This document shows positions 1 through 64,000 of a stretch of DNA of 64,000 bases, piece after piece. Origin of the DNA: a virus. Under the pieces are notes generated by a model. It did no database searches and was not told where the DNA came from. It was given only the letters and a program-made list of their open reading frames with translations. The stretch lies in IMG/VR virus record IMGVR_UViG_3300031541_000022, positions 41,155 through 105,154 of that record. The stretch is one strand, 5' to 3'. Numbering within the stretch: the first letter of the stretch is position 1; every line of letters begins with the position of its first letter. The position numbers and the translations under genes are program-made.

Positions 1-2
1 AC

Positions 3-425
3 ACATACAACTCACGTATATACCTAGCAGGTAAGCATACTTGGGAACCAATTACAATTGAACTACGTGATGATGTTACATCAGCAACCAGCACATTGTT
101 CGACCAGCAAGTTGCACGTCAGATTGATATGGCTAACCAGAGCAGCGTACAAGCTGGTGTAAGCTACAAGTTCGAAACAGTTATTGAAAACCTTAACGGT
201 GGCAACCCAGACCCAACTGTCCTAGACAGCTGGTTCCTAAGCGGTTGCTACATTTCAAACTTGACATACAACGACACAAACTACGGTTCAGGCGGCGAAT
301 ACCAAACTATCTCCGTACAGATCCGTTACGACAACGCAGCGCACAGCGCAGCAGGCTTCGCTGATACACTTAGCGAGCCAGTGTTTAGCACTGATCCTAA
401 CACTCAGGGCAACGCAACAACCTAA
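3..425 (+). CDS. Tail tube protein (T4 gp19-like), 5'-truncated by the window edge
   Basis: Frame open from nt 3 (TYNSRIYLAGKHTWEPITIELRDD...) through the tracked ORF; W-x-P-I-T-I and C-terminal ISVQIRYDNA are typical of gp19-like tubes. Confidence 0.8.
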   Translation, partial: TYNSRIYLAGKHTWEPITIELRDDVTSATSTLFDQQVARQIDMANQSSVQAGVSYKFETVIENLNGGNPDPTVLDSWFLSGCYISNLTYNDTNYGSGGEYQTISVQIRYDNAAHSAAGFADTLSEPVFSTDPNTQGNATT

Positions 426-440
426 TAGGTTTGTGATTAT

Positions 441-460
441 GGGAAGCCTAAGGGCTTCCC
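441..460 (+). terminator. Hairpin after tail tube gene
   Basis: GGGAAGCC-TAAG-GGCTTCCC perfect 8-bp inverted repeat; no clear U-tract. Confidence 0.5.
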
Positions 461-481
461 GTACCACCTGGAGTAGAATAA

Positions 482-1129
482 ATGGCAATCAGAAACTTTG
501 CATCAGAATCATTTGGCGTTGGAGGAGGATCAGAACTAGCGCCGCGCCAAAAGTTTCAAGTCCAACTACTTCTCTTTCTAAGAAATGAAACTGCAATAGC
601 CTTTAATCGTATTGCTAGCGTAACCGCAGCAAGTTACAGTGTTGACGGGCAGTTGATGAATCAATATAACAAAAAGCGTTTTGTTCAGACCCGTCTTAAC
701 TATGATCCAATTACTGTAAACTTTTACGACACCTATGACAATCAGTGGCATCAGGTTTGGGAAAGATACACTGAGTTTTATTTTAATGACAATTTAGGTA
801 TTGGTACCCGTGGTAGTTTTGAAGGAACAGACACAACTGATCCTAACTTTGAAACTGAACTAGGATTTACTCCTAATCCTAGTAGATACTTCTTTGAATC
901 AATTCAAATTTCTCAAGCAGGTTCAGTTGAAGGCACAACAAGAATCACCACCCTAAATAAGCCACATATTGTTAGTATGCAAGGTGATACGCTAGATTAT
1001 AGTGACAGCAATCCAGCGATGTTTACTGTTACCTTCCAGCCTGAAAACACACAAGTTGAATACGTGCCAGGTAGTGATGGCGCAATTGGATTTGGGTTTA
1101 ATTCAGGAACCTCTAACTTCACTGTCTAA
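482..1129 (+). CDS. Tail-tube-like / baseplate tube initiator protein
   Basis: gp19-fold-like motifs (YDPITVNFYDT, DYSDSNPAMFTVTF); next to the tube gene; SD GGAG. Confidence 0.55.
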   Translation: MAIRNFASESFGVGGGSELAPRQKFQVQLLLFLRNETAIAFNRIASVTAASYSVDGQLMNQYNKKRFVQTRLNYDPITVNFYDTYDNQWHQVWERYTEFYFNDNLGIGTRGSFEGTDTTDPNFETELGFTPNPSRYFFESIQISQAGSVEGTTRITTLNKPHIVSMQGDTLDYSDSNPAMFTVTFQPENTQVEYVPGSDGAIGFGFNSGTSNFTV

Positions 1130-1132
1130 TCA

Positions 1133-1139
1133 ATAAATA
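1133..1139 (+). promoter_or_regulatory. T4-late-like promoter, ATG 5 nt downstream (leaderless)
   Basis: ATAAATA-N5-ATG(1145), no SD. Confidence 0.7.
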
Positions 1140-1144
1140 TCGGT

Positions 1145-1627
1145 ATGGCAACGTATCAACAGGGCAATTATCAGCCTAAAAACGTAGAAAAGTACATAGG
1201 CAAGCATATTCCCAAGTACCGTAGTGGCTGGGAATTGCAGTTCATGCGTATGTGCGACAATCATCCTGCCATTTTACAATGGGCAAGTGAGAGTCATCGC
1301 ATCCCCTACATCAATCCAATTACAGGCAAACGCAGCAATTATATTCCAGACTTCTTTGTGATCTACATGGACAAGGAAGGCAAAAAACATGCTGAGTTGG
1401 TAGAGGTCAAGCCAAGCGGTCAAATGGTTGGTGAAGCTAAGGGTCAATATGATCAAGCCATGGCAGTGATAAACGAAGCCAAATGGCGTGCCGCCAGATT
1501 ATTTTCTAAACAAATGGGAATTGGATTCAGAGTAATAACTGAGCGTGAAATTTTCAATCGCCCACCCAAGAGCACTCGACAGAAAAAACCAAAAATTTCT
1601 AAAAGAAAGATAAATAAACGTAGCTAA
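1145..1627 (+). CDS. Head completion nuclease (T4 gp4-like, TnsA-type PD-(D/E)XK)
   Basis: YRSGWE...WASE...IPY...YIPDF...VEVKP motifs. Confidence 0.85.
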   Translation: MATYQQGNYQPKNVEKYIGKHIPKYRSGWELQFMRMCDNHPAILQWASESHRIPYINPITGKRSNYIPDFFVIYMDKEGKKHAELVEVKPSGQMVGEAKGQYDQAMAVINEAKWRAARLFSKQMGIGFRVITEREIFNRPPKSTRQKKPKISKRKINKRS

Positions 1628-1635
1628 AAGGAATT

Positions 1636-2426
1636 ATGCAAATGTTTTATGTTTATCTTTATATTGATCCAAGAAATCAAAAACCATTTTATGTTGGAAA
1701 AGGATCTGGTAATCGTATGTATGAACATTTGAACGAAACAATTGAAATAACAATTAATAAGCGTAAATTTTTCAGGATACAGTCTATTCTAAGACAAGGA
1801 TTGGAACCAATCATTCTTAAAGATCGTGATTTATTGTTGAGTCAGAAGCGTATGAATATGAAAAGTCCTTAATACAGAAATATGGACGAAAGGATTATGA
1901 CGAGAATGGTATCTTGACCAATATATCTTTAGATTCTAATCCACCAAATCGAAAAGGATGTAAATTAACTGAAGATCAAATTGAATCTATGCGTGGTCGA
2001 AAAATGCCTGAACATGTTCGACAAATGATGCTCGGAAGAATTCCTTGGAATAAAGGAATCCAGACTGGTCCGATGCCTGATAATGTGAAGGAAAAGATTG
2101 GCTCTGCTAATAAAGGAAAAACTCTATCTGATGAAACGAAAGAAAAAATTCGACAAGCCAGACTGGGCGTAAAAAAGTCTGATGAAACTCGACAAAAAAT
2201 GTCAAAAAATATGAAGGGACGGGTTCCTTGGAATAAAGGACAAAATGGTAAACAAAAATCATGGAAAAGACAAAAATGTGTATTTGTGTCACCAGATGGA
2301 AAAGAATATCAATTTGAATCACAATCAGAAGGATGTAAAGAATTAAATCTTCCACCTTCTAAGATGAGTAACGTTTTAACAGGAAAAATTGAAAACTACC
2401 ACGGTTGGACAGGATACAAGTTATGA
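1636..2426 (+). pseudogene. GIY-YIG homing endonuclease with NUMOD3-like tail, split by a -1 frameshift near 1830-1838
   Basis: FYVYLYIDPRN..PFYVGKG in one frame continues as ESEAYEYEKSLIQKYGR..ILTNI in the -1 frame; AT-rich. Confidence 0.75.
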
Positions 2427-2749
2427 GATTATTTGAGATATCTGATCAAAGTTATTATCATGTCGGAAAATTAAAATACAAAAACCAAATTTTGAAAAAT
2501 GGACTATTACCACAAAATATAAATGACTTAAATGAAGAACAACGACTTGATGAAGTAGGCGTCCTCAGCAGTTGGATTCAAGACCTCACCTACAAGAACG
2601 GTGACGTTATTATGACGTTGTTGAATGGACGCAGCTATAGAATTTTGGCAGTGCCTGAGGGTGTATACCGCTGGTGGATTAAAGCACCAAGCAAAGGTAA
2701 GTTTTGGCACAGTCACATCAGGGGCAATTACAGAGTGAGTAGATTATGA
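2423..2749 (+). CDS. KTSC-like domain protein with MRLFEI N-terminus
   Basis: SSWIQDLTY..G..Y..LAVPEGVY..WIKAPSKGKFW..HIRGNY resembles the KTSC pattern; ATG 2423 overlaps the upstream stop. Confidence 0.6.
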   Translation: MRLFEISDQSYYHVGKLKYKNQILKNGLLPQNINDLNEEQRLDEVGVLSSWIQDLTYKNGDVIMTLLNGRSYRILAVPEGVYRWWIKAPSKGKFWHSHIRGNYRVSRL

Positions 2750-3048
2750 CTAATAGAATGAAATCAACTCTATCAAATCTGACAGAAAACGAAAAGAGAC
2801 AACGTGTATTAAACTCATGCTGTTCACCAGAGTCATATACCAAAGAACGTTCTCAAAAAATTAGTCAGTCATTGACTGGTCGGAAGTTAACTGATGAATA
2901 TCGTAAGAAAATATCTGAAAACAAAAGAAAATTAGCTCAATCACTAAGTGAAAACGAACGGGCTGATCGTTATGGAAAACAAAATAAAGGACGAACTTGG
3001 AAACTTGTAGATGGCAAGAGAAAATGGTTTGATAAAGGTGGATACTAA
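2746..3048 (+). CDS. Homing-endonuclease DNA-binding remnant (no nuclease domain)
   Basis: NUMOD3-like KISQSLTGRKLTDEYRKKISE; C-terminus KGRTWKLVDGKRKWFDK nearly identical to that of the 4106 ORF. Confidence 0.55.
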   Translation: MTNRMKSTLSNLTENEKRQRVLNSCCSPESYTKERSQKISQSLTGRKLTDEYRKKISENKRKLAQSLSENERADRYGKQNKGRTWKLVDGKRKWFDKGGY

Positions 3049-3581
3049 TGACAAAGAAATTGTGTGAGACGTTTAATTTACCACCAATGGATCTACCTGA
3101 AGTAAAGGACGAAGATCTTGAGGAAGTTGAAGGTTATACAGAAGACCAAATGCATGAGATCATGGAACGAGCAGACAAAATTGATGCAGCACTTCCACAA
3201 GTTGGCGGACTAGACAATATTGATGCAGATTATGACGAGTATGCACGTAAGGCAATCGAGACATTTGACGATCTCGTTGACCTGGGTAAAAACGTTGAAG
3301 ACCGTCATGCAGCAGACATCTTTAATGCAGCTAGCAGTATGATGGGCAACGCCCTAAACGCCAAGACTAACAAAGCACAAAAGAAGCTAGAGATGGTCAA
3401 GTTACAAATACAAAAAGCCAAATTAGAACACGAAAACGAAAAGCTGGATTATCTCAAGAAGCGTCATCTCAAATCAGCTGACGGCGTTACACCTGAGGAA
3501 ACTGAAGGTCAGATCATTGCGACACGCAACGATATGCTCAACGGCATTCTCGCAGGCATAAAAAGAGACGATGACACATAA
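3048..3581 (+). CDS. Putative small terminase subunit
   Basis: Acidic N-terminus, helical DYDEYAR..FDDLVDLG core, coiled coil, TRNDML tail; upstream of the large terminase. Confidence 0.45.
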   Translation: MTKKLCETFNLPPMDLPEVKDEDLEEVEGYTEDQMHEIMERADKIDAALPQVGGLDNIDADYDEYARKAIETFDDLVDLGKNVEDRHAADIFNAASSMMGNALNAKTNKAQKKLEMVKLQIQKAKLEHENEKLDYLKKRHLKSADGVTPEETEGQIIATRNDMLNGILAGIKRDDDT

Positions 3582-3584
3582 ATA
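3578..3584 (+). promoter_or_regulatory. T4-late-like promoter
   Basis: ATAAATA, followed by SD AGGAG and ATG 3606. Confidence 0.6.
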
Positions 3585-3605
3585 CCATATAACCAGGAGA
3601 CTCCT

Positions 3606-4109
3606 ATGACTAAAAAACTAGGGCAATATTTGGCAGAAAACGAAGCCGTCCACGAATTCCGTGTTAAGATGGCATGTGAGCCAACAGATAAGCAGCTCGA
3701 CGCATTGGAGTTGCACCTACGCAAATATGAAGGGTTCGATGTTGGAACCCCACAAAAAACAATCATGCAGCGTAACCCACGCGATTTCCGTAGCATTGAT
3801 GCAGCAGAAGTTTACATGGTTGACTTTAAGACACGCCAGCCAGCTAGCCCACAACATTTGCTAGCTGAGATTTCAGAAAAGACTGGCATCCACGAACGCT
3901 TCCTAGTGGTGCGCAATAAAATGGAATCTCTACATATTGAGGACGAAGCGCAGGGACTACCTGAGGAAGATTACCACACACGCCTAACGGACGCTGAATA
4001 CAGCGAAGTCGAACAATCTAACCCAGATGATTATTATGGTGAACAGTTTAAAGACTCATTCATTAAAGAGATTGCCAAAGAGCGCAAGGGCCTGAGTAAA
4101 GAAAAATGA
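3606..4109 (+). CDS. Hypothetical late protein
   Basis: Good SD; codon usage like neighbouring core genes. Confidence 0.7.
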   Translation: MTKKLGQYLAENEAVHEFRVKMACEPTDKQLDALELHLRKYEGFDVGTPQKTIMQRNPRDFRSIDAAEVYMVDFKTRQPASPQHLLAEISEKTGIHERFLVVRNKMESLHIEDEAQGLPEEDYHTRLTDAEYSEVEQSNPDDYYGEQFKDSFIKEIAKERKGLSKEK

Positions 4110-4525
4110 TTCCATATACCTATCATATTTTTCATAGGCCTACTCAACAGCATTATTATGGAGTAAAGTTTGCACGAGATGCTGATCCTGAACTGTTCTG
4201 GAAAACATATTTTACATCTTCAGACAAGGTTAAGATTTTAATTGAACAGTATGGTATTAAATCTTTTGATGTTAGCATTCGTCGAACGTTTTATACTGCG
4301 AAGGAAGCGATTTTATGGGAAACAAAATTTCTGAATAAAATTGATGATAAAATCAAAACATTTAGTAAACCTCATAATGATATTACTAAACAAAAGATAG
4401 CAGAATCTAGAACAGGAATTTGTCATTCTACTCTAACAAAAGACAAAATTAGCAAGGCACATAAAGGTAAGACTTGGCGTATAGTAGACGGCAAGCGTAA
4501 ATGGTTTGATAAGGAGAATATATAA
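4106..4525 (+). CDS. Seg-like GIY-YIG endonuclease, probably internally deleted
   Basis: YTY..YYGVK...YFTSS...AILWE motifs, then an abrupt jump to the NUMOD tail. Confidence 0.6.
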   Translation: MIPYTYHIFHRPTQQHYYGVKFARDADPELFWKTYFTSSDKVKILIEQYGIKSFDVSIRRTFYTAKEAILWETKFLNKIDDKIKTFSKPHNDITKQKIAESRTGICHSTLTKDKISKAHKGKTWRIVDGKRKWFDKENI

Positions 4526-5214
4526 TGTCAGATCTCAATAGGCTACGCGAGCTTGCAGGAACAGGCGCGCCAAAATCAACAGAAAACATTACAGGAAACA
4601 TGTACGAACTACGTGACATGTTAAACGAATCATTAATTAATGAATCAAAAAACTGGACAGTTATACAATCATCTTTGGGCAGATATCGAATCGGAGATTC
4701 TAAATCTCAGACTTGGCATCCAGTAACAAAACTATTTAAGTCCAAGGAAGAAGCACAAGATTGGCTCAACAATTGGAAAAAAGAAAATGTAAAAGAGGCA
4801 GCTAAGCCTGACTTTGCAGACATCGACGGCGATGGCGACAAAGAAGAGGATATGAAAGACGCTGCTAAGAACAAAGAAAAAACAGACGAAGCAGTTGAAA
4901 TTGAAGAAGGTGAAAAGCCTGATTTCCTTAAAAAAGACGACGACGAGGATGATAAGGATAAGACTGATGAGTCTTATGATCACCTTGATGAAATGGGCAA
5001 GTTTATCAAAATGGCTGAATGGGCAAATTCACCGGGCAACCAATATGAAGACCGTGGTCATTACCAAGAGCAGCCAGAAGGCGAAACAGTTGACTTGAGC
5101 CTACGTCGTTATCTTAATGCAGATGCGCACCCTGTTAAAATTGAAGAAGACATTGACCCAGAAAACCTAATTAAGGATTATAAATCATTTAAGGGGTCAG
5201 ACAGCGCGGAGTAA
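4525..5214 (+). CDS. Acidic probable prohead core / internal head protein
   Basis: RLRELAG N-terminus, LNESLINES putative cleavage sites, KPDFADIDGDGDKEE motif. Confidence 0.5.
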   Translation: MSDLNRLRELAGTGAPKSTENITGNMYELRDMLNESLINESKNWTVIQSSLGRYRIGDSKSQTWHPVTKLFKSKEEAQDWLNNWKKENVKEAAKPDFADIDGDGDKEEDMKDAAKNKEKTDEAVEIEEGEKPDFLKKDDDEDDKDKTDESYDHLDEMGKFIKMAEWANSPGNQYEDRGHYQEQPEGETVDLSLRRYLNADAHPVKIEEDIDPENLIKDYKSFKGSDSAE

Positions 5215-5217
5215 TAT

Positions 5218-6774
5218 ATGTCCGTAAACACAGACCTAGTCAAGAAGCCGTATACCACGGAGTCATTGACACAGAGTGAATTGCGTGAATTAGCACTTTG
5301 CTCAATTAATCCGCTTTACTTCATTAGAAACTATTGTTACATTCAGCATCCTACCAAAGGTAGGATGCCCTTCACCCTTTTTGATTACCAGGAAGGGCTC
5401 ATTAACAGTTATAACGATTACCGCTACTCAATCAGCCTTCTCAGCCGCCAGACTGGCAAGTCAACATGTGCGGCTGCATACTTGCTTTGGTTTGCAATGT
5501 TTAAGCCAGACAGCACAATCCTAGTTGCAGCACACAAGCGTGACGGCGCGCAAGAGATTATGACACGATTGCGTTATATGTATGAGAGTTGCCCAGACAA
5601 CATCAGAGCGGGCGTGACAGCGTATAACAAAGGATCATTAGAGTTTGACAACGGCAGCAAAATTATTGCACAAGCGACCACAGAAAACACCGGACGCGGT
5701 TTGTCACTCTCACTAGTTTACTTGGACGAATTTGCATTCGTTCCACCTAGAGTTGCAGAGGAGTTTTGGACCTCTATTTCACCTACACTTAGCACCGGTG
5801 GTAAGTGTATCATTACTTCAACCCCAAACCAAGATGACGACCAGTTTGCACAAATTTGGAAACAGGCTAACAAGCGTGTTGATGATTATGGCAATGAAAC
5901 TGAAGTCGGCACCAATGGTTTCCGTCCATATTTGGTTAAATGGGATCAGCACCCAGATCGTAACCAAGAGTGGGCAGATGCGGAACGCGCAAAGATTGGT
6001 GATGAGCGTTTCCGTCGTGAACATGAATGCGAGTTTATTGCGTTCGACGAAACATTGATCAACTCCGTTTTCCTAAGCGAAATGGATTTGGGAATGGAAC
6101 CCATGCGCAAGCATGGTCAAGTTCGTTGGTATGACACCATACAAGACGATCAGACATATCTAGTGGCACTAGATCCTAGCCTAGGAACAGGCGGCGACCC
6201 GGCTGCTATTCAAATATTTGCTATTCCTGGAATGCGCCAGGTTGGTGAATGGCAACACAATAAGACACCAGTTCAAATGCAGATCAAAATATTGAAGAGT
6301 ATTCTGGAAGAAATTGAAAGTGAAGCACTGAATAGTGAGATCTACTATAGCGTAGAAAACAATACGCTAGGTGAAGCAGCACTTGTTTCTATCGATGAAA
6401 TGGGTGAGGAAGAACTTCCAGGAACCTTCCTTAGCGAGCCGAAACGTCGGGGTAACGTAAGGCGCTTCAGAAAAGGATTTAATACGACACACTCCACGAA
6501 ATTGGCAGCATGTGCCAAACTGAAGAGATGGGTTGAAGAAGAAACAATGAAGATTCGCAGTAAGAATCTCACTCGCGAGCTTAAAACATTCGTGGCCAGG
6601 GGGAACAGCTATGCAGCCAAGGAGGGAGAAACAGACGATTTGGTCATGGCAACCCTTTTGGCTGTCCGCATGGCGATGCAGATTGCAAAATATGACGAAG
6701 AGGCGTTTCAGGATTTGAAGGATAGCTTTGACGAAACAGAACTGCGTCGACCTATGCCTATCGGAATACTGTGA
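5218..6774 (+). CDS. terL: Terminase large subunit (T4 gp17-like)
   Basis: Walker A SRQTGKST, Walker B VYLDEFAF, TSTP motif, RNase H-like nuclease VALDPSLG and DDLVMA. Confidence 0.95.
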   Translation: MSVNTDLVKKPYTTESLTQSELRELALCSINPLYFIRNYCYIQHPTKGRMPFTLFDYQEGLINSYNDYRYSISLLSRQTGKSTCAAAYLLWFAMFKPDSTILVAAHKRDGAQEIMTRLRYMYESCPDNIRAGVTAYNKGSLEFDNGSKIIAQATTENTGRGLSLSLVYLDEFAFVPPRVAEEFWTSISPTLSTGGKCIITSTPNQDDDQFAQIWKQANKRVDDYGNETEVGTNGFRPYLVKWDQHPDRNQEWADAERAKIGDERFRREHECEFIAFDETLINSVFLSEMDLGMEPMRKHGQVRWYDTIQDDQTYLVALDPSLGTGGDPAAIQIFAIPGMRQVGEWQHNKTPVQMQIKILKSILEEIESEALNSEIYYSVENNTLGEAALVSIDEMGEEELPGTFLSEPKRRGNVRRFRKGFNTTHSTKLAACAKLKRWVEEETMKIRSKNLTRELKTFVARGNSYAAKEGETDDLVMATLLAVRMAMQIAKYDEEAFQDLKDSFDETELRRPMPIGIL

Positions 6775-6777
6775 TTG

Positions 6778-6785
6778 TATAAATA
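6778..6785 (+). promoter_or_regulatory. T4-late-like promoter, leaderless
   Basis: TATAAATA-N5-ATG(6791), no SD. Confidence 0.7.
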
Positions 6786-6790
6786 TCATT

Positions 6791-8113
6791 ATGGTAACAG
6801 CGGTAGAAAACATTGCAGAACAACTATTCAAAACCATTAAAGGTTTTGGACACAACATAGTCATGTTTACAGATGACGGTAAAAAGACTGTAGACCCAAC
6901 AGAAGCACGCCGCTTCTATGCGAAGGATATTCGCATGATGGTCAATCTCATTGTTGATGAGACAACTAATGAGATTGTTGTTAACTTGAGCCAAGATACT
7001 GATCTTGAAGAGGTTAAGCCAATGTTGGCCGCTATAAGAAATCTAGCCAACCGTCACATTATTGAGTACACATTAAAGACATTTGGCAAAAATATTGAAC
7101 CCAGGGACTTCGCATACATGGCAAAAAATAAAGTAGATGAAGGCTTCAGCGGCTGGCATGGGTCAGCGCGTAAAAGCGTAAACGAACTAGGAGATGCCCG
7201 CATCATCGTCAAGCACAAACGCAGCGTTGACGAAGAGAAGCGCGGCGCCCGCACACGACAGATTGAAAGCATTTTCATTGAGAACGCAGAAGGTGAACGC
7301 TTTAAGTTTCCAAGCACAAACATCACCGCAGCTAAGGCAATGGCACGTCACGTACAAGAAGGCGGCGCACCATTTGATGACTTTGGTCAGCACATCTACG
7401 GTATCATGGAAGAGCTAAACCAACTCAAGAAATTCCACCGTAAGAGCAGCCGTAACGACTTCTTTGAAGATGCATCAGTAAATGAAGAGATTGGGTCACA
7501 CATCGGCAACCTACGCGGCAGCCTCAAGTCAATGTCAACACCACGAGGTTACAAAACTGCAATGGAAAGCTATGTCAAGGAGCAGGAAGATGTATCACAA
7601 GAGCGCATTGATGAGCTCAAGGATGCAGCTACAGTCAGCTACTTCGACGAGAGCATTGCAGACAGCCTACCATATGTTGCGCGTGTGATTGAGACAATGC
7701 GCGGACGTCAGGCTAAAGAAGCTGAGATCATGGACCTAGCACAATATGTGATGGACAACAAAGACAACATTCAGTTAAACTCACCAATTGACAATGCAGA
7801 TCCAGAAAGCCCAGCAGCACGTAGATTCCGTGATCCTGCAACAGCGTTTGCAGCATGGGTTACATACCTTGCACCAAAGATAAAGGACGACATGCTAGCT
7901 AACAAGCTAATGAAGGCAGCAGACTTTGTCCATGAGGTTGGTGACAAGCATTTGAGAATGGCTGCGGCGGCACTTAACGTGATCCGCCAAAAGGCACAGG
8001 TTGCGGAAGCAACCGACATTGGCGAAGAAAAAGTGGATGTCGAAGAGCAAGAAATAGCTAGAATCGACGAAACATTTGCTAAATACCACGTACAAAAGAT
8101 ATTCGGTGCTTGA
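6791..8113 (+). CDS. Hypothetical late (probable virion) protein
   Basis: Long ORF; start reassigned to ATG 6791 after the late promoter. Confidence 0.7.
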   Translation: MVTAVENIAEQLFKTIKGFGHNIVMFTDDGKKTVDPTEARRFYAKDIRMMVNLIVDETTNEIVVNLSQDTDLEEVKPMLAAIRNLANRHIIEYTLKTFGKNIEPRDFAYMAKNKVDEGFSGWHGSARKSVNELGDARIIVKHKRSVDEEKRGARTRQIESIFIENAEGERFKFPSTNITAAKAMARHVQEGGAPFDDFGQHIYGIMEELNQLKKFHRKSSRNDFFEDASVNEEIGSHIGNLRGSLKSMSTPRGYKTAMESYVKEQEDVSQERIDELKDAATVSYFDESIADSLPYVARVIETMRGRQAKEAEIMDLAQYVMDNKDNIQLNSPIDNADPESPAARRFRDPATAFAAWVTYLAPKIKDDMLANKLMKAADFVHEVGDKHLRMAAAALNVIRQKAQVAEATDIGEEKVDVEEQEIARIDETFAKYHVQKIFGA

Positions 8114-8138
8114 CAGGCACCGAATTCTAGTGTAAATT
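8110..8138 (+). promoter_or_regulatory. Sigma70-like promoter for gp32
   Basis: TTGACA-17-TAAATT. Confidence 0.65.
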
Positions 8139-8228
8139 CAAGAGGTTACATTAAGTAATTTGCTTGATTAGAGAAAACAAGAGCCGGACTACCGGTAACA
8201 AATATAGGCTAATATAGGAGCAGACATT

Positions 8229-9236
8229 ATGGCAACTCTAGCAGAAATCCGCGCGAAGCTTCAAGCGCAAGAAAATAAGCAAAACAGCAAGGGTGGCGGT
8301 TACGATAACGCAATTTACCCTCACTGGAACACTCCCGAAAACGAAACATCAGTTGTAAGGTTCCTCGCAGACGACGACCCTACAAATGACTTCTTCTGGC
8401 GCGAGCGTCAGATGATCAACCTCTCATTCTCAGGCGTTAAAGGCCAGGATGAAGGCAAGCCAGTCACTGTAAAGGTGCCTTGCGTTGAGATGTGGGACGG
8501 ACAGAAGTGCCCAGTGCATCAAGAGATTCGTCCTTGGTTCAAGGACCCGAGCATGGAAGACATGGCTCGCAAATACTGGAAAAAGAAGAGCTATCTCTAC
8601 CAGGGCTTGGTAGTTACTAGCGGCTTCACTGAAGAAGAAACTCCAGAGAACCCAATCCGTCGTTTCATCATCAGCCCACAGATCCACAACATTATCAAGA
8701 ATGCACTTATGGATCCTGACTTTGGTGATGAGATGCCAACTGACTATGACCAGGGTGTTGACTTCCGCATTACAAAGACCAAGAAAGGTCAGTATGCTGA
8801 TTACACAACATCAAGCTGGGCACGTAAAGAGCGCAGCCTGGATCAAGCAGAGCGTGACGCGATTGCTGAACACGGTCATTACAACCTAGTTGACTTTATG
8901 CCAAAGAAGCCAACTGAAGAAGAACTACAAGTTATCTTCGACATGTTCGAAGCAAGTGTAGACGGTGAACTTTACGACCCAGAGCGTTTTGCAGATTTTT
9001 ACCGTCCATATGGCGTCGAGGCGCCATCCAGTGGAGCGAGTAATCGGTCTACTCACACAGAGACGCCCAAAGCTGAACCTGCCGCGGCTGCGAGCGTCCA
9101 GAGTGACCCCGAAGATACCGCAGAGGATGACAACGTTGCAACTGCACCCGTTGAAACTCCAGCGGCATCTGACGGCGGCAGCAAGGATGCAAAAGATATT
9201 CTTGCTGCAATCCGCGCTCGTAAAGAAGCCGGTTAA
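8229..9236 (+). CDS. gp32: Single-stranded DNA-binding protein (T4 gp32-like)
   Basis: MATLAEIRAKL N-terminus, VVRFL, Zn ligands C..CP, DF.I.K...G.Y..Y..S motif, acidic tail. Confidence 0.9.
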   Translation: MATLAEIRAKLQAQENKQNSKGGGYDNAIYPHWNTPENETSVVRFLADDDPTNDFFWRERQMINLSFSGVKGQDEGKPVTVKVPCVEMWDGQKCPVHQEIRPWFKDPSMEDMARKYWKKKSYLYQGLVVTSGFTEEETPENPIRRFIISPQIHNIIKNALMDPDFGDEMPTDYDQGVDFRITKTKKGQYADYTTSSWARKERSLDQAERDAIAEHGHYNLVDFMPKKPTEEELQVIFDMFEASVDGELYDPERFADFYRPYGVEAPSSGASNRSTHTETPKAEPAAAASVQSDPEDTAEDDNVATAPVETPAASDGGSKDAKDILAAIRARKEAG

Positions 9237-9253
9237 TTTCACACTCAAACTTA

Positions 9254-9280
9254 GACCGGGCCATTAGGCCCGGTCCTTTT
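9254..9280 (+). terminator. Rho-independent terminator
   Basis: GACCGGGCC-ATTA-GGCCCGGTC followed by CTTTT. Confidence 0.75.
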
Positions 9281-9296
9281 CCCAGAGGAGAGATTA

Positions 9297-9878
9297 ATGG
9301 TTGGATTCGTATATCGTTGGACTAATAAACTGAATGGTAAATGGTATATTGGTTCACACAAAGGTAGTCCTGATGATGGTTATACCGCGAGCGGAGTTTT
9401 GATCCAACAATCATTTGAAAAATATGGTATGGAGAATTTTGAACGAGAAATTCTCTATCAAGGACCTGATTATTTGAATGAAGAAAGAAAACTTTTAATT
9501 GAATTTGATGCGGCCAAATCGAATAGGTCTTATAATTTGATTAATACTGCATCTGATAATTTTGAAGGGAATAGATTGTCAGGTGATGATCATCCAATGA
9601 AAAGACCGGAAATTGCATTAAAGGTATCTAAAGCTAAAAAAGGAAAATTTAATTCCAATGGACATTTAGGATTAAAACATTCAGACGAGACTAAACGTAA
9701 AATGTCTCAAAACAATGCAATGAATAATCCAGAATCTCGTAAAAAGTTGTCAGAATCAAGAAAAGGCATGAAGTTCACTGATGAACATAAAGAAAATATG
9801 AGCAAATCTAGAAAAGGTATTCCTTGGTCTAAAGCACGTTGGGATGCTCATAATAAACGTAAAGGAGAAGATAAATGA
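9297..9878 (+). CDS. Seg-like GIY-YIG homing endonuclease with NUMOD3 repeats (apparently intact)
   Basis: GFVYRWTNKLNGKWYIGSHKG..YTASG...YNL; AT-rich; inserted between gp32 and uvsX. Confidence 0.85.
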   Translation: MVGFVYRWTNKLNGKWYIGSHKGSPDDGYTASGVLIQQSFEKYGMENFEREILYQGPDYLNEERKLLIEFDAAKSNRSYNLINTASDNFEGNRLSGDDHPMKRPEIALKVSKAKKGKFNSNGHLGLKHSDETKRKMSQNNAMNNPESRKKLSESRKGMKFTDEHKENMSKSRKGIPWSKARWDAHNKRKGEDK

Positions 9879-10969
9879 GCCGTGCTTTCGATGTAAGTAA
9901 ATTTAGAAAGAGCATTACAAAATCAGTCAGCGGACTCAGTGTAGGGTTCCGTGATCCTGACACCTGGATTTCAACAGGTAACTACACACTCAATTATCTT
10001 GTCAGCAACGACTTCCATAAAGGCGTTCCGCTTGGCAAAGTTACAATGTTCGCAGGCGAAAGCGGTGCGGGCAAAAGCTTTATTGCAGCAGGCAACCTAG
10101 TGCGCCACGCACAAGAGATGGGTATCTTTACTGTATTGATTGACAGTGAGAACGCTCTAGATGAGGCTTGGCTTCATGCACTTGGCGTTGATACAAGTGA
10201 AGACAAATTGCTCAAACTTAACATGGCAATGATCGATGATGTTGCTAAGGTTATCAGCGACTTTGTTAAGGACTATCGTTCTGAGTATGGTGGCGTAGAT
10301 GACCAAGAACGCCCTAAGATACTTTTTGTGGTCGACTCACTTGGTATGTTGCTTACTCCAACTGACCTAAAACAGTTTGAATCAGGCGATATGAAGGGTG
10401 ACATGGGCCGTAAGGCACGTCAGCTAAAAGCACTTGTTACAAACTGCGTCAACATGTTTGGCGACTTGAACATTGGTATGGTATGCACCAACCACACATA
10501 CGCAAGCCAGGACATGTTTGACCCTGATGACAAGATCTCAGGCGGGAGCGGTATGATCTATGCAGCGAGTATTGTGGTAGCAATACGCAAGCTCAAGCTA
10601 AAGGTTGACGCTGAAGGTAATAAAACTTCACAAGTACACGGCATCCGTGCAGCATGTAAGGTTATGAAGTCACGATACAGCAAGCCGTTTGAAAGTGTCC
10701 AGATTGCTATCCCTTGGGATACAGGTATGGATCCATACAGTGGCTTGGTCGAACTTTTCGAAGCAAAAGGCATGCTCACTAAGACTGGCAACAAGCTGGA
10801 ATACATCAGCAAGGAAACTGGCGAAGTGACCAAGGAATTCCGCAAGTTTTGGGAACGCAACGACAGTGGTTGCTTGGACATGATCATGAACGAATTCCAT
10901 ATGCATGAAGAACTACTAGAAGAAGATCCCGAACTAAATAGCCCTGAAGAACAACCTTCAGAAGACTAA
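9875..10969 (+). CDS. uvsX: RecA-like recombinase UvsX
   Basis: GESGAGKS Walker A, LIDSE, VVDSLG, CTNHTY, ISGGSG. Confidence 0.92.
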   Translation: MSRAFDVSKFRKSITKSVSGLSVGFRDPDTWISTGNYTLNYLVSNDFHKGVPLGKVTMFAGESGAGKSFIAAGNLVRHAQEMGIFTVLIDSENALDEAWLHALGVDTSEDKLLKLNMAMIDDVAKVISDFVKDYRSEYGGVDDQERPKILFVVDSLGMLLTPTDLKQFESGDMKGDMGRKARQLKALVTNCVNMFGDLNIGMVCTNHTYASQDMFDPDDKISGGSGMIYAASIVVAIRKLKLKVDAEGNKTSQVHGIRAACKVMKSRYSKPFESVQIAIPWDTGMDPYSGLVELFEAKGMLTKTGNKLEYISKETGEVTKEFRKFWERNDSGCLDMIMNEFHMHEELLEEDPELNSPEEQPSED

Positions 10970-10978
10970 GAGGTAATC

Positions 10979-11230
10979 ATGACATTACATGCAACTGATG
11001 CGGTTGCGATGGTCGAACTTTGGGCAGGCATAAAAAACTATGTGCCTGCCAAGGACCAACGCGCTTGCGCAGATCAATTCATCGCAAATATTGATGATGC
11101 AGGACTTGTTGACCTCGCTGTCGTAAGCGCAGAGCTTTATGGCATTTGTGAAACATTTGACAAAGCATTGCGCGACTTTTGCCAGGAAAACGGGTTTGAT
11201 GATGAAGACCACGAAGACTGGGATGAGTAA
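10979..11230 (+). CDS. Hypothetical protein
   Basis: SD GAGG; coupled to the downstream gene. Confidence 0.7.
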   Translation: MTLHATDAVAMVELWAGIKNYVPAKDQRACADQFIANIDDAGLVDLAVVSAELYGICETFDKALRDFCQENGFDDEDHEDWDE

Positions 11231-11694
11231 TGGCAGGATGGTATAACAAGGTCCGAGACGACTGGCAAAACAGTATTGTTGATGCCATTATGCATTTTGA
11301 TGCAGAAGCTGAGGCGGCCCGCAAGGAAACATTCCTACAGGGCAACCTCGAAAAGAACAGCAGAGAAATCCCCGGAAACATTGCATACAGGTTTGGGCAG
11401 CTACAGGAAGTGGAAGCCATCCTGGAGTTTCTCAATATTGAGCTGCGCAAAATACATCGCAAGCACTATCGCAAATACCTTGAACACTACAACAAGACAC
11501 TGAGCAGCCGTGACGCTGACAAATTCGCTGAGGGCGAACAAGACTATATTGACATGGAACACATTGTTAACGAGTTCGCACTGGTGCGTAACAAGTTCAT
11601 GGCTGTGATGAAAGGTCTTGAAACCAAACAGTTTCAGCTAGGACACATTGTCAAGCTGCGAACAGCAGGCATGGAAGACATAGTTCTTGATTGA
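11230..11694 (+). CDS. uvsY: Recombination mediator UvsY-like
   Basis: Helical protein with LSSRDADKFAEGE and KGLETKQFQL..IVKLR.AG; follows uvsX. Confidence 0.75.
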   Translation: MAGWYNKVRDDWQNSIVDAIMHFDAEAEAARKETFLQGNLEKNSREIPGNIAYRFGQLQEVEAILEFLNIELRKIHRKHYRKYLEHYNKTLSSRDADKFAEGEQDYIDMEHIVNEFALVRNKFMAVMKGLETKQFQLGHIVKLRTAGMEDIVLD

Positions 11695-11719
11695 CATACC
11701 AGTCAACATGCATTATATT
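11691..11719 (+). promoter_or_regulatory. Sigma70-like (early) promoter
   Basis: TTGACA-17-TATATT. Confidence 0.7.
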
Positions 11720-11754
11720 CAACAATACAACTAATCAACTGGAAAAGATACCCC

Positions 11755-11994
11755 GTGGGTAATCTTGTATCAACACTGATCTATCTGTTCGTCGGCTACC
11801 TTGTTGGCATTTGGCTTGCCGCACCTGGTCTGTTTAGCTGGACAGTCAGCATGACAGCATGGAACAACCTACTTGTGTATGCGTACATGCTGTTCTGGCC
11901 GTTCATCTTGCTGTTCCATTTCCTTATTTGGATCTTGCTGATCGCTGCCGTTCTGTTCGTGCTCTACATGATCGCGGAAAAACTTTTTGGCTAA
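11755..11994 (+). CDS. Small membrane protein
   Basis: Two to three hydrophobic segments; GTG start. Confidence 0.65.
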   Translation: MGNLVSTLIYLFVGYLVGIWLAAPGLFSWTVSMTAWNNLLVYAYMLFWPFILLFHFLIWILLIAAVLFVLYMIAEKLFG

Positions 11995-12009
11995 ATGCAA
12001 CCTTTTTGG

Positions 12010-12038
12010 TTGACACCCCGAGGCACTTTGCTTATATT
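12010..12038 (+). promoter_or_regulatory. Sigma70-like (early) promoter
   Basis: TTGACA-17-TATATT, preceded by CTTTTTGG. Confidence 0.7.
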
Positions 12039-12064
12039 AATACTGTAAGCAAAGGAGATACCCC

Positions 12065-12496
12065 ATGCGCGAAGCACGTCAAACCCGAGTTATTGATGCA
12101 ACTGCACCCATTGCGTTGTTGGACGTTGACAGCGTTCTTGACAACAGCCAGTACCGCTGGTGTGCAGATGAAGTTTTTGCTGAGGACGGACGTTGCCTCC
12201 GTGATGACGAACTGACTTATGACCGGTTTGAATTTGGCCCGGAATACTTGGTGCCCGCAGGCAGCAAGATCAAGCTGCCTTATACTTGGGGTTATACTGA
12301 TGCAGGCATGAGCGGTGTTGTTGATTATGAAATCACTATCCCGCGGGCCGCAACTATGCAACATGTGGTGCACGTTATTCTCAGCGTATACCACGGTGAA
12401 CTGATGAAGCAAGCAGGCGGACATGGCCGCTTCTACTTCATTGAAGGAATTGAACGTGATGAGGATGGTGTTTACACTATCCATTTTGGAACCTAA
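12065..12496 (+). CDS. Hypothetical early protein
   Basis: SD AAGGAG; GC-rich codon usage. Confidence 0.75.
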   Translation: MREARQTRVIDATAPIALLDVDSVLDNSQYRWCADEVFAEDGRCLRDDELTYDRFEFGPEYLVPAGSKIKLPYTWGYTDAGMSGVVDYEITIPRAATMQHVVHVILSVYHGELMKQAGGHGRFYFIEGIERDEDGVYTIHFGT

Positions 12497-12516
12497 TCAG
12501 AAACAAGAGGTAAGAA

Positions 12517-13299
12517 ATGTTCTCAAATAGCCGAAACCGCCTGACTGAAACCTACCCTTTGATGGATGCACTTGCCGTCGCGGTCGCTGTTGACCGCGCA
12601 CAGGGCTTTGTGAAATCTAAACAGGGTTTTCTCGACCCTGAGACCAATCATTATACTCACGACAACCGCATTACAGCGCAACGCACTCTGCGCGTGATGT
12701 TTGACAAAGAGCCTGAAGAGAGCATCCCTGGTGAGTTCACAGAGCACCGTCCCACTGTATATCGTCCTACTGATGAAGATCGCGCCAAGGCACAGGAGAT
12801 CTTCACCTACTTTGACGAGATCCTTGTCTTGGACAAGCTTGGCGACGACCTGACCAAGGTCGGACGTGATGGCCGCGTCAACGACTTCAACCTTATTCTC
12901 AGCCAGATGTTTGAGAAGGGTGAAGTTGGTATCAACAAGGACCTTGCAATGCTTGTGAGCCTTCCCAACAGCCGCCGTGTTGCAGCAAAGCGGGAGGAGA
13001 TGGAAGAGTTCCACCGCACCCACCGCGAAAACGGCTACATCAGCGAGCTGCGCCAGCGCGTCAAAGTCACTGGCTTTGTCAAGGACATCAAGCTAATCCC
13101 TAGCGCCCAAGTTAACCTCGCAACTGTGGTTACACCTGAGGGCAAGATTGCAAAGTTCTTCATGAACGAAAAGCTCAGCATCCGCGCAGACAACCTGCGT
13201 GAGACTGATATCACGTTTACTGGCACCGTCAAGAAGCAGGAAGTGAATGACTTCACTGGCTGCCAGGAGACGATGTTCAACCGTGTGAAGATCGACTAA
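12517..13299 (+). CDS. Hypothetical early protein, possible C-terminal OB-like fold
   Basis: SD GAGG; beta-rich C-terminus (ITFTGTVKKQ...TMFNRVKI). Confidence 0.7.
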   Translation: MFSNSRNRLTETYPLMDALAVAVAVDRAQGFVKSKQGFLDPETNHYTHDNRITAQRTLRVMFDKEPEESIPGEFTEHRPTVYRPTDEDRAKAQEIFTYFDEILVLDKLGDDLTKVGRDGRVNDFNLILSQMFEKGEVGINKDLAMLVSLPNSRRVAAKREEMEEFHRTHRENGYISELRQRVKVTGFVKDIKLIPSAQVNLATVVTPEGKIAKFFMNEKLSIRADNLRETDITFTGTVKKQEVNDFTGCQETMFNRVKID

Positions 13300-13320
13300 C
13301 AAACTGATCTCCAAAGAAAC

Positions 13321-13347
13321 AAAGGTGGCTTCCGGGCCACCTTTTTT
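13321..13347 (+). terminator. Rho-independent terminator
   Basis: AAAGGTGGC-TTCCGG-GCCACCTTT followed by a T-run. Confidence 0.8.
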
Positions 13348-13348
13348 A

Positions 13349-13377
13349 TTGACTCTACCAATGCCTTTTGCTAGGTT
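13349..13377 (+). promoter_or_regulatory. Sigma70-like promoter
   Basis: TTGACT-17-TAGGTT with GCTA at -10; near-copy at 46065. Confidence 0.65.
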
Positions 13378-13402
13378 GTATGGGTAAGCAATAGGAGACG
13401 TT

Positions 13403-14422
13403 ATGACACAAGTTGTAGTCAAGAACGGAAAATACGGTACCAAGCCCGTCAAGAACATGCAGTTCACGATGGCTATCCCTCCCAAGTTGGGTAAAAAGGG
13501 TCTGTATGTTACTGTTGACGGCGAACCGCTTGGCATGGACCGCAAGGTGCGGATTATGCTCGAAGCCGAGACTGATCTCACCTTCCTGCAGGACGGCAAC
13601 GATCCTGAGCCTGAGGCGAGCGCCAAAGAGAGCGACGAAGAGATCATGGATCGTATGCGCAAGAAGTTCGGTGTGCTGGACGGCATGACAATTGCAGCCG
13701 TTGAAGGCCATGTCCGCGCTATGATCGTTACTGGCCCTCCAGGCGTTGGCAAGAGCTTTGGTGTTGAGATGACACTGGAAAGCCTAGACGTCATGGACAA
13801 GGTCGCTGGTACCAACCTCACTGACGGCACAGGCACTGCCAAGCTGGGCGTTGAGAAGGTTGCAAGCGCGAGCGCAATTGGTTTGTACCAGCTGCTCTAC
13901 GAGTACCGTGCTAAGGGCAGTGTGCTGGTGCTGGACGACAGCGACAGCGTCCTCAACGACGAGGCTGGCATCAACATGCTCAAGGCCGCTACTGACAGTG
14001 GCAAGACCCGCAAGCTGACCTGGCGTACAGAGAGCCGTGTGCTCGTTGACAACGACATTCCTGAGCAGTTCAACTTCGATGGTAGTATAATCTTTATCAC
14101 CAACCTCGACTTTGAAAAGGCGCGGGGCAAGATTGGTCAACACTTGCAGGCGATTGTGAGCCGTTGCCACTACCTGGACATGGGCATCCATGACAGTCAC
14201 GAAAAGTTTCTGCGTTGCAAGCAGATTGTGCGTGATGGTATGCTGGAAGAGTACAAGTTCGAGGACTGGCAGATCGACGAGATCCTGACCTACATCGAGG
14301 ACAACCAGAAAGAACTGCGCGAACTCAGCTTGCGGATGGTCAAGAAGATCGCTGACCTTGCTAAGATGGATCCTACTGGCTGGCGTGACTACGCAGAGCA
14401 GACATGCTTGAGGGGTCGTTGA
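13403..14422 (+). CDS. AAA+ family ATPase
   Basis: Walker A GPPGVGKS, Walker B LVLDDSD, sensor-1 IFITN, R-finger SR. Confidence 0.8.
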   Translation: MTQVVVKNGKYGTKPVKNMQFTMAIPPKLGKKGLYVTVDGEPLGMDRKVRIMLEAETDLTFLQDGNDPEPEASAKESDEEIMDRMRKKFGVLDGMTIAAVEGHVRAMIVTGPPGVGKSFGVEMTLESLDVMDKVAGTNLTDGTGTAKLGVEKVASASAIGLYQLLYEYRAKGSVLVLDDSDSVLNDEAGINMLKAATDSGKTRKLTWRTESRVLVDNDIPEQFNFDGSIIFITNLDFEKARGKIGQHLQAIVSRCHYLDMGIHDSHEKFLRCKQIVRDGMLEEYKFEDWQIDEILTYIEDNQKELRELSLRMVKKIADLAKMDPTGWRDYAEQTCLRGR

Positions 14423-14423
14423 T

Positions 14424-14711
14424 ATGAACTTAGCGACCCTGAATGAATACATCGAGCTCAGCGATGAGATCGAAACAATTGCTCAACGTATTGTTGACAT
14501 CCACGCCGCAGCGGATCGCGAAGAACGCGGTCCAGGGGCAAATAATATCAGCTATTATGTCGATGACATTAGCTTTATGGGTATTAGTCAAGGCAAGGTG
14601 TCAATACGTGTGCAAATGCATGGCAGCTATGGATGGAGCGATCAAAAGATGATCCATGTTGACGTCGATGATTTTTGCGATCCAAAATATTTGATTGACA
14701 CAGCCGAATGA
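14424..14711 (+). CDS. Hypothetical protein
   Basis: ORF directly after the ATPase. Confidence 0.55.
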   Translation: MNLATLNEYIELSDEIETIAQRIVDIHAAADREERGPGANNISYYVDDISFMGISQGKVSIRVQMHGSYGWSDQKMIHVDVDDFCDPKYLIDTAE

Positions 14712-14823
14712 AGCGTGTAATATAAAGAATACCAGCCAGTACCATCTCCTTTCCATCATTGCGTCCCTGGTTGGTTTAGCGCGTCGGACATGAGTTCGGC
14801 GCGCATTCTCTTTGCATAAGTAA

Positions 14824-14852
14824 TTGACTTTCAAAGAGAAAAAGTGTATTAT
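14824..14852 (+). promoter_or_regulatory. Sigma70-like promoter, leaderless uvsW
   Basis: TTGACT-17-TATTAT-7-ATG(14860), no SD. Confidence 0.7.
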
Positions 14853-14859
14853 AATCAAC

Positions 14860-16374
14860 ATGCAAGCAAATATCGAGCTGCTCGATGAAGTGAACTGTAA
14901 GATTCACGGTTTATCAACGTCTACACGCAGAAAATTTTACGACAGATTCGCCTATATGATGCCTCATGCGTACCACACGCCGGCATATAAAATGGGCCGT
15001 TGGGACGGGAAGAAGAACTACTTTGCCATTGGTGGCAAAACGTTCAGCAACCTACTACCTGACATGTTAGAGGACCTCATTGAGGAAGGGTACGAAGTCA
15101 GTCTGATTGACAAACGTCCCGCCTATGAAATTGACCTCAACACAATTACAAAAGAACACTTTAGCCATAAGGTGTGGCCAGAGGATCATCCAGTTGCAGG
15201 GCAGCCTGTTGTACTGCGCGACTACCAAGTCGAGATCATTAACAACTTCCTCGAGAACCAAAAGAGCGTACAAGAGGTCGCAACGGGTGCAGGCAAGACG
15301 CTTATCACAGCCGCACTGAGCAACCTCGTTGAGACGTGTATGACTGACGAGCAGCTAGTGATGCACAAGCTAACGTCAGGCACAAACCTAGGGCGTACCA
15401 TTGTTATCGTGCCCAACAAGGGGCTGGTTACTCAAACAGAAGAAGACTACCACAACCTGGGCTTGGACGTGGGTGTGTATTACGGTGATCGCAAAGAGTA
15501 CGGGCACACGCATACCATCTGTACCTGGCAGAGCCTAGAGATCATACACAAGAACTTCCGTGAGGGTGTGAGCGATATGTCGCTGCAAGACTTTGCACAG
15601 GGCGTATTAGCTGTCATTGTTGACGAAGCTCACGGAGCAAAAGCAGACGTCCTAATGAAGCTACTCACAGGCCCGTTTGCTAACGTACCTATTCGCTGGG
15701 GTCTCACAGGCACGATCCCGCCCGAAGAACACGCTGCGGTTGGTCTAACGATCAGCTTAGGTCCAGTCGTAGGAGACCTAGCAGCTAAAACGCTACAGGA
15801 CGATGGCGTCCTCAGCAACTGCCATATTGACGTCGTACAGATGCAAGACGTGGTACACTACGACAACTACCAATCTGAATTAAGTTATCTCACAACAGAC
15901 AGCGACCGTCTCAATTACATGGCAGAAATGATCATGCAAATCGCTAAAGAGGGTAATACGCTGGTATTAGTAGACCGTGTCAAAGCAGGGAGGGGCCTCC
16001 TGGAAAGACTGCCTGAGGACCGCACAGTGTTTGTTAGTGGTGAGATGAAAAATGAAGATCGCCGAGGTCACTATAAGGAGATCTCAAAGGCTGACGATAA
16101 GATTATCGTGGCCACCTATGGCGTAGCAGCCGTAGGCATTAACGTTCCACGAATCTTTAATATGGTTCTCGTTGAGCCTGGCAAGAGCTTTATCCGTGTT
16201 ATCCAGAGTATTGGACGCGGGCTGCGTAAAGCGGAAGACAAAGATTTTGTTCGAATTGTTGATCTTTGTAGTAGTGCTAAGTTTTCAAAACGTCATTTGA
16301 CTGAACGTAAAAAATACTATCGAAAAGCACAATATCCATTTTCAATACAAAAAGTAGATTGGAAAGATAAATAG
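14860..16374 (+). CDS. uvsW: SF2 DNA helicase UvsW
   Basis: LRDYQ, ATGAGKT, VDEAH, GLTGT, QSIGRGLR; start reassigned to ATG 14860. Confidence 0.92.
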   Translation: MQANIELLDEVNCKIHGLSTSTRRKFYDRFAYMMPHAYHTPAYKMGRWDGKKNYFAIGGKTFSNLLPDMLEDLIEEGYEVSLIDKRPAYEIDLNTITKEHFSHKVWPEDHPVAGQPVVLRDYQVEIINNFLENQKSVQEVATGAGKTLITAALSNLVETCMTDEQLVMHKLTSGTNLGRTIVIVPNKGLVTQTEEDYHNLGLDVGVYYGDRKEYGHTHTICTWQSLEIIHKNFREGVSDMSLQDFAQGVLAVIVDEAHGAKADVLMKLLTGPFANVPIRWGLTGTIPPEEHAAVGLTISLGPVVGDLAAKTLQDDGVLSNCHIDVVQMQDVVHYDNYQSELSYLTTDSDRLNYMAEMIMQIAKEGNTLVLVDRVKAGRGLLERLPEDRTVFVSGEMKNEDRRGHYKEISKADDKIIVATYGVAAVGINVPRIFNMVLVEPGKSFIRVIQSIGRGLRKAEDKDFVRIVDLCSSAKFSKRHLTERKKYYRKAQYPFSIQKVDWKDK

Positions 16375-16397
16375 GTTTTAGTAGACATTTTGGAAGT

Positions 16398-17324
16398 ATG
16401 ATGAAAAAACTAAATACTAAAACTTTTCTTGAAAGATTCATGGAAAAATATCCTAATAAATTGGGTTTGGACATGTCACACGTTAATTACATAGATATGA
16501 AAACTCCGGTCAAGGTTAGATGTATTACTCATAATGAAGTGTTCATGAACAATCCCCAAAGTCTATTGTATTCTGGATCTATTGGATGTAAAAAATGTAA
16601 ATCTGACAAGATATCAAATAAGAAGCGCAAGGTAACACCTGATGAATTTATGCGTAGATCACAACTAATTCACAATAATAGGTATGATTATTCATTGATT
16701 GAATTCAAAGGAACAAAAGATAAGGTGAAAATTATTTGTCCTGATCATGGTATTTTTGAACAGAATGTTCAAAGTCATTATAATGGATATGGCTGCCCAC
16801 AATGTGGATATAAAACATTGCGAAAATCAAATGATGATTTTATTGCTGAAGCAACCGCTATCCATAAAAATCGATATGATTATACAGCGGTTAATTACAT
16901 TAATAATTATTCAGACGTGGTTGTAAAATGTAAGACTCATGGAGCATTTTATATTTCACCCAAATCACATATCATCTACCAAAGAGGATGCCCAGATTGC
17001 TTTTCTGGAAATCGGTCTTGGAAAGAAATTTCTTGGTTGGATTCGATGAACGTCGATTTCGAAAACAGGCAGAAAGTGATCTATATTGATGGGCAACGAT
17101 TTTTAGTTGATGCTTTAGTTGGAGATGTTGTTTATGAGTTCTGGGGAGATTTTTGGCATGGCAATCCAGAAATTTTTGATCTAAATGATCGTAATGGGAA
17201 AAATGGAAAATTATTTAAGGAGTTGTATGAAATGACACAACAAAAACGCATCAAAATAAAGAATGCAGGTTTTCAATTAATTGAAATTTGGGAGAATGAA
17301 TGGGATAATATATGCGCATCTTAA
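16398..17324 (+). CDS. Free-standing endonuclease: Zn-ribbon repeats plus Vsr/PD-(D/E)XK-like nuclease
   Basis: Repeated YDY...K.KIIC..HG.F......H....GCP.C units; C-terminal VDA...VYEFWGDFWHG...IEIWE; AT-rich. Confidence 0.75.
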   Translation: MMKKLNTKTFLERFMEKYPNKLGLDMSHVNYIDMKTPVKVRCITHNEVFMNNPQSLLYSGSIGCKKCKSDKISNKKRKVTPDEFMRRSQLIHNNRYDYSLIEFKGTKDKVKIICPDHGIFEQNVQSHYNGYGCPQCGYKTLRKSNDDFIAEATAIHKNRYDYTAVNYINNYSDVVVKCKTHGAFYISPKSHIIYQRGCPDCFSGNRSWKEISWLDSMNVDFENRQKVIYIDGQRFLVDALVGDVVYEFWGDFWHGNPEIFDLNDRNGKNGKLFKELYEMTQQKRIKIKNAGFQLIEIWENEWDNICAS

Positions 17325-17812
17325 CGTCAGAAAATAATCCATACGAATTGGATTTTGTACCTGATGAGGTTGATGATATCCGCTATTGTGTTTTAGACTA
17401 CAGCGACAAGCAGAACCCAGATTATTACTTCATGCCGCTCGTGTTTCTAGAAATTTTCAATGCCCCAGCAGCCGTGTTGCAAGTTGGCAACCACTCGTTC
17501 AAAATGCCAATTGACTGGAGCCTTATTATATGCGATAGTGAGATAGGCGAGCCTGAGGTTATCCCTATTACGTCGCTTAATGACAGGGGCTTCAGCGCGT
17601 TTACCATCAACCCTATTAGCAGTTACATGCCAAGTTATCAACCCATTGAGATCACAAACGTATACAGTGAAGTCAAATGGCACTTCCCTAAACTAAAGCA
17701 AGGACACCTACTAGCAGTACCACTCAGCGATGAGCCTGAGAGTCATTGCGCATTTTTTGTCAAAGAGACAAATAAAATACCAGATGTACTGGACATATCA
17801 GAATTATGGTAG
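17312..17812 (+). CDS. Conserved hypothetical protein, possible degenerate Hint fold
   Basis: Beta-rich; core-gene codon usage; fold call is inference only. Confidence 0.65.
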   Translation: MRILTSENNPYELDFVPDEVDDIRYCVLDYSDKQNPDYYFMPLVFLEIFNAPAAVLQVGNHSFKMPIDWSLIICDSEIGEPEVIPITSLNDRGFSAFTINPISSYMPSYQPIEITNVYSEVKWHFPKLKQGHLLAVPLSDEPESHCAFFVKETNKIPDVLDISELW

Positions 17813-17964
17813 TGGTTTTTAGAGAATTAACTCGCAAAAAAACTCGAACTTTTGTAGAATACTATAAACAAGAAATGGACGCAGCGTTATTTTACTGCCC
17901 GTTCATACCGGAGGATTTAGATGCCAACGATCAAGGAAGAGATGTCGGCGCTAGACCGTCGTAA
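17806..17964 (+). CDS. Untracked 52-aa ORF carrying a DAALFYCPFIP motif
   Basis: ATG 17806 to TAA 17964: MVVVFRELTRKKTRTFVEYYKQEMDAALFYCPFIPEDLDANDQGRDVGARPS; fills an otherwise empty gap. Confidence 0.5.
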   Translation: MVVVFRELTRKKTRTFVEYYKQEMDAALFYCPFIPEDLDANDQGRDVGARPS

Positions 17965-18388
17965 CTTTGACTGGTATAGTAACCTAAGTGAAGAAGACCA
18001 GAAGAGCCTCAGCATGTATGTGCTGATGCGTTACGCTGCGAGCACCAACAGCAAAGTTGTAGAAATCAACGAACATTACCTTACAATGGTTAATGAACTG
18101 GTCAATGTGAACTTTAACGACCTCCGCAAACACCCAGAGCTACAGTGGCGCCTTATGCAATGCGCCGCCATTGGCACCAGCCAATTCCATCAGTGGATCA
18201 AACCCATGAAGAAAAAGAAGGAGGGCAGCAAGAACCCCAAGCTGTTTGACTTCTACGAGCGACAGTTTCCACATTTTAGTGATGATGAGATTGAGTATTT
18301 GATCAACTCCCAAAGCAAAACTGAGATCAAGGAAGTGCTCGTTGAGCATGGACTCAGCGACAAAGATATCAAGGCGATTCTTAAATGA
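17921..18388 (+). CDS. Putative clamp-loader small subunit (gp62-like)
   Basis: Helical ~155 aa protein in the replication block; SD GGAGG. Confidence 0.45.
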   Translation: MPTIKEEMSALDRRNFDWYSNLSEEDQKSLSMYVLMRYAASTNSKVVEINEHYLTMVNELVNVNFNDLRKHPELQWRLMQCAAIGTSQFHQWIKPMKKKKEGSKNPKLFDFYERQFPHFSDDEIEYLINSQSKTEIKEVLVEHGLSDKDIKAILK

Positions 18389-18594
18389 CTGGTAATGAAC
18401 TATTTGAAGAGATCGATAAACTGCGCAAAGAGCATGGCGAATTGCCTGTTTATGTTTGGGCTGATCATGGACAATGGGCTGAAGCTGCATATTCTGTTTC
18501 TGTTGAATATGTGGAAGACCGTGATGTTGTGCATGAAGACGATCTTGATGATTACGACCTTGATGATTTGACAAAGGTAATACTGGTCAGCTAA
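18385..18594 (+). CDS. Small acidic hypothetical protein
   Basis: ATGA overlap with the upstream gene. Confidence 0.65.
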   Translation: MTGNELFEEIDKLRKEHGELPVYVWADHGQWAEAAYSVSVEYVEDRDVVHEDDLDDYDLDDLTKVILVS

Positions 18595-19337
18595 TGGCGT
18601 TCAAGTGTGAGTATTGTGGTAAGAGTTTTAGAGAAGAGCGTACACTGTCAAAGCACATGTGCCGTGACAAGAAACGCTGGCTGCAAAAGGACGAGCAGCA
18701 CGTAAAGCTAGGACTCTTTTTCTTTAACGAATGGTACCGCATTGCGATGGGCACCAACGGCAAGAAAGACTACAAGACGTTTATGAAGAGTCAGTATTAC
18801 GGTGCCTTTGTTCGCTTTGGTCTCTACATACTTGAGACCCGTGTGCTTGAGCCAGAGAAATATTTGAACTGGCTGATACGTGAGCAGAAGAAAGTTGACA
18901 TCTGGTGCAAAGATAGTGTATACAATGAGTATCTTGCTCAACAGAGCAAGAAGGAAACAGCAGAGCGGGCCCTAGAGCGCTTTGTCTTACATGCAGACAA
19001 GTGGTCACAACGTACAGGGCACCACTGGAGCGAGTATTGGCGTGTGGTAACACCATATGCTCTAGTAAATGATATCAAAATGGGCAAGGTGTCTCCTTGG
19101 GTGTTTTTGGGATATGACCCCGCTCGTGAAAGGCTGGACACATTGCCAGCAGAGCTACTAGGTGAGATTGCAGACACGATTGATCTTGCATTCTGGCAGA
19201 GAAAGATTCGGGCTAATAAGCCAACAGTTGAATGGATTGGAAGTATACTTAGGCAATATTGTTTACAGTTTAAAAAACTACAAGCCACGCAAGAGACAGA
19301 GTCAAGGCGCACCGTTGTACAGATGCAGCGCGAATGA
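18594..19337 (+). CDS. C2H2 zinc-finger protein
   Basis: FKCEYCGKSF.EERTL.KHMC. Confidence 0.7.
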   Translation: MAFKCEYCGKSFREERTLSKHMCRDKKRWLQKDEQHVKLGLFFFNEWYRIAMGTNGKKDYKTFMKSQYYGAFVRFGLYILETRVLEPEKYLNWLIREQKKVDIWCKDSVYNEYLAQQSKKETAERALERFVLHADKWSQRTGHHWSEYWRVVTPYALVNDIKMGKVSPWVFLGYDPARERLDTLPAELLGEIADTIDLAFWQRKIRANKPTVEWIGSILRQYCLQFKKLQATQETESRRTVVQMQRE

Positions 19338-19482
19338 TCAGCATCGTCTAACCTACAAAGCTGCAAAGGCTAGTGGTTGGATGTGTACCCATTGCGGCGC
19401 AGAGCTCAAAGAACGTAAAAACAAAATTCAAGAACTGCACCATTTGGCACAGCAATTGGGATATAAAGTAACAAAAAGGTAA
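19237..19482 (+). CDS. Small Zn-ribbon protein (start uncertain)
   Basis: YRC...CTHCG; overlaps the end of the upstream ORF. Confidence 0.4.
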   Translation: MEVYLGNIVYSLKNYKPRKRQSQGAPLYRCSANDQHRLTYKAAKASGWMCTHCGAELKERKNKIQELHHLAQQLGYKVTKR

Positions 19483-19486
19483 CGGC

Positions 19487-19819
19487 ATGAAAAAGATGTA
19501 CATTGCAGTATTGGACGAAGTGCCTGACTTTATGGTGCCTACTTTGGTTGCTCACAGTGTGATCAATGCCCATATTGAATTTGAGCGCGAGCCTGAGTAT
19601 GAAGATTGGCTGGACAATAGCTTTAAAAAGGTCACTGTCCGTGTTAACCGCAAAGAGTTTGCCAAGCTGCAAGACACCGCACTGCCGCTATGGCTAGGGC
19701 ACGAGAACACAACACTCAATGCAGAGAAAAGCTGCATCGTTGTATTTCCTGTAGAAGACGAACATCGGCCAAATGTGCTCAAGTTTGCTAAGATGTGGTC
19801 ACCAAAATGCCCGGACTGA
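19487..19819 (+). CDS. Peptidyl-tRNA hydrolase, Pth2-like
   Basis: KMYIAV.D...VAHS...W....FKKV.VRV pattern of phage Pth2 proteins. Confidence 0.6.
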   Translation: MKKMYIAVLDEVPDFMVPTLVAHSVINAHIEFEREPEYEDWLDNSFKKVTVRVNRKEFAKLQDTALPLWLGHENTTLNAEKSCIVVFPVEDEHRPNVLKFAKMWSPKCPD

Positions 19820-20010
19820 TTTACGATACCATTGGTGAAGTTGGTTATGATTATTCCCTTGTGTGTATTGACTCAATTGCTAATGATTCAGAGTTAATAG
19901 ACGAATTGGTTGAATGGTGTGATACAACTGAAGATGTAAAACGTTCTGGCCAATTGGTACATTTCTATTCTGGTGAAGCTGCCACTATGTTTAAGTTGAT
20001 ATTTGAATGA
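19807..20010 (+). CDS. Hypothetical protein
   Basis: Short ORF coupled to both neighbours. Confidence 0.55.
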   Translation: MPGLIYDTIGEVGYDYSLVCIDSIANDSELIDELVEWCDTTEDVKRSGQLVHFYSGEAATMFKLIFE

Positions 20011-20579
20011 AAACAGTAACTGATATTGATATTGACGTACCTAACCGAGACAAGGTACTCAAACTGATGCCGCATGTTGTGGCAAGCAACGGCGCAGTCA
20101 AGCACAACACCGGTGTTTACTTCCACGATGTTCCCGTAAATCCCATTACAGGACGTTGTAGTATTGACCACAAAGAAGCTGAAGACATGGGCTACTTCAA
20201 AATTGATGTGCTTAATGTCAGCATCTATAAAGACGTACGAGACGAAGCACATCTGACTGAATTACTGGAACGCGAGCCCGTTTGGGAATTGTTGCAAGCT
20301 GAAGAGTTTTGTGACATGCTTTTCCACATGCGCGGGCATCATGAGATATGTGAACAGATGCGCCCCAAAGATCTATTACAGCTAGCCGCAGTGTTGGCAA
20401 TGATACGCCCAGCTAAACGCCACCTTGTTGGTAAGAGCTGGAACTACGTGATGCAGCACGTATGGACAAAAACAGATGAGGGCTACGCTTTCAAGAAATC
20501 TCATTCCATCTCTTACGCCCTAGCAGTAAAACTTCATATGAATCTTTTAATAGAACAGATTGGTAAGGAAAGCGTGTGA
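20007..20579 (+). CDS. Miniature DNA polymerase III alpha (DnaE)-like protein
   Basis: DIDID, KHNTG, GYFKIDVL, MIRP and FKKSHSISYA motifs within 190 aa. Confidence 0.8.
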   Translation: MKTVTDIDIDVPNRDKVLKLMPHVVASNGAVKHNTGVYFHDVPVNPITGRCSIDHKEAEDMGYFKIDVLNVSIYKDVRDEAHLTELLEREPVWELLQAEEFCDMLFHMRGHHEICEQMRPKDLLQLAAVLAMIRPAKRHLVGKSWNYVMQHVWTKTDEGYAFKKSHSISYALAVKLHMNLLIEQIGKESV

Positions 20580-20586
20580 CTTTTTA

Positions 20587-20593
20587 ATAAATA
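20587..20593 (+). promoter_or_regulatory. T4-late-like promoter, leaderless
   Basis: ATAAATA-N5-ATG(20599). Confidence 0.6.
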
Positions 20594-20598
20594 GGTAT

Positions 20599-21240
20599 AT
20601 GGCAATACGATATCCAAGAAAATGCAAATATTGTGAATATACTGCAAATAATGCAGCTATGTATCATTATCATAAAAAAACACATGAACCAATTCCAAAA
20701 GATAAACTTTGTGATTATGGGTGCCGTCAGCCTGCCAAATATCAAGGAACGGGCGGCAAATATACTTGTGAGTCTATTGGTAATAAATGCCCTGCTTTCT
20801 GAAAAAGGCAATCAGATCGTGTCAAAGAACAATGGAGAAATGACGATGGCTCTCGTATTGAAGCAACTAAAAAGTTATTTGAAGAGTTGGTGGTATTTAA
20901 TGATGACGCCCGCATCAAAAACTTAAAGGCAACAGCTAGCCGAAGAATTATCAAAGCAGAAGATACACGTGATTACCGATCATATGCACGTAAATGTCGT
21001 AGAGTTGCACAACAATGGGCAAAAGACAATGGATATGAAATAGGAAAACAGACATATCATATTGATCATCGTCTAAGTCTAGCGGATGCATATAACGCTA
21101 ATCTTGACGTTAGTGTAGCAAGTCATCCTGCTAATTTAAGAATCATTCCGGCAAAAGAAAATTCTCGAAAGGGCGCAAAAAGTGAAATATCACTTGAGAA
21201 TTTATTAGAAGAAATCAAAAGATATGACACGGTATTATAA
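20599..21240 (+). pseudogene. HNH endonuclease interrupted by an in-frame TGA at 20800-20802
   Basis: Tracked ORFs 20560 and 20887 share a frame and are separated by one TGA; Zn-finger N-terminus; HIDHRLS...HPANL...EN..KG C-terminus. Confidence 0.75.
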
Positions 21241-21913
21241 GGACATGGTGGAGCAAGGCTTCACAGTATTTAGAGATCGAATAGACAACAAAATATTATA
21301 CGATTTGACTTATTACAAGTCTGGTTGGGACAAACCCAATCGCGGCCATGATCGTGATGGAAGTTATTACAGCCAAAATTATGAGAGCGTTGAGTGGGGC
21401 AATTATTGGACTGGCCCACTAGACGACCATATCAGGGTTGCAGACATACGAGCAACTACTGATCTCCTAGCCGCAGAACTCTTAGACAATCCTGTTTGCT
21501 ATCATGTTGATGTAAGCGTACTCACCCCAGTCTGTAGCTCAATAAGACCACATGTTGATACGCCACACCGTCATGAACCGTGGAATCAGGATTTGCGGCA
21601 GCTAGGTGTACAGATGGCAATTCCATTAAATGAAGTCGACCAGTCCAGCGGCACCACTGCATTTGTACCTGGCAGTCACCAAAGAAGTTGGGACATTAAG
21701 GACTGTTATCGCGGCAAATTTACTGAGCTATTCCTTAGAGAATGCCACCAGCCTGTTGTAAGCTATGGTGATGTCTTGGTTTGGGATTGCAGGGTATTGC
21801 ATTCACAGATGCCGAATGTGCGTAGCTCTAACCGCTATATGCTTCTATTAAACTACCTGAACGAAAAAATAGTACAGGAAGTAATGGAATACGAAGCTAG
21901 TCTGTCTTCCTAA
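21224..21913 (+). CDS. Fe(II)/2-oxoglutarate dioxygenase (PhyH-like)
   Basis: H-x-D (PHVDT), G.T.FVPGSH, distal H (VLHS..PN), R motif. Confidence 0.8.
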   Translation: MTRYYKDMVEQGFTVFRDRIDNKILYDLTYYKSGWDKPNRGHDRDGSYYSQNYESVEWGNYWTGPLDDHIRVADIRATTDLLAAELLDNPVCYHVDVSVLTPVCSSIRPHVDTPHRHEPWNQDLRQLGVQMAIPLNEVDQSSGTTAFVPGSHQRSWDIKDCYRGKFTELFLRECHQPVVSYGDVLVWDCRVLHSQMPNVRSSNRYMLLLNYLNEKIVQEVMEYEASLSS

Positions 21914-22277
21914 TTAGCTGAACGTTCTTTCGCTTTACACGCTTCTGCATAATGTCCTTGAGACATACGCTTGGTCCGTATTTGATCTCAAAGTCCTTGA
22001 TGTTAAATGTGCGCAAGCAATCCTTGAACGGATAAAAGCGTTTTCCCAAAATGATGTTGATTGGTATCATGCGGTTGGTTTCCCACCACCACTCAGCACC
22101 GTATTCCAAAAATGCACGTCGCAACTCAGGCGTTTTGATCTCGTCATAGACATACATACTGATCAGGTTTGAGTCCTGATTCTGTATGATGCCTAGATAC
22201 TCGTTCTTGCCATATACTGCAACCGTGAGGAATGGGAACTCTTCGAGCAATTCTTCTAGTTGTTTGTTTCCTGCCAT
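21897..22277 (-). CDS. Hypothetical protein, the only intact minus-strand gene recognised
   Basis: Clean ORF with its own TATAAATA-N5-ATG promoter. Confidence 0.75.
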   Translation of the reverse strand: MAGNKQLEELLEEFPFLTVAVYGKNEYLGIIQNQDSNLISMYVYDEIKTPELRRAFLEYGAEWWWETNRMIPINIILGKRFYPFKDCLRTFNIKDFEIKYGPSVCLKDIMQKRVKRKNVQLIRKTD

Positions 22278-22282
22278 GCACC

Positions 22283-22321
22283 TATTTATAACGCAAAACG
22301 CTTTGGTGATCTGACTAAATA
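22283..22321. promoter_or_regulatory. Back-to-back divergent late promoters, both leaderless
   Basis: Minus: TATAAATA 22290-22283, N5, ATG 22277. Plus: CTAAATA 22315-22321, N5, ATG 22327. Confidence 0.7.
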
Positions 22322-22326
22322 GTGAT

Positions 22327-22764
22327 ATGACAGTTTATGCTTATCATACACCAGTGGTTGCGAGTCCCGTTGACGATCGCCGCGCTGGCACATATCGAGT
22401 AGGTAGCGACAACCCAGACCCGATTCAGATTTCACGTGGCTGGGATAGCGTTCTCTATTTCGCGTTCCGCAACTATCAACAGCGACCATTTCTAACATTA
22501 GGTCGAACAATTACTGCCCGCATTTACAACCGTGACAATGTAGAGATTTGGAACGGCGGTTTGACCGCTGATCCTCTTGTAGCGGGTGCAGCAAGTTTGG
22601 TTATGACTAGCAGTGCTACCAGCGCAATTGAGGCTGGTTTCTACAGCCTGGTCATTGAATACGAAGATGACAGGGGCAGGACATTACAAGCACAAACTAC
22701 ACGTAGCCTGCCCCGCTTCGTAATTGAGGTTCTAGACCAAACCACAGTTGACATCGCGAAGTAA
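22327..22764 (+). CDS. Hypothetical beta-sandwich late protein
   Basis: Ig-like strand pattern (GFYSLVIEY). Confidence 0.65.
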   Translation: MTVYAYHTPVVASPVDDRRAGTYRVGSDNPDPIQISRGWDSVLYFAFRNYQQRPFLTLGRTITARIYNRDNVEIWNGGLTADPLVAGAASLVMTSSATSAIEAGFYSLVIEYEDDRGRTLQAQTTRSLPRFVIEVLDQTTVDIAK

Positions 22765-22776
22765 CTGTAATACACT
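22748..22776 (+). promoter_or_regulatory. Sigma70-like promoter, leaderless primase
   Basis: TTGACA-17-TACACT-7-ATG(22784), no SD. Confidence 0.7.
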
Positions 22777-22783
22777 GATAACA

Positions 22784-23800
22784 ATGCATTTTTTTGTTGA
22801 TTACGTTCGCAACCTGGCAACAGGCTGGCGCTCATCTAGCGGTGGATGGGTAACAGGCAATTGTCCTGCCTGCGTCCGTATGGGCGAGCCACGCCCTGAT
22901 ACCAAACGCAGGGGCGGTTTCCAATTTGGAGACGATGAGTGGGTGTACCATTGCTTTAACTGCAAACTCAAAACAGGCTGGGGCAAAGGGCACAAGATGA
23001 ATAGCGGTACCAAGCTACTGTTACGTGAGTTTGGTATTAACGATAGTGATTTGCAGCGCATACAGATTGAACTGATGCGCGAAGAAGAAACAGCACAGTT
23101 ACTCAATCCACTGCCTGAACCAACACCACCCTATCGCCCAGACTGGAAGGAAGTTGATTTGCCAGAAGGTGCTGAACTATTTGACGATATTGACTACACC
23201 AAAATCAATATGAACTTACAGACTGGCTTGGAGATGCTACACCGGCGTCAACTAACACACTGGGATGACTGGGCGTATACTAGCAAAGACTTCAAATACC
23301 GTAGGCGCATCTTGTTACCATATCGATACGATGATAAGATTGTAGGCTACACTGCCCGTTACATTGGTACCCCACCTGATGGCAAAACTCCCAAGTACCT
23401 AAACACCAAGCCGCCGCATTTTGTATTCAACCTTGATAGACAAAATTCAGACCGAACAGTAGTGGTTGTTACAGAAGGCGATTTCGACGCTATAAGTATC
23501 GATGGTGTTGCGTTGGGTAGCAACACGGTTAGTGACGAACAGGCAAGTTTGATTAACAGTTTGCGGCGTAAAACTGTGCTCTTGCCAGATGCTGACCATG
23601 CAGGTAACGAACTTATTGAGCCTGCGATTAAACATGGTTGGAGTGTCGCATTTCCTGAATGGATGGAATCATACAAAGATGCAAGTGAAGCAAGCTTACA
23701 TCTTGGACGTACCTTTGTATTGAAGTCAACATTGGCAATTGCAACTGATAATCCAACCAAAATTAGAGTATTGGCTAAGAAATATCTCAAAGGGGGGTAA
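22784..23800 (+). CDS. DNA primase (T4 gp61/DnaG-like)
   Basis: CPAC...YHCFNC zinc-binding domain, GYTAR, Toprim VTEGDFD and PDAD; start reassigned to 22784. Confidence 0.9.
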   Translation: MHFFVDYVRNLATGWRSSSGGWVTGNCPACVRMGEPRPDTKRRGGFQFGDDEWVYHCFNCKLKTGWGKGHKMNSGTKLLLREFGINDSDLQRIQIELMREEETAQLLNPLPEPTPPYRPDWKEVDLPEGAELFDDIDYTKINMNLQTGLEMLHRRQLTHWDDWAYTSKDFKYRRRILLPYRYDDKIVGYTARYIGTPPDGKTPKYLNTKPPHFVFNLDRQNSDRTVVVVTEGDFDAISIDGVALGSNTVSDEQASLINSLRRKTVLLPDADHAGNELIEPAIKHGWSVAFPEWMESYKDASEASLHLGRTFVLKSTLAIATDNPTKIRVLAKKYLKGG

Positions 23801-24111
23801 TGGCTAAATTGTTTCAAGCATGTGACACACAACATAATGTATGGATAAAGGATCCACGATGGACATGGTATGGCACACCAATTTGGCGAACAACCGCAAC
23901 CCTTATACTAATCAAAACTATTGAACCCGACCCATTTTCAACCAGATTTAACACAGGCAGTCTTACCAGTAAGGAACCGCCAATGGTACGATTATTACCA
24001 CACCACATATATCTGACAGATGAAGAATATGTTATGTGGAAACTGTCAGGCATAGAGTCCGGTGAATATGACATTGACAGATTACGACGAGATGGAACGA
24101 TTTACAATTAA
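23800..24111 (+). CDS. Hypothetical protein
   Basis: Translationally coupled between primase and helicase. Confidence 0.6.
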   Translation: MAKLFQACDTQHNVWIKDPRWTWYGTPIWRTTATLILIKTIEPDPFSTRFNTGSLTSKEPPMVRLLPHHIYLTDEEYVMWKLSGIESGEYDIDRLRRDGTIYN

Positions 24112-25487
24112 TGGCTGAAGAATATAACACAGAGTTGCAAAAGCTTTACTTGGAATTCCTAGTAAGCGATCACGAACTATTTGTTCGCTGCAACAGCATT
24201 TTAGACGAGGCATACTTTGACCGCGGAGTGCGTGACAGTGTGCAGTTTGTTCGTGAATATGCAGACGAATACGGTGCAATTCCAGAGATCAAACAAATCA
24301 AAGCAAAGACTGGTTTGGAGTTGCAAGACATTGGCAAAGCAGGAGAGGACCACCGCAAGTGGTTCCTTGACGACTTTGAACGCTTTTGTAGACACAAGGC
24401 GCTAGAACGCGCGATCCTTGATAGCACAGACAAGCTGGAGCGCAAGGAATACGGTGCAGTTGAAGATCTTATCAAGTCAGCAGTGCAAATTGGCCTAGCA
24501 AAAGAATTGGGTACAAACTACTGGGAAGATCCAGCAGCACGGTTACAGCGCATCATGGAAAAGAAAGGTGGTACAAGCACAGGCTGGACCACAGTTGACC
24601 ATTTCCTATACGGCGGCTTTAACCGTGGCGAGCTAAACATCTTTGCTGGTGGTAGTGGTGCTGGTAAAAGTCTGTTCCTACAGAACCTTGCACTCAATTG
24701 GGTTGAGAAGGGATACAACGTTGTCTATGTCAGCCTAGAACTCAGTGAAGACTTGTGTGGTATGCGTTTGGACAGTATGCTCACAGGCTACAACACCAAA
24801 CAGCTATTCAAGAACGTTGACGATGTTGCGCTCAAGATCTCTATGAAGGGCAAGAAGAGTGGTAGCTTGCAAATTGTACAATTGCCCAACGGTATTGACG
24901 TTAACGACCTCAAAGCATACATTAAAGAATACCAGATCCAAAACAACCTCACGGTTGACTGCATCCTGTTAGACTACTTGGATCTGATGATGCCAGCCAA
25001 GGCAAAGATCAGTGCAGACAACACGTTCCTTAAAGACAAGCACGTCAGTGAGGAACTGCGCAACTTTGCTATGGAAGGTGACTATCTATTTGCGACAGCA
25101 TCACAGCTAAACCGTGGCGCTGTTGACGAAGTAGAGTTTGACCACAGTCACATTGCAGGTGGCTTGAGCAAGATCCAAACTGCGGACAACGTTATCGGTA
25201 TCTTCTCTAGCCGTGCAATGCGTGAGCGTGGAAGGGTGCAGATCCAGTTTATGAAGACACGTTCAAGTTCTGGTGTAGGACAGAAAGTGGACTTGCACTT
25301 TGACATTGATAGCCTGCGTATTCGTGACCTTGAGGAGGACGAAGACGATGCTGAAACACATACCGCTAACGGACTCTACGAAAAGCTGAGTAAAAGCCCA
25401 ACTGACACTGCCGACAAAGTAGACAATGCTGAACGAGCTGTCAACAATGCTGACAAGCTCAAGGCCATACTGCGACGAAGCGAGTGA
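24111..25487 (+). CDS. Replicative DnaB-like helicase (T4 gp41-like)
   Basis: GGSGAGKS, VSLEL, LDYLD, ASQLNR, KTR. Confidence 0.92.
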   Translation: MAEEYNTELQKLYLEFLVSDHELFVRCNSILDEAYFDRGVRDSVQFVREYADEYGAIPEIKQIKAKTGLELQDIGKAGEDHRKWFLDDFERFCRHKALERAILDSTDKLERKEYGAVEDLIKSAVQIGLAKELGTNYWEDPAARLQRIMEKKGGTSTGWTTVDHFLYGGFNRGELNIFAGGSGAGKSLFLQNLALNWVEKGYNVVYVSLELSEDLCGMRLDSMLTGYNTKQLFKNVDDVALKISMKGKKSGSLQIVQLPNGIDVNDLKAYIKEYQIQNNLTVDCILLDYLDLMMPAKAKISADNTFLKDKHVSEELRNFAMEGDYLFATASQLNRGAVDEVEFDHSHIAGGLSKIQTADNVIGIFSSRAMRERGRVQIQFMKTRSSSGVGQKVDLHFDIDSLRIRDLEEDEDDAETHTANGLYEKLSKSPTDTADKVDNAERAVNNADKLKAILRRSE

Positions 25488-25490
25488 CGC

Positions 25491-25497
25491 ATAAATA
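25491..25497 (+). promoter_or_regulatory. T4-late-like promoter
   Basis: ATAAATA, followed by SD AAAGGA and ATG 25519. Confidence 0.6.
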
Positions 25498-25518
25498 ACA
25501 CTAGAAAAGGATCCTACA

Positions 25519-25791
25519 ATGGTGAAAAAGCGTACTCGCAGTATTCTTGAAGAAATCAGTCGTATCGATCTTCATAAAGATAAAGAGCATTTTATTGAGA
25601 GTAAGGCCAAAAACATTATTGCTGGCACCGAAAATCTACTCGAACTGATTAGCGAAACATATGATGAAGATACAGCCAATGACTTGACTAAGCGACTGCT
25701 TAATGCTATTCGCACCCAGGACCCTAAAAAGTTTGAGCGAGGCATAAGGAAAGTCAATGAAAGTCGAGGACATTCTAAGCGGGGGAAGTAA
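25519..25791 (+). CDS. Hypothetical late protein
   Basis: First gene after the late promoter. Confidence 0.7.
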   Translation: MVKKRTRSILEEISRIDLHKDKEHFIESKAKNIIAGTENLLELISETYDEDTANDLTKRLLNAIRTQDPKKFERGIRKVNESRGHSKRGK

Positions 25792-26677
25792 GCGTAGAAA
25801 CTGGCGTTATACCCGTGGTAAGCGCATTAAAGGTATCGAACTTACCAAGCCAATCAAGTTAAAAGCACTGGGTGAAGGCGGACACATGGAAGGTGTCGGC
25901 GTTATTCACATCAGTGAGATCAAGCCAACACTACAGCGCCTTGAGCGTGATATTGGCATGGACTTGCAAAACAATGTTCTTGGTAGCGTTGGCAAGAAAG
26001 AGTTCAGCGGCGACATTGACGTTGCTATCCACATTCCACCAGATAAATTTGAAGAGTTTAAGGCACTTGTCGAGAAGTCCCCAATTGTTGAGGACACAGT
26101 CAAGGGCCCGCTTGTGTTGATGAGCCGCGTACAGATTCAAAATTACAATCCAGATCTCAAGACAGAAAAAAAGCGCACAGGCTATGTGCAGGTTGACTAT
26201 ATGATGGATGAAGATCCTGATTGGCTTAAAACATTCTATCACGCACCAGGTGAAGATGAAAGTAAATACAAAGGTGCTCACCGTAACATTGCAATTGGTG
26301 CACTGAGCCAGTTTGTTGACCGTAAAGAGGGAAGCGAAAAGACTCCTGGCGGCCGCCCAGTCGAAGTAGAGCGTTACATGTATTCCAGCGCCAAGGGACT
26401 TGTGCGCGTATTGCGCAAGCTCAAGCCACGTAAAGACGGCAAAGGCTATACCAAAGCATGGACAAATGAAGTTATTGACGGTCCTTGGAAGCGCGGTGAT
26501 GAAATTGCAAAAGTTCTAAACCTAGGTAATGCAAAGGACCTCAATAGCTTTGAAACAATACAAGCAGCAATTGAAAAGAATCACCCCAACCTAATTGAGC
26601 CTTGGGCCAAAGCAATTGCAGCAGACAAGACAATCCAAGATTTGGGTATGCCAGACGAGATTAAAAAGTACCTATGA
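25757..26677 (+). CDS. Pol-beta-superfamily nucleotidyltransferase
   Basis: LGS....SGDIDV signature and a third Asp in VQVDYM. Confidence 0.8.
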   Translation: MKVEDILSGGSKRRNWRYTRGKRIKGIELTKPIKLKALGEGGHMEGVGVIHISEIKPTLQRLERDIGMDLQNNVLGSVGKKEFSGDIDVAIHIPPDKFEEFKALVEKSPIVEDTVKGPLVLMSRVQIQNYNPDLKTEKKRTGYVQVDYMMDEDPDWLKTFYHAPGEDESKYKGAHRNIAIGALSQFVDRKEGSEKTPGGRPVEVERYMYSSAKGLVRVLRKLKPRKDGKGYTKAWTNEVIDGPWKRGDEIAKVLNLGNAKDLNSFETIQAAIEKNHPNLIEPWAKAIAADKTIQDLGMPDEIKKYL

Positions 26678-27783
26678 GATTGAGACACCTACTTGAGAGC
26701 CGACTAGATGGCAAAAAGAAGATGGGCAGGGACCTTAATCACATTGAGGACCTCGTATTCTTCTATGGCACGGACGGTGCTCTCGAGGCAGTTGACATTC
26801 TCAAGGATCTTACAAACGACGACACACATGATATGAGCATTAAGTGGGACGGCAAGGTTGCACTGTTTTATGGACGTGACGAGAACGGTGTATTTGGTAT
26901 GGGCACAAAGGGCAACTGGCATAAAAATGCACCAGCTACGAGCCCAGGCGAAATGCACGATTGGATTATGAACAGTGGCAAGGGCGAAGACTTTCGTCCG
27001 CCAATGGCCAAGGATTTACAAACAATTTTCCCATACTTGGAGGAGAGTGTACCAGTCAGCTTTAACGGATATGTAATGGGTGACCTAATTTTCTCACCAA
27101 CACTAAGTCCAAAAACAACAACATGCGGTGGTATTCAATTCACACCTAACCAAGTCACTTATACAGTTGATCCCAAAAGTGATATTGGTCGAGCGGTCAA
27201 CCTCGCGGTTTGTGGCATTGCACTACATGTTCGTTTTGATGAATGGAACGGTAAAAACAGTGCAACAGTTAGCAGTGACACAGTTCAACAACTACGAACT
27301 GATGATGTTCTAACCCTAGGACAGACATATGCACCAAACGCACCGCGCATGGACGACACTGCTCTACGACAGCTAGCAGCACTTGCACGTAAACACGGAC
27401 CACTAGTTGACGCAGTTATTGAACGCCGTTCAGGATTGAGTGACGTAAGCAATATCCTTTACACTGCAATGAACCAAACTATTCGTGGCGGTGGCGACAG
27501 CATGGATACGGAGAAGTTTTTCAAATGGCTCGAGACCAGCAAAGTCAGTGCCAACAAGCAAACTAAACTTCGCGCAATGCACGAGGAAAAACCGCGCGCC
27601 TTCCCTGCGCTCTTCGAACTATACAATGCCGTAACAGCAGCAAAAACAGATATTATTGATCAGTTGGATGATGGAGAGATTGATATTAAATCCACTACAA
27701 AGGGGGAACGTGGTGGTGAGGGCTATGTGAGCCTAAAACACAAAGTAAAGTTTGTGCCAAGAACCAAATGGCGACTAACTTAG
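26674..27783 (+). CDS. RNA-ligase-like covalent nucleotidyltransferase
   Basis: Motif I KWDG, motif III-like MGDLIF, motif IV EGYV, motif V KVK; ends without an OB domain. Confidence 0.65.
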   Translation: MRLRHLLESRLDGKKKMGRDLNHIEDLVFFYGTDGALEAVDILKDLTNDDTHDMSIKWDGKVALFYGRDENGVFGMGTKGNWHKNAPATSPGEMHDWIMNSGKGEDFRPPMAKDLQTIFPYLEESVPVSFNGYVMGDLIFSPTLSPKTTTCGGIQFTPNQVTYTVDPKSDIGRAVNLAVCGIALHVRFDEWNGKNSATVSSDTVQQLRTDDVLTLGQTYAPNAPRMDDTALRQLAALARKHGPLVDAVIERRSGLSDVSNILYTAMNQTIRGGGDSMDTEKFFKWLETSKVSANKQTKLRAMHEEKPRAFPALFELYNAVTAAKTDIIDQLDDGEIDIKSTTKGERGGEGYVSLKHKVKFVPRTKWRLT

Positions 27784-27793
27784 GAGATGATAG

Positions 27794-28228
27794 ATGGCTG
27801 AATCAAAGACATGGAATTGGATTAAAAGCAACGCAGTAGCGATTACAGTACCACTTGCATCTGGTGCAATTGCAATTATGGTGTCTTGGACTACAGGCAT
27901 TAAAGAAGAAACCGTACTCTACAATCGTATCGCACAGTTGGAAGCTAAGGTTGTCGCACTTGAGTCTCAGGATGAAGAGTTTGATGATGATCTTGACACA
28001 ATGGAAGATAACCTCAAAGAAGCTGACCGTGCAATTAGAGTTACAATTACAGGTGGTGACAGAACAATTAGAGAATTGGTTATTGAAGAAGGACGTGAAC
28101 TTGAACGCAGGGTTATCCGTCTTGACAGTCGTGTTGATGCAATTAACCGCCGCCTCACATATATTGACGGTATTGGCAGGCCAACATATGGGCCTAGTTT
28201 CGAATATATCCCTGGAGGTGATGAATAA
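27794..28228 (+). CDS. Membrane-anchored coiled-coil protein
   Basis: N-terminal hydrophobic helix, then heptad repeats. Confidence 0.65.
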   Translation: MAESKTWNWIKSNAVAITVPLASGAIAIMVSWTTGIKEETVLYNRIAQLEAKVVALESQDEEFDDDLDTMEDNLKEADRAIRVTITGGDRTIRELVIEEGRELERRVIRLDSRVDAINRRLTYIDGIGRPTYGPSFEYIPGGDE

Positions 28229-28926
28229 TGGATCTGAAACTAGTCACAGAATTTACAGAGAGTACACAGTATCGCAGCAAGGGCGGCGTACGTCAGACTG
28301 ACGCTCGTACAATTTGTGACTTTGCCTTCATGGACATGATGGGTATATGGATCCTATACAATGAATTTGAATTTGCACCATTTGCAATGGACTACGCAAA
28401 GCGAACAGGGCAGTATGGTCATTTTAAAAACTACCGCCAAGCAAGCACTGACCTCTATATCAATTTACACGTCATCGATCAGGAGCGTGTTGACTTATTG
28501 GCTAGTGAAGCAGACGCAGTTTTGCTCAACCGCATTCAGCTTGACATTTCCAACACAATTCGTTATCTGCGTAATGCAAGCAGGAATGACCTGTCATCAC
28601 CATATGTGCGACAGACATTGTTGCGTTTAGAGCGTAGCTTGCAAATTGAAAATTCAAACTATCGTTCAATCCGCCGCCTAGCACAAAGCTGGCCAATACT
28701 TAATAGCAGTCAAAAGCGCACAGTAATCACACGCATGAACTTCTTTTACAGAACACATGCACGTCGCAGTGAAATGGGCAGACAAATTGCTGCACTTGGT
28801 AAGAGCAAAAACATGATCGATCCAAAAGCCAAGAATCCAGATGTTGCCAAGACTGCGGCAGCGGCTGGTGCTGCGGCAGCGGCAGGATTTGCAGGCGGGT
28901 TCCAAATTGGTAAAGGCCTTGTATGA
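28228..28926 (+). CDS. Hypothetical probable head-associated protein
   Basis: LVTEF.E N-terminus; Ala/Gly hydrophobic C-terminal helix. Confidence 0.65.
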   Translation: MDLKLVTEFTESTQYRSKGGVRQTDARTICDFAFMDMMGIWILYNEFEFAPFAMDYAKRTGQYGHFKNYRQASTDLYINLHVIDQERVDLLASEADAVLLNRIQLDISNTIRYLRNASRNDLSSPYVRQTLLRLERSLQIENSNYRSIRRLAQSWPILNSSQKRTVITRMNFFYRTHARRSEMGRQIAALGKSKNMIDPKAKNPDVAKTAAAAGAAAAAGFAGGFQIGKGLV

Positions 28927-29336
28927 CCCAAACAGTAGTAGCGTTTACGCTGGTTGATATCACCGAAACTGGCGTACAACGCAGTCGCGATAGTAATAGA
29001 GCTGAATATCATCAACAACAGAATCTCAACGTTTTATTGCAAACCTGTGGTTTACGTACACAGGTTATGGATCCTATTGTTATCCAACATAATAGAGCAG
29101 AGCTCAGTCGTCTAAACTTTCATGAATTTTTTGGGGTGGGCGAGCATGAAATATGGAGTGCACGATTTTTAATCGAAACCCCAGACGTTTGGCTCAAAGG
29201 TACAGATCCACTAGGATTGCTTAAAGACGACGTTCACGGCGTTGCAATTACCTCTGACCTCGACAACACAGTTGAATTTCCAGTTGACATATTTGACACA
29301 TTGGATAATGTGAACACTTATTTCATCATCAGTTAA
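28923..29336 (+). CDS. Hypothetical protein
   Basis: ATGA-coupled ORF. Confidence 0.7.
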   Translation: MTQTVVAFTLVDITETGVQRSRDSNRAEYHQQQNLNVLLQTCGLRTQVMDPIVIQHNRAELSRLNFHEFFGVGEHEIWSARFLIETPDVWLKGTDPLGLLKDDVHGVAITSDLDNTVEFPVDIFDTLDNVNTYFIIS

Positions 29337-29365
29337 CTGGCAGCATTTCCACCAGGGCATATTGA

Positions 29366-29372
29366 ATAAATA
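29366..29372 (+). promoter_or_regulatory. T4-late-like promoter
   Basis: ATAAATA, SD GGAG, ATG 29388. Confidence 0.6.
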
Positions 29373-29387
29373 TCTCTGGAGAGGGAA

Positions 29388-29681
29388 ATGATTAACGAAC
29401 CAACAGAACTTGAAAAGACAAACCTAGAAGTACACGTTGAAATGAACCGTCAGCGTTACGCTCACCTGTCTGAGAAAGTTGAGACTCTGGATGAGCGCAT
29501 GGACGCTATGATTACAGAGCTTGGTGACTTCCGCAAAGAGATGGCGGAGAACATGAATCAAATTCGTGAAGAAAATGCCCGAAACACACAAGGAACACAC
29601 AGGCTGTTCGTAGGAGCAGCGGCGACAGTAATTGGTGGTCTACTTAGTACCATCGTTGTTTTATTGATCGCATTTATATAA
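29388..29681 (+). CDS. Coiled-coil protein with C-terminal TM helix (holin/hemolysin-like architecture)
   Basis: Heptads followed by LFVGAAATVIGGLLSTIVVLLIAFI. Confidence 0.6.
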   Translation: MINEPTELEKTNLEVHVEMNRQRYAHLSEKVETLDERMDAMITELGDFRKEMAENMNQIREENARNTQGTHRLFVGAAATVIGGLLSTIVVLLIAFI

Positions 29682-29736
29682 TTCACACTTAGCATTACAC
29701 ACCTTGCGCCGCCCTAACCAGGCGGCACTGTCTTCG

Positions 29737-29744
29737 TATAAATA
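29737..29744 (+). promoter_or_regulatory. T4-late-like promoter
   Basis: TATAAATA just after the hairpin GCCGCC-N7-GGCGGC (29708-29726). Confidence 0.65.
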
Positions 29745-29762
29745 CCCTAAAGGAACGCCTAC

Positions 29763-30047
29763 ATGAAAATGAGTGACATAACTGGTAACAGCGAAAGCCT
29801 AGTAGAGACCAAAATGGTCTGGGCTAAGAGTGGCGGTAAAGTCACCCGCAAGTACCGTTGTACATTTGGCAAGCGCAAAGGACGTGTGGTTAGTGACCCA
29901 AGTCAGTGCAGCAAGCCCGTTGACATGAAGAAGCGTTTCACACTGCGTCGTACAAAGGCGCAAAAGGGTAGTCGCATGACACGCAAAGCACAGCGAACAA
30001 AGCGTACAAACCCAGCGAGTAAAATGGTAAGGGCGCTAAACAAATGA
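29763..30047 (+). CDS. Very basic small late protein
   Basis: K/R-rich after the LVE site. Confidence 0.7.
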   Translation: MKMSDITGNSESLVETKMVWAKSGGKVTRKYRCTFGKRKGRVVSDPSQCSKPVDMKKRFTLRRTKAQKGSRMTRKAQRTKRTNPASKMVRALNK

Positions 30048-31258
30048 TGAAACTATTTGAAGCATTGGACGATAACGGCGGTAATATTCGTGATGTTATC
30101 CAACAAATTGTAAACGACATGTTCAAGGAAGAACTAGACGATGATATTATTGATGAGATTGTTAATAACCTCAGCCTCAGTGATATGATTGCATTGGATA
30201 CAGCATATTCAAGTCGTAATAAAGAGCAAGTAGGAGACATTTTAGGACCACTACCACAATTGGAATACAGCATGGGTGGCGGCCGAAAAGCAGACAGTCA
30301 AGCCGCATCGCGGCCCGCACCAGGCCGCCGTGATGCACCAGCGGCAAATAAAAAGCCAGGGACGCAAAATCTCACACAAACAAACCGCAATTATAGCGGT
30401 GGTGTACAAAACGGTGTAACAACACAAAATGTAGATAGTGAAGATGATCCTGACCAAACAATGCAAGATCCAGAATTACAAGCTGAGGAAGGTGGGATTG
30501 ATACAGGACGTATTGCAGAGCTAGCCGGTGTGTCTGTTACAGAAACAGGTCGTTTTTCACATGATGATGACGTTATTGTTACAAGTGGAGAATGGGAGGG
30601 CGAGACCGGCATGGTAATTTCAACTTGTCCTAATAGTGTAACTGTCCGCCTTTACAATCACGATTTTAAAATGGACTTCCTACCAGATGAACTAGAGCTA
30701 AATGACTACGCCAACAGCGATGATGAAGAAAATGATCTGCGCCTCCATTATGGTGATGAAGAATACGACCGTATTCACGGCAACTTGGGCTATAAAGACG
30801 AGTCAGTGAATGAGGGATCAGGTAAACAGTGGAATTCATATCAAGTTATTATGGGACTTGAAGATGTAGCACAAGACGCAGAGCCAGATGATCCACAAGG
30901 TGCAGCAGGTCTACAGATGCTTGCAAACCGCATCAATCAGTCATTTCCAGATTACATTGATATGAGTGATATTGAAAATTTGCTACGTGAGCCACAGCTA
31001 CGTGGCATTAACGCTGAAGATGTAAAGTATGTGCTTCAAACTATAGGCTTCCTAGATTTTATGGAAGGCGAATTCCGTAATGCAAGCGGTCGTAGCGCAT
31101 GGGATTACCGCGCTGAAGCTGAATCAGTATTGCGCGACATGGCTGAAAAATATCAAGCAGCAATGGCTGGCATGTATGATGAAGAATATTTTGAATCAAA
31201 AGAACAAAAAGTTGTTCGTATGCAAGAGTGGATTAAACGTAGAGCAGGCATTTCATGA
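30044..31258 (+). CDS. Acidic multi-segment probable head protein
   Basis: MKLFEAL N-terminus; internal RIAELAG; KOW/SH3-like segment (VIVTSGEWEGETGMV). Confidence 0.65.
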   Translation: MMKLFEALDDNGGNIRDVIQQIVNDMFKEELDDDIIDEIVNNLSLSDMIALDTAYSSRNKEQVGDILGPLPQLEYSMGGGRKADSQAASRPAPGRRDAPAANKKPGTQNLTQTNRNYSGGVQNGVTTQNVDSEDDPDQTMQDPELQAEEGGIDTGRIAELAGVSVTETGRFSHDDDVIVTSGEWEGETGMVISTCPNSVTVRLYNHDFKMDFLPDELELNDYANSDDEENDLRLHYGDEEYDRIHGNLGYKDESVNEGSGKQWNSYQVIMGLEDVAQDAEPDDPQGAAGLQMLANRINQSFPDYIDMSDIENLLREPQLRGINAEDVKYVLQTIGFLDFMEGEFRNASGRSAWDYRAEAESVLRDMAEKYQAAMAGMYDEEYFESKEQKVVRMQEWIKRRAGIS

Positions 31259-31470
31259 AGTCAGTAATCATCAAAGGTGGGTTTCCAGTATTTCTTGCAA
31301 AGCATGAACACGAATTCCTTGAGAGCGTTGGAGATGTAATTTACAAGGATCAATTGGACGAAAGACAAACGCAAGTGGCGAAAGAGCTAACCACACGTGG
31401 TGTGCTACAACGCTATATGGATGTCGATCGTGGAATTTATTACAAGCCAAATGTAAACGAAGGATTTTAA
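31255..31470 (+). CDS. Hypothetical protein
   Basis: ATGA-coupled ORF. Confidence 0.65.
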   Translation: MKSVIIKGGFPVFLAKHEHEFLESVGDVIYKDQLDERQTQVAKELTTRGVLQRYMDVDRGIYYKPNVNEGF

Positions 31471-31471
31471 A

Positions 31472-31657
31472 ATGATTCCAGTGGAACAGACTTGCCCCAA
31501 ATGCGGTACTCGTTTTATGGGTAGCGATGTGGTGGGCTTGACATGTAACTATTGTGTGGGAATTAGCGAAGAGACGTTGACGGAGATGCTCGCAGCTATG
31601 AACCAAATGTATTATCAACCAGAGGAAGAAACTAATGACAGACCAAGAACAAACTAA
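31472..31657 (+). CDS. Small Zn-ribbon protein
   Basis: CPKC...CNYC. Confidence 0.55.
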   Translation: MIPVEQTCPKCGTRFMGSDVVGLTCNYCVGISEETLTEMLAAMNQMYYQPEEETNDRPRTN

Positions 31658-32240
31658 CGCAATGGCGGACATTCTTGGCAAATTGAATGCCGCCGAATCG
31701 GGTACATTCAAAATTGCACCGGGCGTTTCATCATCAGCTGATGACGCTGCTGCAATGCATGATGTATTAGCTAAGTTGCAGGAAGCAACTAACGGCGCAG
31801 CATATGAAATGGTTAACGAAAGCCAGCAAGACCTAGAGCTTGCTACCGCAGTTAATACACAGCGTAATGAGCAAGGCGTGAGTGTATCACGTTACGACAT
31901 TCGCACTGAAAAGAAAACAGTAAGCGAAGGATTGAAAAAGACATTTTACTACGTTGTAGACAACCAGACTGGTCGTATCGTTCATGACGATCTCGGCCTT
32001 TTTGAAAGTGCAATGGGCATTGTAAAGCACATGCTCTACACCAAAAAGCAAAACAAAATTGATCGTATTGTTGAACTGGACCAAGCGTATGTTGGTTACG
32101 TAGTTGAGACATATGGTTATAAAACTCGTCTTACTCGTTTGGACGAGAGTGAAGTACAGTATGATGTTGCATCAGCAAAGTACAGCAACAGCAAGAGTAA
32201 AATGCAGCAAGCCAAGATGCTTCTTCTGAAGGCCTTGTAA
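31635..32240 (+). CDS. Hypothetical probable head protein
   Basis: SD GAGGA; x-NE/x-SE putative cleavage sites. Confidence 0.7.
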   Translation: MTDQEQTNAMADILGKLNAAESGTFKIAPGVSSSADDAAAMHDVLAKLQEATNGAAYEMVNESQQDLELATAVNTQRNEQGVSVSRYDIRTEKKTVSEGLKKTFYYVVDNQTGRIVHDDLGLFESAMGIVKHMLYTKKQNKIDRIVELDQAYVGYVVETYGYKTRLTRLDESEVQYDVASAKYSNSKSKMQQAKMLLLKAL

Positions 32241-32253
32241 ACTGTGGCTTCGC

Positions 32254-32260
32254 ATAAATA
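32254..32260 (+). promoter_or_regulatory. T4-late-like promoter
   Basis: ATAAATA, SD GGAG, ATG 32288. Confidence 0.6.
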
Positions 32261-32287
32261 CTTTACAGACAATTACGGAGATCTGAT

Positions 32288-33019
32288 ATGATTCTAAGAG
32301 AATTTACATCACGCGGCGCGTCAAAGCTTGACAAGCTTACCAAAGCGTTGGCGGAAAACTACGATTACAATCTAGACCTTGACAACATGACAGGCGATCG
32401 TGCACAACGCATGGCTGACAAGGCACGTGAAAAAGTTGCAGAAATCAGCGACATCAACAAACGCATTAAGTTCAACATGATTGCAGAAAGCCTAGACCTA
32501 TGGTTTGAAGCAAACATTCAAACTGAGCTAACCGATATGGTTGCAGAGGGCTTGGACGATGATAGCGTTGAAGAAGCAAAAGTTATCCTAGCAGCACAGG
32601 AAATCAGCGACAAGATTCAGGGCATGATTGAAGATGCAGCTAAGATGCAGGTACAAGACTTGCTACCAATTGTTGATGCTATGAAGTCAGAACTTGGTGC
32701 AGACGAAGCAGAAGCATTTAGCACACAAGCAGACGCAGCACTAGCAGGCATTGTTGAGTCACTTAAGTCTGGTAAAGCAGAATACGACACAGCAATCCAG
32801 TCAGCACAAGGCAACGCACCAGCAACAGACATGGACAACTTCGATATGGATGGCGACATTGGGCCAGGTGACGGCGGAATTGACGGCATGGACGTTGACA
32901 TGGACATGGACGCAGATATTGACGGCGGCGACATGGAAGTTGACGACGAGTTTGGTGGCGACGATGCTATGGTTGGCGGCGATGAGCCAACTGGACGCGA
33001 GATGAAAGACGAGATCTAA
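32288..33019 (+). CDS. Probable prohead scaffold/core protein
   Basis: MILREF N-terminus, helical core, D/M/G low-complexity tail. Confidence 0.55.
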   Translation: MILREFTSRGASKLDKLTKALAENYDYNLDLDNMTGDRAQRMADKAREKVAEISDINKRIKFNMIAESLDLWFEANIQTELTDMVAEGLDDDSVEEAKVILAAQEISDKIQGMIEDAAKMQVQDLLPIVDAMKSELGADEAEAFSTQADAALAGIVESLKSGKAEYDTAIQSAQGNAPATDMDNFDMDGDIGPGDGGIDGMDVDMDMDADIDGGDMEVDDEFGGDDAMVGGDEPTGREMKDEI

Positions 33020-33358
33020 ATGCGAGCTTTTGAGCTGTTTGATAGTGATTATAATGAGGATCTCCGTTCTGAAATAATCACACTTCTGACAGCCATTGAC
33101 GCAGAAGGTATCGATGAAATTCAAACACAAAACCTATTGCGCGACCTAGAAGAACAAGGTTATGCAGTGGATGAAGAGACATTGATCGATATCTTGTCAA
33201 CCATCGAAATCGTATCGACCGCAACAGGTGATACCATTAACATTGCTACTAGCGACGCAGATGCGATGGTAGGCAACGATGCTGAAGAAGTTGAACAGGA
33301 TCGTGTTGATGACTTGGCAACTGACCAAGCGACAAAAGACTTAGGGGATGATCTATAA
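33020..33358 (+). CDS. Acidic hypothetical protein
   Basis: MRAFELF N-terminus. Confidence 0.7.
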   Translation: MRAFELFDSDYNEDLRSEIITLLTAIDAEGIDEIQTQNLLRDLEEQGYAVDEETLIDILSTIEIVSTATGDTINIATSDADAMVGNDAEEVEQDRVDDLATDQATKDLGDDL

Positions 33359-33987
33359 TGACACATAATTTCACAGCAACACAGGCTCGTAACCTATCAA
33401 CTACTGACCAGGTCATTTACAACGAAATTGATTTTATTAACCGTGCAATACTTGCTGATGCACTTGCAGGCAACTTGCAAACAACTGTCAATGACGGAAC
33501 CACAATGACAGAAAGCACTCCGGTTGTTACTGTTGTTAGCACTGGTTATGCAGATGGATGGACACCAGGAGGCACGTTGACAATTGCAGGGACAACTGTT
33601 ACATTGAGCAGCGGTGTAAACGACGGTACAAATATCGACCAAGCAACAGCAGATATTAACGCAGCTGGTGTGGTTGGCTTGGTAGCAACAAATGACGGAT
33701 CAGAAATTACATTAACATACGAAACACCACGCACTACTTGGTCACTTATATTAGCAGAAGACAGTGGGGCACTTGGTGAACTAGGATTTACGTCAGGCAC
33801 ATTTTCAGCGCCTGCCCCAGAGTCAACAGAATATTATAGTGTTTGGTCAGGGCAAACAGAAGATAGAAAAAAGTCATTTGAGTTTTCAGAAGTTGTTAAC
33901 CATTTCCAAGGATTAGGCTACAGTATTTTGGCAAAACTCAACACGGAATCACAGACAGCGACATTTATGTGGGAGGTATATTGGTGA
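33358..33987 (+). CDS. Hypothetical structural protein
   Basis: T/G-rich beta segments. Confidence 0.7.
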   Translation: MTHNFTATQARNLSTTDQVIYNEIDFINRAILADALAGNLQTTVNDGTTMTESTPVVTVVSTGYADGWTPGGTLTIAGTTVTLSSGVNDGTNIDQATADINAAGVVGLVATNDGSEITLTYETPRTTWSLILAEDSGALGELGFTSGTFSAPAPESTEYYSVWSGQTEDRKKSFEFSEVVNHFQGLGYSILAKLNTESQTATFMWEVYW

Positions 33988-34220
33988 TGGATATTAATAG
34001 ACTGAGAGAACTTGCTGGCACGTCAATTCAAGAAGCAGGGCCAGAAAGTTTAGAAGCTTTGGTGATGAATGCCAGTGATACTGTTCAACACGCAGCCGAT
34101 CTAGTGTCTAAGGCATATGAAATGCTAGGAATGCCTGAGGAAGGTGACGAAGCAGCAGGCCTAATGGTTACTATTGCTATGGAATTAGAAGAATCCATCA
34201 GACGCACTGACGAAAATTAA
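33987..34220 (+). CDS. Small acidic protein with MDINRLRELAG N-terminus
   Basis: Start reassigned to ATG 33987; motif shared with the 4525 ORF. Confidence 0.65.
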   Translation: MDINRLRELAGTSIQEAGPESLEALVMNASDTVQHAADLVSKAYEMLGMPEEGDEAAGLMVTIAMELEESIRRTDEN

Positions 34221-34227
34221 AAACTTC

Positions 34228-34256
34228 TAGACTTGTCAATGATTTCAGTGTATTAT
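34228..34256 (+). promoter_or_regulatory. Sigma70-like promoter, leaderless exonuclease
   Basis: TAGACT-17-TATTAT-7-ATG(34264), no SD. Confidence 0.6.
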
Positions 34257-34263
34257 TACTATT

Positions 34264-34941
34264 ATGATCATTGATAAGTTTCCCTACCAAGAGATTAAAC
34301 GCAAGCGCGTTGAAGGAAAGCGACTCTACGATACCGAGAGTGGCTTCCTTCCATCTGTAACTACCATTTTAGACCGCACCAAGCCAGCGGAAGATCGACA
34401 AGCTCTTCAGAATTGGCGCGACCGTGTAGGACACGCAGAAGCACAACGCATCACCAACGAAGCTGCAAACGTTGGTACACTGATGCACAAGTTTCTCGAG
34501 GATTGGCTGCTCAAGGACGAGTTTAAGGCTGGCAACAACCTGCCCAACCTTGTCGCTAAGAACATGGCCAACAAAGTTATCGAAAGCATCAAAGATGATC
34601 TAAACGAAGCCTGGGGTACAGAGGTAGGGCTCTACTATCCAGGCTTATATGCTGGTACCACAGACCTAGTTGGACTGTGGAAGAACAAACCAGCTATCAT
34701 GGACTTCAAACAAACCAACAAGCCTAAAAAGCGTGAGTGGATTGAAGATTATTTTATGCAAGCTGCCGCCTATGGCAATGCGCATAACGCCTTGTTTGAT
34801 ACTGATATCCGTACCGCTGCCATCTTTATGTGCAGCAGGGATTGTGAGTTTCAACTTTTTGAACTTGATGAAAATGAGTTCGACGAGTACAGTGAAAAAT
34901 GGGCCTATCGAGTAGGCAAATTCTATGAACTCGATAAATAA
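34264..34941 (+). CDS. PD-(D/E)XK exonuclease (lambda-exo/Cas4-like)
   Basis: LPSVTTIL, GTLMH, E, YAGTTD, IMDFK, YFMQAAAY. Confidence 0.85.
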   Translation: MIIDKFPYQEIKRKRVEGKRLYDTESGFLPSVTTILDRTKPAEDRQALQNWRDRVGHAEAQRITNEAANVGTLMHKFLEDWLLKDEFKAGNNLPNLVAKNMANKVIESIKDDLNEAWGTEVGLYYPGLYAGTTDLVGLWKNKPAIMDFKQTNKPKKREWIEDYFMQAAAYGNAHNALFDTDIRTAAIFMCSRDCEFQLFELDENEFDEYSEKWAYRVGKFYELDK

Positions 34942-34984
34942 ATTTACGGCGGGATAGACGCAACATATATACTCTAAGGTTTAT

Positions 34985-35515
34985 GTGCGCACTATACGTT
35001 GTGTAAAAACAACAATAGTCAACACTTTGGAACAGCTGAACAATAGTCAGTTACGAAATTTGTGGTTGCGTTCACCCGATGAACGCCTAGCCAGTTGGAG
35101 AGATTTTAGGATTGAGTTGCAGGAGTTGTATGACACCTGCAATGGGGACGTCTTGCCCGCGTTACATGCGATAAGCACTTGGTGGCAAAGCGCACCTATT
35201 GTGAGTGTAGCAATGGACCCGTTTAATCCTAACACTTGGCCAACTGTTTGGGAAATAATTGATCAAGGTGAATGCTGCAAATATAGCAGGGGCCTTGCAA
35301 TGGCATATAACATTCACTATATGGACCAAGATGCAGACGTAGCCCTTCATCGTGTCCGCGACCATCAATACAATGATGAATACATGATTGCAACACTTGG
35401 CGATTTGGCTTTGAACTGCATTCATGAACAAATAGTCGATCTCCACAGTGTTGATACCTTAGAGAAACGCGAATCGTTCGATATGCGATCGCTTCTCAAA
35501 CAGAATCAATACTAA
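34985..35515 (+). CDS. Hypothetical protein (start uncertain)
   Basis: WPTVWEII..G.CC motif; possible papain/transglutaminase-like fold (weak). Confidence 0.55.
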   Translation: MRTIRCVKTTIVNTLEQLNNSQLRNLWLRSPDERLASWRDFRIELQELYDTCNGDVLPALHAISTWWQSAPIVSVAMDPFNPNTWPTVWEIIDQGECCKYSRGLAMAYNIHYMDQDADVALHRVRDHQYNDEYMIATLGDLALNCIHEQIVDLHSVDTLEKRESFDMRSLLKQNQY

Positions 35516-35527
35516 CAGGAGAACGCA

Positions 35528-38500
35528 ATGAAAGATATCGATACCCGTGCCCTTATGGGGGAAGCCAAATTCTACGAAGGCTATAGCCGCTGGAGTGATG
35601 AATTAGACAGGTATGAGACGTGGGAAGAGAGTGTGGCCCGCGTTATGGATATGCATCGTGAATTTTACAAGGACAAGATGACTGATGATCTCTCAGTCCT
35701 TATTGACGAAGCAGAAGCACTTTACAAACTAAAATATGTATTGGGTGCTCAACGAGCACTTCAATTTGGTGGTGAACAGATCCTTAAGCACCAGATGCGT
35801 ATGTATAATTGCGGTGCGCAAGAAACTACCTTTGTAACAACAGAAGGTTTGAAGTCATTCAAAGATTATAATGATGGAGATAAGGTTACAGTAAAAACAC
35901 CACAAGGTAATTGGAAACCTGCAATTGTTCGTTCTTATGGTGAACAACAGCTAAATTCTATCACGCTTAAACGAAACAATGGAAAAGAAAAAAATGTCCG
36001 TTTTACAGCAGATCATAGATGGTTATTGAAGAACGGAGAAGTGACAACATCTTTGAAAGAGGGCGATAGGTTATACCATACTAAAAATACCTTCAATAAT
36101 TTTAATTTTGATACAGCAGAACCTGATGAAAAGCTATATTGGGCATATGGGTATGTATATGGTGATGGAACTATTAATAAAACACATAGTATGGTTCGCC
36201 TTTGTGGTAAAGATGTTGGGTATAAGTATAGATTTGAAGAACTAGGATTCAAAACATCAAGTAGTTTATCTCTAGATGGTGACGTAATTGCTTACACCGG
36301 AAAATACAAAAAAACACTTCCTGATACTAAAAAAGATGACCCACGGTTAACTCGCGCATTTGTTCGTGGTTGGCTTGACGCTGATGGGGAGAAAGCAGAG
36401 TCGCGATTTGATTATCATCAGTTTACTGGAATTCAGTCTTCTGATCCAGAAGCAATTAAATTCATCCGAAATTCCTTTCCGATTGCTGGTATATATCCAA
36501 CTAACGAAGTAGATAAAACTGGTGAAATTACAAATTATGGTGAAAGACCATACACTGTTCGATTTAGTTTTTCAGCAGTTACTGATTCCAAATTTGCAGC
36601 ATCTTGGCGCGTCGATTCAATTAAAAAAGACAGCGTTGAGACAGTTTGGTGTCTTGAGGTTGAAGATGATCATGCTTTTGTCATGGAAGCCGGAATACCA
36701 ACTGGAAATTGCACCAGTTCATACGCAGACCGCGCAGCCTTCTTTGGAGAACTATTTTATGTTCTACTATGTGGAGCGGGTGCAGGGTTCTCAGTTCAGA
36801 AGCATCACGTTGCGAAATTGCCAGGCGTGGCGCAGCGTAAGGGCCAAGCAAAAATCCACGAAGTAGAAGACAGCATTGAAGGCTGGGCAACTGCACTTGA
36901 CGTTCTCATGGCAAGTTTCTTCGTGGATGGTGGTAAGCACCCTGAGTATCAAGGACGTCGTGTTTACTTTGATCTTAATAAGGTACGTCCAAAAGGAGCG
37001 ATGATTTCGGGCGGATTCAAAGCGCCTGGTCCGGAACCATTGCGCAAAGCACTAGACAAAATCGAACATCTGGTCCAGGGTGCAGTGCTAGCGGGTCGTG
37101 ATTCACTCAAGCCGATTGAAGTGTATGATATTTGTATGCACGCCGCTGATGCTGTTTTGGCGGGCGGCGTTCGCCGTTCAGCTACTATTTGCCTATTCAG
37201 CCCAGATGATCAGGAAATGATTGCAGCTAAAACAGGCGATTGGTATATCAAGAATCCACAGCGTGGCCGTTCAAATAACAGTGCTGTTATCGTTCGTAAG
37301 GAAGCTGACCGCGAGCAGTTTGCTGATATTATGAATAGTATTCGTCAGTTTGGCGAGCCAGGCTTTGTGTTTACAGAGTCAACAGAACACACATACAACC
37401 CTTGTGTAGAGATTGGCAAGTATCCAGTCCTCATTGAGGGCAAGAAAAAGAAGAGCGGCTGGCAAGGCTGCAACCTAAGCGAGCTTAATGGCGCCAAGGC
37501 AACCAACAAGGAAGAGTTTTTCAAAGCTTGTCGTGTTGGCGCTATCCTGGGCACACTACAAGCAGGCTACACGGACTTTAAATTCCTCGATGAGACCAGC
37601 AAAAAGATCTTCGACCGTGAAGCACTAATTGGTGTGTCAATTACAGGGTGGATGAACTCACCAGACATTTTGTTTGATGAAAAGATCCTCAAAGAAGGTG
37701 CTGAGATTGTCAAGAAAGTCAACAAGCAAGTTGCAGCACTACTTGGCATCAACCCAGCAGCTCGTACAACATGTGTCAAGCCAAGTGGTAACGCAAGTGT
37801 CCTACTAGGCACATCAAGCGGTATCCACGGTGATCACAGCCCACGTTACCTACGTCACGTACAAATGAACAAGGACCAAGAAGTTGCACAGCTATTTGCA
37901 AATACTAATCCTTACATGGTTGAAGATAGCGTATGGTCAACAAACGGCACTGACTATCAGATTGCTTTCCCAGTTATTGCACCAAGTGATTCACTCTTTA
38001 AGCGTGAACTATACGGCACAAAGCTACTGGAAAAGGTTAAGCTAGTTCAGAACACCTGGGTTGAGCATGGTACAGACGAGTCACTATGTGTTGACCCAAC
38101 AGTACGACACAACGTTTCCAACACAGTGCAAGTTGCAAGTGATCAGTGGGATGAAGTTGAAGAGTATCTGTTTACAAACCGCGATAGCTTTGCAGGCATC
38201 AGCTTCCTAGCAGCAAGCGGTGACAAGGACTTTAACCAAGCACCATTTACAGAAGTGCTAACTGAAGAACAAATTGTTGAAAAGTATGGCCGTGCAGCAA
38301 TGTTTGCAAGTGGCTTGATTGTAGAAAGCTTCAAAGGCTTTGGTGATTTGTGGAGTGCGACATTTGCAGCACAAAACGAAGCAATGCAAAGCGGAGAGCA
38401 AAAGGACCAGGGTGCTGAATGGACTCGTCGTTTCAAGAAGTTTGCATCAAACTATTTTGAGGGCGACGAAAAGACGGCAGAATACTGTCTTAAGGATGTC

Positions 38501-38638
38501 TACTTGCTACATAAGTGGACAAAGATCCAACAAAATATGCAGCCAATTGACTTTAAGACCGGACTGTCAAAGAAATCTTACACAGACATTGACACAATGG
38601 GCGCTCAAGCTTGCGCTGCTGGTGGATGCGAAATCTGA
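35528..38638 (+). CDS. nrdJ: Class II (cobalamin-dependent, monomeric type) ribonucleotide reductase containing an intein
   Basis: YN/C, GGVRRSA, NPCVE, CNLSE, TCVKPSG and C-terminal CxxxxC (CAAGGC); no NrdB nearby. Confidence 0.85.
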   Translation: MKDIDTRALMGEAKFYEGYSRWSDELDRYETWEESVARVMDMHREFYKDKMTDDLSVLIDEAEALYKLKYVLGAQRALQFGGEQILKHQMRMYNCGAQETTFVTTEGLKSFKDYNDGDKVTVKTPQGNWKPAIVRSYGEQQLNSITLKRNNGKEKNVRFTADHRWLLKNGEVTTSLKEGDRLYHTKNTFNNFNFDTAEPDEKLYWAYGYVYGDGTINKTHSMVRLCGKDVGYKYRFEELGFKTSSSLSLDGDVIAYTGKYKKTLPDTKKDDPRLTRAFVRGWLDADGEKAESRFDYHQFTGIQSSDPEAIKFIRNSFPIAGIYPTNEVDKTGEITNYGERPYTVRFSFSAVTDSKFAASWRVDSIKKDSVETVWCLEVEDDHAFVMEAGIPTGNCTSSYADRAAFFGELFYVLLCGAGAGFSVQKHHVAKLPGVAQRKGQAKIHEVEDSIEGWATALDVLMASFFVDGGKHPEYQGRRVYFDLNKVRPKGAMISGGFKAPGPEPLRKALDKIEHLVQGAVLAGRDSLKPIEVYDICMHAADAVLAGGVRRSATICLFSPDDQEMIAAKTGDWYIKNPQRGRSNNSAVIVRKEADREQFADIMNSIRQFGEPGFVFTESTEHTYNPCVEIGKYPVLIEGKKKKSGWQGCNLSELNGAKATNKEEFFKACRVGAILGTLQAGYTDFKFLDETSKKIFDREALIGVSITGWMNSPDILFDEKILKEGAEIVKKVNKQVAALLGINPAARTTCVKPSGNASVLLGTSSGIHGDHSPRYLRHVQMNKDQEVAQLFANTNPYMVEDSVWSTNGTDYQIAFPVIAPSDSLFKRELYGTKLLEKVKLVQNTWVEHGTDESLCVDPTVRHNVSNTVQVASDQWDEVEEYLFTNRDSFAGISFLAASGDKDFNQAPFTEVLTEEQIVEKYGRAAMFASGLIVESFKGFGDLWSATFAAQNEAMQSGEQKDQGAEWTRRFKKFASNYFEGDEKTAEYCLKDVYLLHKWTKIQQNMQPIDFKTGLSKKSYTDIDTMGAQACAAGGCEI
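35810..36709 (+). mobile_element. 300-aa LAGLIDADG intein in RNR
   Basis: Begins with C (CGAQETTF), block B TADHRW, LAGLIDADG helices YGYVYGDG and RGWLDADG, ends TGN/C; AT-rich relative to the exteins. Confidence 0.9.
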
Positions 38639-39264
38639 CGACGATACTTTTGGGTCCATTTCTGTGCACAGGATTTGGACCTACAAGTCTTACGCTTTCG
38701 TTGAGTAGCGGCGTTGCGACGGGTTCCTGTTGCGTCACAGAACTCACAAGTAAATTCGAACGTGTTGAGAATTTTGTTATGAGGCTCTACGCCTTTGGTA
38801 GTAAAGTTAGGATTGTCTTGTGTCTGTAACTCTTTACGACGAGCTAGTCTAGCAGGTGAATTCCACCATGCCTGGTATCCTTGACTAATTTTGTCTGCCC
38901 ATTCAACACCACGCTCGCCATATAGTTCTTGGTAGGTTTTACCAGCAAGCGGGTTAGGTGTTGAAAGAGTAGCATTCCAGTGGCCACTTTCATTATGATT
39001 TAGCCACTTGGGTTCGTAAATAGCTTTGGTGCGCCGAAGGACGCCTGCCTCCCATAGCACGGCTTGTTCAGCAGTCTCAAAGATGCGGTGAGCCTGATTT
39101 CAGGCTCACCATGCTCTTCACGAAGAAGAGTTACATACTTGGATGACGTAAAGTAAGAAACCCAAAGATCGGACAGATGACAATTTTGGCATAACGTACG
39201 CCGTAATACCATTGTCAAGATCAAACCATCCGATCAGATAAGTGTAAGGTTGATAAGTAGTCAT
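38605..39264 (-). pseudogene. Seg-like GIY-YIG endonuclease with three frameshifts
   Basis: Reconstructed MTTYQPYTYLIGWFDLD/WYYGVRYAK/CHLSDLWVSYFTSSK...GEP/HRIFETAEQAVLWE...WLN across three shifts. Confidence 0.8.
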
Positions 39265-39344
39265 GCTCTAATATTTCCAAGTATTATAGAGTAGTCAGGT
39301 GTTAGTGTACCGGTGGACTACACATTTATTAGCAAAGAAACATT

Positions 39345-40151
39345 ATGATTAGAAATCAAATATTATCTGGATCGGCAATTGATCAATTACAACAGAATGT
39401 TGAAGAAGAATCAATTGACATGATTCTGACAAGTCCTCCGTATGATGATTTAAGAACATATAATAATTCCACTTAGTGGAATTATTATATGTTCACTGAA
39501 TTATCAGTGCAGCTTAATCGAGTGATTAAGCCAGGAGGGGTGATAGTTTGGAATGTTGCAGACCAAACTATCAATGGCAGTGAGACAGGAAATAGTTTTC
39601 GACAGGCCTTATACTTCAAAGATGAGATAGGTCTTAATCTACATGACACAATGATATGGCAAAAGAGTAATTTTAGTAACCCGAGCGTTAATAGATATCA
39701 TCAAACCTTTGAATATGTATTTATTTTCAGTAAAGGAAAACCAAAAACATTTAACCCGATCCTCGATCGAAAAAATGTTTATAGTGGACAACCCGGAAGT
39801 TTCGGTAAAAATACTTCAACCGAACGCGACGGCAGTAAAACAGAAAGACCAAGAAAAGTAAACAGAGAATACGGAATGCGACATAATGTTTGGTTAACAA
39901 ACACAGCAGGCCAAGACAGAACTGCTAAAAAATGGGGGCATCCTGCAATGTTTAGTTTAGATTTCGCACAAGACCATATTCAATCCTGGAGTAATCCAGG
40001 GGATATAGTTCTAGATCCGTTTGGTGGTAGCGGAACCACTGCTGAAGCAGCGTTGAGGCTGCAACGAGATTTTATTCTAACTGAGATTAATTCTGATTAT
40101 GCTGAGATAGCAAGGCAGAGAGTAGAGGCAACACTTGATTCATTATGTTAA
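39345..40151 (+). pseudogene. Beta-class amino (N4C/N6A) DNA methyltransferase with in-frame TAG at 39474-39476
   Basis: ATG 39345 reads ...ILTSPPYDDLRTYNNST*WN... in frame with the tracked 39489 ORF, which carries HPA.F and DPFGGSGT. Confidence 0.8.
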
Positions 40152-40569
40152 AGGCGACGTAACAGAAGCCCAAGAGCAAGTGATTGCTCACGGCGTAAAT
40201 TGCACCGGTCACTTTGGAAGCGGAGTGGCCGGAGCAATAAAACGTAAACACCCCTTTGTGCGTGAACAGTACCTCAGTTTGAAGGAACATGTTTTGGGAA
40301 CCTGCCAGTTTGTCGACTATGACGGACGTATATGGGTTAACGCACACACTCAACAAAACAAAGGCTATGATGGAAAGCAATATGCAGATCTAAATGCAGT
40401 TGCTTATTGTCTAGTTGAGATTGATAACTATATGAGAGACAATAATCTCAAAACCATCGCAATGCCAAAAATTGGATGCGGACTGGGCGGACTACATTGG
40501 GATGATGTAGAGATCCTAGTTGATGGAATTTTAGAAGACTACGAAGTTTACATTTACGAATTGGAATAA
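40135..40569 (+). CDS. Macrodomain (ADP-ribose processing) protein
   Basis: KGDV, HGVNC...FGSGVAGAI, IAMPKIGCGLGGL. Confidence 0.88.
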   Translation: MIHYVKGDVTEAQEQVIAHGVNCTGHFGSGVAGAIKRKHPFVREQYLSLKEHVLGTCQFVDYDGRIWVNAHTQQNKGYDGKQYADLNAVAYCLVEIDNYMRDNNLKTIAMPKIGCGLGGLHWDDVEILVDGILEDYEVYIYELE

Positions 40570-40571
40570 TC

Positions 40572-40835
40572 ATGAGCGCCATTATATGGAGTAAAAACGG
40601 TTGCCCTTATTGCGACCAGGCTAAAGTGATGCTGAAAGGATCAGGCATCAAAATCAAAGAACATAACATTAGTGAAAGCGATGAACTACGCACTACGTTA
40701 TTAGAGACCCTAGATAAAGTTGCTCCAGGTGCACCAAAAACTGTGCCGCAGATTTGGCTGCATGGCAAATATGTTGGTGATTATCGCGCTCTATGCCAAT
40801 ACTACGAAGACCACGATATGTGGCGAAAGGATTAA
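40572..40835 (+). CDS. Glutaredoxin
   Basis: CPYC, TVPQI, YVG. Confidence 0.9.
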   Translation: MSAIIWSKNGCPYCDQAKVMLKGSGIKIKEHNISESDELRTTLLETLDKVAPGAPKTVPQIWLHGKYVGDYRALCQYYEDHDMWRKD

Positions 40836-40836
40836 T

Positions 40837-41166
40837 ATGCTACAAACAAAGCATAAAGCAAACGATGTGGTAACACTCAAGCTTGTATCAGGTGAAGAAG
40901 TTATTGGTTACTACGTCAGTGAAGATATGGGCGGTGTTACACTGCGCAAACCTGTTGTACCAGTACCAACAGCAGAAGGTAATATGGCTCTTGCTCCATA
41001 CATTATGTCAAGCAACTATCTGCGTGAAGCAGACGGACAAGTTATTTTCAACAAACAGACTGTTATCACAGTTTTGGCAACAGATGAACAGTTCAAGAAT
41101 GCATTTACCCAACAGGTAAGTGGCCTTGATCTTGCTCCAGGTACGGCATCCAAACTGATCGCGTAA
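40837..41166 (+). CDS. Hypothetical protein (Sm-like beta fold possible)
   Basis: VVTLKLVSGEEVIG; start reassigned to ATG 40837. Confidence 0.7.
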   Translation: MLQTKHKANDVVTLKLVSGEEVIGYYVSEDMGGVTLRKPVVPVPTAEGNMALAPYIMSSNYLREADGQVIFNKQTVITVLATDEQFKNAFTQQVSGLDLAPGTASKLIA

Positions 41167-41186
41167 TAAATACTCCGTAAGGAGTA
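41166..41186 (+). promoter_or_regulatory. Late promoter overlapping an SD-sequestering hairpin
   Basis: ATAAATA 41166-41172; TACTCC-GTAA-GGAGTA 41171-41186. Confidence 0.7.
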
Positions 41187-41189
41187 GAC

Positions 41190-42149
41190 GTGAATATACC
41201 AGTTCATCGCAATACTGACAGTCGCTCTTGCGGAGCGTCAACTATAGTTTCAGGACAAAGCAACGTTTTCGTGAACAATCTACTTGCAAGTGTGCAAGGT
41301 GATGGCAACACTCACGGAGGCGGTGCTCTCGGTGCCACAGTTAATGATGGCACCGTTTTCGTCAATAACAAGAAGCTAGTACTCAAAGGCAGCAACGCAA
41401 GTCCAGATGCACTATGCCCGCCACTTGGCCCACCACACTGTAACCCAACCAGTGTAGGTGCTAGTGGCGATGTATTTGCATGTGGAGGTGGTAGCGGCGG
41501 CACTATTGCTGGCAGCCCTGATGAAAATCGTGAGGACCCAACACGTCAAGAAGTGTATGGCGGTCAGAATGAATATCCTGATCCAAATGCAACAGAACCA
41601 ACTCCACCACCAAATGCAGAAGAATCCAAGACTCAAGCAGAGTTTGATACAAGTGGCTTCACAGAGAGCGATCTCGCTGCAATTGAGCAACTGGAAAGTG
41701 ACCCAGACTGGATACGTGAACTTGAAGCAATTGAGGCTCGCTATCCAAACTTTAGTCGTGAAGAACTATACAATACGATTAAAGGCGAAAGTGCATTTAA
41801 TCCTCGTGCACTCAACAACAATTCAGGTGCAAGCGGATATTTCCAATTTATTCCAGACTCAGCACGTGAACTAGGAACAACCACAACGGCTGTTCGAAAT
41901 TCATCTCCTGCAGAGCAATTAAACACTTATGGACGCTATCTTGATCGTTGGAATTATAACCCTGACAATAGTGGACTAGGTATTATGCAAGCTGCACCAG
42001 CATATGCAAACCGTCCACCAAACTATGTGTTGCCAGGATCATACGCGATTGGCGGTCGTGCATGGCAACAGAACCCAGGATGGCGCACAAGTCCAAATGG
42101 ACCGATCACAGTACAGAGTGTGAACGATTATTACAGTAGGCAGAGCTAA
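41190..42149 (+). CDS. PAAR spike-tip domain fused to a lytic transglycosylase (SLT-like)
   Basis: N-terminal PAAR-like repeats with C/H ligands; P/E-rich linker; C-terminal GES.FNP.A.N...ASGYFQF. Confidence 0.8.
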   Translation: MNIPVHRNTDSRSCGASTIVSGQSNVFVNNLLASVQGDGNTHGGGALGATVNDGTVFVNNKKLVLKGSNASPDALCPPLGPPHCNPTSVGASGDVFACGGGSGGTIAGSPDENREDPTRQEVYGGQNEYPDPNATEPTPPPNAEESKTQAEFDTSGFTESDLAAIEQLESDPDWIRELEAIEARYPNFSREELYNTIKGESAFNPRALNNNSGASGYFQFIPDSARELGTTTTAVRNSSPAEQLNTYGRYLDRWNYNPDNSGLGIMQAAPAYANRPPNYVLPGSYAIGGRAWQQNPGWRTSPNGPITVQSVNDYYSRQS

Positions 42150-44488
42150 TGGCTTTTACAGATTTCCCAAATGGCATCGCAGATGTCAATGACTATCTAA
42201 GTGCACAGAACAGTGTTCGTGCAGAACTCACAGGCAGTGTTGCTGACATCAGTCGCTTGGTTGTGAGTGCTGAATTTGACTTCAGCCTCAAGGAAATTAT
42301 CTGTTCCTTGCTAGCTGGCCGCGGTCTATTGCTACCCAACATACAGATTTGTATCAGCCTTAACATCAAGGAACTATTAGGAACACTAGTAGGCACAATT
42401 CAGGACACCCTATACCAAGCACTGCAAGGATTGGACGAGGCATTTGACCGCTTCAACGACCACCTTAAGATTGATGAAGTATTAGGACGTGTGAACAATG
42501 TGCTGGCTGAGGTTACACAGATTGCAAACATGATCAACTTCTGCTCTGCGCCAGTTGATCCTATTCAGATTCCAAATGTTTTGGAAAATGCTTTTGACAG
42601 TTTCCTAGGTGCTGGGCGTGACATTGTTGACCAAATTGGCCAAATCTTTCCAGACGAAATTGGCGGCTGTTTGATTCCAGGTGGCGGCTTTAACCCTAAC
42701 GTGTTCACTGGTGGTATTTTGGGCAAGCTAAGTGATGTTTGGGACGATGTTCTAACTGGCAGCCTCAGCGATGCATTCATCAACAGCATTATTCAAGACA
42801 TTAACACAGTAACAAATAGCATTGACAGCCTTATTGATCAAGAAAATCGTGTCACAGGCACATACGATCAAGGCGGTAGTGAACTACGTGAGTCACCACG
42901 CGAAACACACACTGGCATTGCTGCACTGTTTAACTCACAGGACGAAGGCATCCAGGGTGCAACACGTACAGCCGCAGTCATCCAGGGCGCATATCAACAG
43001 CTAGGCAGCTATCAGGTTGTTGACAGTGACGGCAACGTGTATAACAACATTTTCGAATTGTTCTGTGATGAAGAGCTGTTACGTATTTTGCGTCGCACGC
43101 CAAACCCAAGTCCAGAGATTTCAGAACAGATTCCAGTGTTCAGCTATTGTGGTGAAATTATTGGTTATACTAAGAACATCACACAAGAGAACCCAACACA
43201 AAGTGAAGGCTTGAAACCGGAGACGATTGAGGATCCAGGATTTGATGCTGGCGGCCTACCAACCAACCCTGTCAATGAAGCTATTGCACAGGGAGAAGCG
43301 GCAGGTGGCGGCACAGTTGTTACTAATGTCAACAACACCACAAACATTGACGGTGCTACCCTCTTTGTAAACAGCGAAACAGAGCTTGTCAACAGCGGTG
43401 CATCAGCTGGTCAGCAAGTGTTTCGTAATGACAACGGTGTGACATATTTGCGTAACCAAGAGCCAGAAACCAATACTCTAGCTGACTATGAGATTGTTGG
43501 TGGTGGCGGCGGTGGCGACACCTTGGGCTCATTCCTAACTGAAGTTAACGAAAATGTAGGCAACGGCTTGCTGGCGCGCAGCACAAACACGCCATTTTAC
43601 CGCACGATTACTGGCACAGCAAACCAGATCACAGTGCAGAATGGCAACGGACAAGCTGGCAACCCTACACTCAGCATTACAAGCAACCCAACCATTCCAG
43701 GCAACGACTCCATGGTCGTGCCAAGTGGTACAACTGCACAACAAGGTGCACCAGCTGACGGTGGCTTCCGCTTCAACACCACCACAGGACAGTTTGAAGG
43801 ACGTCAAGGTGGTGCTTGGCAAGCGTTTGCAACAGGCGGCGGAGTTGTAGATGGTGACAACATTGGTGGCGGACCATTCGAAGTCTTCAAGCAAAATGCT
43901 AGTGGCATACTGGAATTCCGTACATTCCAGACAACTGGTGGTATTAGCCTAGGTGTTGCTAGTGATGTGCTCACCATTGGTGACAGTCTAACAGCATCCA
44001 GCCTAGGAACTGGCAGCGATGTGTTTAAGCAACGCCAGAGTAACAATTTTGAATTTCGCTCACTCACAGCAGGCACAGGCATTCAGCTCACACAAACTGC
44101 AAACGAAATCGAGATTATTGCAAACGCAATGGGCAACGAAGGCAGTGTCACCACATCAAACGCTATACCAACTGAGGTCTTGTTCAACAGTCTACGCCTA
44201 ACACCAGACAATAACAAGACATGGTTTGTTGAGGTCACTGCGGTTGCAAACAGAACTGACAGCGTAGACGCAACAGCTATCAAGATCGAAGGTTTGGTTG
44301 ACAATGCTAGCGGAACCGTTACTATTGTAGGCACAGCAGGCAACAAAACCACATACAATGGTACTGCATCTACTTCAAACTATGACCTGCTACTGGACGT
44401 TGTATCCAATGAATTTAGGGTTCGCGTACAGGGCGATGCTGGTCACTCTGTTGATTGGACAGTGCGTCTAGACTTTATTGAAGCCTAG
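42149..44488 (+). CDS. Large tail/baseplate structural protein with fibre-like C-terminal part
   Basis: Helical N-terminal half, G/T-rich beta C-terminal half; follows the PAAR gene. Confidence 0.65.
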   Translation: MAFTDFPNGIADVNDYLSAQNSVRAELTGSVADISRLVVSAEFDFSLKEIICSLLAGRGLLLPNIQICISLNIKELLGTLVGTIQDTLYQALQGLDEAFDRFNDHLKIDEVLGRVNNVLAEVTQIANMINFCSAPVDPIQIPNVLENAFDSFLGAGRDIVDQIGQIFPDEIGGCLIPGGGFNPNVFTGGILGKLSDVWDDVLTGSLSDAFINSIIQDINTVTNSIDSLIDQENRVTGTYDQGGSELRESPRETHTGIAALFNSQDEGIQGATRTAAVIQGAYQQLGSYQVVDSDGNVYNNIFELFCDEELLRILRRTPNPSPEISEQIPVFSYCGEIIGYTKNITQENPTQSEGLKPETIEDPGFDAGGLPTNPVNEAIAQGEAAGGGTVVTNVNNTTNIDGATLFVNSETELVNSGASAGQQVFRNDNGVTYLRNQEPETNTLADYEIVGGGGGGDTLGSFLTEVNENVGNGLLARSTNTPFYRTITGTANQITVQNGNGQAGNPTLSITSNPTIPGNDSMVVPSGTTAQQGAPADGGFRFNTTTGQFEGRQGGAWQAFATGGGVVDGDNIGGGPFEVFKQNASGILEFRTFQTTGGISLGVASDVLTIGDSLTASSLGTGSDVFKQRQSNNFEFRSLTAGTGIQLTQTANEIEIIANAMGNEGSVTTSNAIPTEVLFNSLRLTPDNNKTWFVEVTAVANRTDSVDATAIKIEGLVDNASGTVTIVGTAGNKTTYNGTASTSNYDLLLDVVSNEFRVRVQGDAGHSVDWTVRLDFIEA

Positions 44489-44501
44489 TAAAACTTTTTG
44501 G

Positions 44502-44530
44502 TTGACAGGCAAAGCGTATTGCCATATAGT
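44502..44530 (+). promoter_or_regulatory. Sigma70-like (early) promoter
   Basis: TTGACA-17-TATAGT, preceded by CTTTTTGG as at 12010. Confidence 0.7.
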
Positions 44531-44565
44531 CTTGGTATGCGTATGAAACATCAAGGACTATCGCT

Positions 44566-44868
44566 ATGAGATCCAAAATTTGTGATGACGGCCAGCGTCG
44601 CATTATCGCCAAGGTGATAGTGCCTATGGGCGTCCAAGAAATCACTACCTTTGCTCTGTCAAATCCCCGCTTCCTGCATGATGACGAAGCAATGAACACC
44701 TTCACAAACTTCAACAAACGTCAGCTTTTCAATGTCGCTAAGGAGAGCGTTGCTTTCCGTGGTGACAGCATGGCGACTGCCAATGACATTGTTGCAGAAA
44801 TGTGGACTCCCCGGCAGATCGAACGTGCTCGGAAGCACGTTGAAGAACTTTTCCCAGAGGTCGACTAA
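44566..44868 (+). CDS. Hypothetical early protein
   Basis: SD AAGGA. Confidence 0.7.
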   Translation: MRSKICDDGQRRIIAKVIVPMGVQEITTFALSNPRFLHDDEAMNTFTNFNKRQLFNVAKESVAFRGDSMATANDIVAEMWTPRQIERARKHVEELFPEVD

Positions 44869-45122
44869 TGTATTGGGTCGTTATATGGCTCAGTGGTGAA
44901 GCTGCAATGGTGATGCCAGGATCAGAGAAATACTATTTTGAAGATCCGGCTGTCTGTGAAGAAATTCGTGCAGCAATCGACCAAGACATTCGTGATGGTG
45001 TTGTTGAAATTGACGGCGACTTGTATGTTGTCAACCCAGACGGCGAAAATCTCGAATGGCAGGAATGGGAAGTTACCTGCGAAACAGAACACTATAACAT
45101 CGGAGATCAAAAGAATGGTTGA
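44868..45122 (+). CDS. Hypothetical protein
   Basis: TAATG coupling. Confidence 0.65.
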   Translation: MYWVVIWLSGEAAMVMPGSEKYYFEDPAVCEEIRAAIDQDIRDGVVEIDGDLYVVNPDGENLEWQEWEVTCETEHYNIGDQKNG

Positions 45123-45522
45123 TACTGTTACCACGCTGATTGAGAAAGCAATCACTACAGACAACGACTCTGAAGCTCTTGCTTGTATCAAGATGGCGCG
45201 GAGACAGTGGAAAGGCAGTGGCAGCGTTGTGATGCCGCGCCGCCCGGCTAACAAGCCTGAAGACATTCCTGTGAACACTATCAAGATGTCTGAACACCTT
45301 AAGGTTTGTCAAAAATACGAACAAGCGCGGGACATTTTGATCAAAGACAACAACCGCCTTGGCGCAGAAAACGATACACTGCGCAACGCTGCAATCAAGC
45401 AAGGTATTGACGATCTTGAGATTGAAGTTCTGCAGACACGCATTAAGTCAGTAACCAAACAAATAGCATTTATCGCAATTCTTGGTTGGGCTGTTGCACT
45501 CTTTATGATGGTATTCCTATGA
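45115..45522 (+). CDS. Coiled-coil protein with C-terminal TM helix
   Basis: Start reassigned to ATG 45115; LIEKAI...EALA N-terminus. Confidence 0.6.
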   Translation: MVDTVTTLIEKAITTDNDSEALACIKMARRQWKGSGSVVMPRRPANKPEDIPVNTIKMSEHLKVCQKYEQARDILIKDNNRLGAENDTLRNAAIKQGIDDLEIEVLQTRIKSVTKQIAFIAILGWAVALFMMVFL

Positions 45523-45740
45523 TTACGACAGATAGTATTGTTAAGGACCAAGGCCGTAGTCAGGCCGACATTCTCATTGATTTGGGATCGTTCCTAATCT
45601 GGGCTATGGATGAAGGCGCTCGGTATGGCGACACTAGTGCTGAGACTGCCGTTGATGCGTTTCAGGAATTACTTGGTTGGGACGAGGCAACAATGACTAA
45701 ATTTGCCTCAGTTATACGAGGCAAATTCGATCATGAGTAG
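45519..45740 (+). CDS. Hypothetical protein
   Basis: ATGA coupling. Confidence 0.55.
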   Translation: MITTDSIVKDQGRSQADILIDLGSFLIWAMDEGARYGDTSAETAVDAFQELLGWDEATMTKFASVIRGKFDHE

Positions 45741-46068
45741 ATACAGCCTTTTTATCGACGACGAACGCGACCCACCCCGTAATGACGGGCGCAACTGGGT
45801 TGTGGCTCGTGACTGGGAGGCCGTCATGATGATGCTGCGCATTCATGGAATGCCTGGGTTCATCAGCTTTGACCATGATCTTGGTATCGATAATCACAGT
45901 GGTCATGACATTGCTAAGTTTTTGATTGAACTTGACATGGGCGGTGACAGTGACTTTGAAATTCCCGAGGAATTTGACTTCTACGTACACAGTCAAAATC
46001 CAGTTGGAAAGGCAAATATCGAAGGATTGTTGCGCAATTATTTGCAATTCCGCGAAAAAACTACTTGA
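45733..46068 (+). CDS. Cyclic-phosphate-processing receiver-like domain protein
   Basis: LFIDDERDP, ISFDHDLG, VHSQNPVG. Confidence 0.7.
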   Translation: MSRYSLFIDDERDPPRNDGRNWVVARDWEAVMMMLRIHGMPGFISFDHDLGIDNHSGHDIAKFLIELDMGGDSDFEIPEEFDFYVHSQNPVGKANIEGLLRNYLQFREKTT

Positions 46069-46093
46069 CATTACCAAGGCTTTTTGCTAGATA
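46065..46093 (+). promoter_or_regulatory. Sigma70-like promoter
   Basis: TTGACA-17-TAGATA with GCTA; 22/26 nt identical to 13349-13374. Confidence 0.6.
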
Positions 46094-46123
46094 TGGTTTG
46101 TTGAAATTACCCATGAGGCAGAC

Positions 46124-46681
46124 ATGTTTAAATTTGCAATCTTTACTGCACAAATAGCAGCGATTGCAGGAGTGGCAACAATCGGCGCACGAGCCGAGCC
46201 ACTTGAAATCACTATCACCTCCGTAGCAATGGAAGAAACTGTCGAGCTCGATGCAGCTGAACATTACTGCATGACGGAAGCTGTCTACTTTGAAGGCGGC
46301 AATCAATCTCTAGACGGTAAATTTGCCATCGCAAACGTGGTTATGAATCGTGTTGCGAGTAGCAATTTCCCTGATACAATTTGTGGTGTTGTGCACCAAG
46401 GACCACTTGACGGCTCTGCAATAAGTCTTCACCGCTGTCAGTTCAGTTATTACTGTGATGGCAAAAGTGACAAGATGCCCAAGCTTAACAACACACTTGA
46501 AGAAGCTGCGGTTGAGTGGTCCAGCATCATTGCTGAGATCGTAATGCATGGTGAAGTTGAAGACAACACATACGGCAGCACGTACTACCATGCTTATTAT
46601 GCAGATCCATTTTGGAACGATGTCTATGAGCAAGTTGCAGTAGTTGACGCACACTTGTTTTACGTGCATTCTCCTCGCTAA
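46124..46681 (+). CDS. Cell-wall hydrolase (SleB / Hydrolase_2-like) with N-terminal signal/TM
   Basis: C..EAVYFE...VANVVMNRV...FP.TICGVV.Q..CQFS, YYHA.Y..P.W, HLFY. Confidence 0.85.
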   Translation: MFKFAIFTAQIAAIAGVATIGARAEPLEITITSVAMEETVELDAAEHYCMTEAVYFEGGNQSLDGKFAIANVVMNRVASSNFPDTICGVVHQGPLDGSAISLHRCQFSYYCDGKSDKMPKLNNTLEEAAVEWSSIIAEIVMHGEVEDNTYGSTYYHAYYADPFWNDVYEQVAVVDAHLFYVHSPR

Positions 46682-46702
46682 TACAACTATCCAAAGTATA
46701 GG

Positions 46703-46736
46703 ATCCTGTGCGCAAATCTTGTGCGCAGGATAAATA
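46703..46736 (+). promoter_or_regulatory. 13-bp hairpin abutting a late promoter
   Basis: ATCCTGTGCGCAA-ATC-TTGTGCGCAGGAT (two G-U pairs), then ATAAATA 46730-46736. Confidence 0.55.
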
Positions 46737-46753
46737 TTCTAAAGAGGATAGCA

Positions 46754-47056
46754 ATGCGAGAATTTCCCTGTAAACTAATCCGAGTTGTCAACGGCAACAC
46801 GGTTGAAGCTACTTTTGACCTTTGCTTCGGGGTCTATATGCCTATGAATATTAGGCTTTACGGAGTTGAGCAGACTGATGAGGCAATGGGAGCCCTCATC
46901 AAATTACTGCCACGTGAGTTTATCTGCGAAACCACATACAACCGTCGCGGCAAGGCAGGCCGTTGCTTGGGACAGATCTACAAGGTCGAACCAGACGGAA
47001 CTAAAATAAATATCAACGAACTATTGATAGATCATGGATATGGCTTAAAAACCTGA
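46754..47056 (+). CDS. SNase/thermonuclease-fold protein, probably inactive
   Basis: RVVNGNTV, IRLYGVE, GRCLG; start at ATG 46754 with SD GAGGA. Confidence 0.6.
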   Translation: MREFPCKLIRVVNGNTVEATFDLCFGVYMPMNIRLYGVEQTDEAMGALIKLLPREFICETTYNRRGKAGRCLGQIYKVEPDGTKININELLIDHGYGLKT

Positions 47057-48549
47057 TGAAATTTATATTTGGTATTTGGACAGCGATCGTCGCTCTGGCG
47101 GTCAGCGTAGTTGCTGCATACTACAGTATCGTGGGACTTACTGCGATCTTCGCTGCGGCTGTCATTCCAATCATTATCATGGGTGTAACACTTGAAGTTG
47201 CCAAAGTCACCGCAGCAATATATCTGCATAGCTTTTGGGAACAAACAAGCTTCTTGATCAAATTATACCTTGTGCCCGCTGTGGTTATACTCATGTTGAT
47301 TACAAGCATGGGTATCTTTGGCTTCCTGTCCAAAGCACATATTGAACAAGCTGCTAGCAGTGGTGGCTTGGTAGCACAAATTGAGCGTATAGACGAAAAT
47401 GTGTTGCGTCAGCAGCAAATTATCGAACGTGCCAATGTAACAATAGAAGGCTTTGGAGAGCGTGTCGCTGAGGCAGACACGGATATACAAGGTCGTATTG
47501 AAGCGCAGGAACGTATTATTGCTGATACAAGTACACGCTTAGAACGTGACATTGCCGTGCAAAATGAACTAATTGCACAGCAGAACGGCAATCTTCAGCC
47601 GCTACAAGAAGAACTAGATCGTATTAGAACACAACGAGACGAGCTATCAGCAGCACAAGCGGCTAATGATGTTCGTGCACTACAAGCACTGGTTGGCGCA
47701 GATGTAGATGGTGTGTTGGGCAGTCAGACACGTCAGCGTATTGCTGAATTTGGCTCCGCACTGGATGTACGTCAGCGTGAAATACTAGACAGACTAGACG
47801 CAGCGGCAGCGACAGAAAACCCTGCCGTGACCGCCGCCCGTGCCGAGATAACACGCCTACAACAGTCAGCAAATGCCGAGATTGCACGAGCACAAGACGC
47901 CATCCAAGCGTTCCGCACACAGCTAATCAATGTCACAACAGTGGACAACACAGCAGATATTGCAGCACAGGAAGACGTTATCAACCAAGCAAACGAACAG
48001 ATTGGTACACTGCTAGATCAAAAGTTTGAATTGGAAGGTGAGTTGCGCGTGTTGGAAGCTGAGGTTGGGCCAGTGCGTTATATTGCAGAGCTCATTTACG
48101 GTGAGACTAACAAAGAGTTGCTAGAAGAAGCAGTGCGTTGGGTTATCATTGTATTGGTTCTAGTATTTGATCCACTTGCTATTGTGCTCATTCTAGCAGG
48201 CATTGCACTGTTACGTCCAGAAGACACAGAACCTGTTGACAAAGCAGCAAAAATACCGCATAATGAGGAAACATCAGAAGGACCGGAAACACGAGTTCAA
48301 TCAGACGAGACAGATAACCTACCTAAAGAGAACGAAGAACGCGCCCCGGACTTAACAGTAGAAGTTACCGCTAAAGAAACAGCGGAACCGTTATCAGAAA
48401 CGCAGAAGGATATAGAGCAAAGCGCGAGCCCGTTAGACACTCAAGACGCACATGATAGGGCACCTTTTGCAAAAGCTAACCCTCACGCACCTCCAGGAGA
48501 GGTTCTAGTGAAGGGACACACATTCAACAGGTCACCAGATGAAAACTAA
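47056..48549 (+). CDS. Multi-pass membrane protein with long coiled coil
   Basis: Several N-terminal hydrophobic helices, long heptad region, internal DGVLGSQT, one C-terminal TM, acidic tail. Confidence 0.75.
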   Translation: MKFIFGIWTAIVALAVSVVAAYYSIVGLTAIFAAAVIPIIIMGVTLEVAKVTAAIYLHSFWEQTSFLIKLYLVPAVVILMLITSMGIFGFLSKAHIEQAASSGGLVAQIERIDENVLRQQQIIERANVTIEGFGERVAEADTDIQGRIEAQERIIADTSTRLERDIAVQNELIAQQNGNLQPLQEELDRIRTQRDELSAAQAANDVRALQALVGADVDGVLGSQTRQRIAEFGSALDVRQREILDRLDAAAATENPAVTAARAEITRLQQSANAEIARAQDAIQAFRTQLINVTTVDNTADIAAQEDVINQANEQIGTLLDQKFELEGELRVLEAEVGPVRYIAELIYGETNKELLEEAVRWVIIVLVLVFDPLAIVLILAGIALLRPEDTEPVDKAAKIPHNEETSEGPETRVQSDETDNLPKENEERAPDLTVEVTAKETAEPLSETQKDIEQSASPLDTQDAHDRAPFAKANPHAPPGEVLVKGHTFNRSPDEN

Positions 48550-48976
48550 AAATTCGGTGTATACCGTTACACCGCCGGACCTCACCCTTAACACGATTGG
48601 TCCCAGTGTCTTGCTCTTGGGCATTACATATGATGAGAGCAAAGCATACTCAGATGTATATGAAAAACTTTTTCCTGAAGTTGAAATCACATTCTTTGTG
48701 AGTGAGACTGGCTTCAATCCAAATGTTGCTCCTTGGTTCCGCGCAGTTGCAGGAATGGCGAGCAGCATATTTGTAAACCTAGACAACATCACAGCAGAGG
48801 AAGTATTCCTTGCTATGCAAGCTGAACATGAGAACCGTGCTATGGTTTTCTGGATCAGCCAAGAGCGAACCTATCCAGCGATGGTGAGTTTACTCAACAG
48901 TTACCAATACCAAGTTTTCAATAACGTAGAAGAGATTGAATCCTTCTTGCTAAAAGAGCATGGTAAAAACTCTTGA
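48539..48976 (+). CDS. Hypothetical protein
   Basis: Coupled ORF. Confidence 0.7.
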   Translation: MKTKNSVYTVTPPDLTLNTIGPSVLLLGITYDESKAYSDVYEKLFPEVEITFFVSETGFNPNVAPWFRAVAGMASSIFVNLDNITAEEVFLAMQAEHENRAMVFWISQERTYPAMVSLLNSYQYQVFNNVEEIESFLLKEHGKNS

Positions 48977-49001
48977 CATTCGGGTGCAGACATACTACAC
49001 T
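48973..49001 (+). promoter_or_regulatory. Sigma70-like promoter for infC-rpsU
   Basis: TTGACA-17-TACACT. Confidence 0.7.
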
Positions 49002-49040
49002 GAATGACATAGTTGTATTCAGAGGATTAGACCTATTAAT

Positions 49041-49562
49041 ATGAAACAACAGCGAGAAATTATACTCGCTAACCGTGACATTCGATTCAAGGAAGTTCGT
49101 TTAGTTACGGAAGCTGACAGCAAGGTGCTGTCAACGAATGAAGCATTGAGGCAAGCTGAAGACGCTGGCTTAGATCTTATTTTGATCAACGCTAGCGCCA
49201 AGCCTCCTGTTTGTAAGATCTTGGAATTGAACAAGTATCGTTACGAACAGAAACTAAAAGCGAAAGAAGCTGCACGGGCGCAGCGTGAATCCCGTACCAC
49301 TATCAAAGAGGTACAATTCAAGCCCAATATCGATCAACACGACTTCGAAACGAAGTGTAAGAAAATTGCTAAGTTTATCGACAAGGGCAACAAGGTTAAG
49401 GTTTTAATTCAATTTCGTGGTCGCGAACGCCAACACACTGATTTGGGATATGACATCCTAGAAAGAGTATTCCAGGAAGTTGACGGTATTGAATACGATG
49501 CAAAACCCTCTTTTGCTGGTAACCGTATTACCGCAATGTTAAAAGGAACCAAGGATGGCTAG
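49041..49562 (+). CDS. infC: Translation initiation factor IF-3 (possible ATT start at 49035)
   Basis: [24 protein letters not shown]...KYRYE, KEVQF.P.ID.HDF..K, KVK....FRGRE. Confidence 0.92.
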
Positions 49563-49800
49563 GCCAACACCAAATCAAAAGAAAACACAAAGCGGACCGC
49601 GCGGCTCAAGAGTCGAAGTCCGTGATAACAATGTAGGGCAGGCAATGCGCCGCCTAAAGAAGATCCTCCAACAGGAAGGTGTCTTCAAAGAGATGCGAGA
49701 ACGCCGTTACTTCGAAAAGCCAAGCATGACACGCAAAAAGGCTAAAGCAGCGGCTCGCAAGCGTTGGCTTAAGGAACAGGCCAAGCGCGAAAACTGGTAA
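49555..49800 (+). CDS. rpsU: 30S ribosomal protein S21
   Basis: [17 protein letters not shown]....EG...E...R.YFEKPS...K..A.RKR. Confidence 0.88.
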
Positions 49801-49811
49801 TAAATACCAGC

Positions 49812-49864
49812 AGGATGCCTTAGGGGTCCTATAAAAATCTTGCTTTTAAAAGGAGATTAAGATG
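49812..49864 (+). ncRNA. ROSE-like RNA thermometer in the hsp20 5' UTR, behind late promoter ATAAATA 49800-49806
   Basis: 5' hairpin 49812-49830; 3' hairpin AATCTTGCTT/AAGGAGATT pairs the UUGCU motif with the SD and leaves G49842 bulged. Confidence 0.75.
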
Positions 49865-50290
49865 ACAAAAGCAATTAACACACTAACTCTACCGAGCTTC
49901 CTCAATGACAGAGGTATTGGATTTGACAACTTTCTTGACACATTCGAGACACTCACTCCAAGCGGTGGATACCCTCCATACAACGTGATTAAAGACGGCG
50001 ACGACGAATACACTATCGAAGTTGCAGTTGCTGGCTTTACACAAGACGATCTGGAGATCACACAGGACGGCAAAAAGCTAATCCTATCTGCAAACAAGCC
50101 AGAGTTCGAAGGCGAAGAGCCTGCATACTTGCATCGCGGCATCAGCTCACGTAGCTTTAAGCGTGAGTTTGCACTTGCAGAACATGTAACAGTCACTGGT
50201 GCTGACCTCAAAGATGGCATCCTCAAAGTTTCATTACTACGTGAATTGCCAGAAGAAATGAAGCCACGCACCATCGCTATCGGCAAATAA
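49862..50290 (+). CDS. hsp20: Small heat-shock protein (Hsp20/IbpA-like)
   Basis: YPPYNV, IEVAVAGF, YLHRGIS.RSF.R.F.LA, A.L.DGIL. Confidence 0.93.
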   Translation: MTKAINTLTLPSFLNDRGIGFDNFLDTFETLTPSGGYPPYNVIKDGDDEYTIEVAVAGFTQDDLEITQDGKKLILSANKPEFEGEEPAYLHRGISSRSFKREFALAEHVTVTGADLKDGILKVSLLRELPEEMKPRTIAIGK

Positions 50291-50360
50291 TTACTGAGCG
50301 ATCATCAGTACCACTGTGGGAGGTGGCTACCACTACCTCCCACAACCAAAAGAGGGCAAT

Positions 50361-50660
50361 ATGTCAGCAGACGCAGACGTAGTCGAAAAAACACAAACCA
50401 AACTCAAGCGTCCACGTAAATGGGCGGTGATTGTACATAACGATGACGTAACTCCAATGGACTTTGTTGTTGGGTTGCTCTTTTACGTATTTAAAATGAA
50501 CCTTGATGAAGCTACAGGACTGATGCTCAAGGTACATCAAGAAGGCCAAGCAGTGGCTGGCATCTTCTCCCATGAGGTTGCAGAACAAAAGCTTGCGGAA
50601 GCCAATGTGTTCATCCGTTTGAGCAACATGCAACTGAAGTTGACTATGGAAGAAGAATAA
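50361..50660 (+). CDS. clpS: ClpS N-degron adaptor
   Basis: VIVHNDDVTPMDFVV...A..LML.VH..G.A..G; start at ATG 50361. Confidence 0.9.
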   Translation: MSADADVVEKTQTKLKRPRKWAVIVHNDDVTPMDFVVGLLFYVFKMNLDEATGLMLKVHQEGQAVAGIFSHEVAEQKLAEANVFIRLSNMQLKLTMEEE

Positions 50661-50661
50661 C

Positions 50662-50687
50662 GCTCGCATAAATATACACATGCGAGC
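50662..50687 (+). promoter_or_regulatory. Late promoter in the loop of a hairpin that sequesters the ATG; leaderless
   Basis: GCTCGCAT(50662-69)...ATGCGAGC(50680-87) perfect 8-bp IR; ATAAATA 50668-74, N5, ATG. Confidence 0.7.
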
Positions 50688-52077
50688 CTTAGAATTTTTA
50701 CTATCAGAAGAACAGGTGACTGAATCGCGCGGCGTAAGTGCAAGACAGCCTGGTGACGTATATGTCAACCCAAACAGCCCTGACGATACACTCACTGTTA
50801 TCGATATCAAATTTGTGCGACCAGAAAACGACTACGCATTTGACAGTCGTGAAGAACTGGAAGGCGCACTAGACCAAGTCATCCCCTCAGACATGAAGCG
50901 TGTAAATGACAACGCAGCTAACAGATTAAGTAAGGCTGCAATTGTTGCTGAGTTTGAACGTCCTGATGGTAGCAAGGAAGCCCATGTCCGTTATGCCAAG
51001 GATCTTATGTCTATGCATAACAAATGGAAGGCTCCAAATGGTTATAAATTCCAAGCAGCAATTGAAACTGAAAGCTTGCCAATCAAGCCAAGCGACATCA
51101 TTCCAGATGAACAGCCACGCAAATTGCTAAAATTGCTTGATGTTATCGATCAAAACCTACGCACCAAGCTAGCAGGCACTCCATATGAACATATGGGTGA
51201 CTTGATTGAACAGGTAATTGACAGCGCAGCAGGTAGCAACAAACCTATTACATTTGAAAACCGTAACCAAGCAGGCATCATTGCAAAATATGCTGGCGAG
51301 TATGCAGGTGTGGTTGCGTTGCTTACCGATAACCTACAAAACCTCAGCAGTGCTGAAATTGAAGAACGTTATGGCGTAAGCAACCTGTCAGATAGTCGTG
51401 TTGTGTTTCCACAAGACAGCACAGGTATGTTGATTGATAGCTATCTCATTACTCCCGAAGACAAGCGTATTGGCGTGAGCAGCAAAATGTTTAAAGCTGG
51501 TGGTGCAGCTAGCAGCCTACTAGGTATCTACAAGATCATGCCACCTGACGTTGCAAAACAATATCCTAAAGGTGCAACTATCATTAAGGACTTGTCTGTG
51601 ATGCCTAGCTTCTCAGTTAGCCCTAAAAATGCTAGTAACCTTGGCCCAGTCATATTGGCACGCCAAATGGGAATTATCAGCGCAGAAGACATTGAAGAGA
51701 TCGAACGCCTATCCCGCCACGAACAAAATCCAGAGGTAATGCAAAGCCATCGACTCAAGCAAATTATTGCTAACCAAGGTGTAAACCCTGGCACTATGAG
51801 TCGACCAGACTACTCTGTCTATAACCATCTTATTGCGGCGATTGTCAACCTCATGGTATCACGAGTCAATAACGAACCTGAATTTGTTGATGTGATTAAC
51901 GCAACACTACGTGAAAACGGATATGTGCAGGTGCTAACCAAGGTTGGCCTCAAGGGTAACCAGGTTACGTTTACCTATTATGGCAAGTTGCCAGACGACA
52001 ATCAACCATTCATCTACAACAAAAATTATTTCGCTACAGGCAATAAAGGACGTATTGGTTTCAAACTCAAGAAGTGA
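50680..52077 (+). CDS. Hypothetical probable head-packaged protein
   Basis: MRALEFL...VTE/SRG N-terminus; late promoter. Confidence 0.75.
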   Translation: MRALEFLLSEEQVTESRGVSARQPGDVYVNPNSPDDTLTVIDIKFVRPENDYAFDSREELEGALDQVIPSDMKRVNDNAANRLSKAAIVAEFERPDGSKEAHVRYAKDLMSMHNKWKAPNGYKFQAAIETESLPIKPSDIIPDEQPRKLLKLLDVIDQNLRTKLAGTPYEHMGDLIEQVIDSAAGSNKPITFENRNQAGIIAKYAGEYAGVVALLTDNLQNLSSAEIEERYGVSNLSDSRVVFPQDSTGMLIDSYLITPEDKRIGVSSKMFKAGGAASSLLGIYKIMPPDVAKQYPKGATIIKDLSVMPSFSVSPKNASNLGPVILARQMGIISAEDIEEIERLSRHEQNPEVMQSHRLKQIIANQGVNPGTMSRPDYSVYNHLIAAIVNLMVSRVNNEPEFVDVINATLRENGYVQVLTKVGLKGNQVTFTYYGKLPDDNQPFIYNKNYFATGNKGRIGFKLKK

Positions 52078-52078
52078 T

Positions 52079-52501
52079 ATGTATACAGGCTTTGTTTATA
52101 AATGGACATACATTCCTACCTCTCATTATTATATTGGGATCCATAAAGGACACATCGACGATGGATATATTGGTTCTGGAAAAAAATTTCAAGCAAAATG
52201 GAAATTAACAGAAGCCAAAGATTGGGTTCGTGATATCCTCTTCAAATGTGAATACCAAGACTGCATCGACTTTGAAGGGAATTCCGTAACAGAAGAAACA
52301 CTCAAAGATACACTTTGTTTAAATTTACAGCCTGGCGGCGGCAAATATTATGAGCCATATGGATTCACGCATAAAGATAAAAGTTATCGCACAAAACCAC
52401 AACAGGTTACAATAAATGGAACGACTTATCCGACACGTATGATGGCAATAAAACGTTTGAAAGTTTCTTTTGCTGAACTTGACGAACTAATAGAATATTA
52501 A
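52079..52501 (+). CDS. Short Seg-like GIY-YIG endonuclease
   Basis: GFVYKWT....YYIGIHKG...GYIGSG...CLNL; start at ATG 52079. Confidence 0.7.
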   Translation: MYTGFVYKWTYIPTSHYYIGIHKGHIDDGYIGSGKKFQAKWKLTEAKDWVRDILFKCEYQDCIDFEGNSVTEETLKDTLCLNLQPGGGKYYEPYGFTHKDKSYRTKPQQVTINGTTYPTRMMAIKRLKVSFAELDELIEY

Positions 52502-52603
52502 GAATACAATTTAGCAAATCGTTACTGAGCTATGCACACAGATGCAGGACGGTATGTTTAATTTGCAGTTGTGAATCCCCTGACTTTATTGTAAATATGT
52601 ATG

Positions 52604-52626
52604 TGCAGGTGCAGCATTTAGCTGCA
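52604..52626 (+). promoter_or_regulatory. TGC-rich operator-like site upstream of the microprotein operon
   Basis: TGC-AGGT-GCAG plus overlapping IR TGCAGC-N5-GCTGCA; TAAATA at 52592-97. Confidence 0.4.
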
Positions 52627-52654
52627 TTTATTTTTGAGCACAAGGAATAAATCA

Positions 52655-52792
52655 ATGTCATTTCTAAAATCACTATTCGTAAACAAAAAAGCCGCACGAA
52701 AAGACATTCGTCGTTACGTAGAGGCAGAATACGCTCCAGTAGAGCGTGAAGCGGCTTATGACCGCCTCATCCGTGAAGCAGGCTTTTTATAA
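52655..52792 (+). CDS. Microprotein A (45 aa)
   Basis: SD AAGGA; MSFLKSLFVNKKAARKDIRRYVEAEYAPVEREAAYDRLIREAGFL. Confidence 0.75.
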   Translation: MSFLKSLFVNKKAARKDIRRYVEAEYAPVEREAAYDRLIREAGFL

Positions 52793-52953
52793 TGGCCCTG
52801 CTTCGTTATTTTAAAGACGTGTTTGGTGACGAACGTTGTATGTCTCGTCGCCAGCGCGATATCGAAAATTACCTAGCCCAATCCGTGGACTTGGTAGATC
52901 TAGAACGCCGCCAACGCGAACTAGATCGTAAGGGAGCGTACCGTTGGCTATAA
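52792..52953 (+). CDS. Microprotein B (53 aa), DUF3563-like
   Basis: TAATG coupling; ...NYLAQSVDLVDLERRQRELDR... resembles the recalled xYL/DLE motifs of DUF3563. Confidence 0.75.
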   Translation: MALLRYFKDVFGDERCMSRRQRDIENYLAQSVDLVDLERRQRELDRKGAYRWL

Positions 52954-53075
52954 TCACGGACTTCCTAACATCATTGCGACGCGCTATCTATGCAGCGAAC
53001 TACCTAGAAGGCGCAACAACTCGACAGGAGTTCGAGCAGCGCGTCGCAACACTACAAGAACAAGGATACATCTAA
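52944..53075 (+). CDS. Microprotein C (43 aa)
   Basis: TTG start after SD AAGGGAG; NYLEGATTRQEFEQR echoes microprotein B. Confidence 0.65.
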   Translation: MAIITDFLTSLRRAIYAANYLEGATTRQEFEQRVATLQEQGYI

Positions 53076-53194
53076 TGAGCTTTTGGAAAAAGATTGAACG
53101 CCTGGGCTACTTGCGCGCCGCAGGTGAAATGAAGCGAAACGGTTACCCCGACCTCGCTGCGGAAATGGAAAAGCAAGCACGTAACTTGAAGTGA
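53075..53194 (+). CDS. Microprotein D (39 aa)
   Basis: TAATG coupling; MSFWKKIERLGYLRAAGEMKRNGYPDLAAEMEKQARNLK. Confidence 0.7.
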   Translation: MSFWKKIERLGYLRAAGEMKRNGYPDLAAEMEKQARNLK

Positions 53195-53219
53195 GCCTTG
53201 CGCTCACTTCCTTCTTTTT
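53191..53219 (+). terminator. Terminator closing the microprotein operon
   Basis: GTGAGC-CTTGC-GCTCAC followed by a pyrimidine/T tract. Confidence 0.6.
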
Positions 53220-53248
53220 GATAAGTAATGGTGAAGAGAGGTAACACT

Positions 53249-53803
53249 ATGTCTATCACCAATTACGAAGGCAAAATACTTATTGCATCACCACAAATCA
53301 CATCCACAATCTTTCGTAAGAGTGTGGTGTATATTCATACACATAACGAGAAAGAAGGGGCAATTGGTGTAATGTTAAACGTCCCTGTTGAGATTGAAGC
53401 GGCTGAAAGATTTTCTCATGATATCAATTGGCCATACCCAGACCGTATCTACCATGGCGGTCCAGTAGACTACCGCATTGGCTACGTTATTCATTCAAAT
53501 GATTATGCACGTGAGTCGTCCATCAAAATCAACGACGATATGAGCTATACAAGTGGACGTCATATTGTAGACGACATCAACCGCGGTGTTGGTCCAAACG
53601 ACTATATCCTAGCAACTGGCTATTGTGGTTGGAAGCCAGGTCAACTTGAAAATGAAGTAGATAGCGGCATGTGGGTAGCAGTTGACTATGACAAAGACTT
53701 CTTCTTCCAGAACCTTGATCGCGAGCACGGACACGAATTTGCAATCAATGTTGCCGCAGAAAATAAAACAAATCAGCTTCTAGATATGGTTGACACAGCC
53801 TGA
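53249..53803 (+). CDS. YqgE/AlgH (DUF179)-family protein
   Basis: GKILIA.P....FRKSVV....H...GAIGVMLN, YHGGPV, G..GW..GQL..E....W. Confidence 0.85.
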   Translation: MSITNYEGKILIASPQITSTIFRKSVVYIHTHNEKEGAIGVMLNVPVEIEAAERFSHDINWPYPDRIYHGGPVDYRIGYVIHSNDYARESSIKINDDMSYTSGRHIVDDINRGVGPNDYILATGYCGWKPGQLENEVDSGMWVAVDYDKDFFFQNLDREHGHEFAINVAAENKTNQLLDMVDTA

Positions 53804-53842
53804 TCACTCTGCTAAAACAATAGTCGCAGTAGGGAGCGACAA

Positions 53843-54001
53843 ATGTTTGAAGTTATCATCCAAAAGAACGATGGAACCAAAGAAACGTGGGATTGTCTCA
53901 CGGAAATACAGGCTGAGTGTGTGTTCTTTCGCGCACGTATGATGAACACCACAGCACAAGTGCAAATCAACGAGGTGATTGAGTTTGACATCATTAGCTG
54001 A
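53843..54001 (+). CDS. Untracked 52-aa hypothetical protein
   Basis: SD GGGAG; MFEVIIQKNDGTKETW... Confidence 0.55.
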   Translation: MFEVIIQKNDGTKETWDCLTEIQAECVFFRARMMNTTAQVQINEVIEFDIIS

Positions 54002-54422
54002 ATCATTTGGCTATGTGCCTATGCGTGTTGATCTCATTATGACTCTGCTCCGTATCCAAGCAGAAAAGGTATTAGATCAATCCAAAAACCACACAGTATT
54101 TGAGCGAATTGAATATTTGACCTATATTGAAAAACAGCGTATTGAACCCGATCGATTTCAAAATGTTTATATGACGGTTTTGTTCATACAGTATTCAAAA
54201 CCACATCTCAAGCGTATTCAAAAATTGACAGCAGAAGATCTTGCTCAAATGTCAAAATCATCTGTATATACAGCAAACTCTATTATTAAACTTACTGGCA
54301 GGAATCCGGTTTATCTTAAAGACCGTGATCTCGGAACTCGTGGTAATATTGACGCCGAACAAAGCCGCGATATTTTTAACGCAGACCTCAATAAGTGGAT
54401 GAAACACTTCCAGGCACGATAA
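53979..54422 (+). CDS. Hypothetical protein (start uncertain)
   Basis: Fills the gap on the coding strand. Confidence 0.55.
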   Translation: MSLTSLAESFGYVPMRVDLIMTLLRIQAEKVLDQSKNHTVFERIEYLTYIEKQRIEPDRFQNVYMTVLFIQYSKPHLKRIQKLTAEDLAQMSKSSVYTANSIIKLTGRNPVYLKDRDLGTRGNIDAEQSRDIFNADLNKWMKHFQAR

Positions 54423-54457
54423 ATACTAGACCCAATAGGGGGAAAAGGAGATTTATC
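54418..54457 (+). promoter_or_regulatory. Late promoter complementary to the sequence just before the ATG
   Basis: GATAAAT(54418-24) pairs with ATTTATC(54451-57); ATAAATA 54419-25. Confidence 0.5.
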
Positions 54458-54649
54458 ATGTTTGACGCAATTTGGGCTTGGCTAATGGCTCGCTGGGCAG
54501 AACGCACAACCTGGGATGGTACAGTAATCATCGGTCTAGGTGTTGTGGTGCTTGTATTCCAATCACTACTACCTTGGGCAGCATGGGGCGCAATCGCTTA
54601 CGGTGTTTGGACCTTACTCAAGTCAGAAGGCATCCTTCCTAAGGAATAA
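54458..54649 (+). CDS. Small two-TM membrane protein
   Basis: SD AAGGAG; ERTTWDG followed by two hydrophobic helices. Confidence 0.7.
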   Translation: MFDAIWAWLMARWAERTTWDGTVIIGLGVVVLVFQSLLPWAAWGAIAYGVWTLLKSEGILPKE

Positions 54650-54650
54650 G

Positions 54651-54755
54651 ATGAAACCTGGCACTTATAAAAAACTGAAGCACGAATTCGGACAGCTCAT
54701 TTTCTGGGCGATTGTGTTCGGAATCGTGCTTCTTGGTCTTGCATTGTTTGCATAA
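54651..54755 (+). CDS. 34-aa single-TM peptide
   Basis: SD AAGGA; basic N-terminus plus hydrophobic helix. Confidence 0.55.
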   Translation: MKPGTYKKLKHEFGQLIFWAIVFGIVLLGLALFA

Positions 54756-54763
54756 ATAATTGC

Positions 54764-54979
54764 ATGGCAGCAAACGGTATATCAACACTAGAATTTAAGC
54801 GTGACCGTCAGGACGCAAAGCTTGCACTTGCGGCAGTTGATCGTCTGGCCACAGGCCGCCGTAGCAATCCTGATCCAACACAACTACCAACACGCTACGG
54901 CGTTGGTAGCAACGATCCAAACGATATTGTAAATAACCCTAACGCAGGCGGACTTGTTACAGGTCGTTCTTGGACATAA
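54764..54979 (+). CDS. Small late protein (leaderless)
   Basis: ATAAATA(54752-58)-N5-ATG; MAANGISTL... Confidence 0.7.
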   Translation: MAANGISTLEFKRDRQDAKLALAAVDRLATGRRSNPDPTQLPTRYGVGSNDPNDIVNNPNAGGLVTGRSWT

Positions 54980-54984
54980 AGTTC

Positions 54985-55015
54985 TTGACTTAACTGCTCA
55001 CTTCATGTATAAATA
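54985..55015 (+). promoter_or_regulatory. Composite early/late promoter for tmRNA
   Basis: TTGACT-17-TATAAA overlapping TATAAATA (55008-15). Confidence 0.7.
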
Positions 55016-55020
55016 GGACT

Positions 55021-55320
55021 GTATTGATGACGTTCATCATGACGTAGGACGGACCGGGGTTCAATTCCCCGCACCTCCACCAAAATCTGACTGGTGCTTG
55101 ACATCATCGAGGTAGTGCTCGTGAACAACTGGATGAAGATTACTATGGGGGTGAGTTTGGGATCGACGTATGCTGATAGGTGAAAAGAGATGCCCGGATC
55201 TAAGCTCGGTTAACGCGAAGAAACTTACAAATGCAAACGAAAACTTTGCACCTACAGGATATGCCCTAGCGGCTTAACCTAGTGGCGCCCGGGGAGAGCG
55301 TAGCAACAGAATCTCCTCAT
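55021..55320 (+). ncRNA. ssrA: Circularly permuted two-piece tmRNA
   Basis: Acceptor piece first (T-arm CGGGG-TTCAATT-CCCCG, CACCTCC-A-CCA ending 55082), 64-nt spacer, then coding piece GGGGGTG from 55147 (G3-U70 pair); tag ANENFAPTGYALAA* at 55233-55277. Confidence 0.92.
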
Positions 55321-55328
55321 TTTCTATC

Positions 55329-55523
55329 ATGCATACAGATTACTATGTTTATGAATATCTAAGAGAAGACGGTTCTCCGTATTATGTAGGCAAGGGCCGT
55401 TGTGGACGTCACAAAGAACGTCACAATGTTCCGATTCCACCAGAAGATCGTATCAAAGTAGCAATGCATGTAGAGGTCGTTACAGAAAGTTTCAACCATC
55501 TTAGAGCACCTTTATGCGAATAG
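55329..55523 (+). pseudogene. Truncated GIY-YIG endonuclease
   Basis: YYVYEYLREDGSPYYVGKG.G.R, then loses similarity and stops at 64 aa. Confidence 0.7.
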
Positions 55524-55741
55524 AAATTAACGGCACGGAATACCCAGTGTCAATGAAATGGGAACAGGATGACACTATCTGCCATTTCGTTCACATAGAC
55601 GGTGAAATGCATGAATTAGATATTCCGTCCAAGATAAACAACGGCGGCAAGACGTACATAACGTCAGTACAATTTAGAGAAATACTTGCCCAACACATCC
55701 AAAAAGCCCTTGACTCTCGTGCTCGTAACGGGCGGTCGTGA
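55514..55741 (+). CDS. Hypothetical protein
   Basis: Coupled ORF. Confidence 0.55.
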   Translation: MRIEINGTEYPVSMKWEQDDTICHFVHIDGEMHELDIPSKINNGGKTYITSVQFREILAQHIQKALDSRARNGRS

Positions 55742-56090
55742 TTACAAAGATGTAGGCACAGTATTTGATTGCCTCACAACACTTGACGCACAGTTTGAGC
55801 GTATAATTGTCGTACATGGTGATGCACCAGGTGCAGACAGTCTTGCATACAAAGTCTGTGATGAAGTCGGTATTGAACAATCTCGCAACCCCGCTGCATG
55901 GAAAAAGTACCAAAGGGCATCTGGTCCGATACGCAATACGCTGATGCTGGACCTGTTCAACATCGACCTTGTTATAGCTTTCCCAGGAGTTACAGGCACA
56001 GCAGACATGTGTGAACAAGCTGAGGCAAGAGGAATACCTGTAATGACTCCAGAGGATTTATTGCCGGTTAAGACAGGGGTGGATACCTAA
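55686..56090 (+). CDS. SLOG-superfamily (DUF2493-like) protein
   Basis: VLVTGGRDY, VHGDA.GAD, A.W......GPIRN.ML, AFPG..GT.DM. Confidence 0.8.
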   Translation: MPNTSKKPLTLVLVTGGRDYKDVGTVFDCLTTLDAQFERIIVVHGDAPGADSLAYKVCDEVGIEQSRNPAAWKKYQRASGPIRNTLMLDLFNIDLVIAFPGVTGTADMCEQAEARGIPVMTPEDLLPVKTGVDT

Positions 56091-56143
56091 TAATCCCGCG
56101 CTGACCAACGGTAAGCCAGCATACACACACAGGAGACACAGAC

Positions 56144-56335
56144 ATGTCAAATCAAAACGCATATGAAGTGCGACTTAAAATACTTGAACTTGCGCAAAGC
56201 CAACTCATCAGTGAGGCAATGGCAAAAACACAAAAAGCAGATGCTAAGTGGGAAGCGGATCAAATCAGCTTTCCAACTGAAGATCAGGTACTTGAGGTTG
56301 CAAAGAAATTTGATACTTTCGTAAGCGGCAAATAA
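56144..56335 (+). CDS. Small hypothetical protein
   Basis: ACACACACAGGAG ribosome-binding leader; YEVRLKILELA...FV. Confidence 0.75.
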   Translation: MSNQNAYEVRLKILELAQSQLISEAMAKTQKADAKWEADQISFPTEDQVLEVAKKFDTFVSGK

Positions 56336-56359
56336 AAACAAAATATCGTCGTTAAACAC

Positions 56360-56390
56360 AGGTGTTGACTGAAACCAGTCAACACCTTTC
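56360..56390 (+). terminator. Rho-independent terminator
   Basis: AGGTGTTGACTG-AAAC-CAGTCAACACCT 12-bp stem followed by TTC. Confidence 0.75.
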
Positions 56391-56395
56391 CTATC

Positions 56396-56426
56396 TGTGA
56401 CTTCTTATAAATATAGTAAAGTCACA
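56396..56426 (+). promoter_or_regulatory. Late promoter in the loop of an 8-bp hairpin upstream of the tail-fibre RBS
   Basis: TGTGACTT...TATAAATA(56406-13)...AAGTCACA. Confidence 0.65.
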
Positions 56427-56440
56427 AGGGGAAATGTGAA

Positions 56441-59400
56441 ATGGCGGACGTCCAGTTAAGCACACTCGGCAATGTTATCAAAACTGCATATGAAGGCGAA
56501 GCAGATACTAACGCATTTACAGATGCAGAAAAAATCAAGCTAGCTGGAATTGCAGCTGGAGCAGAAGTAAATCAAACTGATTCTGCAATAAAAATACAAT
56601 ATGAAAACAATGCAGACACTAACGCATTTACAGATGCAGAAAAAACCAAGCTAGCTGGTGCAATATTGGGAGTAGACGCACAAAACAACGGTTCTCCAGT
56701 TGTTACTGCTAGCACATTTAACTTTACAGGTATAGGTGTTACGGTTACTGATGTAGGCGGCGTAGCAACTATTGATGTTTCAGGCGGTGGTTCTGGTACT
56801 GTTGACTTTGTTTCAAATGTAGCGCAGGACACGATACTCGGACGAATAAGTGCCGGCACTGGCAATAGTGAAGAACTTACTACAAGTCAAGTTCGTAGTT
56901 TAATAAATGTTGAAGATGGTGCTGACGTTACTAACACTGCCAGTGTTACTGCCGCAGGCGCTGTTATGGATAGTGAAGTTGATCAAAATATCAAAACACT
57001 ATCGTTACCTGCTAGCACTACTATTTCAACTTTTGGTGCTTCTCTAGTTGATGATATTGACGCATCAACAGCCAGAACAACGTTGAATGTTGATATTGCA
57101 GGGACAGACAATTCTACAAATGTTACAATTGCTCCTGGTCTTGATTATGTCACTATTTCTGGGCAGGAATTAACACTTGGATCAATTGATTTATCCTCAG
57201 ATATCACAGGCAATCTATCCACCACCAATTTAAATTCAGGAACCAATGCGTCAGCATCAACTTTTTGGCGAGGTGATGGAACTTGGGCAGTGCCATCTGG
57301 TAGTGGTGATGTATCAAAGGTTGGCACACCAATTAATAACCAAGTCGGCGTTTGGACTGGCGACGGCACCATTGAAGGCACAAGCAATCTAACATACGAT
57401 GGAACCAACTTTGGTGTTACCGGAAATGTCACAGTAACTGGCACTGTTGATGGACGTGACATTTCAAGTGACGGTACAAAGTTAGATAGTATCGCAACAG
57501 GAGCAACAATCGGTGTTGCTACACAAGATGAAGGTTCAAGTGTTGACACTGATGCAACCACAATTAACTTTATTGGTGCTGGTGTTACTGCAACCGACGC
57601 AGGTAGTGGTGTCACAACTGTAACCATTCCAGGTGGCGGTGGTGGCGATCCAATTAGTGCAACACTACATCCAGTTGTTACTGCACGTAGAACAACAGAT
57701 GACACTGGTGTTAACCTAAGTGGTGGTACATTTATTGAATTTGAAACTTCAGATGATACAGGTCTTGGAATTTGGGAAGCCGGCGCTCCAACACGTCTGA
57801 CTATCCCAGCCGGTTCTGGAATTACAAAGATTCGACTAAGTGGTAATGCTTATTGTAACACACTCAATGGCGACAAGTCATACGTTGTTCAATTTGCTCG
57901 TAACGGCGGTTCTAGAATTTATCCAACTGGTGGTTCTATTTGGGCAGGCGGCGGGATTGGATTTACCGACGTTCTTCCAGGGGTTACAACTGGTGTAATT
58001 GATGTTTCGGAAGGTGACTACTTTGAACTTCGTGTCAATGTTAGCACTGAAACAAGCGAAACAATTGTTGCAGGTAGTTGGGCACAATTGGAAGTTATTG
58101 AACGTAATGGTTCACCAATTGAAATTACAGGCTCAGTAACAGGCACAAAGGTTATCGAAACATTTGTTGACACAGTTACCGGTCCAACTTACAGCATTCC
58201 GATTCCAACAGACAATGTTGTGGCATGGGATCTTAGCCTAGAAGTACCGTCAACAACTAGCGGTTCAAACGTTGGTATTACATTTAACGGTAGCAGTTCA
58301 GGATACAACGCGTATCGTGGTGCATTGTATGACACAAACTCACAGGCGAGCAACGGCTCAACCGATAGCGGCGTTATGCTTACTCTGCGTAATTCAGGTG
58401 ACGCAGCTAACCAGCCAGTTCGACTAAGCATGTCATCACATCAGCCGGCACCTGATGCAGCGGTTGATACACGTGGTGTTGCATTTGCTGGTGCAAGCGA
58501 TCAGTTCACAACATGGTTTGGCAGCAGATGGGATAACCCAGACAATGAAGCGGTCAGCTTGATTGAAATGGTTGCATCATTTGGTGATGCACTTCCAGCA
58601 ACACCAGTTGAATACAGATTGACTGTTTATCGTGATGTAAACGCACAAATTGCATCAACACCAGCAACAGCATTCCGCGCAGTACAATCATCAGCACAGA
58701 GCTTGCCGAACGACGTGTTTACAGCAATCACATATGAAACTGAAGAGTTTGATACCGCTGACGGTTACGATCCTCTAACTGGTATCTTTACAGTACCAGC
58801 AGCACTTGATGGTCGTTACATGAACATTAATGCTAACCTTCGCTCAGCAGGCGTAGGTACGTTGTATATCCAATACAATGGTGCTAACATTGTTCAAAGT
58901 GGTAGCACAAATGGTCGATTCTCAATTTCAACAGGTCCGGTAATTGTATCTACAGGTGATACGTTCCAAGTCTTCTACTTCGGTTCAAATGGTGATACTA
59001 CCACAGAAGCTTCTAGTTTTGGTGGTTACGTTGTTCAGGGTCTTGTTGGCAGTGGCGGACAAGGCGGCGGAGGTATCTCAGGTGTTGCTGTTCAAGATGA
59101 TGGCGTTGAAGTTGATGCGGCTGCAAACACACTGAACTTCACAGGCGGACTTGTTACAACAACCGACTCTGGGGGTGGTGTTGCAGAGATTGCAATCGGT
59201 GATACACTTACACAGTTTGCAGACTTCCCTGCAGGATATGTAGGCGAAGGCACCAAGCTACTCCGTGTTAACGCAATTGAGGATGCAGTTGAGTTTGTGG
59301 AAGATCCAATTCCTGTACCAACAACAGGTGACGCAAGCAAGGTTCTACTTGTTAACCTTGCTGAAGATGGTTACGAACTATCAGCAGCCGCACCAACTGG

Positions 59401-60352
59401 TGTTGAGACACAGGAAGAAGGATCACAGGTTGTTGCAGCAAGCACAACACTAAACTTTACAGGGGCAGGTGTAACGGTTACTGACGCAGGCAACAACGTA
59501 TCAACCATCAACGTCCCAACACAGGTTGTTAGTGACTTTGCTAACAACTGGGCAGTAGCACACCGTGGTGCAACAGCAATTCTAAACTTTGATGATACCA
59601 CAGTTGATTTGAGTGCACTCACAATTTATGATTTTGATGCTGCGATTAACGATACTGATAGCTTCTGGAGTGCTGGACAGCCATCACGTCTAACCATCCC
59701 AACTGGAAGTGGTATCACAAAAGTTCGACTAACTGCATTCCTTGATGTTAGTGCAGATTTGACCACAACTGATAACATTTGGTTAAGCTTCTACAAGAAC
59801 GGCAGCACTGGTTTTATTGGCAGCGCAAACTATGGCGGCCGCCCAGGATTCAGCAACCAACTTCCATCAATTCAGAGTGGTGTAATTGATGTTGTTGATG
59901 ATGATTACTTTGAATTTATTATGCAGATAAGTGGTTTGACGAACGCAACTATTGCCTCAGCGAGTACATACTTCCAAATTGAAGTTGTTGAAGTTGCAAA
60001 CTCAACAAGCAGAGTGTTTCTAGTGCCTGGCACTATACTTGGTGTTCCGGTTGCAAACCAGATCTTGTCACAGGAAGTAATCACACGCCAAGCAATTCTA
60101 CTTGCAGGAGGCGGACAGAGCCAAGCATATGCAAATACATCAGCAACAGCAGAGACAGTGTTCAATATCACACAAAACGGTGTGCAAGTTGGAACAGTAG
60201 CATTCGCAATTGGTTCTAACACTGGTACCTTTACTGTTGCAAGCGATGTTACATTTGTAGCAGGTGATAGAGTTGCGGTAGTTGCACCAAATGTTGTTGA
60301 CGCTACTTTAGCAGACATAAGTATTACACTAGATTTGAATTTGTTCGATTAA
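56441..60352 (+). CDS. Modular tail fibre / receptor-binding protein (1303 aa)
   Basis: Repeated QxxG..V...T.NF.G.GVT.TD.G spacers; three C1q/TNF-like beta domains; G/T/S-rich. Confidence 0.8.
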   Translation: MADVQLSTLGNVIKTAYEGEADTNAFTDAEKIKLAGIAAGAEVNQTDSAIKIQYENNADTNAFTDAEKTKLAGAILGVDAQNNGSPVVTASTFNFTGIGVTVTDVGGVATIDVSGGGSGTVDFVSNVAQDTILGRISAGTGNSEELTTSQVRSLINVEDGADVTNTASVTAAGAVMDSEVDQNIKTLSLPASTTISTFGASLVDDIDASTARTTLNVDIAGTDNSTNVTIAPGLDYVTISGQELTLGSIDLSSDITGNLSTTNLNSGTNASASTFWRGDGTWAVPSGSGDVSKVGTPINNQVGVWTGDGTIEGTSNLTYDGTNFGVTGNVTVTGTVDGRDISSDGTKLDSIATGATIGVATQDEGSSVDTDATTINFIGAGVTATDAGSGVTTVTIPGGGGGDPISATLHPVVTARRTTDDTGVNLSGGTFIEFETSDDTGLGIWEAGAPTRLTIPAGSGITKIRLSGNAYCNTLNGDKSYVVQFARNGGSRIYPTGGSIWAGGGIGFTDVLPGVTTGVIDVSEGDYFELRVNVSTETSETIVAGSWAQLEVIERNGSPIEITGSVTGTKVIETFVDTVTGPTYSIPIPTDNVVAWDLSLEVPSTTSGSNVGITFNGSSSGYNAYRGALYDTNSQASNGSTDSGVMLTLRNSGDAANQPVRLSMSSHQPAPDAAVDTRGVAFAGASDQFTTWFGSRWDNPDNEAVSLIEMVASFGDALPATPVEYRLTVYRDVNAQIASTPATAFRAVQSSAQSLPNDVFTAITYETEEFDTADGYDPLTGIFTVPAALDGRYMNINANLRSAGVGTLYIQYNGANIVQSGSTNGRFSISTGPVIVSTGDTFQVFYFGSNGDTTTEASSFGGYVVQGLVGSGGQGGGGISGVAVQDDGVEVDAAANTLNFTGGLVTTTDSGGGVAEIAIGDTLTQFADFPAGYVGEGTKLLRVNAIEDAVEFVEDPIPVPTTGDASKVLLVNLAEDGYELSAAAPTGVETQEEGSQVVAASTTLNFTGAGVTVTDAGNNVSTINVPTQVVSDFANNWAVAHRGATAILNFDDTTVDLSALTIYDFDAAINDTDSFWSAGQPSRLTIPTGSGITKVRLTAFLDVSADLTTTDNIWLSFYKNGSTGFIGSANYGGRPGFSNQLPSIQSGVIDVVDDDYFEFIMQISGLTNATIASASTYFQIEVVEVANSTSRVFLVPGTILGVPVANQILSQEVITRQAILLAGGGQSQAYANTSATAETVFNITQNGVQVGTVAFAIGSNTGTFTVASDVTFVAGDRVAVVAPNVVDATLADISITLDLNLFD
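56501..56658 (+). repeat. 47-bp direct repeat (45/47 identical) encoding ADTNAFTDAEKxKLAG
   Basis: 56501-56547 versus 56612-56658. Confidence 0.85.
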
Positions 60353-60364
60353 GAGGAGAATAGA

Positions 60365-60742
60365 ATGGCCTACAGAATGGGAGCAGCGGTGCATGATGCA
60401 GCACTACAATATATTGCAGACAACTGCGATAGACAGGTTATTGTCAGTGCCGACCCTGTTGACTTTGCAGGCGTTGCTTCAGTTACGCTGGCTAGCTCAG
60501 CTATGATTGGAGGCGACTTTACATTAGCCGCAGGCGATATTAGCGGTCGCAAACTTACAATTGGAGCAAAGATTGGCATTACTCCTACAACAAACGGAAC
60601 AGGTACTCACATTGTTCTAGTAGATGATGGTAACTCTGAAATCCTTTTGCAAGTAGAAATTCCAAACACACCACTCAATACTGCGGTTCCGGTTGACTTT
60701 GCTAGCTGGATCCATGAAAGCCGTGATAACGAGGCAGGTTAA
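60365..60742 (+). CDS. Small structural protein
   Basis: SD GAGGAG; beta-rich; between the fibre and protease genes. Confidence 0.7.
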   Translation: MAYRMGAAVHDAALQYIADNCDRQVIVSADPVDFAGVASVTLASSAMIGGDFTLAAGDISGRKLTIGAKIGITPTTNGTGTHIVLVDDGNSEILLQVEIPNTPLNTAVPVDFASWIHESRDNEAG

Positions 60743-63700
60743 TGGAAAGATCAGAACGCGCTCGAGTATATGAAGTAGAGCTTAAAGAAGGCTATGAGCG
60801 TCACGATCTTGAGTTGACGCTGCAAAACTATCCTTTTGAGATTCATAAAGACTATGCAGCATTGCCGCTATGTTTTCGTTTAATTGCACCTGAAGGCATG
60901 ACAACAGAACAGGCACACGCAGCAATTGAATCAATGAGATGTATTGAAGGTAAGGGTCTTAAGGGCGACAAACCTATTGCAAAACTAGAAGCAGATGTTA
61001 CTCCTGTAAATTTTCGCTCAGTAAATAATCGTCCAGTTGATATCCGTCGTAACGATCTGGTAGGCGCGCCACGTTCACTCAATGGTGACGGACTTGAGTG
61101 GTCACCTGCTTTCCGTGCAGGTTGGCAAGTTCAACGTGTTGCTGCACGAGACGGACGTAACCCTCAATGGACGACTGAATCAAATGAATTCTATGATTAC
61201 AGAGTCAACGCAGTCGGTAACGGTGTTGACTACTTCCTTCTCGACAGTGGTGCAGATCCAGACCACTATGAATTCAGTGAAGATGAATATGGGTCACGAG
61301 TACAAGTTATCTATGATGACTTCTATGAAGTAGGTACAGACGATCAGAACCACGGTACTGGTATGGTTAGTACAGGTGCTGGACGTACATTTGGTCTTGC
61401 GCGTAACACACGAATCATTGCATGTAAAGCGTTCGACGGTAACAACTCAGGTAACAGTACAGCTATTACTGAGTCATTTAATGAATTTGTAACATTCTAT
61501 CAAAACGACAACAAGAACCGTCCTGCAATTATGAACAACTCATGGTCAACAACTAGTAGCACAGCATTTACAGCGGCTAAGAATGCTTGTATTAACGCAG
61601 GTATTTTTCTAGTATCAAGTGGTGGTAATACAGGCAACGATAAATTCAACTATCCAGCAGCATATAATGACGTTCTAGGTGTCATGGCATCGAGCATTGG
61701 TGACAACCGTGCAATTTTCTCAACTATTGGTTCACAGAATGATGTATGGGCGCCAGGACGTGACACACTTCAAGCATGGCGCGGCAACACTTATGCATGG
61801 GCAGACGGCACAAGTCCAGCAGCTGGTATTACTACTGGTGTTATTTGTGCAATGCTGCAAGGATATGGTAAGGCAACAAGCCGTGCAGAAGTTGAAGCTC
61901 TATTTACATACTTGACAACAGATGGACTAGGTTGTATTGATAATATCGGACGTGGCTTCCACGATGGCCCACGCAAGATGATCTACCTAGGTGATCGTGA
62001 CGCAAGCACAATGCCGCGTATTCCAGGTTGGAGAATGCGTGTTGCTCCTTGGTTTAACGACATTCGTACAGAAAGCGTACAGCGTCATGTCACAACATAC
62101 ACAAAAGCAATTGGTCCAACAATTCAAAAGCGACGTGAATGGGATGAGCGTCTTCCTAAGGATTTGATTGCAGTCAACACACGTCGATTTGATTCCGAAG
62201 GCAACATTGTTGAGGGCGGACAAGGCGAAGAATTACCTGTTGATCCAACATTACAAAGTATCGTTGAAGGTGGAGATGGCACAGTTGGTACATTGCCTAC
62301 AATTAAGTTTCCGCCGGGTTTCTTTAATGAACAAATTCCACGTCGTCGTGGTTCACGTAGAAATGTATTCCGTAGACCACAACCTCCGCAGGATGCAGAT
62401 CAAGATCCAGTTGATGATCCAGATTTTGATCTAACTCCAAGTGAGCAAGAAGACAATGAAAACGATCGCGGCGACACAAGTCCTCCAACTGATCAGCCTG
62501 TTGTTACGGATCCAATCGGCGACGACCCATCAGCAAACGCTTATCAAGTAAGCGGATTCGGTACATGGCGTTTGAACAATGACGGGCTAGCAGGCGAAGG
62601 TGCAACAGACATGCGCGCGCTTGGTACTATCGATAATATCGACCGTAACGACGGCGATGGCGATAGCATGTTGATTCCAGGTCGTTCTACAGAGAACAGA
62701 GCGTACACGGGTTCAAGCAACCAAGCTAACAGCCGCATGTATCGTCCTATGCCGATTAGAATGACACCTGACTCAAATCCAGTTTACTTGACCGACTTTA
62801 TGCCTAACTTGGACTTTACAGATTCAACACTGGGCAACTGGGTACAAAGCGGTCCGGGTACACCAGAACTAAAAACAACTAGCAGTAGCCTATTTCCATA
62901 TGAAGGCATTCTAATGTTTGAAGGCACAGGCGGCGCCGACAGTGCTATTACACAAACACAGGATTTGCCAGCACTTGTGAGTCTAGCCGAAGTTGACAAA
63001 GGCAACATGTATCTTTACTTTGAAGCATGGTTTGGTCCTACTTCAAGTATCAGTGCAGATGCAGCGCGTGTCCGTGTTGAAGCTCTAGACGGTTCAGATG
63101 TCTTTCTTGGTACGCCTTATGATTCTGGCGCAGTGACAGGCAACACAACTGCTAACTCGTGGACTGACCAAGGTGCATACAGAGATGAACAATTGCTACC
63201 AGTCGGTACACGTAAGCTTCGTGTTGTAGTTAGTGCAATCTTTGGCGCCAGCACAGTTATTAACATGGCAGTGAGTGGACTTTACGGTATATTGTATGAA
63301 GGTACAACAGAAGGCGAGCGTAACATTATCCAAGTCGACAACGGCACAGCAGGCTACCAGGTAGGTTCACTTACACGTTCATTCAACATTGATAGTGACG
63401 ACGCAGGACGCTTAGAACTTACAATGTATGGACTTGGTCAAGACGCAGGCTTTTCACAACGTCTTGCAAATTATAGCAGTGATTACTTCTCACCATACAA
63501 ATGGACTGACGTTTATCTGCGCCGCAGCATTCCAGCAGGGACACGAGTTGTTCATGTTGGTGTTAGATTCCTACGTCGAGCAGGTACATTTATTAACTCA
63601 TACTGGAGAGACTTCCGCTTTAACATTGTTGCAGGTGCAGTTGATAGACGTCGAGGTAGTACACACAGAAGTTTCTCAACAGGAAAGCAACCTACAATTA

Positions 63701-63831
63701 CAACAAATCAATCTTCTATTTGGATACTAAGCGAAGATAATAGTTCAGTGGAAGTCATGCAGATTCCACCTAGGTTAACTGCTCCGGTCATTGAATCTGT
63801 TGGTAATGGCGAAGTTACAATTAGCACATAG
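60742..63831 (+). CDS. Subtilisin-like (S8) serine protease with propeptide and C-terminal beta domains
   Basis: Catalytic D (LLDSG), H (NHGTG), oxyanion N (NNSWS), S (GTSPA); acidic Pro-rich linker; jelly-roll-like C-terminus. Confidence 0.85.
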   Translation: MERSERARVYEVELKEGYERHDLELTLQNYPFEIHKDYAALPLCFRLIAPEGMTTEQAHAAIESMRCIEGKGLKGDKPIAKLEADVTPVNFRSVNNRPVDIRRNDLVGAPRSLNGDGLEWSPAFRAGWQVQRVAARDGRNPQWTTESNEFYDYRVNAVGNGVDYFLLDSGADPDHYEFSEDEYGSRVQVIYDDFYEVGTDDQNHGTGMVSTGAGRTFGLARNTRIIACKAFDGNNSGNSTAITESFNEFVTFYQNDNKNRPAIMNNSWSTTSSTAFTAAKNACINAGIFLVSSGGNTGNDKFNYPAAYNDVLGVMASSIGDNRAIFSTIGSQNDVWAPGRDTLQAWRGNTYAWADGTSPAAGITTGVICAMLQGYGKATSRAEVEALFTYLTTDGLGCIDNIGRGFHDGPRKMIYLGDRDASTMPRIPGWRMRVAPWFNDIRTESVQRHVTTYTKAIGPTIQKRREWDERLPKDLIAVNTRRFDSEGNIVEGGQGEELPVDPTLQSIVEGGDGTVGTLPTIKFPPGFFNEQIPRRRGSRRNVFRRPQPPQDADQDPVDDPDFDLTPSEQEDNENDRGDTSPPTDQPVVTDPIGDDPSANAYQVSGFGTWRLNNDGLAGEGATDMRALGTIDNIDRNDGDGDSMLIPGRSTENRAYTGSSNQANSRMYRPMPIRMTPDSNPVYLTDFMPNLDFTDSTLGNWVQSGPGTPELKTTSSSLFPYEGILMFEGTGGADSAITQTQDLPALVSLAEVDKGNMYLYFEAWFGPTSSISADAARVRVEALDGSDVFLGTPYDSGAVTGNTTANSWTDQGAYRDEQLLPVGTRKLRVVVSAIFGASTVINMAVSGLYGILYEGTTEGERNIIQVDNGTAGYQVGSLTRSFNIDSDDAGRLELTMYGLGQDAGFSQRLANYSSDYFSPYKWTDVYLRRSIPAGTRVVHVGVRFLRRAGTFINSYWRDFRFNIVAGAVDRRRGSTHRSFSTGKQPTITTNQSSIWILSEDNSSVEVMQIPPRLTAPVIESVGNGEVTIST

Positions 63832-63863
63832 ATAGTAATCTTTTAGGTGTAAGAAAGAATATA

Positions 63864-64000
63864 ATGGTAACAATGAATTTATTAAATTGGTTTAACAGAA
63901 CTCCAGTCGCAATTGAAGTAGAGCACGTACAAGTACAAGAAGAAACTGTATCTCTTCCAAGTATCGTTCTTATACATGGAGCACATCAATCCAATGTGAC
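63864..64000 (+). CDS. Alpha/beta-hydrolase-like protein, 3'-truncated by the window edge
   Basis: MVTMNLLNW...IVLIHGAHQS open to the end. Confidence 0.45.
   Translation, partial: MVTMNLLNWFNRTPVAIEVEHVQVQEETVSLPSIVLIHGAHQSNV

Follow-up and report, generated by a model that had tools for sequence, protein, structure and literature searches.

A short two-hairpin leader of phage hsp20 genes as a probable ROSE-like RNA thermometer

The phage hsp20 gene described here is preceded by a leader of 50 nt, reaching from a predicted transcription start at 49812 to the ATG at 49862, which is probably a short two-hairpin ROSE-like translational RNA thermometer. We infer its thermosensing role from homology of form with validated elements: a terminal hairpin in which a U(U/C)GCU motif faces the Shine-Dalgarno (SD) sequence across a bulged G, a first hairpin resembling that of a Pseudomonas thermometer, and a family of related leaders in other phages. 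The window, i.e. the whole stretch of 64,000 nucleotides that was analysed, belongs to a 110-kb viral contig of IMG/VR with a CheckV completeness of about 30%. The same contig carries genes for the large terminase subunit, SSB, helicases and ribonucleotide reductase, as well as a permuted alpha-type tmRNA. The features of the locus are as follows.

49041-49562, + strand: infC, the upstream neighbour
49555-49800, + strand: rpsU, encoding S21, with its stop codon at 49798-49800
49794-49810, + strand: inverted repeat CTGGTA-ATAAA-TACCAG (6-bp hairpin), enclosing the S21 stop and the late promoter
49799-49806, + strand: T4-type late promoter motif AATAAATA (NATAAATA), from the motif census
49812, + strand: predicted +1 (A), the sixth base past the AATAAATA motif, pairing with U49830
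49812-49830, + strand: hairpin 1, AGGAU(G)CC-UUAG-GGGUCCU, with G49817 bulged; family core (U/C)GCC...GGG
49831-49835, + strand: A/U-rich single-stranded spacer, varying in length and sequence among relatives
49836-49858, + strand: hairpin 2, the proposed sensor, anti-SD AAUCUUGCUU with AAGGAGAUU, ending 3 nt before the ATG
49862-50290, + strand: hsp20, encoding a 142-aa IbpA-like small heat-shock protein
50315-50344, + strand: 12-bp hairpin lacking a U-tract, in the hsp20-clpS gap (MFE -28.8 kcal/mol, z = -4.6)
3' of hsp20, + strand: clpS
5771-6664 of the contig (G000:C1; = L232:973-1866), outside the window: 297-aa ORF, a gp55-type late sigma factor (phrog_12791, 1.1e-86)

The leader is ordered as ctggtAATAAATAccagc AGGATGCCTTAGGGGTCCT ataaa AATCTTGCTTTTAAAAGGAGATT aag ATG. 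An earlier note on this DNA had proposed that its second hairpin places UUGCU opposite the SD with G49842 bulged, and this pairing is indeed present. The outer part of hairpin 2 consists of A49836-U49858, A49837-U49857, U49838-A49856, C49839-G49855, U49840-A49854 and the wobble U49841.G49853. Past the bulged G49842, the inner part continues with C49843-G49852, U49844-A49851 and U49845-A49850, and is closed by the loop UUAA (49846-49849). The ROSE motif UUGCU therefore occupies 49840-49844 and the SD AAGGAG 49850-49855, with CUUGCU opposite AGGAG. The 50-nt, two-hairpin organisation described in the same note likewise holds, the hairpins lying at 49812-49830 and 49836-49858 ahead of the ATG at 49862.

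RNAfold recovers the described fold when the hairpin is taken in isolation at 15-37 °C and, with the complete leader as input, at 5 °C. At 10-30 °C, the MFE structure of the complete leader is an alternative register (AUCUUG/UAAGAU plus UUUU/GAGA), specific to this phage, in which the SD and the AU of the AUG are likewise covered. The predicted stability of hairpin 2 is low, with a dG37 of about -2.6 kcal/mol. The fold of this one sequence does not differ significantly from those of shuffled versions (z = -1.34; 12 of 200 shuffles do as well), so that one sequence alone cannot show that the fold matters, and the support is comparative. The anti-SD segment UUGCUUUU (49840-49847) can also pair with AAAAGCAA in hsp20 codons 3-5 (49867-49874), which is the predicted MFE at 37 °C and above. 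We treat this second pairing as incidental, because it is absent from the nearest relative, L002.

The identity of the downstream gene, given as hsp20 in the earlier note, is supported by a Pfam HSP20 match of 6.5e-16 and by 42% identity of the protein to E. coli IbpA. The NCBIfam models for IbpA and IbpB each score about 104 bits, under both cut-offs. A nucleotide search of GenBank phages with the locus gave no match; at the protein level, 508 phage records match the window Hsp20. There is no terminator between rpsU and hsp20, and early read-through transcripts may therefore also carry the leader. At the other end of the gene, the hairpin at 50315-50344 is likely to be a 3' end or a stabiliser of the hsp20 transcript, and it may alternatively mark a processing site. 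In the syntenic L002 (2586-2682), an intact infC is missing between a 145-aa gene and rpsU, and the interval is reduced to a short stretch.

Transcription of the leader is predicted to start from a late promoter, as the earlier note had suggested. The pattern NATAAATA occurs 20 times on the + strand of the window, and 19 of these copies lie 6-58 nt upstream of a gene start. Since the census was restricted to NATAAATA, with NATAAAAA outside it, the T at the one position where the internal sequence TATAAAAA (49830-49837) departs from TATAAATA is common to all 20 motifs by construction. In five other window genes the ATG stands exactly at the sixth base past NATAAATA. These five cases fix the spacing between motif and start, which puts the predicted +1 at A49812, the first paired base of hairpin 1; the coincidence of start site and hairpin base noted earlier is thus confirmed at the level of coordinates. 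The five genes themselves (NATAAATA-5 nt-ATG, motif starts at 1132, 6778, 20586, 50667 and 54751) are predicted to yield leaderless late transcripts, an observation worth recording in a phage with its own IF3 and S21, two factors that influence start-site and leader selection.

A consensus scan for a sigma-70 promoter or a -35 box upstream of 49799-49806 found none, and the same kind of scan located a sigma-70 promoter upstream of infC (TTGACA-17-TACACT, 48973-49001). With T4 gp55 as the query, a weak match was obtained on the contig. The 297-aa ORF listed above matches phrog_12791, annotated in PHROG as 'sigma factor for late transcription', and also phrog_234 (1.5e-22); it is longer than T4 gp55 (185 aa). 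The site thus combines the hallmarks of a T4-type late promoter: ATAAATA lies about 6 nt ahead of the predicted start, a -35 element is absent, and the phage has its own gp55-type sigma factor. Given the motif census and the sigma factor on the contig, the designation as a late promoter seems well founded as far as sequence can tell, and this part of the earlier proposal stands.

The arrangement of promoter and hairpin recurs in the relatives. Among 125 distinct leaders with a detectable hairpin 1, ATAAATA lies no more than 9 nt from the hairpin 1 base in 59, and a TAnAAT box takes its place in another 24. The commonest distance between the motif end and the hairpin base is 4-5 nt, found in 31 of the 59 late-type leaders; in the window it is 5. 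Neither ATAAATA nor TATAAT is found upstream in a subset of leaders, for instance at loci L149, L154, L157, L183, L186 and L199; there a box of the form AAAAAACC...CA(C/T)TTAAC recurs immediately 5' of hairpin 1, and it may be a promoter that a different group of phages uses. As a separate observation, the stem of the inverted repeat at 49794-49810 is kept in L002 (CTGGTA-GATAAA-TACCAG).

The strongest evidence for the leader as a conserved element comes from comparison across phages. A protein search of IMG/VR returned 420 relatives, of which the best 80 loci (42-62% identity) were kept. Upstream, the loci from this set are built alike: a TATAAATA-like or TATAAT-like promoter is followed by hairpin 1, a spacer rich in A and U, (A)AUCU(U/C)GCUU, a loop of 3-6 nt, AAGGAG, 5-8 nt, and the ATG. 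U(U/C)GCU stands upstream of the SD in 79 of the 81 viral hsp20 loci found by homology, 77 of them with the strict pattern and 2 with UCGCU. When IMG/VR was scanned with a DNA pattern specifying nothing but hairpin 2 and the SD, at least 123 matches were obtained. Among the matches listed, at least 99 lie before hsp20, at least 5 before a truncated hsp20, at least 7 before dnaK and at least one before groES. Nearly all of the listed matches also have hairpin 1, although the pattern did not require it, and its core there takes the form stem-(U/C)GCC-loop-GGG-stem with the G bulged. The leader recurs in hundreds of phages, and the family as assembled here comprises about 170 distinct leaders. 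The leader, often behind ATAAATA, was seen before phage dnaK at L082, L088, L090, L129, L150, L174 and L200 and before groES at L135, and several contigs carry two copies, one before dnaK or groES and one before hsp20.

A covariance model built from seven other phages with the window excluded (R1) finds a single match in the window, at 49809-49856 (34.3 bits, E 1.1e-6 over 0.49 Mb), and none other in the 64 kb. For the pair counts we used a small clean seed (A4) with Infernal realignment; the MAFFT alignments A1-A3, which put either the SD arm or the 3' half of the hairpin 1 stem in the wrong place, were left out. Paired cells make up 97% of the alignment versus 78.5% in shuffles, a count biased in favour of structure by the fitting of the alignment to the model. 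Both partners change in ten of the 16 pairs, every one of the nine hairpin 1 pairs covaries, and sliding the partner columns by 1-3 positions destroys the pairing signal. The nearest relative L002, which is syntenic and whose Hsp20 is 62% identical, has a compensated change from A-U to U-A at the hairpin 1 base. Hairpin 2 is nearly invariant; its informative changes are the replacement of U.G by C-G where the ROSE motif varies and, in the outer pair, that of UA by CG. It hardly covaries because its 3' strand is the SD itself, and its pairing rests on conservation rather than on compensatory change.

ROSE-like elements are defined by U(U/C)GCU imperfectly paired with the SD and a bulged G (PMC11182007; PMC3669281), and the terminal hairpin of the window has precisely this pairing, as the earlier note had held. 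The leader lies in the 5' UTR of an IbpA/Hsp20 gene and has two hairpins with the SD (49850-49855) in the 3' arm of the second, in a consensus structure backed by covariation. The alternation between U and C in U(U/C)GCU is seen among the loci found by homology. The Rfam models are silent. The search with ROSE and ROSE_2 that the earlier note had suggested as a check gave no match to the window: neither ROSE (RF00435, gathering 45 bits) nor ROSE_2 (RF01832, gathering 65 bits) matches at the locus, an all-family Rfam scan of 49700-49950 returned no ROSE, ROSE_2 or ROSE_3 match, and ROSE_3 (RF02523, gathering 43 bits) has no match at E <= 10 in the whole 110-kb contig. The three models are silent on the phage relatives and the bacterial cousins too, and ROSE in particular has no match in 20 related phage loci.

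As for controls, ROSE_2 scores above its cut-off in E. coli, and ROSE_3 gives 69.2 bits on a Pseudomonas ibpA leader (unverified record OQ572409; L230:298-364). When ROSE_3 was run on 151 genomes drawn from the class to which G001 belongs, no match appeared, but the controls were silent likewise, so that this negative carries no information. As none of the three models matches the window or the related phage loci, we rejected filing the leader under any of the Rfam families, and its membership among ROSE-like elements rests on the defining motif and on cross-detection by a second model (R2; 73 sequences, alignment A6). R2 scores 22.1 bits on the ROSE_3-positive Pseudomonas ibpA leader and 16.3 bits on the ibpA-ibpB intergenic leader of E. 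coli K-12 (L229:1906-1976, minus strand).

A two-hairpin ROSE-like element of 61-62 nt is already known in Pseudomonas, where removing the bulged G fixes the gene in its repressed state and the melting of hairpin II spans 25 to 42 °C (Krajewski et al. 2013, PMC3669281). Like the window leader, the Pseudomonas ibpA element (ROSE_3) has two hairpins before an IbpA-type small heat-shock gene, the first of them stable, and a second hairpin with U(U/C)GCU/SD pairing and a bulged G, while the AUG stays outside the ROSE-register helix. The core of hairpin I is common to both, gGAUGCC-GAAg-UCGGGUCc in ROSE_3 and GGAUGCC-UUAG-GGGUCC in the window, with the same bulged G. The two differ in length (50 nt in the window against 61-62 nt), in promoter (a predicted phage late promoter against a sigma-32 promoter), and in strength: hairpin 2 of the window is AU-rich, has no flanking G-C clamps, and is predicted at -2.6 kcal/mol (dG37), compared with -7.7 kcal/mol in Pseudomonas.

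The ibpB leader of E. coli, reportedly an RNA thermometer as described by Gaubig et al. in 2011 (Microbiology 157:66), is a second close counterpart. It resembles the window in its first hairpin (AUGCUCGCC-GUCA-GGGAGCAU) and in its terminal hairpin (ACUCGCUU-CUUAG-AAGGAGA, 7 nt before the ATG), and its layout is that of the three-hairpin variants of some phages (e.g. L020, L035, L068). Unlike the window leader, it has an extra middle hairpin, lies within an operon instead of at the 5' end of a transcript, and is richer in GC, its terminal hairpin having a dG37 of -5.1 kcal/mol versus about -2.6. Since the leader shares the hairpin I core with ROSE_3 and R2 detects both bacterial leaders, it appears to be related to these thermometers; on sequence it has diverged from both the short Pseudomonas ibpA type and the ibpB leader, being shorter, weaker and AU-rich, with no G-C clamps. 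The (U/C)GCC-loop-GGG core of hairpin 1 with its bulged G is common to the phage leaders, the ROSE_3 consensus and the E. coli ibpB leader, and its geometry repeats that of U(U/C)GCU with the bulged G in the sensor hairpin.

The classical ROSE and ROSE_2 elements of rhizobial hsp and enterobacterial ibpA genes likewise place U(U/C)GCU opposite the SD with a bulged G, but they consist of three to four hairpins over about 70-100 nt. Their terminal hairpin is described as containing weak non-canonical pairs (PMC11182007, citing Chowdhury et al. 2006). Among phages, the known RNA thermometers are lambda cIII, SPbeta blyA (fourU) and a gut-phage sigma-70 fourU element (PMC11182007, 2024). They are phage-encoded 5' UTR structures controlling translation, as proposed for the window leader, but act as an alternative-fold switch or through fourU, and none is ROSE-like or linked to a chaperone. 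A full-text literature search found no description of ROSE-like elements in phages, and none of phage control of small heat-shock genes in the literature searched.

The Hsp20 clade itself is essentially viral, since its signature YPPYNVIK is nearly absent from species genomes, occurring at only 4 MAG loci in 185,579 of them; the bacterial cousins of the leader were accordingly found through the RNA model. Of 151 genomes sampled from the class to which G003 belongs (presumably Alphaproteobacteria), 10 have an R2 match to the leader, and many of the genomes with matches are 1-2 Mb in size. The bacterial matches lie before chromosomal hsp20 genes. In the small genome G087 the leader also stands before rpoH (TIGR02392, 323.5 bits) and clpB (L217:1501-1554, L225:1501-1552), and in bacteria it is therefore not confined to small heat-shock genes.

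The calculated response to temperature is gradual. The probability of a free SD rises from 0.005 at 5 °C to 0.04 at 15 °C, 0.17 at 25 °C, 0.26 at 30 °C and 0.38 at 37 °C. With G49842 deleted in silico, the helix becomes perfect and the opening is abolished at all temperatures up to 50 °C. When 35 other window genes were put through the same calculation, however, neither the masking of the SD nor the temperature response of hsp20 was distinctive, so that the melting calculation is consistent with thermosensing and is not evidence for it. A crude 'T50' is 57 for the window, 72 for the family median and above 95 for Pseudomonas and ibpB; these absolute values are unrealistically high and serve for ranking only. 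In this modelling, the weakness of hairpin 2 points to an operating range lower than 30-42 °C, and the hairpin may be largely open already at moderate temperatures.

Other readings of the same leader have to be weighed against thermosensing. It might serve mainly as an operator for its own Hsp20, free Hsp20 blocking translation until aggregates titrate it away, in which case the signal would be protein misfolding during infection, instead of or besides temperature. In E. coli, Cedecea and Vibrio, IbpA represses its own synthesis by attaching to the ROSE-like 5' UTR of its mRNA, for which Arg93 and an aromatic residue at position 34 (Tyr34) are needed (PMC10474464), and IbpA also controls the translation of rpoH (PMC10410725). 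Both residues have counterparts in the IbpA-like window Hsp20 (R97 and Y37), and they do not vary across 21 diverse phage Hsp20s. The conservation of the hairpin 1 core from Pseudomonas to phages goes beyond what a mere 5' stabiliser would need, and the occurrence of the leader before rpoH, clpB, dnaK and groES is as expected with a shared trans-acting factor. However, the equivalent of IbpA K98 is Glu in the window Hsp20, and the Arg93 equivalent is conserved in many small heat-shock proteins for other reasons (human HspB4/B5, PMC10474464). Autoregulation as the main role seems rather unlikely to us, and it is compatible with thermosensing instead of excluding it. Slightly less doubtful, although still improbable, is a broader form in which the leader is not only a passive thermometer but a shared operator of a phage and bacterial chaperone regulon (hsp20, dnaK, groES, rpoH, clpB), an IbpA-like Hsp20 binding the bulged-G hairpins and repressing until misfolded capsid or host proteins titrate it. 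If that were true, the phage would possess an aggregation sensor independent of host sigma-32.

It is also conceivable, but decidedly unlikely, that the leader damps translation constitutively and stabilises the mRNA, having come along with the gene from an ibpA-like ancestor in bacteria, temperature having no meaning as a signal in the habitat of the phage. Timed expression is already given by the late promoters, the predicted opening is gradual rather than switch-like, and the SD masking is unremarkable among the window genes, all of which would suit such a role. On the other hand, a damper would not need destabilising features, yet the bulged G and the adjacent U.G or C-G pair are kept in nearly all of the roughly 170 distinct leaders, over proteins 42-62% identical, and among the matches listed the element is restricted to heat-shock genes. 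Finally, the real start might lie downstream, e.g. from TATAAAAA at 49830-49837, which is one position off TATAAATA and would give a start 6 nt later, at about 49843; most hsp20 mRNA would then lack the anti-SD arm, and the hairpins would be irrelevant. The spacer in which this sequence lies is not conserved, L002 has no promoter-like sequence there, and the conservation of hairpin 1 and of the anti-SD would be left unexplained. We therefore rejected the internal TATAAAAA as a promoter and hold a downstream start to be extremely improbable.

In the thermometer reading that we prefer, host RNA polymerase with the gp55-type sigma factor of the phage would initiate at A49812 from AATAAATA, and some longer transcripts may arise from polymerase reading on out of the early infC-rpsU unit. 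Hairpin 1, at the extreme 5' end, is predicted to be stable and probably protects the mRNA and aids folding of the second hairpin, a division of labour that would parallel the one in Pseudomonas. Hairpin 2 would hold the SD AAGGAG against CUUGCU in a helix weakened by the U.G pair and the bulged G49842. At low temperature the 30S subunit would be kept off, and warming, presumably within the physiological range, would open the weak helix and allow Hsp20 to be translated. Late transcription would set when Hsp20 can be made, and temperature how much of it, with a possible benefit to the phage; the supply of chaperone during assembly would in this way be gated by temperature, as the earlier note had proposed.

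The mechanism itself is textbook, and we found no ROSE-like leader described in phages in the literature searched. A family of about 170 leaders that all three Rfam ROSE models miss has been overlooked by current annotation. Few auxiliary genes are commoner in marine T4-like phages and in jumbo phages than those for small heat-shock proteins. If the leader acts like its bacterial relatives, the chaperone supply of these phages would be tuned by temperature after transcription, through a control that adds to late timing and does not depend on the host's heat-shock sigma factor. The weak, AU-rich hairpin suggests a thermometer set below the 30-42 °C range of the validated ones, and such control would bear on how phage productivity responds to water temperature.

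Follow-up and report, generated by a model that had tools for sequence, protein, structure and literature searches.

Two-Piece tmRNAs of Phages and Alphaproteobacteria

Circularly permuted tmRNA genes have repeatedly been found in phages. In phage isolates, most of them marine, 53 unique two-piece tmRNAs were reported, and the ssrA gene of phage Melnitz was described in the same study (Buchholz et al. 2022, PMC9004378). Furthermore, tmRNAs and SmpB are encoded by huge phages (Al-Shayeb et al. 2020, PMC7162821), a tmRNA is annotated in the Sinorhizobium jumbo phage AP-J-162 (PMC11242549), and the tmRNA database holds 79 bacteriophage sequences (PMC11915505). Due to these published two-piece and huge-phage tmRNAs, the kind of gene presented here is already known. 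As a kind it is ordinary; the example described below has an unusual T-loop and adds one more phage, a marine jumbo phage, to the known carriers. In IMG/VR, more than 119 contigs match a permuted-tmRNA pattern, with tags of the ANDNFAPxGYALAA style being common among them; in the family, intervening segments mostly measure 40-70 nt.

The locus is situated in the window, i.e., the whole stretch of 64,000 nt that was analyzed, which lies within a viral IMG/VR record of 110 kb with a CheckV completeness of about 30%. Nearly all genes of this record are located on one strand, and a large terminase, helicases, a ribonucleotide reductase, and a tail-fibre-like protein of 1303 aa are encoded. The closest relatives of the large terminase occur in PA5oct (54%), Sinorhizobium phage Phosso (53%), and Agrobacterium phage Atu_ph07 (50%), and the record is assigned to a jumbo myophage related to these three phages. 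A BLAST search of 50,697 phage records with the locus gave no match, and neither did the same search of phage isolates with its nearest viral relative (L080). The whole stretch was found in one public run only, a coral metagenome, which is probably its source. The window also encodes IF3, a small basic S21-like ORF, Hsp20, and ClpS.

Anatomy of the tmRNA Gene

The elements of the locus, all on the + strand, are the following.

54985..54990, + strand: candidate sigma-70-type -35 element TTGACT, read from the sequence, with a 17-nt spacer to TATAAATA
55008..55015, + strand: TATAAATA, which is both a candidate -10 hexamer (TATAAA) and a T4-type late promoter motif
55020..55082, + strand: acceptor piece of about 62 nt, 5' end predicted at the transcription start around 55020-55022, 3' end at the encoded CCA
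55027..55041, + strand: local hairpin UGAUGA-CGU-UCAUCA in the 5' part of the acceptor piece, from minimum-energy folds, in neither Rfam model
55055..55071, + strand: T-arm CGGGG/UUCAAUU/CCCCG with a 5-bp stem and a 7-nt loop, from sequence and Rfam alignment
55072-55078, + strand: acceptor 3' strand CACCTCC, followed by the discriminator A (55079) and the encoded CCA (55080-55082)
55083..55146, + strand: intervening segment of 64 nt, inserted relative to both Rfam models, excision predicted
55147..55321, + strand: coding piece of about 175 nt, ending with the RF01849 alignment at 55321
55147-55153, + strand: acceptor 5' strand GGGGGTG, forming seven pairs with CACCTCC, the third being G3-U70
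55233..55277, + strand: tag frame from the GCA resume codon to TAA (55275-55277), encoding ANENFAPTGYALAA and the stop
55291..55318, + strand: terminal hairpin GGGGAGA/UCUCCUC with a 7-bp stem and a 14-nt loop, from sequence and folds

The ends of the acceptor piece are predicted rather than mapped; the alignment to RF04321 begins at 55020. Every element named in the first-pass annotation (promoter, T-arm, acceptor strands, tag, and hairpin) was found where it had been placed. The gene order is permuted, as the CCA end at 55082 precedes the GGGG start at 55147, and no non-canonical pair is marked in the acceptor stem of the covariance model (CM) alignment. The coding piece comprises GGGGGUG, GGAUCGAC, the P2 strands, a candidate PK1, the tag frame, and the terminal hairpin. 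The context of the resume codon, UUACAAAU directly followed by GCA, agrees with the model consensus, and both the Ala resume codon and the C-terminal YALAA of the tag are standard. In the loop of the terminal hairpin, AGCAACAGAA occupies positions 55302-55311; the GCAACAGAA of this loop is invariant in a three-way alignment and part of the RF01849 consensus. The hairpin together with the AUUUUCU behind it likely represents the 3' end of the gene and a weak terminator. On the + strand, no ORF of at least 40 aa was found within 54980-55328, which leaves a gap of 350 nt for the tmRNA gene. A truncated gene fragment is located directly downstream of it.

Comparison with Known Systems

Among the closest described counterparts is the ssrA gene of the Methylophilales phage Melnitz, together with those of related marine T4-like myophages; it is likewise phage-borne, circularly permuted, and of the alpha type. 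The two promoters read TTGACA-17-TATAAATA in Melnitz and TTGACT-17-TATAAATA in the window, the tags ANDNYVPVDYALAA and ANENFAPTGYALAA share a common style, and both terminal hairpins carry a CAGAA-containing loop. Differences concern the phage itself, Melnitz being a Kyanoviridae phage of 141 kb whereas the window is a fragment of a PA5oct/Phosso-like jumbo phage, the intervening segment (130 nt versus 64 nt), and the T-loop (GGCAGUA versus UUCAAUU). In addition, the Melnitz gene is followed by a glutamine riboswitch, whereas no Rfam riboswitch match was obtained at the gene of the window.

The two-piece tmRNA of Caulobacter crescentus shows the same order of acceptor piece, intervening segment, and coding piece, and G3-U70, the encoded CCA, and a terminal GCAACAGAA hairpin occur in both genes. 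In 19 sampled cellular ssrA genes of Alphaproteobacteria, a CTT-N17-CTATAT promoter and a 5' hairpin precede UAUGGCGAUAA. This promoter, the 5' hairpin followed by UAUGGCGAUAA, and the GGCRGUA T-loop are all absent from the gene of the window.

Like the phage of the window, Phosso is a jumbo myophage with a related large terminase, a gp55-like sigma factor, and a permuted alpha-type tmRNA. The Phosso tmRNA (113 bits) is unannotated in its record and was missed by ARAGORN. It differs in an intervening segment of 410 nt, in its tag ANDNVSTKVALAA, and in its promoter, in which TTGACT is followed by TGTAAATA instead of TATAAATA; moreover, the tmRNAs of Phosso and the window do not group together in the tree. 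With regard to T4, the 8-mer TATAAATA is identical to that of the late promoters, a gp55 homologue is present, and the motif is situated shortly before gene starts as well. In contrast to the T4 late promoters, which depend on gp55, gp33, and gp45, the first base of the motif varies in the record, and the copy in front of the tmRNA gene adds a sigma-70 -35 element.

Based on this anatomy and the evidence detailed in the following sections, we consider it probable (roughly 80%) that the locus represents an intact alpha-type permuted ssrA gene of a jumbo myophage, whose RNA would be processed into two pieces, would tag proteins in dependence on the host, and would be transcribed early as well as late from one composite promoter.

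Family Membership and Secondary Structure

ARAGORN called a permuted tmRNA with the tag ANENFAPTGYALAA and placed the coding part at 247-291 of the gene. Two Rfam models were matched along their full length, RF01849 (alpha_tmRNA) with 78.8 bits (cut-off 50, E 1e-19) and RF04321 (tmRNA_permuted) with 101.4 bits (cut-off 47, E 1e-18, model positions 1-213 of 213). In case of the other subtype models, scores stayed below the respective cut-offs (beta 44.5 bits, cut-off 84; cyano 25.4 bits, cut-off 70). The annotation of the locus as a circularly permuted, alpha-type two-piece tmRNA of a phage was thus correct.

For comparison, about 100 unique permuted tmRNA genes were collected from viral contigs. 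The pairs of the T-arm stem are canonical in 73-74 of 74 relatives and covary, with four pair types at the first two positions, and covariation was also observed in these 74 relatives for the three P2a pairs adjoining the T-arm. Because MAFFT misplaced the columns at the start of the coding piece, acceptor pairs were counted free of an alignment. Family-wide, covariation is seen at pairs 5 and 6, the latter being CG in 64 and TA in 38 genes. In P2, the CM alignment pairs ACG with CGU, UUCA with UGAA, and GUAU with AUGC, while two pairs are non-canonical; the G.A mismatch of the window is the commonest state of the family at this position (31 of 74). Upstream of the resume codon, the PK1 stem CCGG/UCGG is modelled, whereas the second stem, UAAG/CUUA, was spotted by eye only.

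When the precursor was folded and the two pieces were co-folded, T-arm, acceptor stem, and terminal hairpin were found again, whereas no definite pairing of P2 and PK1 emerged; the local hairpin at 55027..55041 competes with the modelled long-range P2 pairing UUCA/UGAA. The consensus obtained with RNAalifold from the MAFFT alignment was limited to the T-arm, P2a, and part of the acceptor stem. The stability of the minimum-energy fold does not exceed that of shuffled sequence (z = 0.04).

Several features set the gene apart from its cellular relatives. Its T-loop UUCAAUU is of the classical and not of the alpha-type GGCRGUA form; 17 of the 19 cellular alphaproteobacterial genes carry GGCGGTA or GGCAGTA, and UUCAAUU is absent from 93 other viral and all 19 cellular genes. 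The 5' hairpin of the acceptor piece in the alpha model (RF01849) aligns to gaps in the phage gene, and about 45 model positions that separate the stop codon from the terminal hairpin are missing. The 101 bits obtained with RF04321 are exceeded by nearly all scores of 147 cellular genes from Alphaproteobacteria, for which 125-170 bits are typical (this tally, 147 of 151, includes one unpublished genome, G044, no sequence of which was used). In the tree, the phage gene sits on a long branch within a clade composed of ten viral genes and a single cellular one (support 0.99), and its best identity to any relative found is at most 65%.

Long branch, low identity, and an Rfam score that is low for the family would also be expected of a passenger gene, taken over from the host or from another phage and now decaying or unexpressed, and the truncated gene fragment directly downstream would fit this picture as well. 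We regard such an origin as very improbable, since all defining elements of the gene are intact, its promoter is of the phage-specific composite type and not of the cellular CTT-N17-CTATAT type, and the same architecture is kept by relatives on many phage contigs. The gene is read here as an intact and probably functional tmRNA gene on a diverged branch. As another candidate, a remnant of a prophage attachment site was considered and dropped, since a complete gene with a promoter of its own is present.

A Composite Promoter in Front of Phage tmRNA Genes

The promoter of the tmRNA gene agrees with the sigma-70 consensus in five of six positions of the -35 element (TTGACT) and in five of six positions of the -10 hexamer (TATAAA), with a spacer of 17 nt. 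A simple sigma-70 scan did not list this site, due to the missing final T of the -10 hexamer. A TG abuts the hexamer, out of the register of an extended -10 element. The late-type motif TATAAATA lies 4 nt upstream of the start of the RF04321 alignment, and from the end of this motif to the end of CCA 67 nt were counted (64-74 nt in the family, with a mode of 68 nt). A single element of 31 bp matches the patterns of the host sigma factor and of the phage late sigma factor.

In the 80 nt upstream of + strand gene starts of the record, ATAAATA is the most enriched 7-mer (7.5-fold). The relaxed motif NATAAATA dominates upstream of genes, with 31 sites on the + strand versus 10 on the - strand; 21 of the 31 + strand sites have a called gene start 5-50 nt downstream, and the motif is variable at its first base. 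The enrichment holds solely for the relaxed NATAAATA counted by its position upstream of genes, while for TATAAATA by itself the window shows no significant excess (5 found versus 2.1 expected). The combination TTGACW-N16-18-NATAAATA occurs once in the 110-kb record, namely in the promoter of the tmRNA gene, and all other NATAAATA sites lack a -35 element. A gp55-type late sigma factor is encoded in the record outside of the window (phrog_234, E 6.8e-22, G000:C1:6281-6613), and gp55-like sigma factors are likewise present in Phosso, Atu_ph07, and PA5oct. In the 110 kb of the record, which correspond to about 30% of the genome, neither gp33 nor Sigma70_r2 was found. Since NATAAATA also precedes genes of replication and nucleotide metabolism, the label "late" of this motif rests on the analogy to T4.

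In a survey of 1.03 Mb around 119 viral tmRNA loci from IMG/VR, the composite promoter was defined as TTGACW-N16-18-TATAAATA at a distance of 40-90 nt before CCA. It precedes the tmRNA at 67 of the 119 loci and occurs elsewhere six times in the 1.03 Mb, whereby these counts do not represent independent events, because the viral loci are related by descent and were all selected with a single sequence pattern. One of the six other copies precedes a second tmRNA gene. In 66 of 68 composites the spacer measures 17 nt, although 51 distinct spacer sequences are found among them; the motif begins with T in 62 of 68, and an extended -10 element of the TGn type is present in 39 of 68. Among 68 unique viral tmRNA promoters, 47 have the -35 element of this gene at an identical spacing. 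Upstream of the 19 cellular alphaproteobacterial ssrA genes, neither the composite nor ATAAATA nor TTGAC was observed. A published description of the composite promoter in front of phage tmRNAs was not found in the literature searched, in which subscription journals are thinly represented.

The promoter may still belong to one class only, being either a plain strong sigma-70 early promoter that contains TATAAATA by chance or a late promoter whose TTGACT is vestigial or a coincidence. The Melnitz authors labelled the equivalent site an early promoter only, and for this record alone the chance that TTGACW lies at 16-18 nt from any of the 31 NATAAATA sites is not negligible (about 0.05, as estimated from base frequencies). 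The family-wide pattern makes a single class unlikely nonetheless. Ordinary sigma-70-like promoters in the same viral loci end in TATAAT (TTGACW-N16-18-TATAAT, 55 occurrences), and none of these is situated before a tmRNA, whereas the composite is nearly confined to tmRNA genes. Furthermore, the -35 element and TATAAATA remain fixed while the spacers diverge, T is favored at the first motif base where the late motif itself does not require it, and a gp55 homologue is encoded in the record.

Regarding the dual early/late promoter proposed in the first-pass annotation, its conservation in front of phage tmRNAs and the gp55 homologue lend the proposal comparative support, whereas the -10 hexamer without its last T and the T4 analogy behind the word "late" qualify it. 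The composite appears as a conserved, phage-specific feature of these genes. Given its conservation, its specificity, and the presence of a gp55 homologue, use by two sigma factors is a well-motivated reading.

Proposed Processing, Tagging, and Timing of Expression

We propose that a single precursor would be transcribed from the composite promoter with a start near 55021. Host RNase P would cut before G55147, by analogy to the two-piece system of Caulobacter, and host nucleases would remove the 64 nt of the intervening segment as far as the encoded CCA. Excision of this segment is predicted from the two-piece tmRNA of Caulobacter (Keiler et al. 2000, cited in PMC9004378). The predicted products, of about 62 nt (acceptor piece) and about 175 nt (coding piece), would remain joined by the acceptor stem and the P2 helices. 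Charging by the host alanyl-tRNA synthetase may proceed via G3-U70, and host SmpB and EF-Tu would deliver the charged molecule to stalled ribosomes. The dependence on host SmpB is presumed; an SmpB gene was not found in the 110 kb of the record (about 30% of the genome). Translation would resume at GCA 55233 and append ANENFAPTGYALAA, a putative ClpXP-type degron with an LAA end.

From the co-occurrence of a sigma-70 -35 element and the late motif TATAAATA in one promoter, early and late transcription is proposed, the former by the host sigma-70 polymerase and the latter by the polymerase carrying the phage gp55-type sigma factor. Trans-translation by the phage tmRNA would then be available throughout infection, as opposed to early infection only as proposed for Melnitz. 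Contigs from RNA libraries match positions 55050-55086 and 55221-55322 only, with unlike flanks; because they stem from relatives or from conserved tmRNA parts, they are uninformative on the expression of this gene.

A different role is conceivable, in which the phage tmRNA competes with or reprogrammes the trans-translation of the host, by a differently handled tag or as an inhibitor, instead of serving rescue and degradation. In E. coli, ClpS steers ClpAP away from ssrA-tagged substrates, and ClpS is encoded by the same phage. T-loop and tag are, moreover, unlike those of the sampled cellular Alphaproteobacteria, and a tmRNA-like RNA of mycobacteriophage DS6A, which lacks a CDS, inhibits the endogenous tmRNA according to a mention in PMC11915505. 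The tag frame of the window is complete, though, with a canonical Ala resume codon and the C-terminal YALAA as the standard ending of a ClpXP degron, and the tRNA-like domain with G3-U70 and CCA is complete as well, which renders such a role improbable. We therefore favor rescue of stalled ribosomes and tagging for degradation as the function of this RNA.

It is tempting to speculate, at about even odds, that the two-piece tmRNAs of phages represent a travelling cassette that has been moved between unrelated myophage lineages together with a composite promoter read by both polymerases. Such a cassette would carry the -35 element TTGACA, a 17-nt spacer often with an extended -10 TG, and then TATAAATA, and it would link Kyanoviridae-like marine phages to PA5oct/Phosso-like jumbo phages. 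Being readable by the host sigma-70 polymerase and the phage gp55-type polymerase, its promoter would supply the rescue RNA from the first minutes to lysis. If this holds true, the tmRNA would be among the very few phage genes selected for expression independent of the infection phase, and the promoter would be a simple sequence marker that tells phage-owned from cellular ssrA genes.

The Host Question

The gene had also been taken to indicate the host group, a claim that is not supported in this form. An alpha-type ssrA behind the same promoter is found in Melnitz, whose host, an OM43 methylophile, is not an alphaproteobacterium; for the window, the nearest tags are located on phage contigs, and the closest large terminase is that of a Pseudomonas phage. 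Thus, an alpha-type ssrA alone is not to be used for assigning a phage host. BLAST of the tmRNA against 401 sampled alphaproteobacterial genomes yielded short and weak matches only and no close homologue. An alphaproteobacterial host is nevertheless plausible, because Phosso and Atu_ph07 infect Rhizobiaceae.

The tags ANDNFAPTGYALAA and ANENFAPSGYALAA were found on other phage contigs, and the tags nearest to that of the window, ANENFAPSGYALAA and ANENFAPSGLALAA, are encoded on contigs that had been binned into a MAG with the label Rhodobacteraceae. These contigs carry phage genes, namely those of a family-B DNA polymerase, a heme oxygenase, a bilin reductase, and a late-transcription coactivator. 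The composite promoter may serve here as a practical marker, e.g., by flagging phage contigs that are mis-binned in bacterial MAGs such as the Water_Bin34 assembly. In the assembly of the Rhodobacteraceae-labelled MAG, eight permuted tmRNA matches were counted. A scan of contigs with the ANENFA-tag pattern returned six loci, of which two are the phage contigs in the MAG, two belong to Candidatus Fokinia, and two are without an ARAGORN call.

Relatives of the tmRNA coding piece

A metatranscriptome contig (X19) is identical to window positions 55247-55322 (76 nt), a stretch that takes in the last part of the tag as well as the terminal hairpin, and a contig of an algae metagenome (X2) differs from 55187-55314 in 2 of 128 nt. 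For both contigs, the flanks of the matched stretch are unlike the window. Thus, the coding piece has close relatives whose acceptor parts or tag starts differ, a pattern that suggests recombination inside the tmRNA gene.

Genomic context of the window tmRNA

Genes around the tmRNA, by window position
49041-50660, +, IF3 (both domains), Hsp20 and ClpS, confirmed by Pfam
49555-49800, +, basic ORF of 81 aa resembling S21
53228-53803, +, AlgH-like DUF179 protein (E 4e-34)
55329-55523, +, 64-aa ORF, starting 8 nt past the terminal hairpin of the tmRNA
55686-56090, +, YspA/SLOG-family protein (Pfam E 1e-11; phrog_289, 'GTP-binding domain')

The IF3, Hsp20, ClpS and S21-like genes form, together with the tmRNA, a cluster of genes with helper roles in translation and proteolysis, all lying within 6 kb. 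The 64-aa ORF matches phrog_10829 (E 2.5e-9) over positions 2-53 of 165 only, i.e., the first third, and its N-terminus (YYVYEYL...SPYYVGKG) resembles by eye that of GIY-YIG nucleases; a Pfam search of this ORF gave no match. Probably, it represents a truncated gene resembling those of mobile nucleases. The tmRNA region is flanked by the genes of the AlgH-like and YspA/SLOG-family proteins.

Permuted tmRNAs in Phosso and in the Water_Bin34 assembly

Sinorhizobium phage Phosso carries a permuted alpha-type tmRNA:
L126:3554-4243 (PV764938.1, approximately 349553-350242), minus strand, matching RF04321 (113 bits) and RF01849 (108 bits) of Rfam

It encodes the tag ANDNVSTKVALAA and is located inside a 751-bp gap without any annotated feature in the record. 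ARAGORN did not call this tmRNA, probably because of its intervening segment of approximately 410 nt, in which all ORFs are short (at most 57 aa).

Eight permuted tmRNA matches were observed in the GTDB species representative titled 'Rhodobacteraceae bacterium Water_Bin34'. The two contigs examined (L128 and L130), with coverages as far apart as 5x and 86x, contain phage genes for a family-B DNA polymerase, a heme oxygenase, a bilin reductase and a late-transcription coactivator. This bin appears to include many T4-like phage contigs.

Late sigma factor gene and further composite promoters

The viral record of the window encodes a late sigma factor:
G000:C1:6281-6613, gene for a late sigma factor of the gp55 family, located 35 kb upstream of the window

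Upstream of this gene, a NATAAATA site is situated at 5647 and a sigma-70-like site at 5722. Among the viral tmRNA loci, composite TTGACW-17-TATAAATA promoters located elsewhere than before a tmRNA are few, and these may drive other small RNAs. Four of them (L007:3456, L061, L068 and L106) are homologous copies of one site approximately 3.3 kb from the tmRNA, followed by AT-rich sequence that lacks an obvious gene, and the fifth (L065:5438) is positioned immediately after a tmRNA. Viral contig L056 contains two permuted tmRNA genes (8155-8400 and approximately 9100-9400) about 1 kb apart, each with a separate composite promoter.
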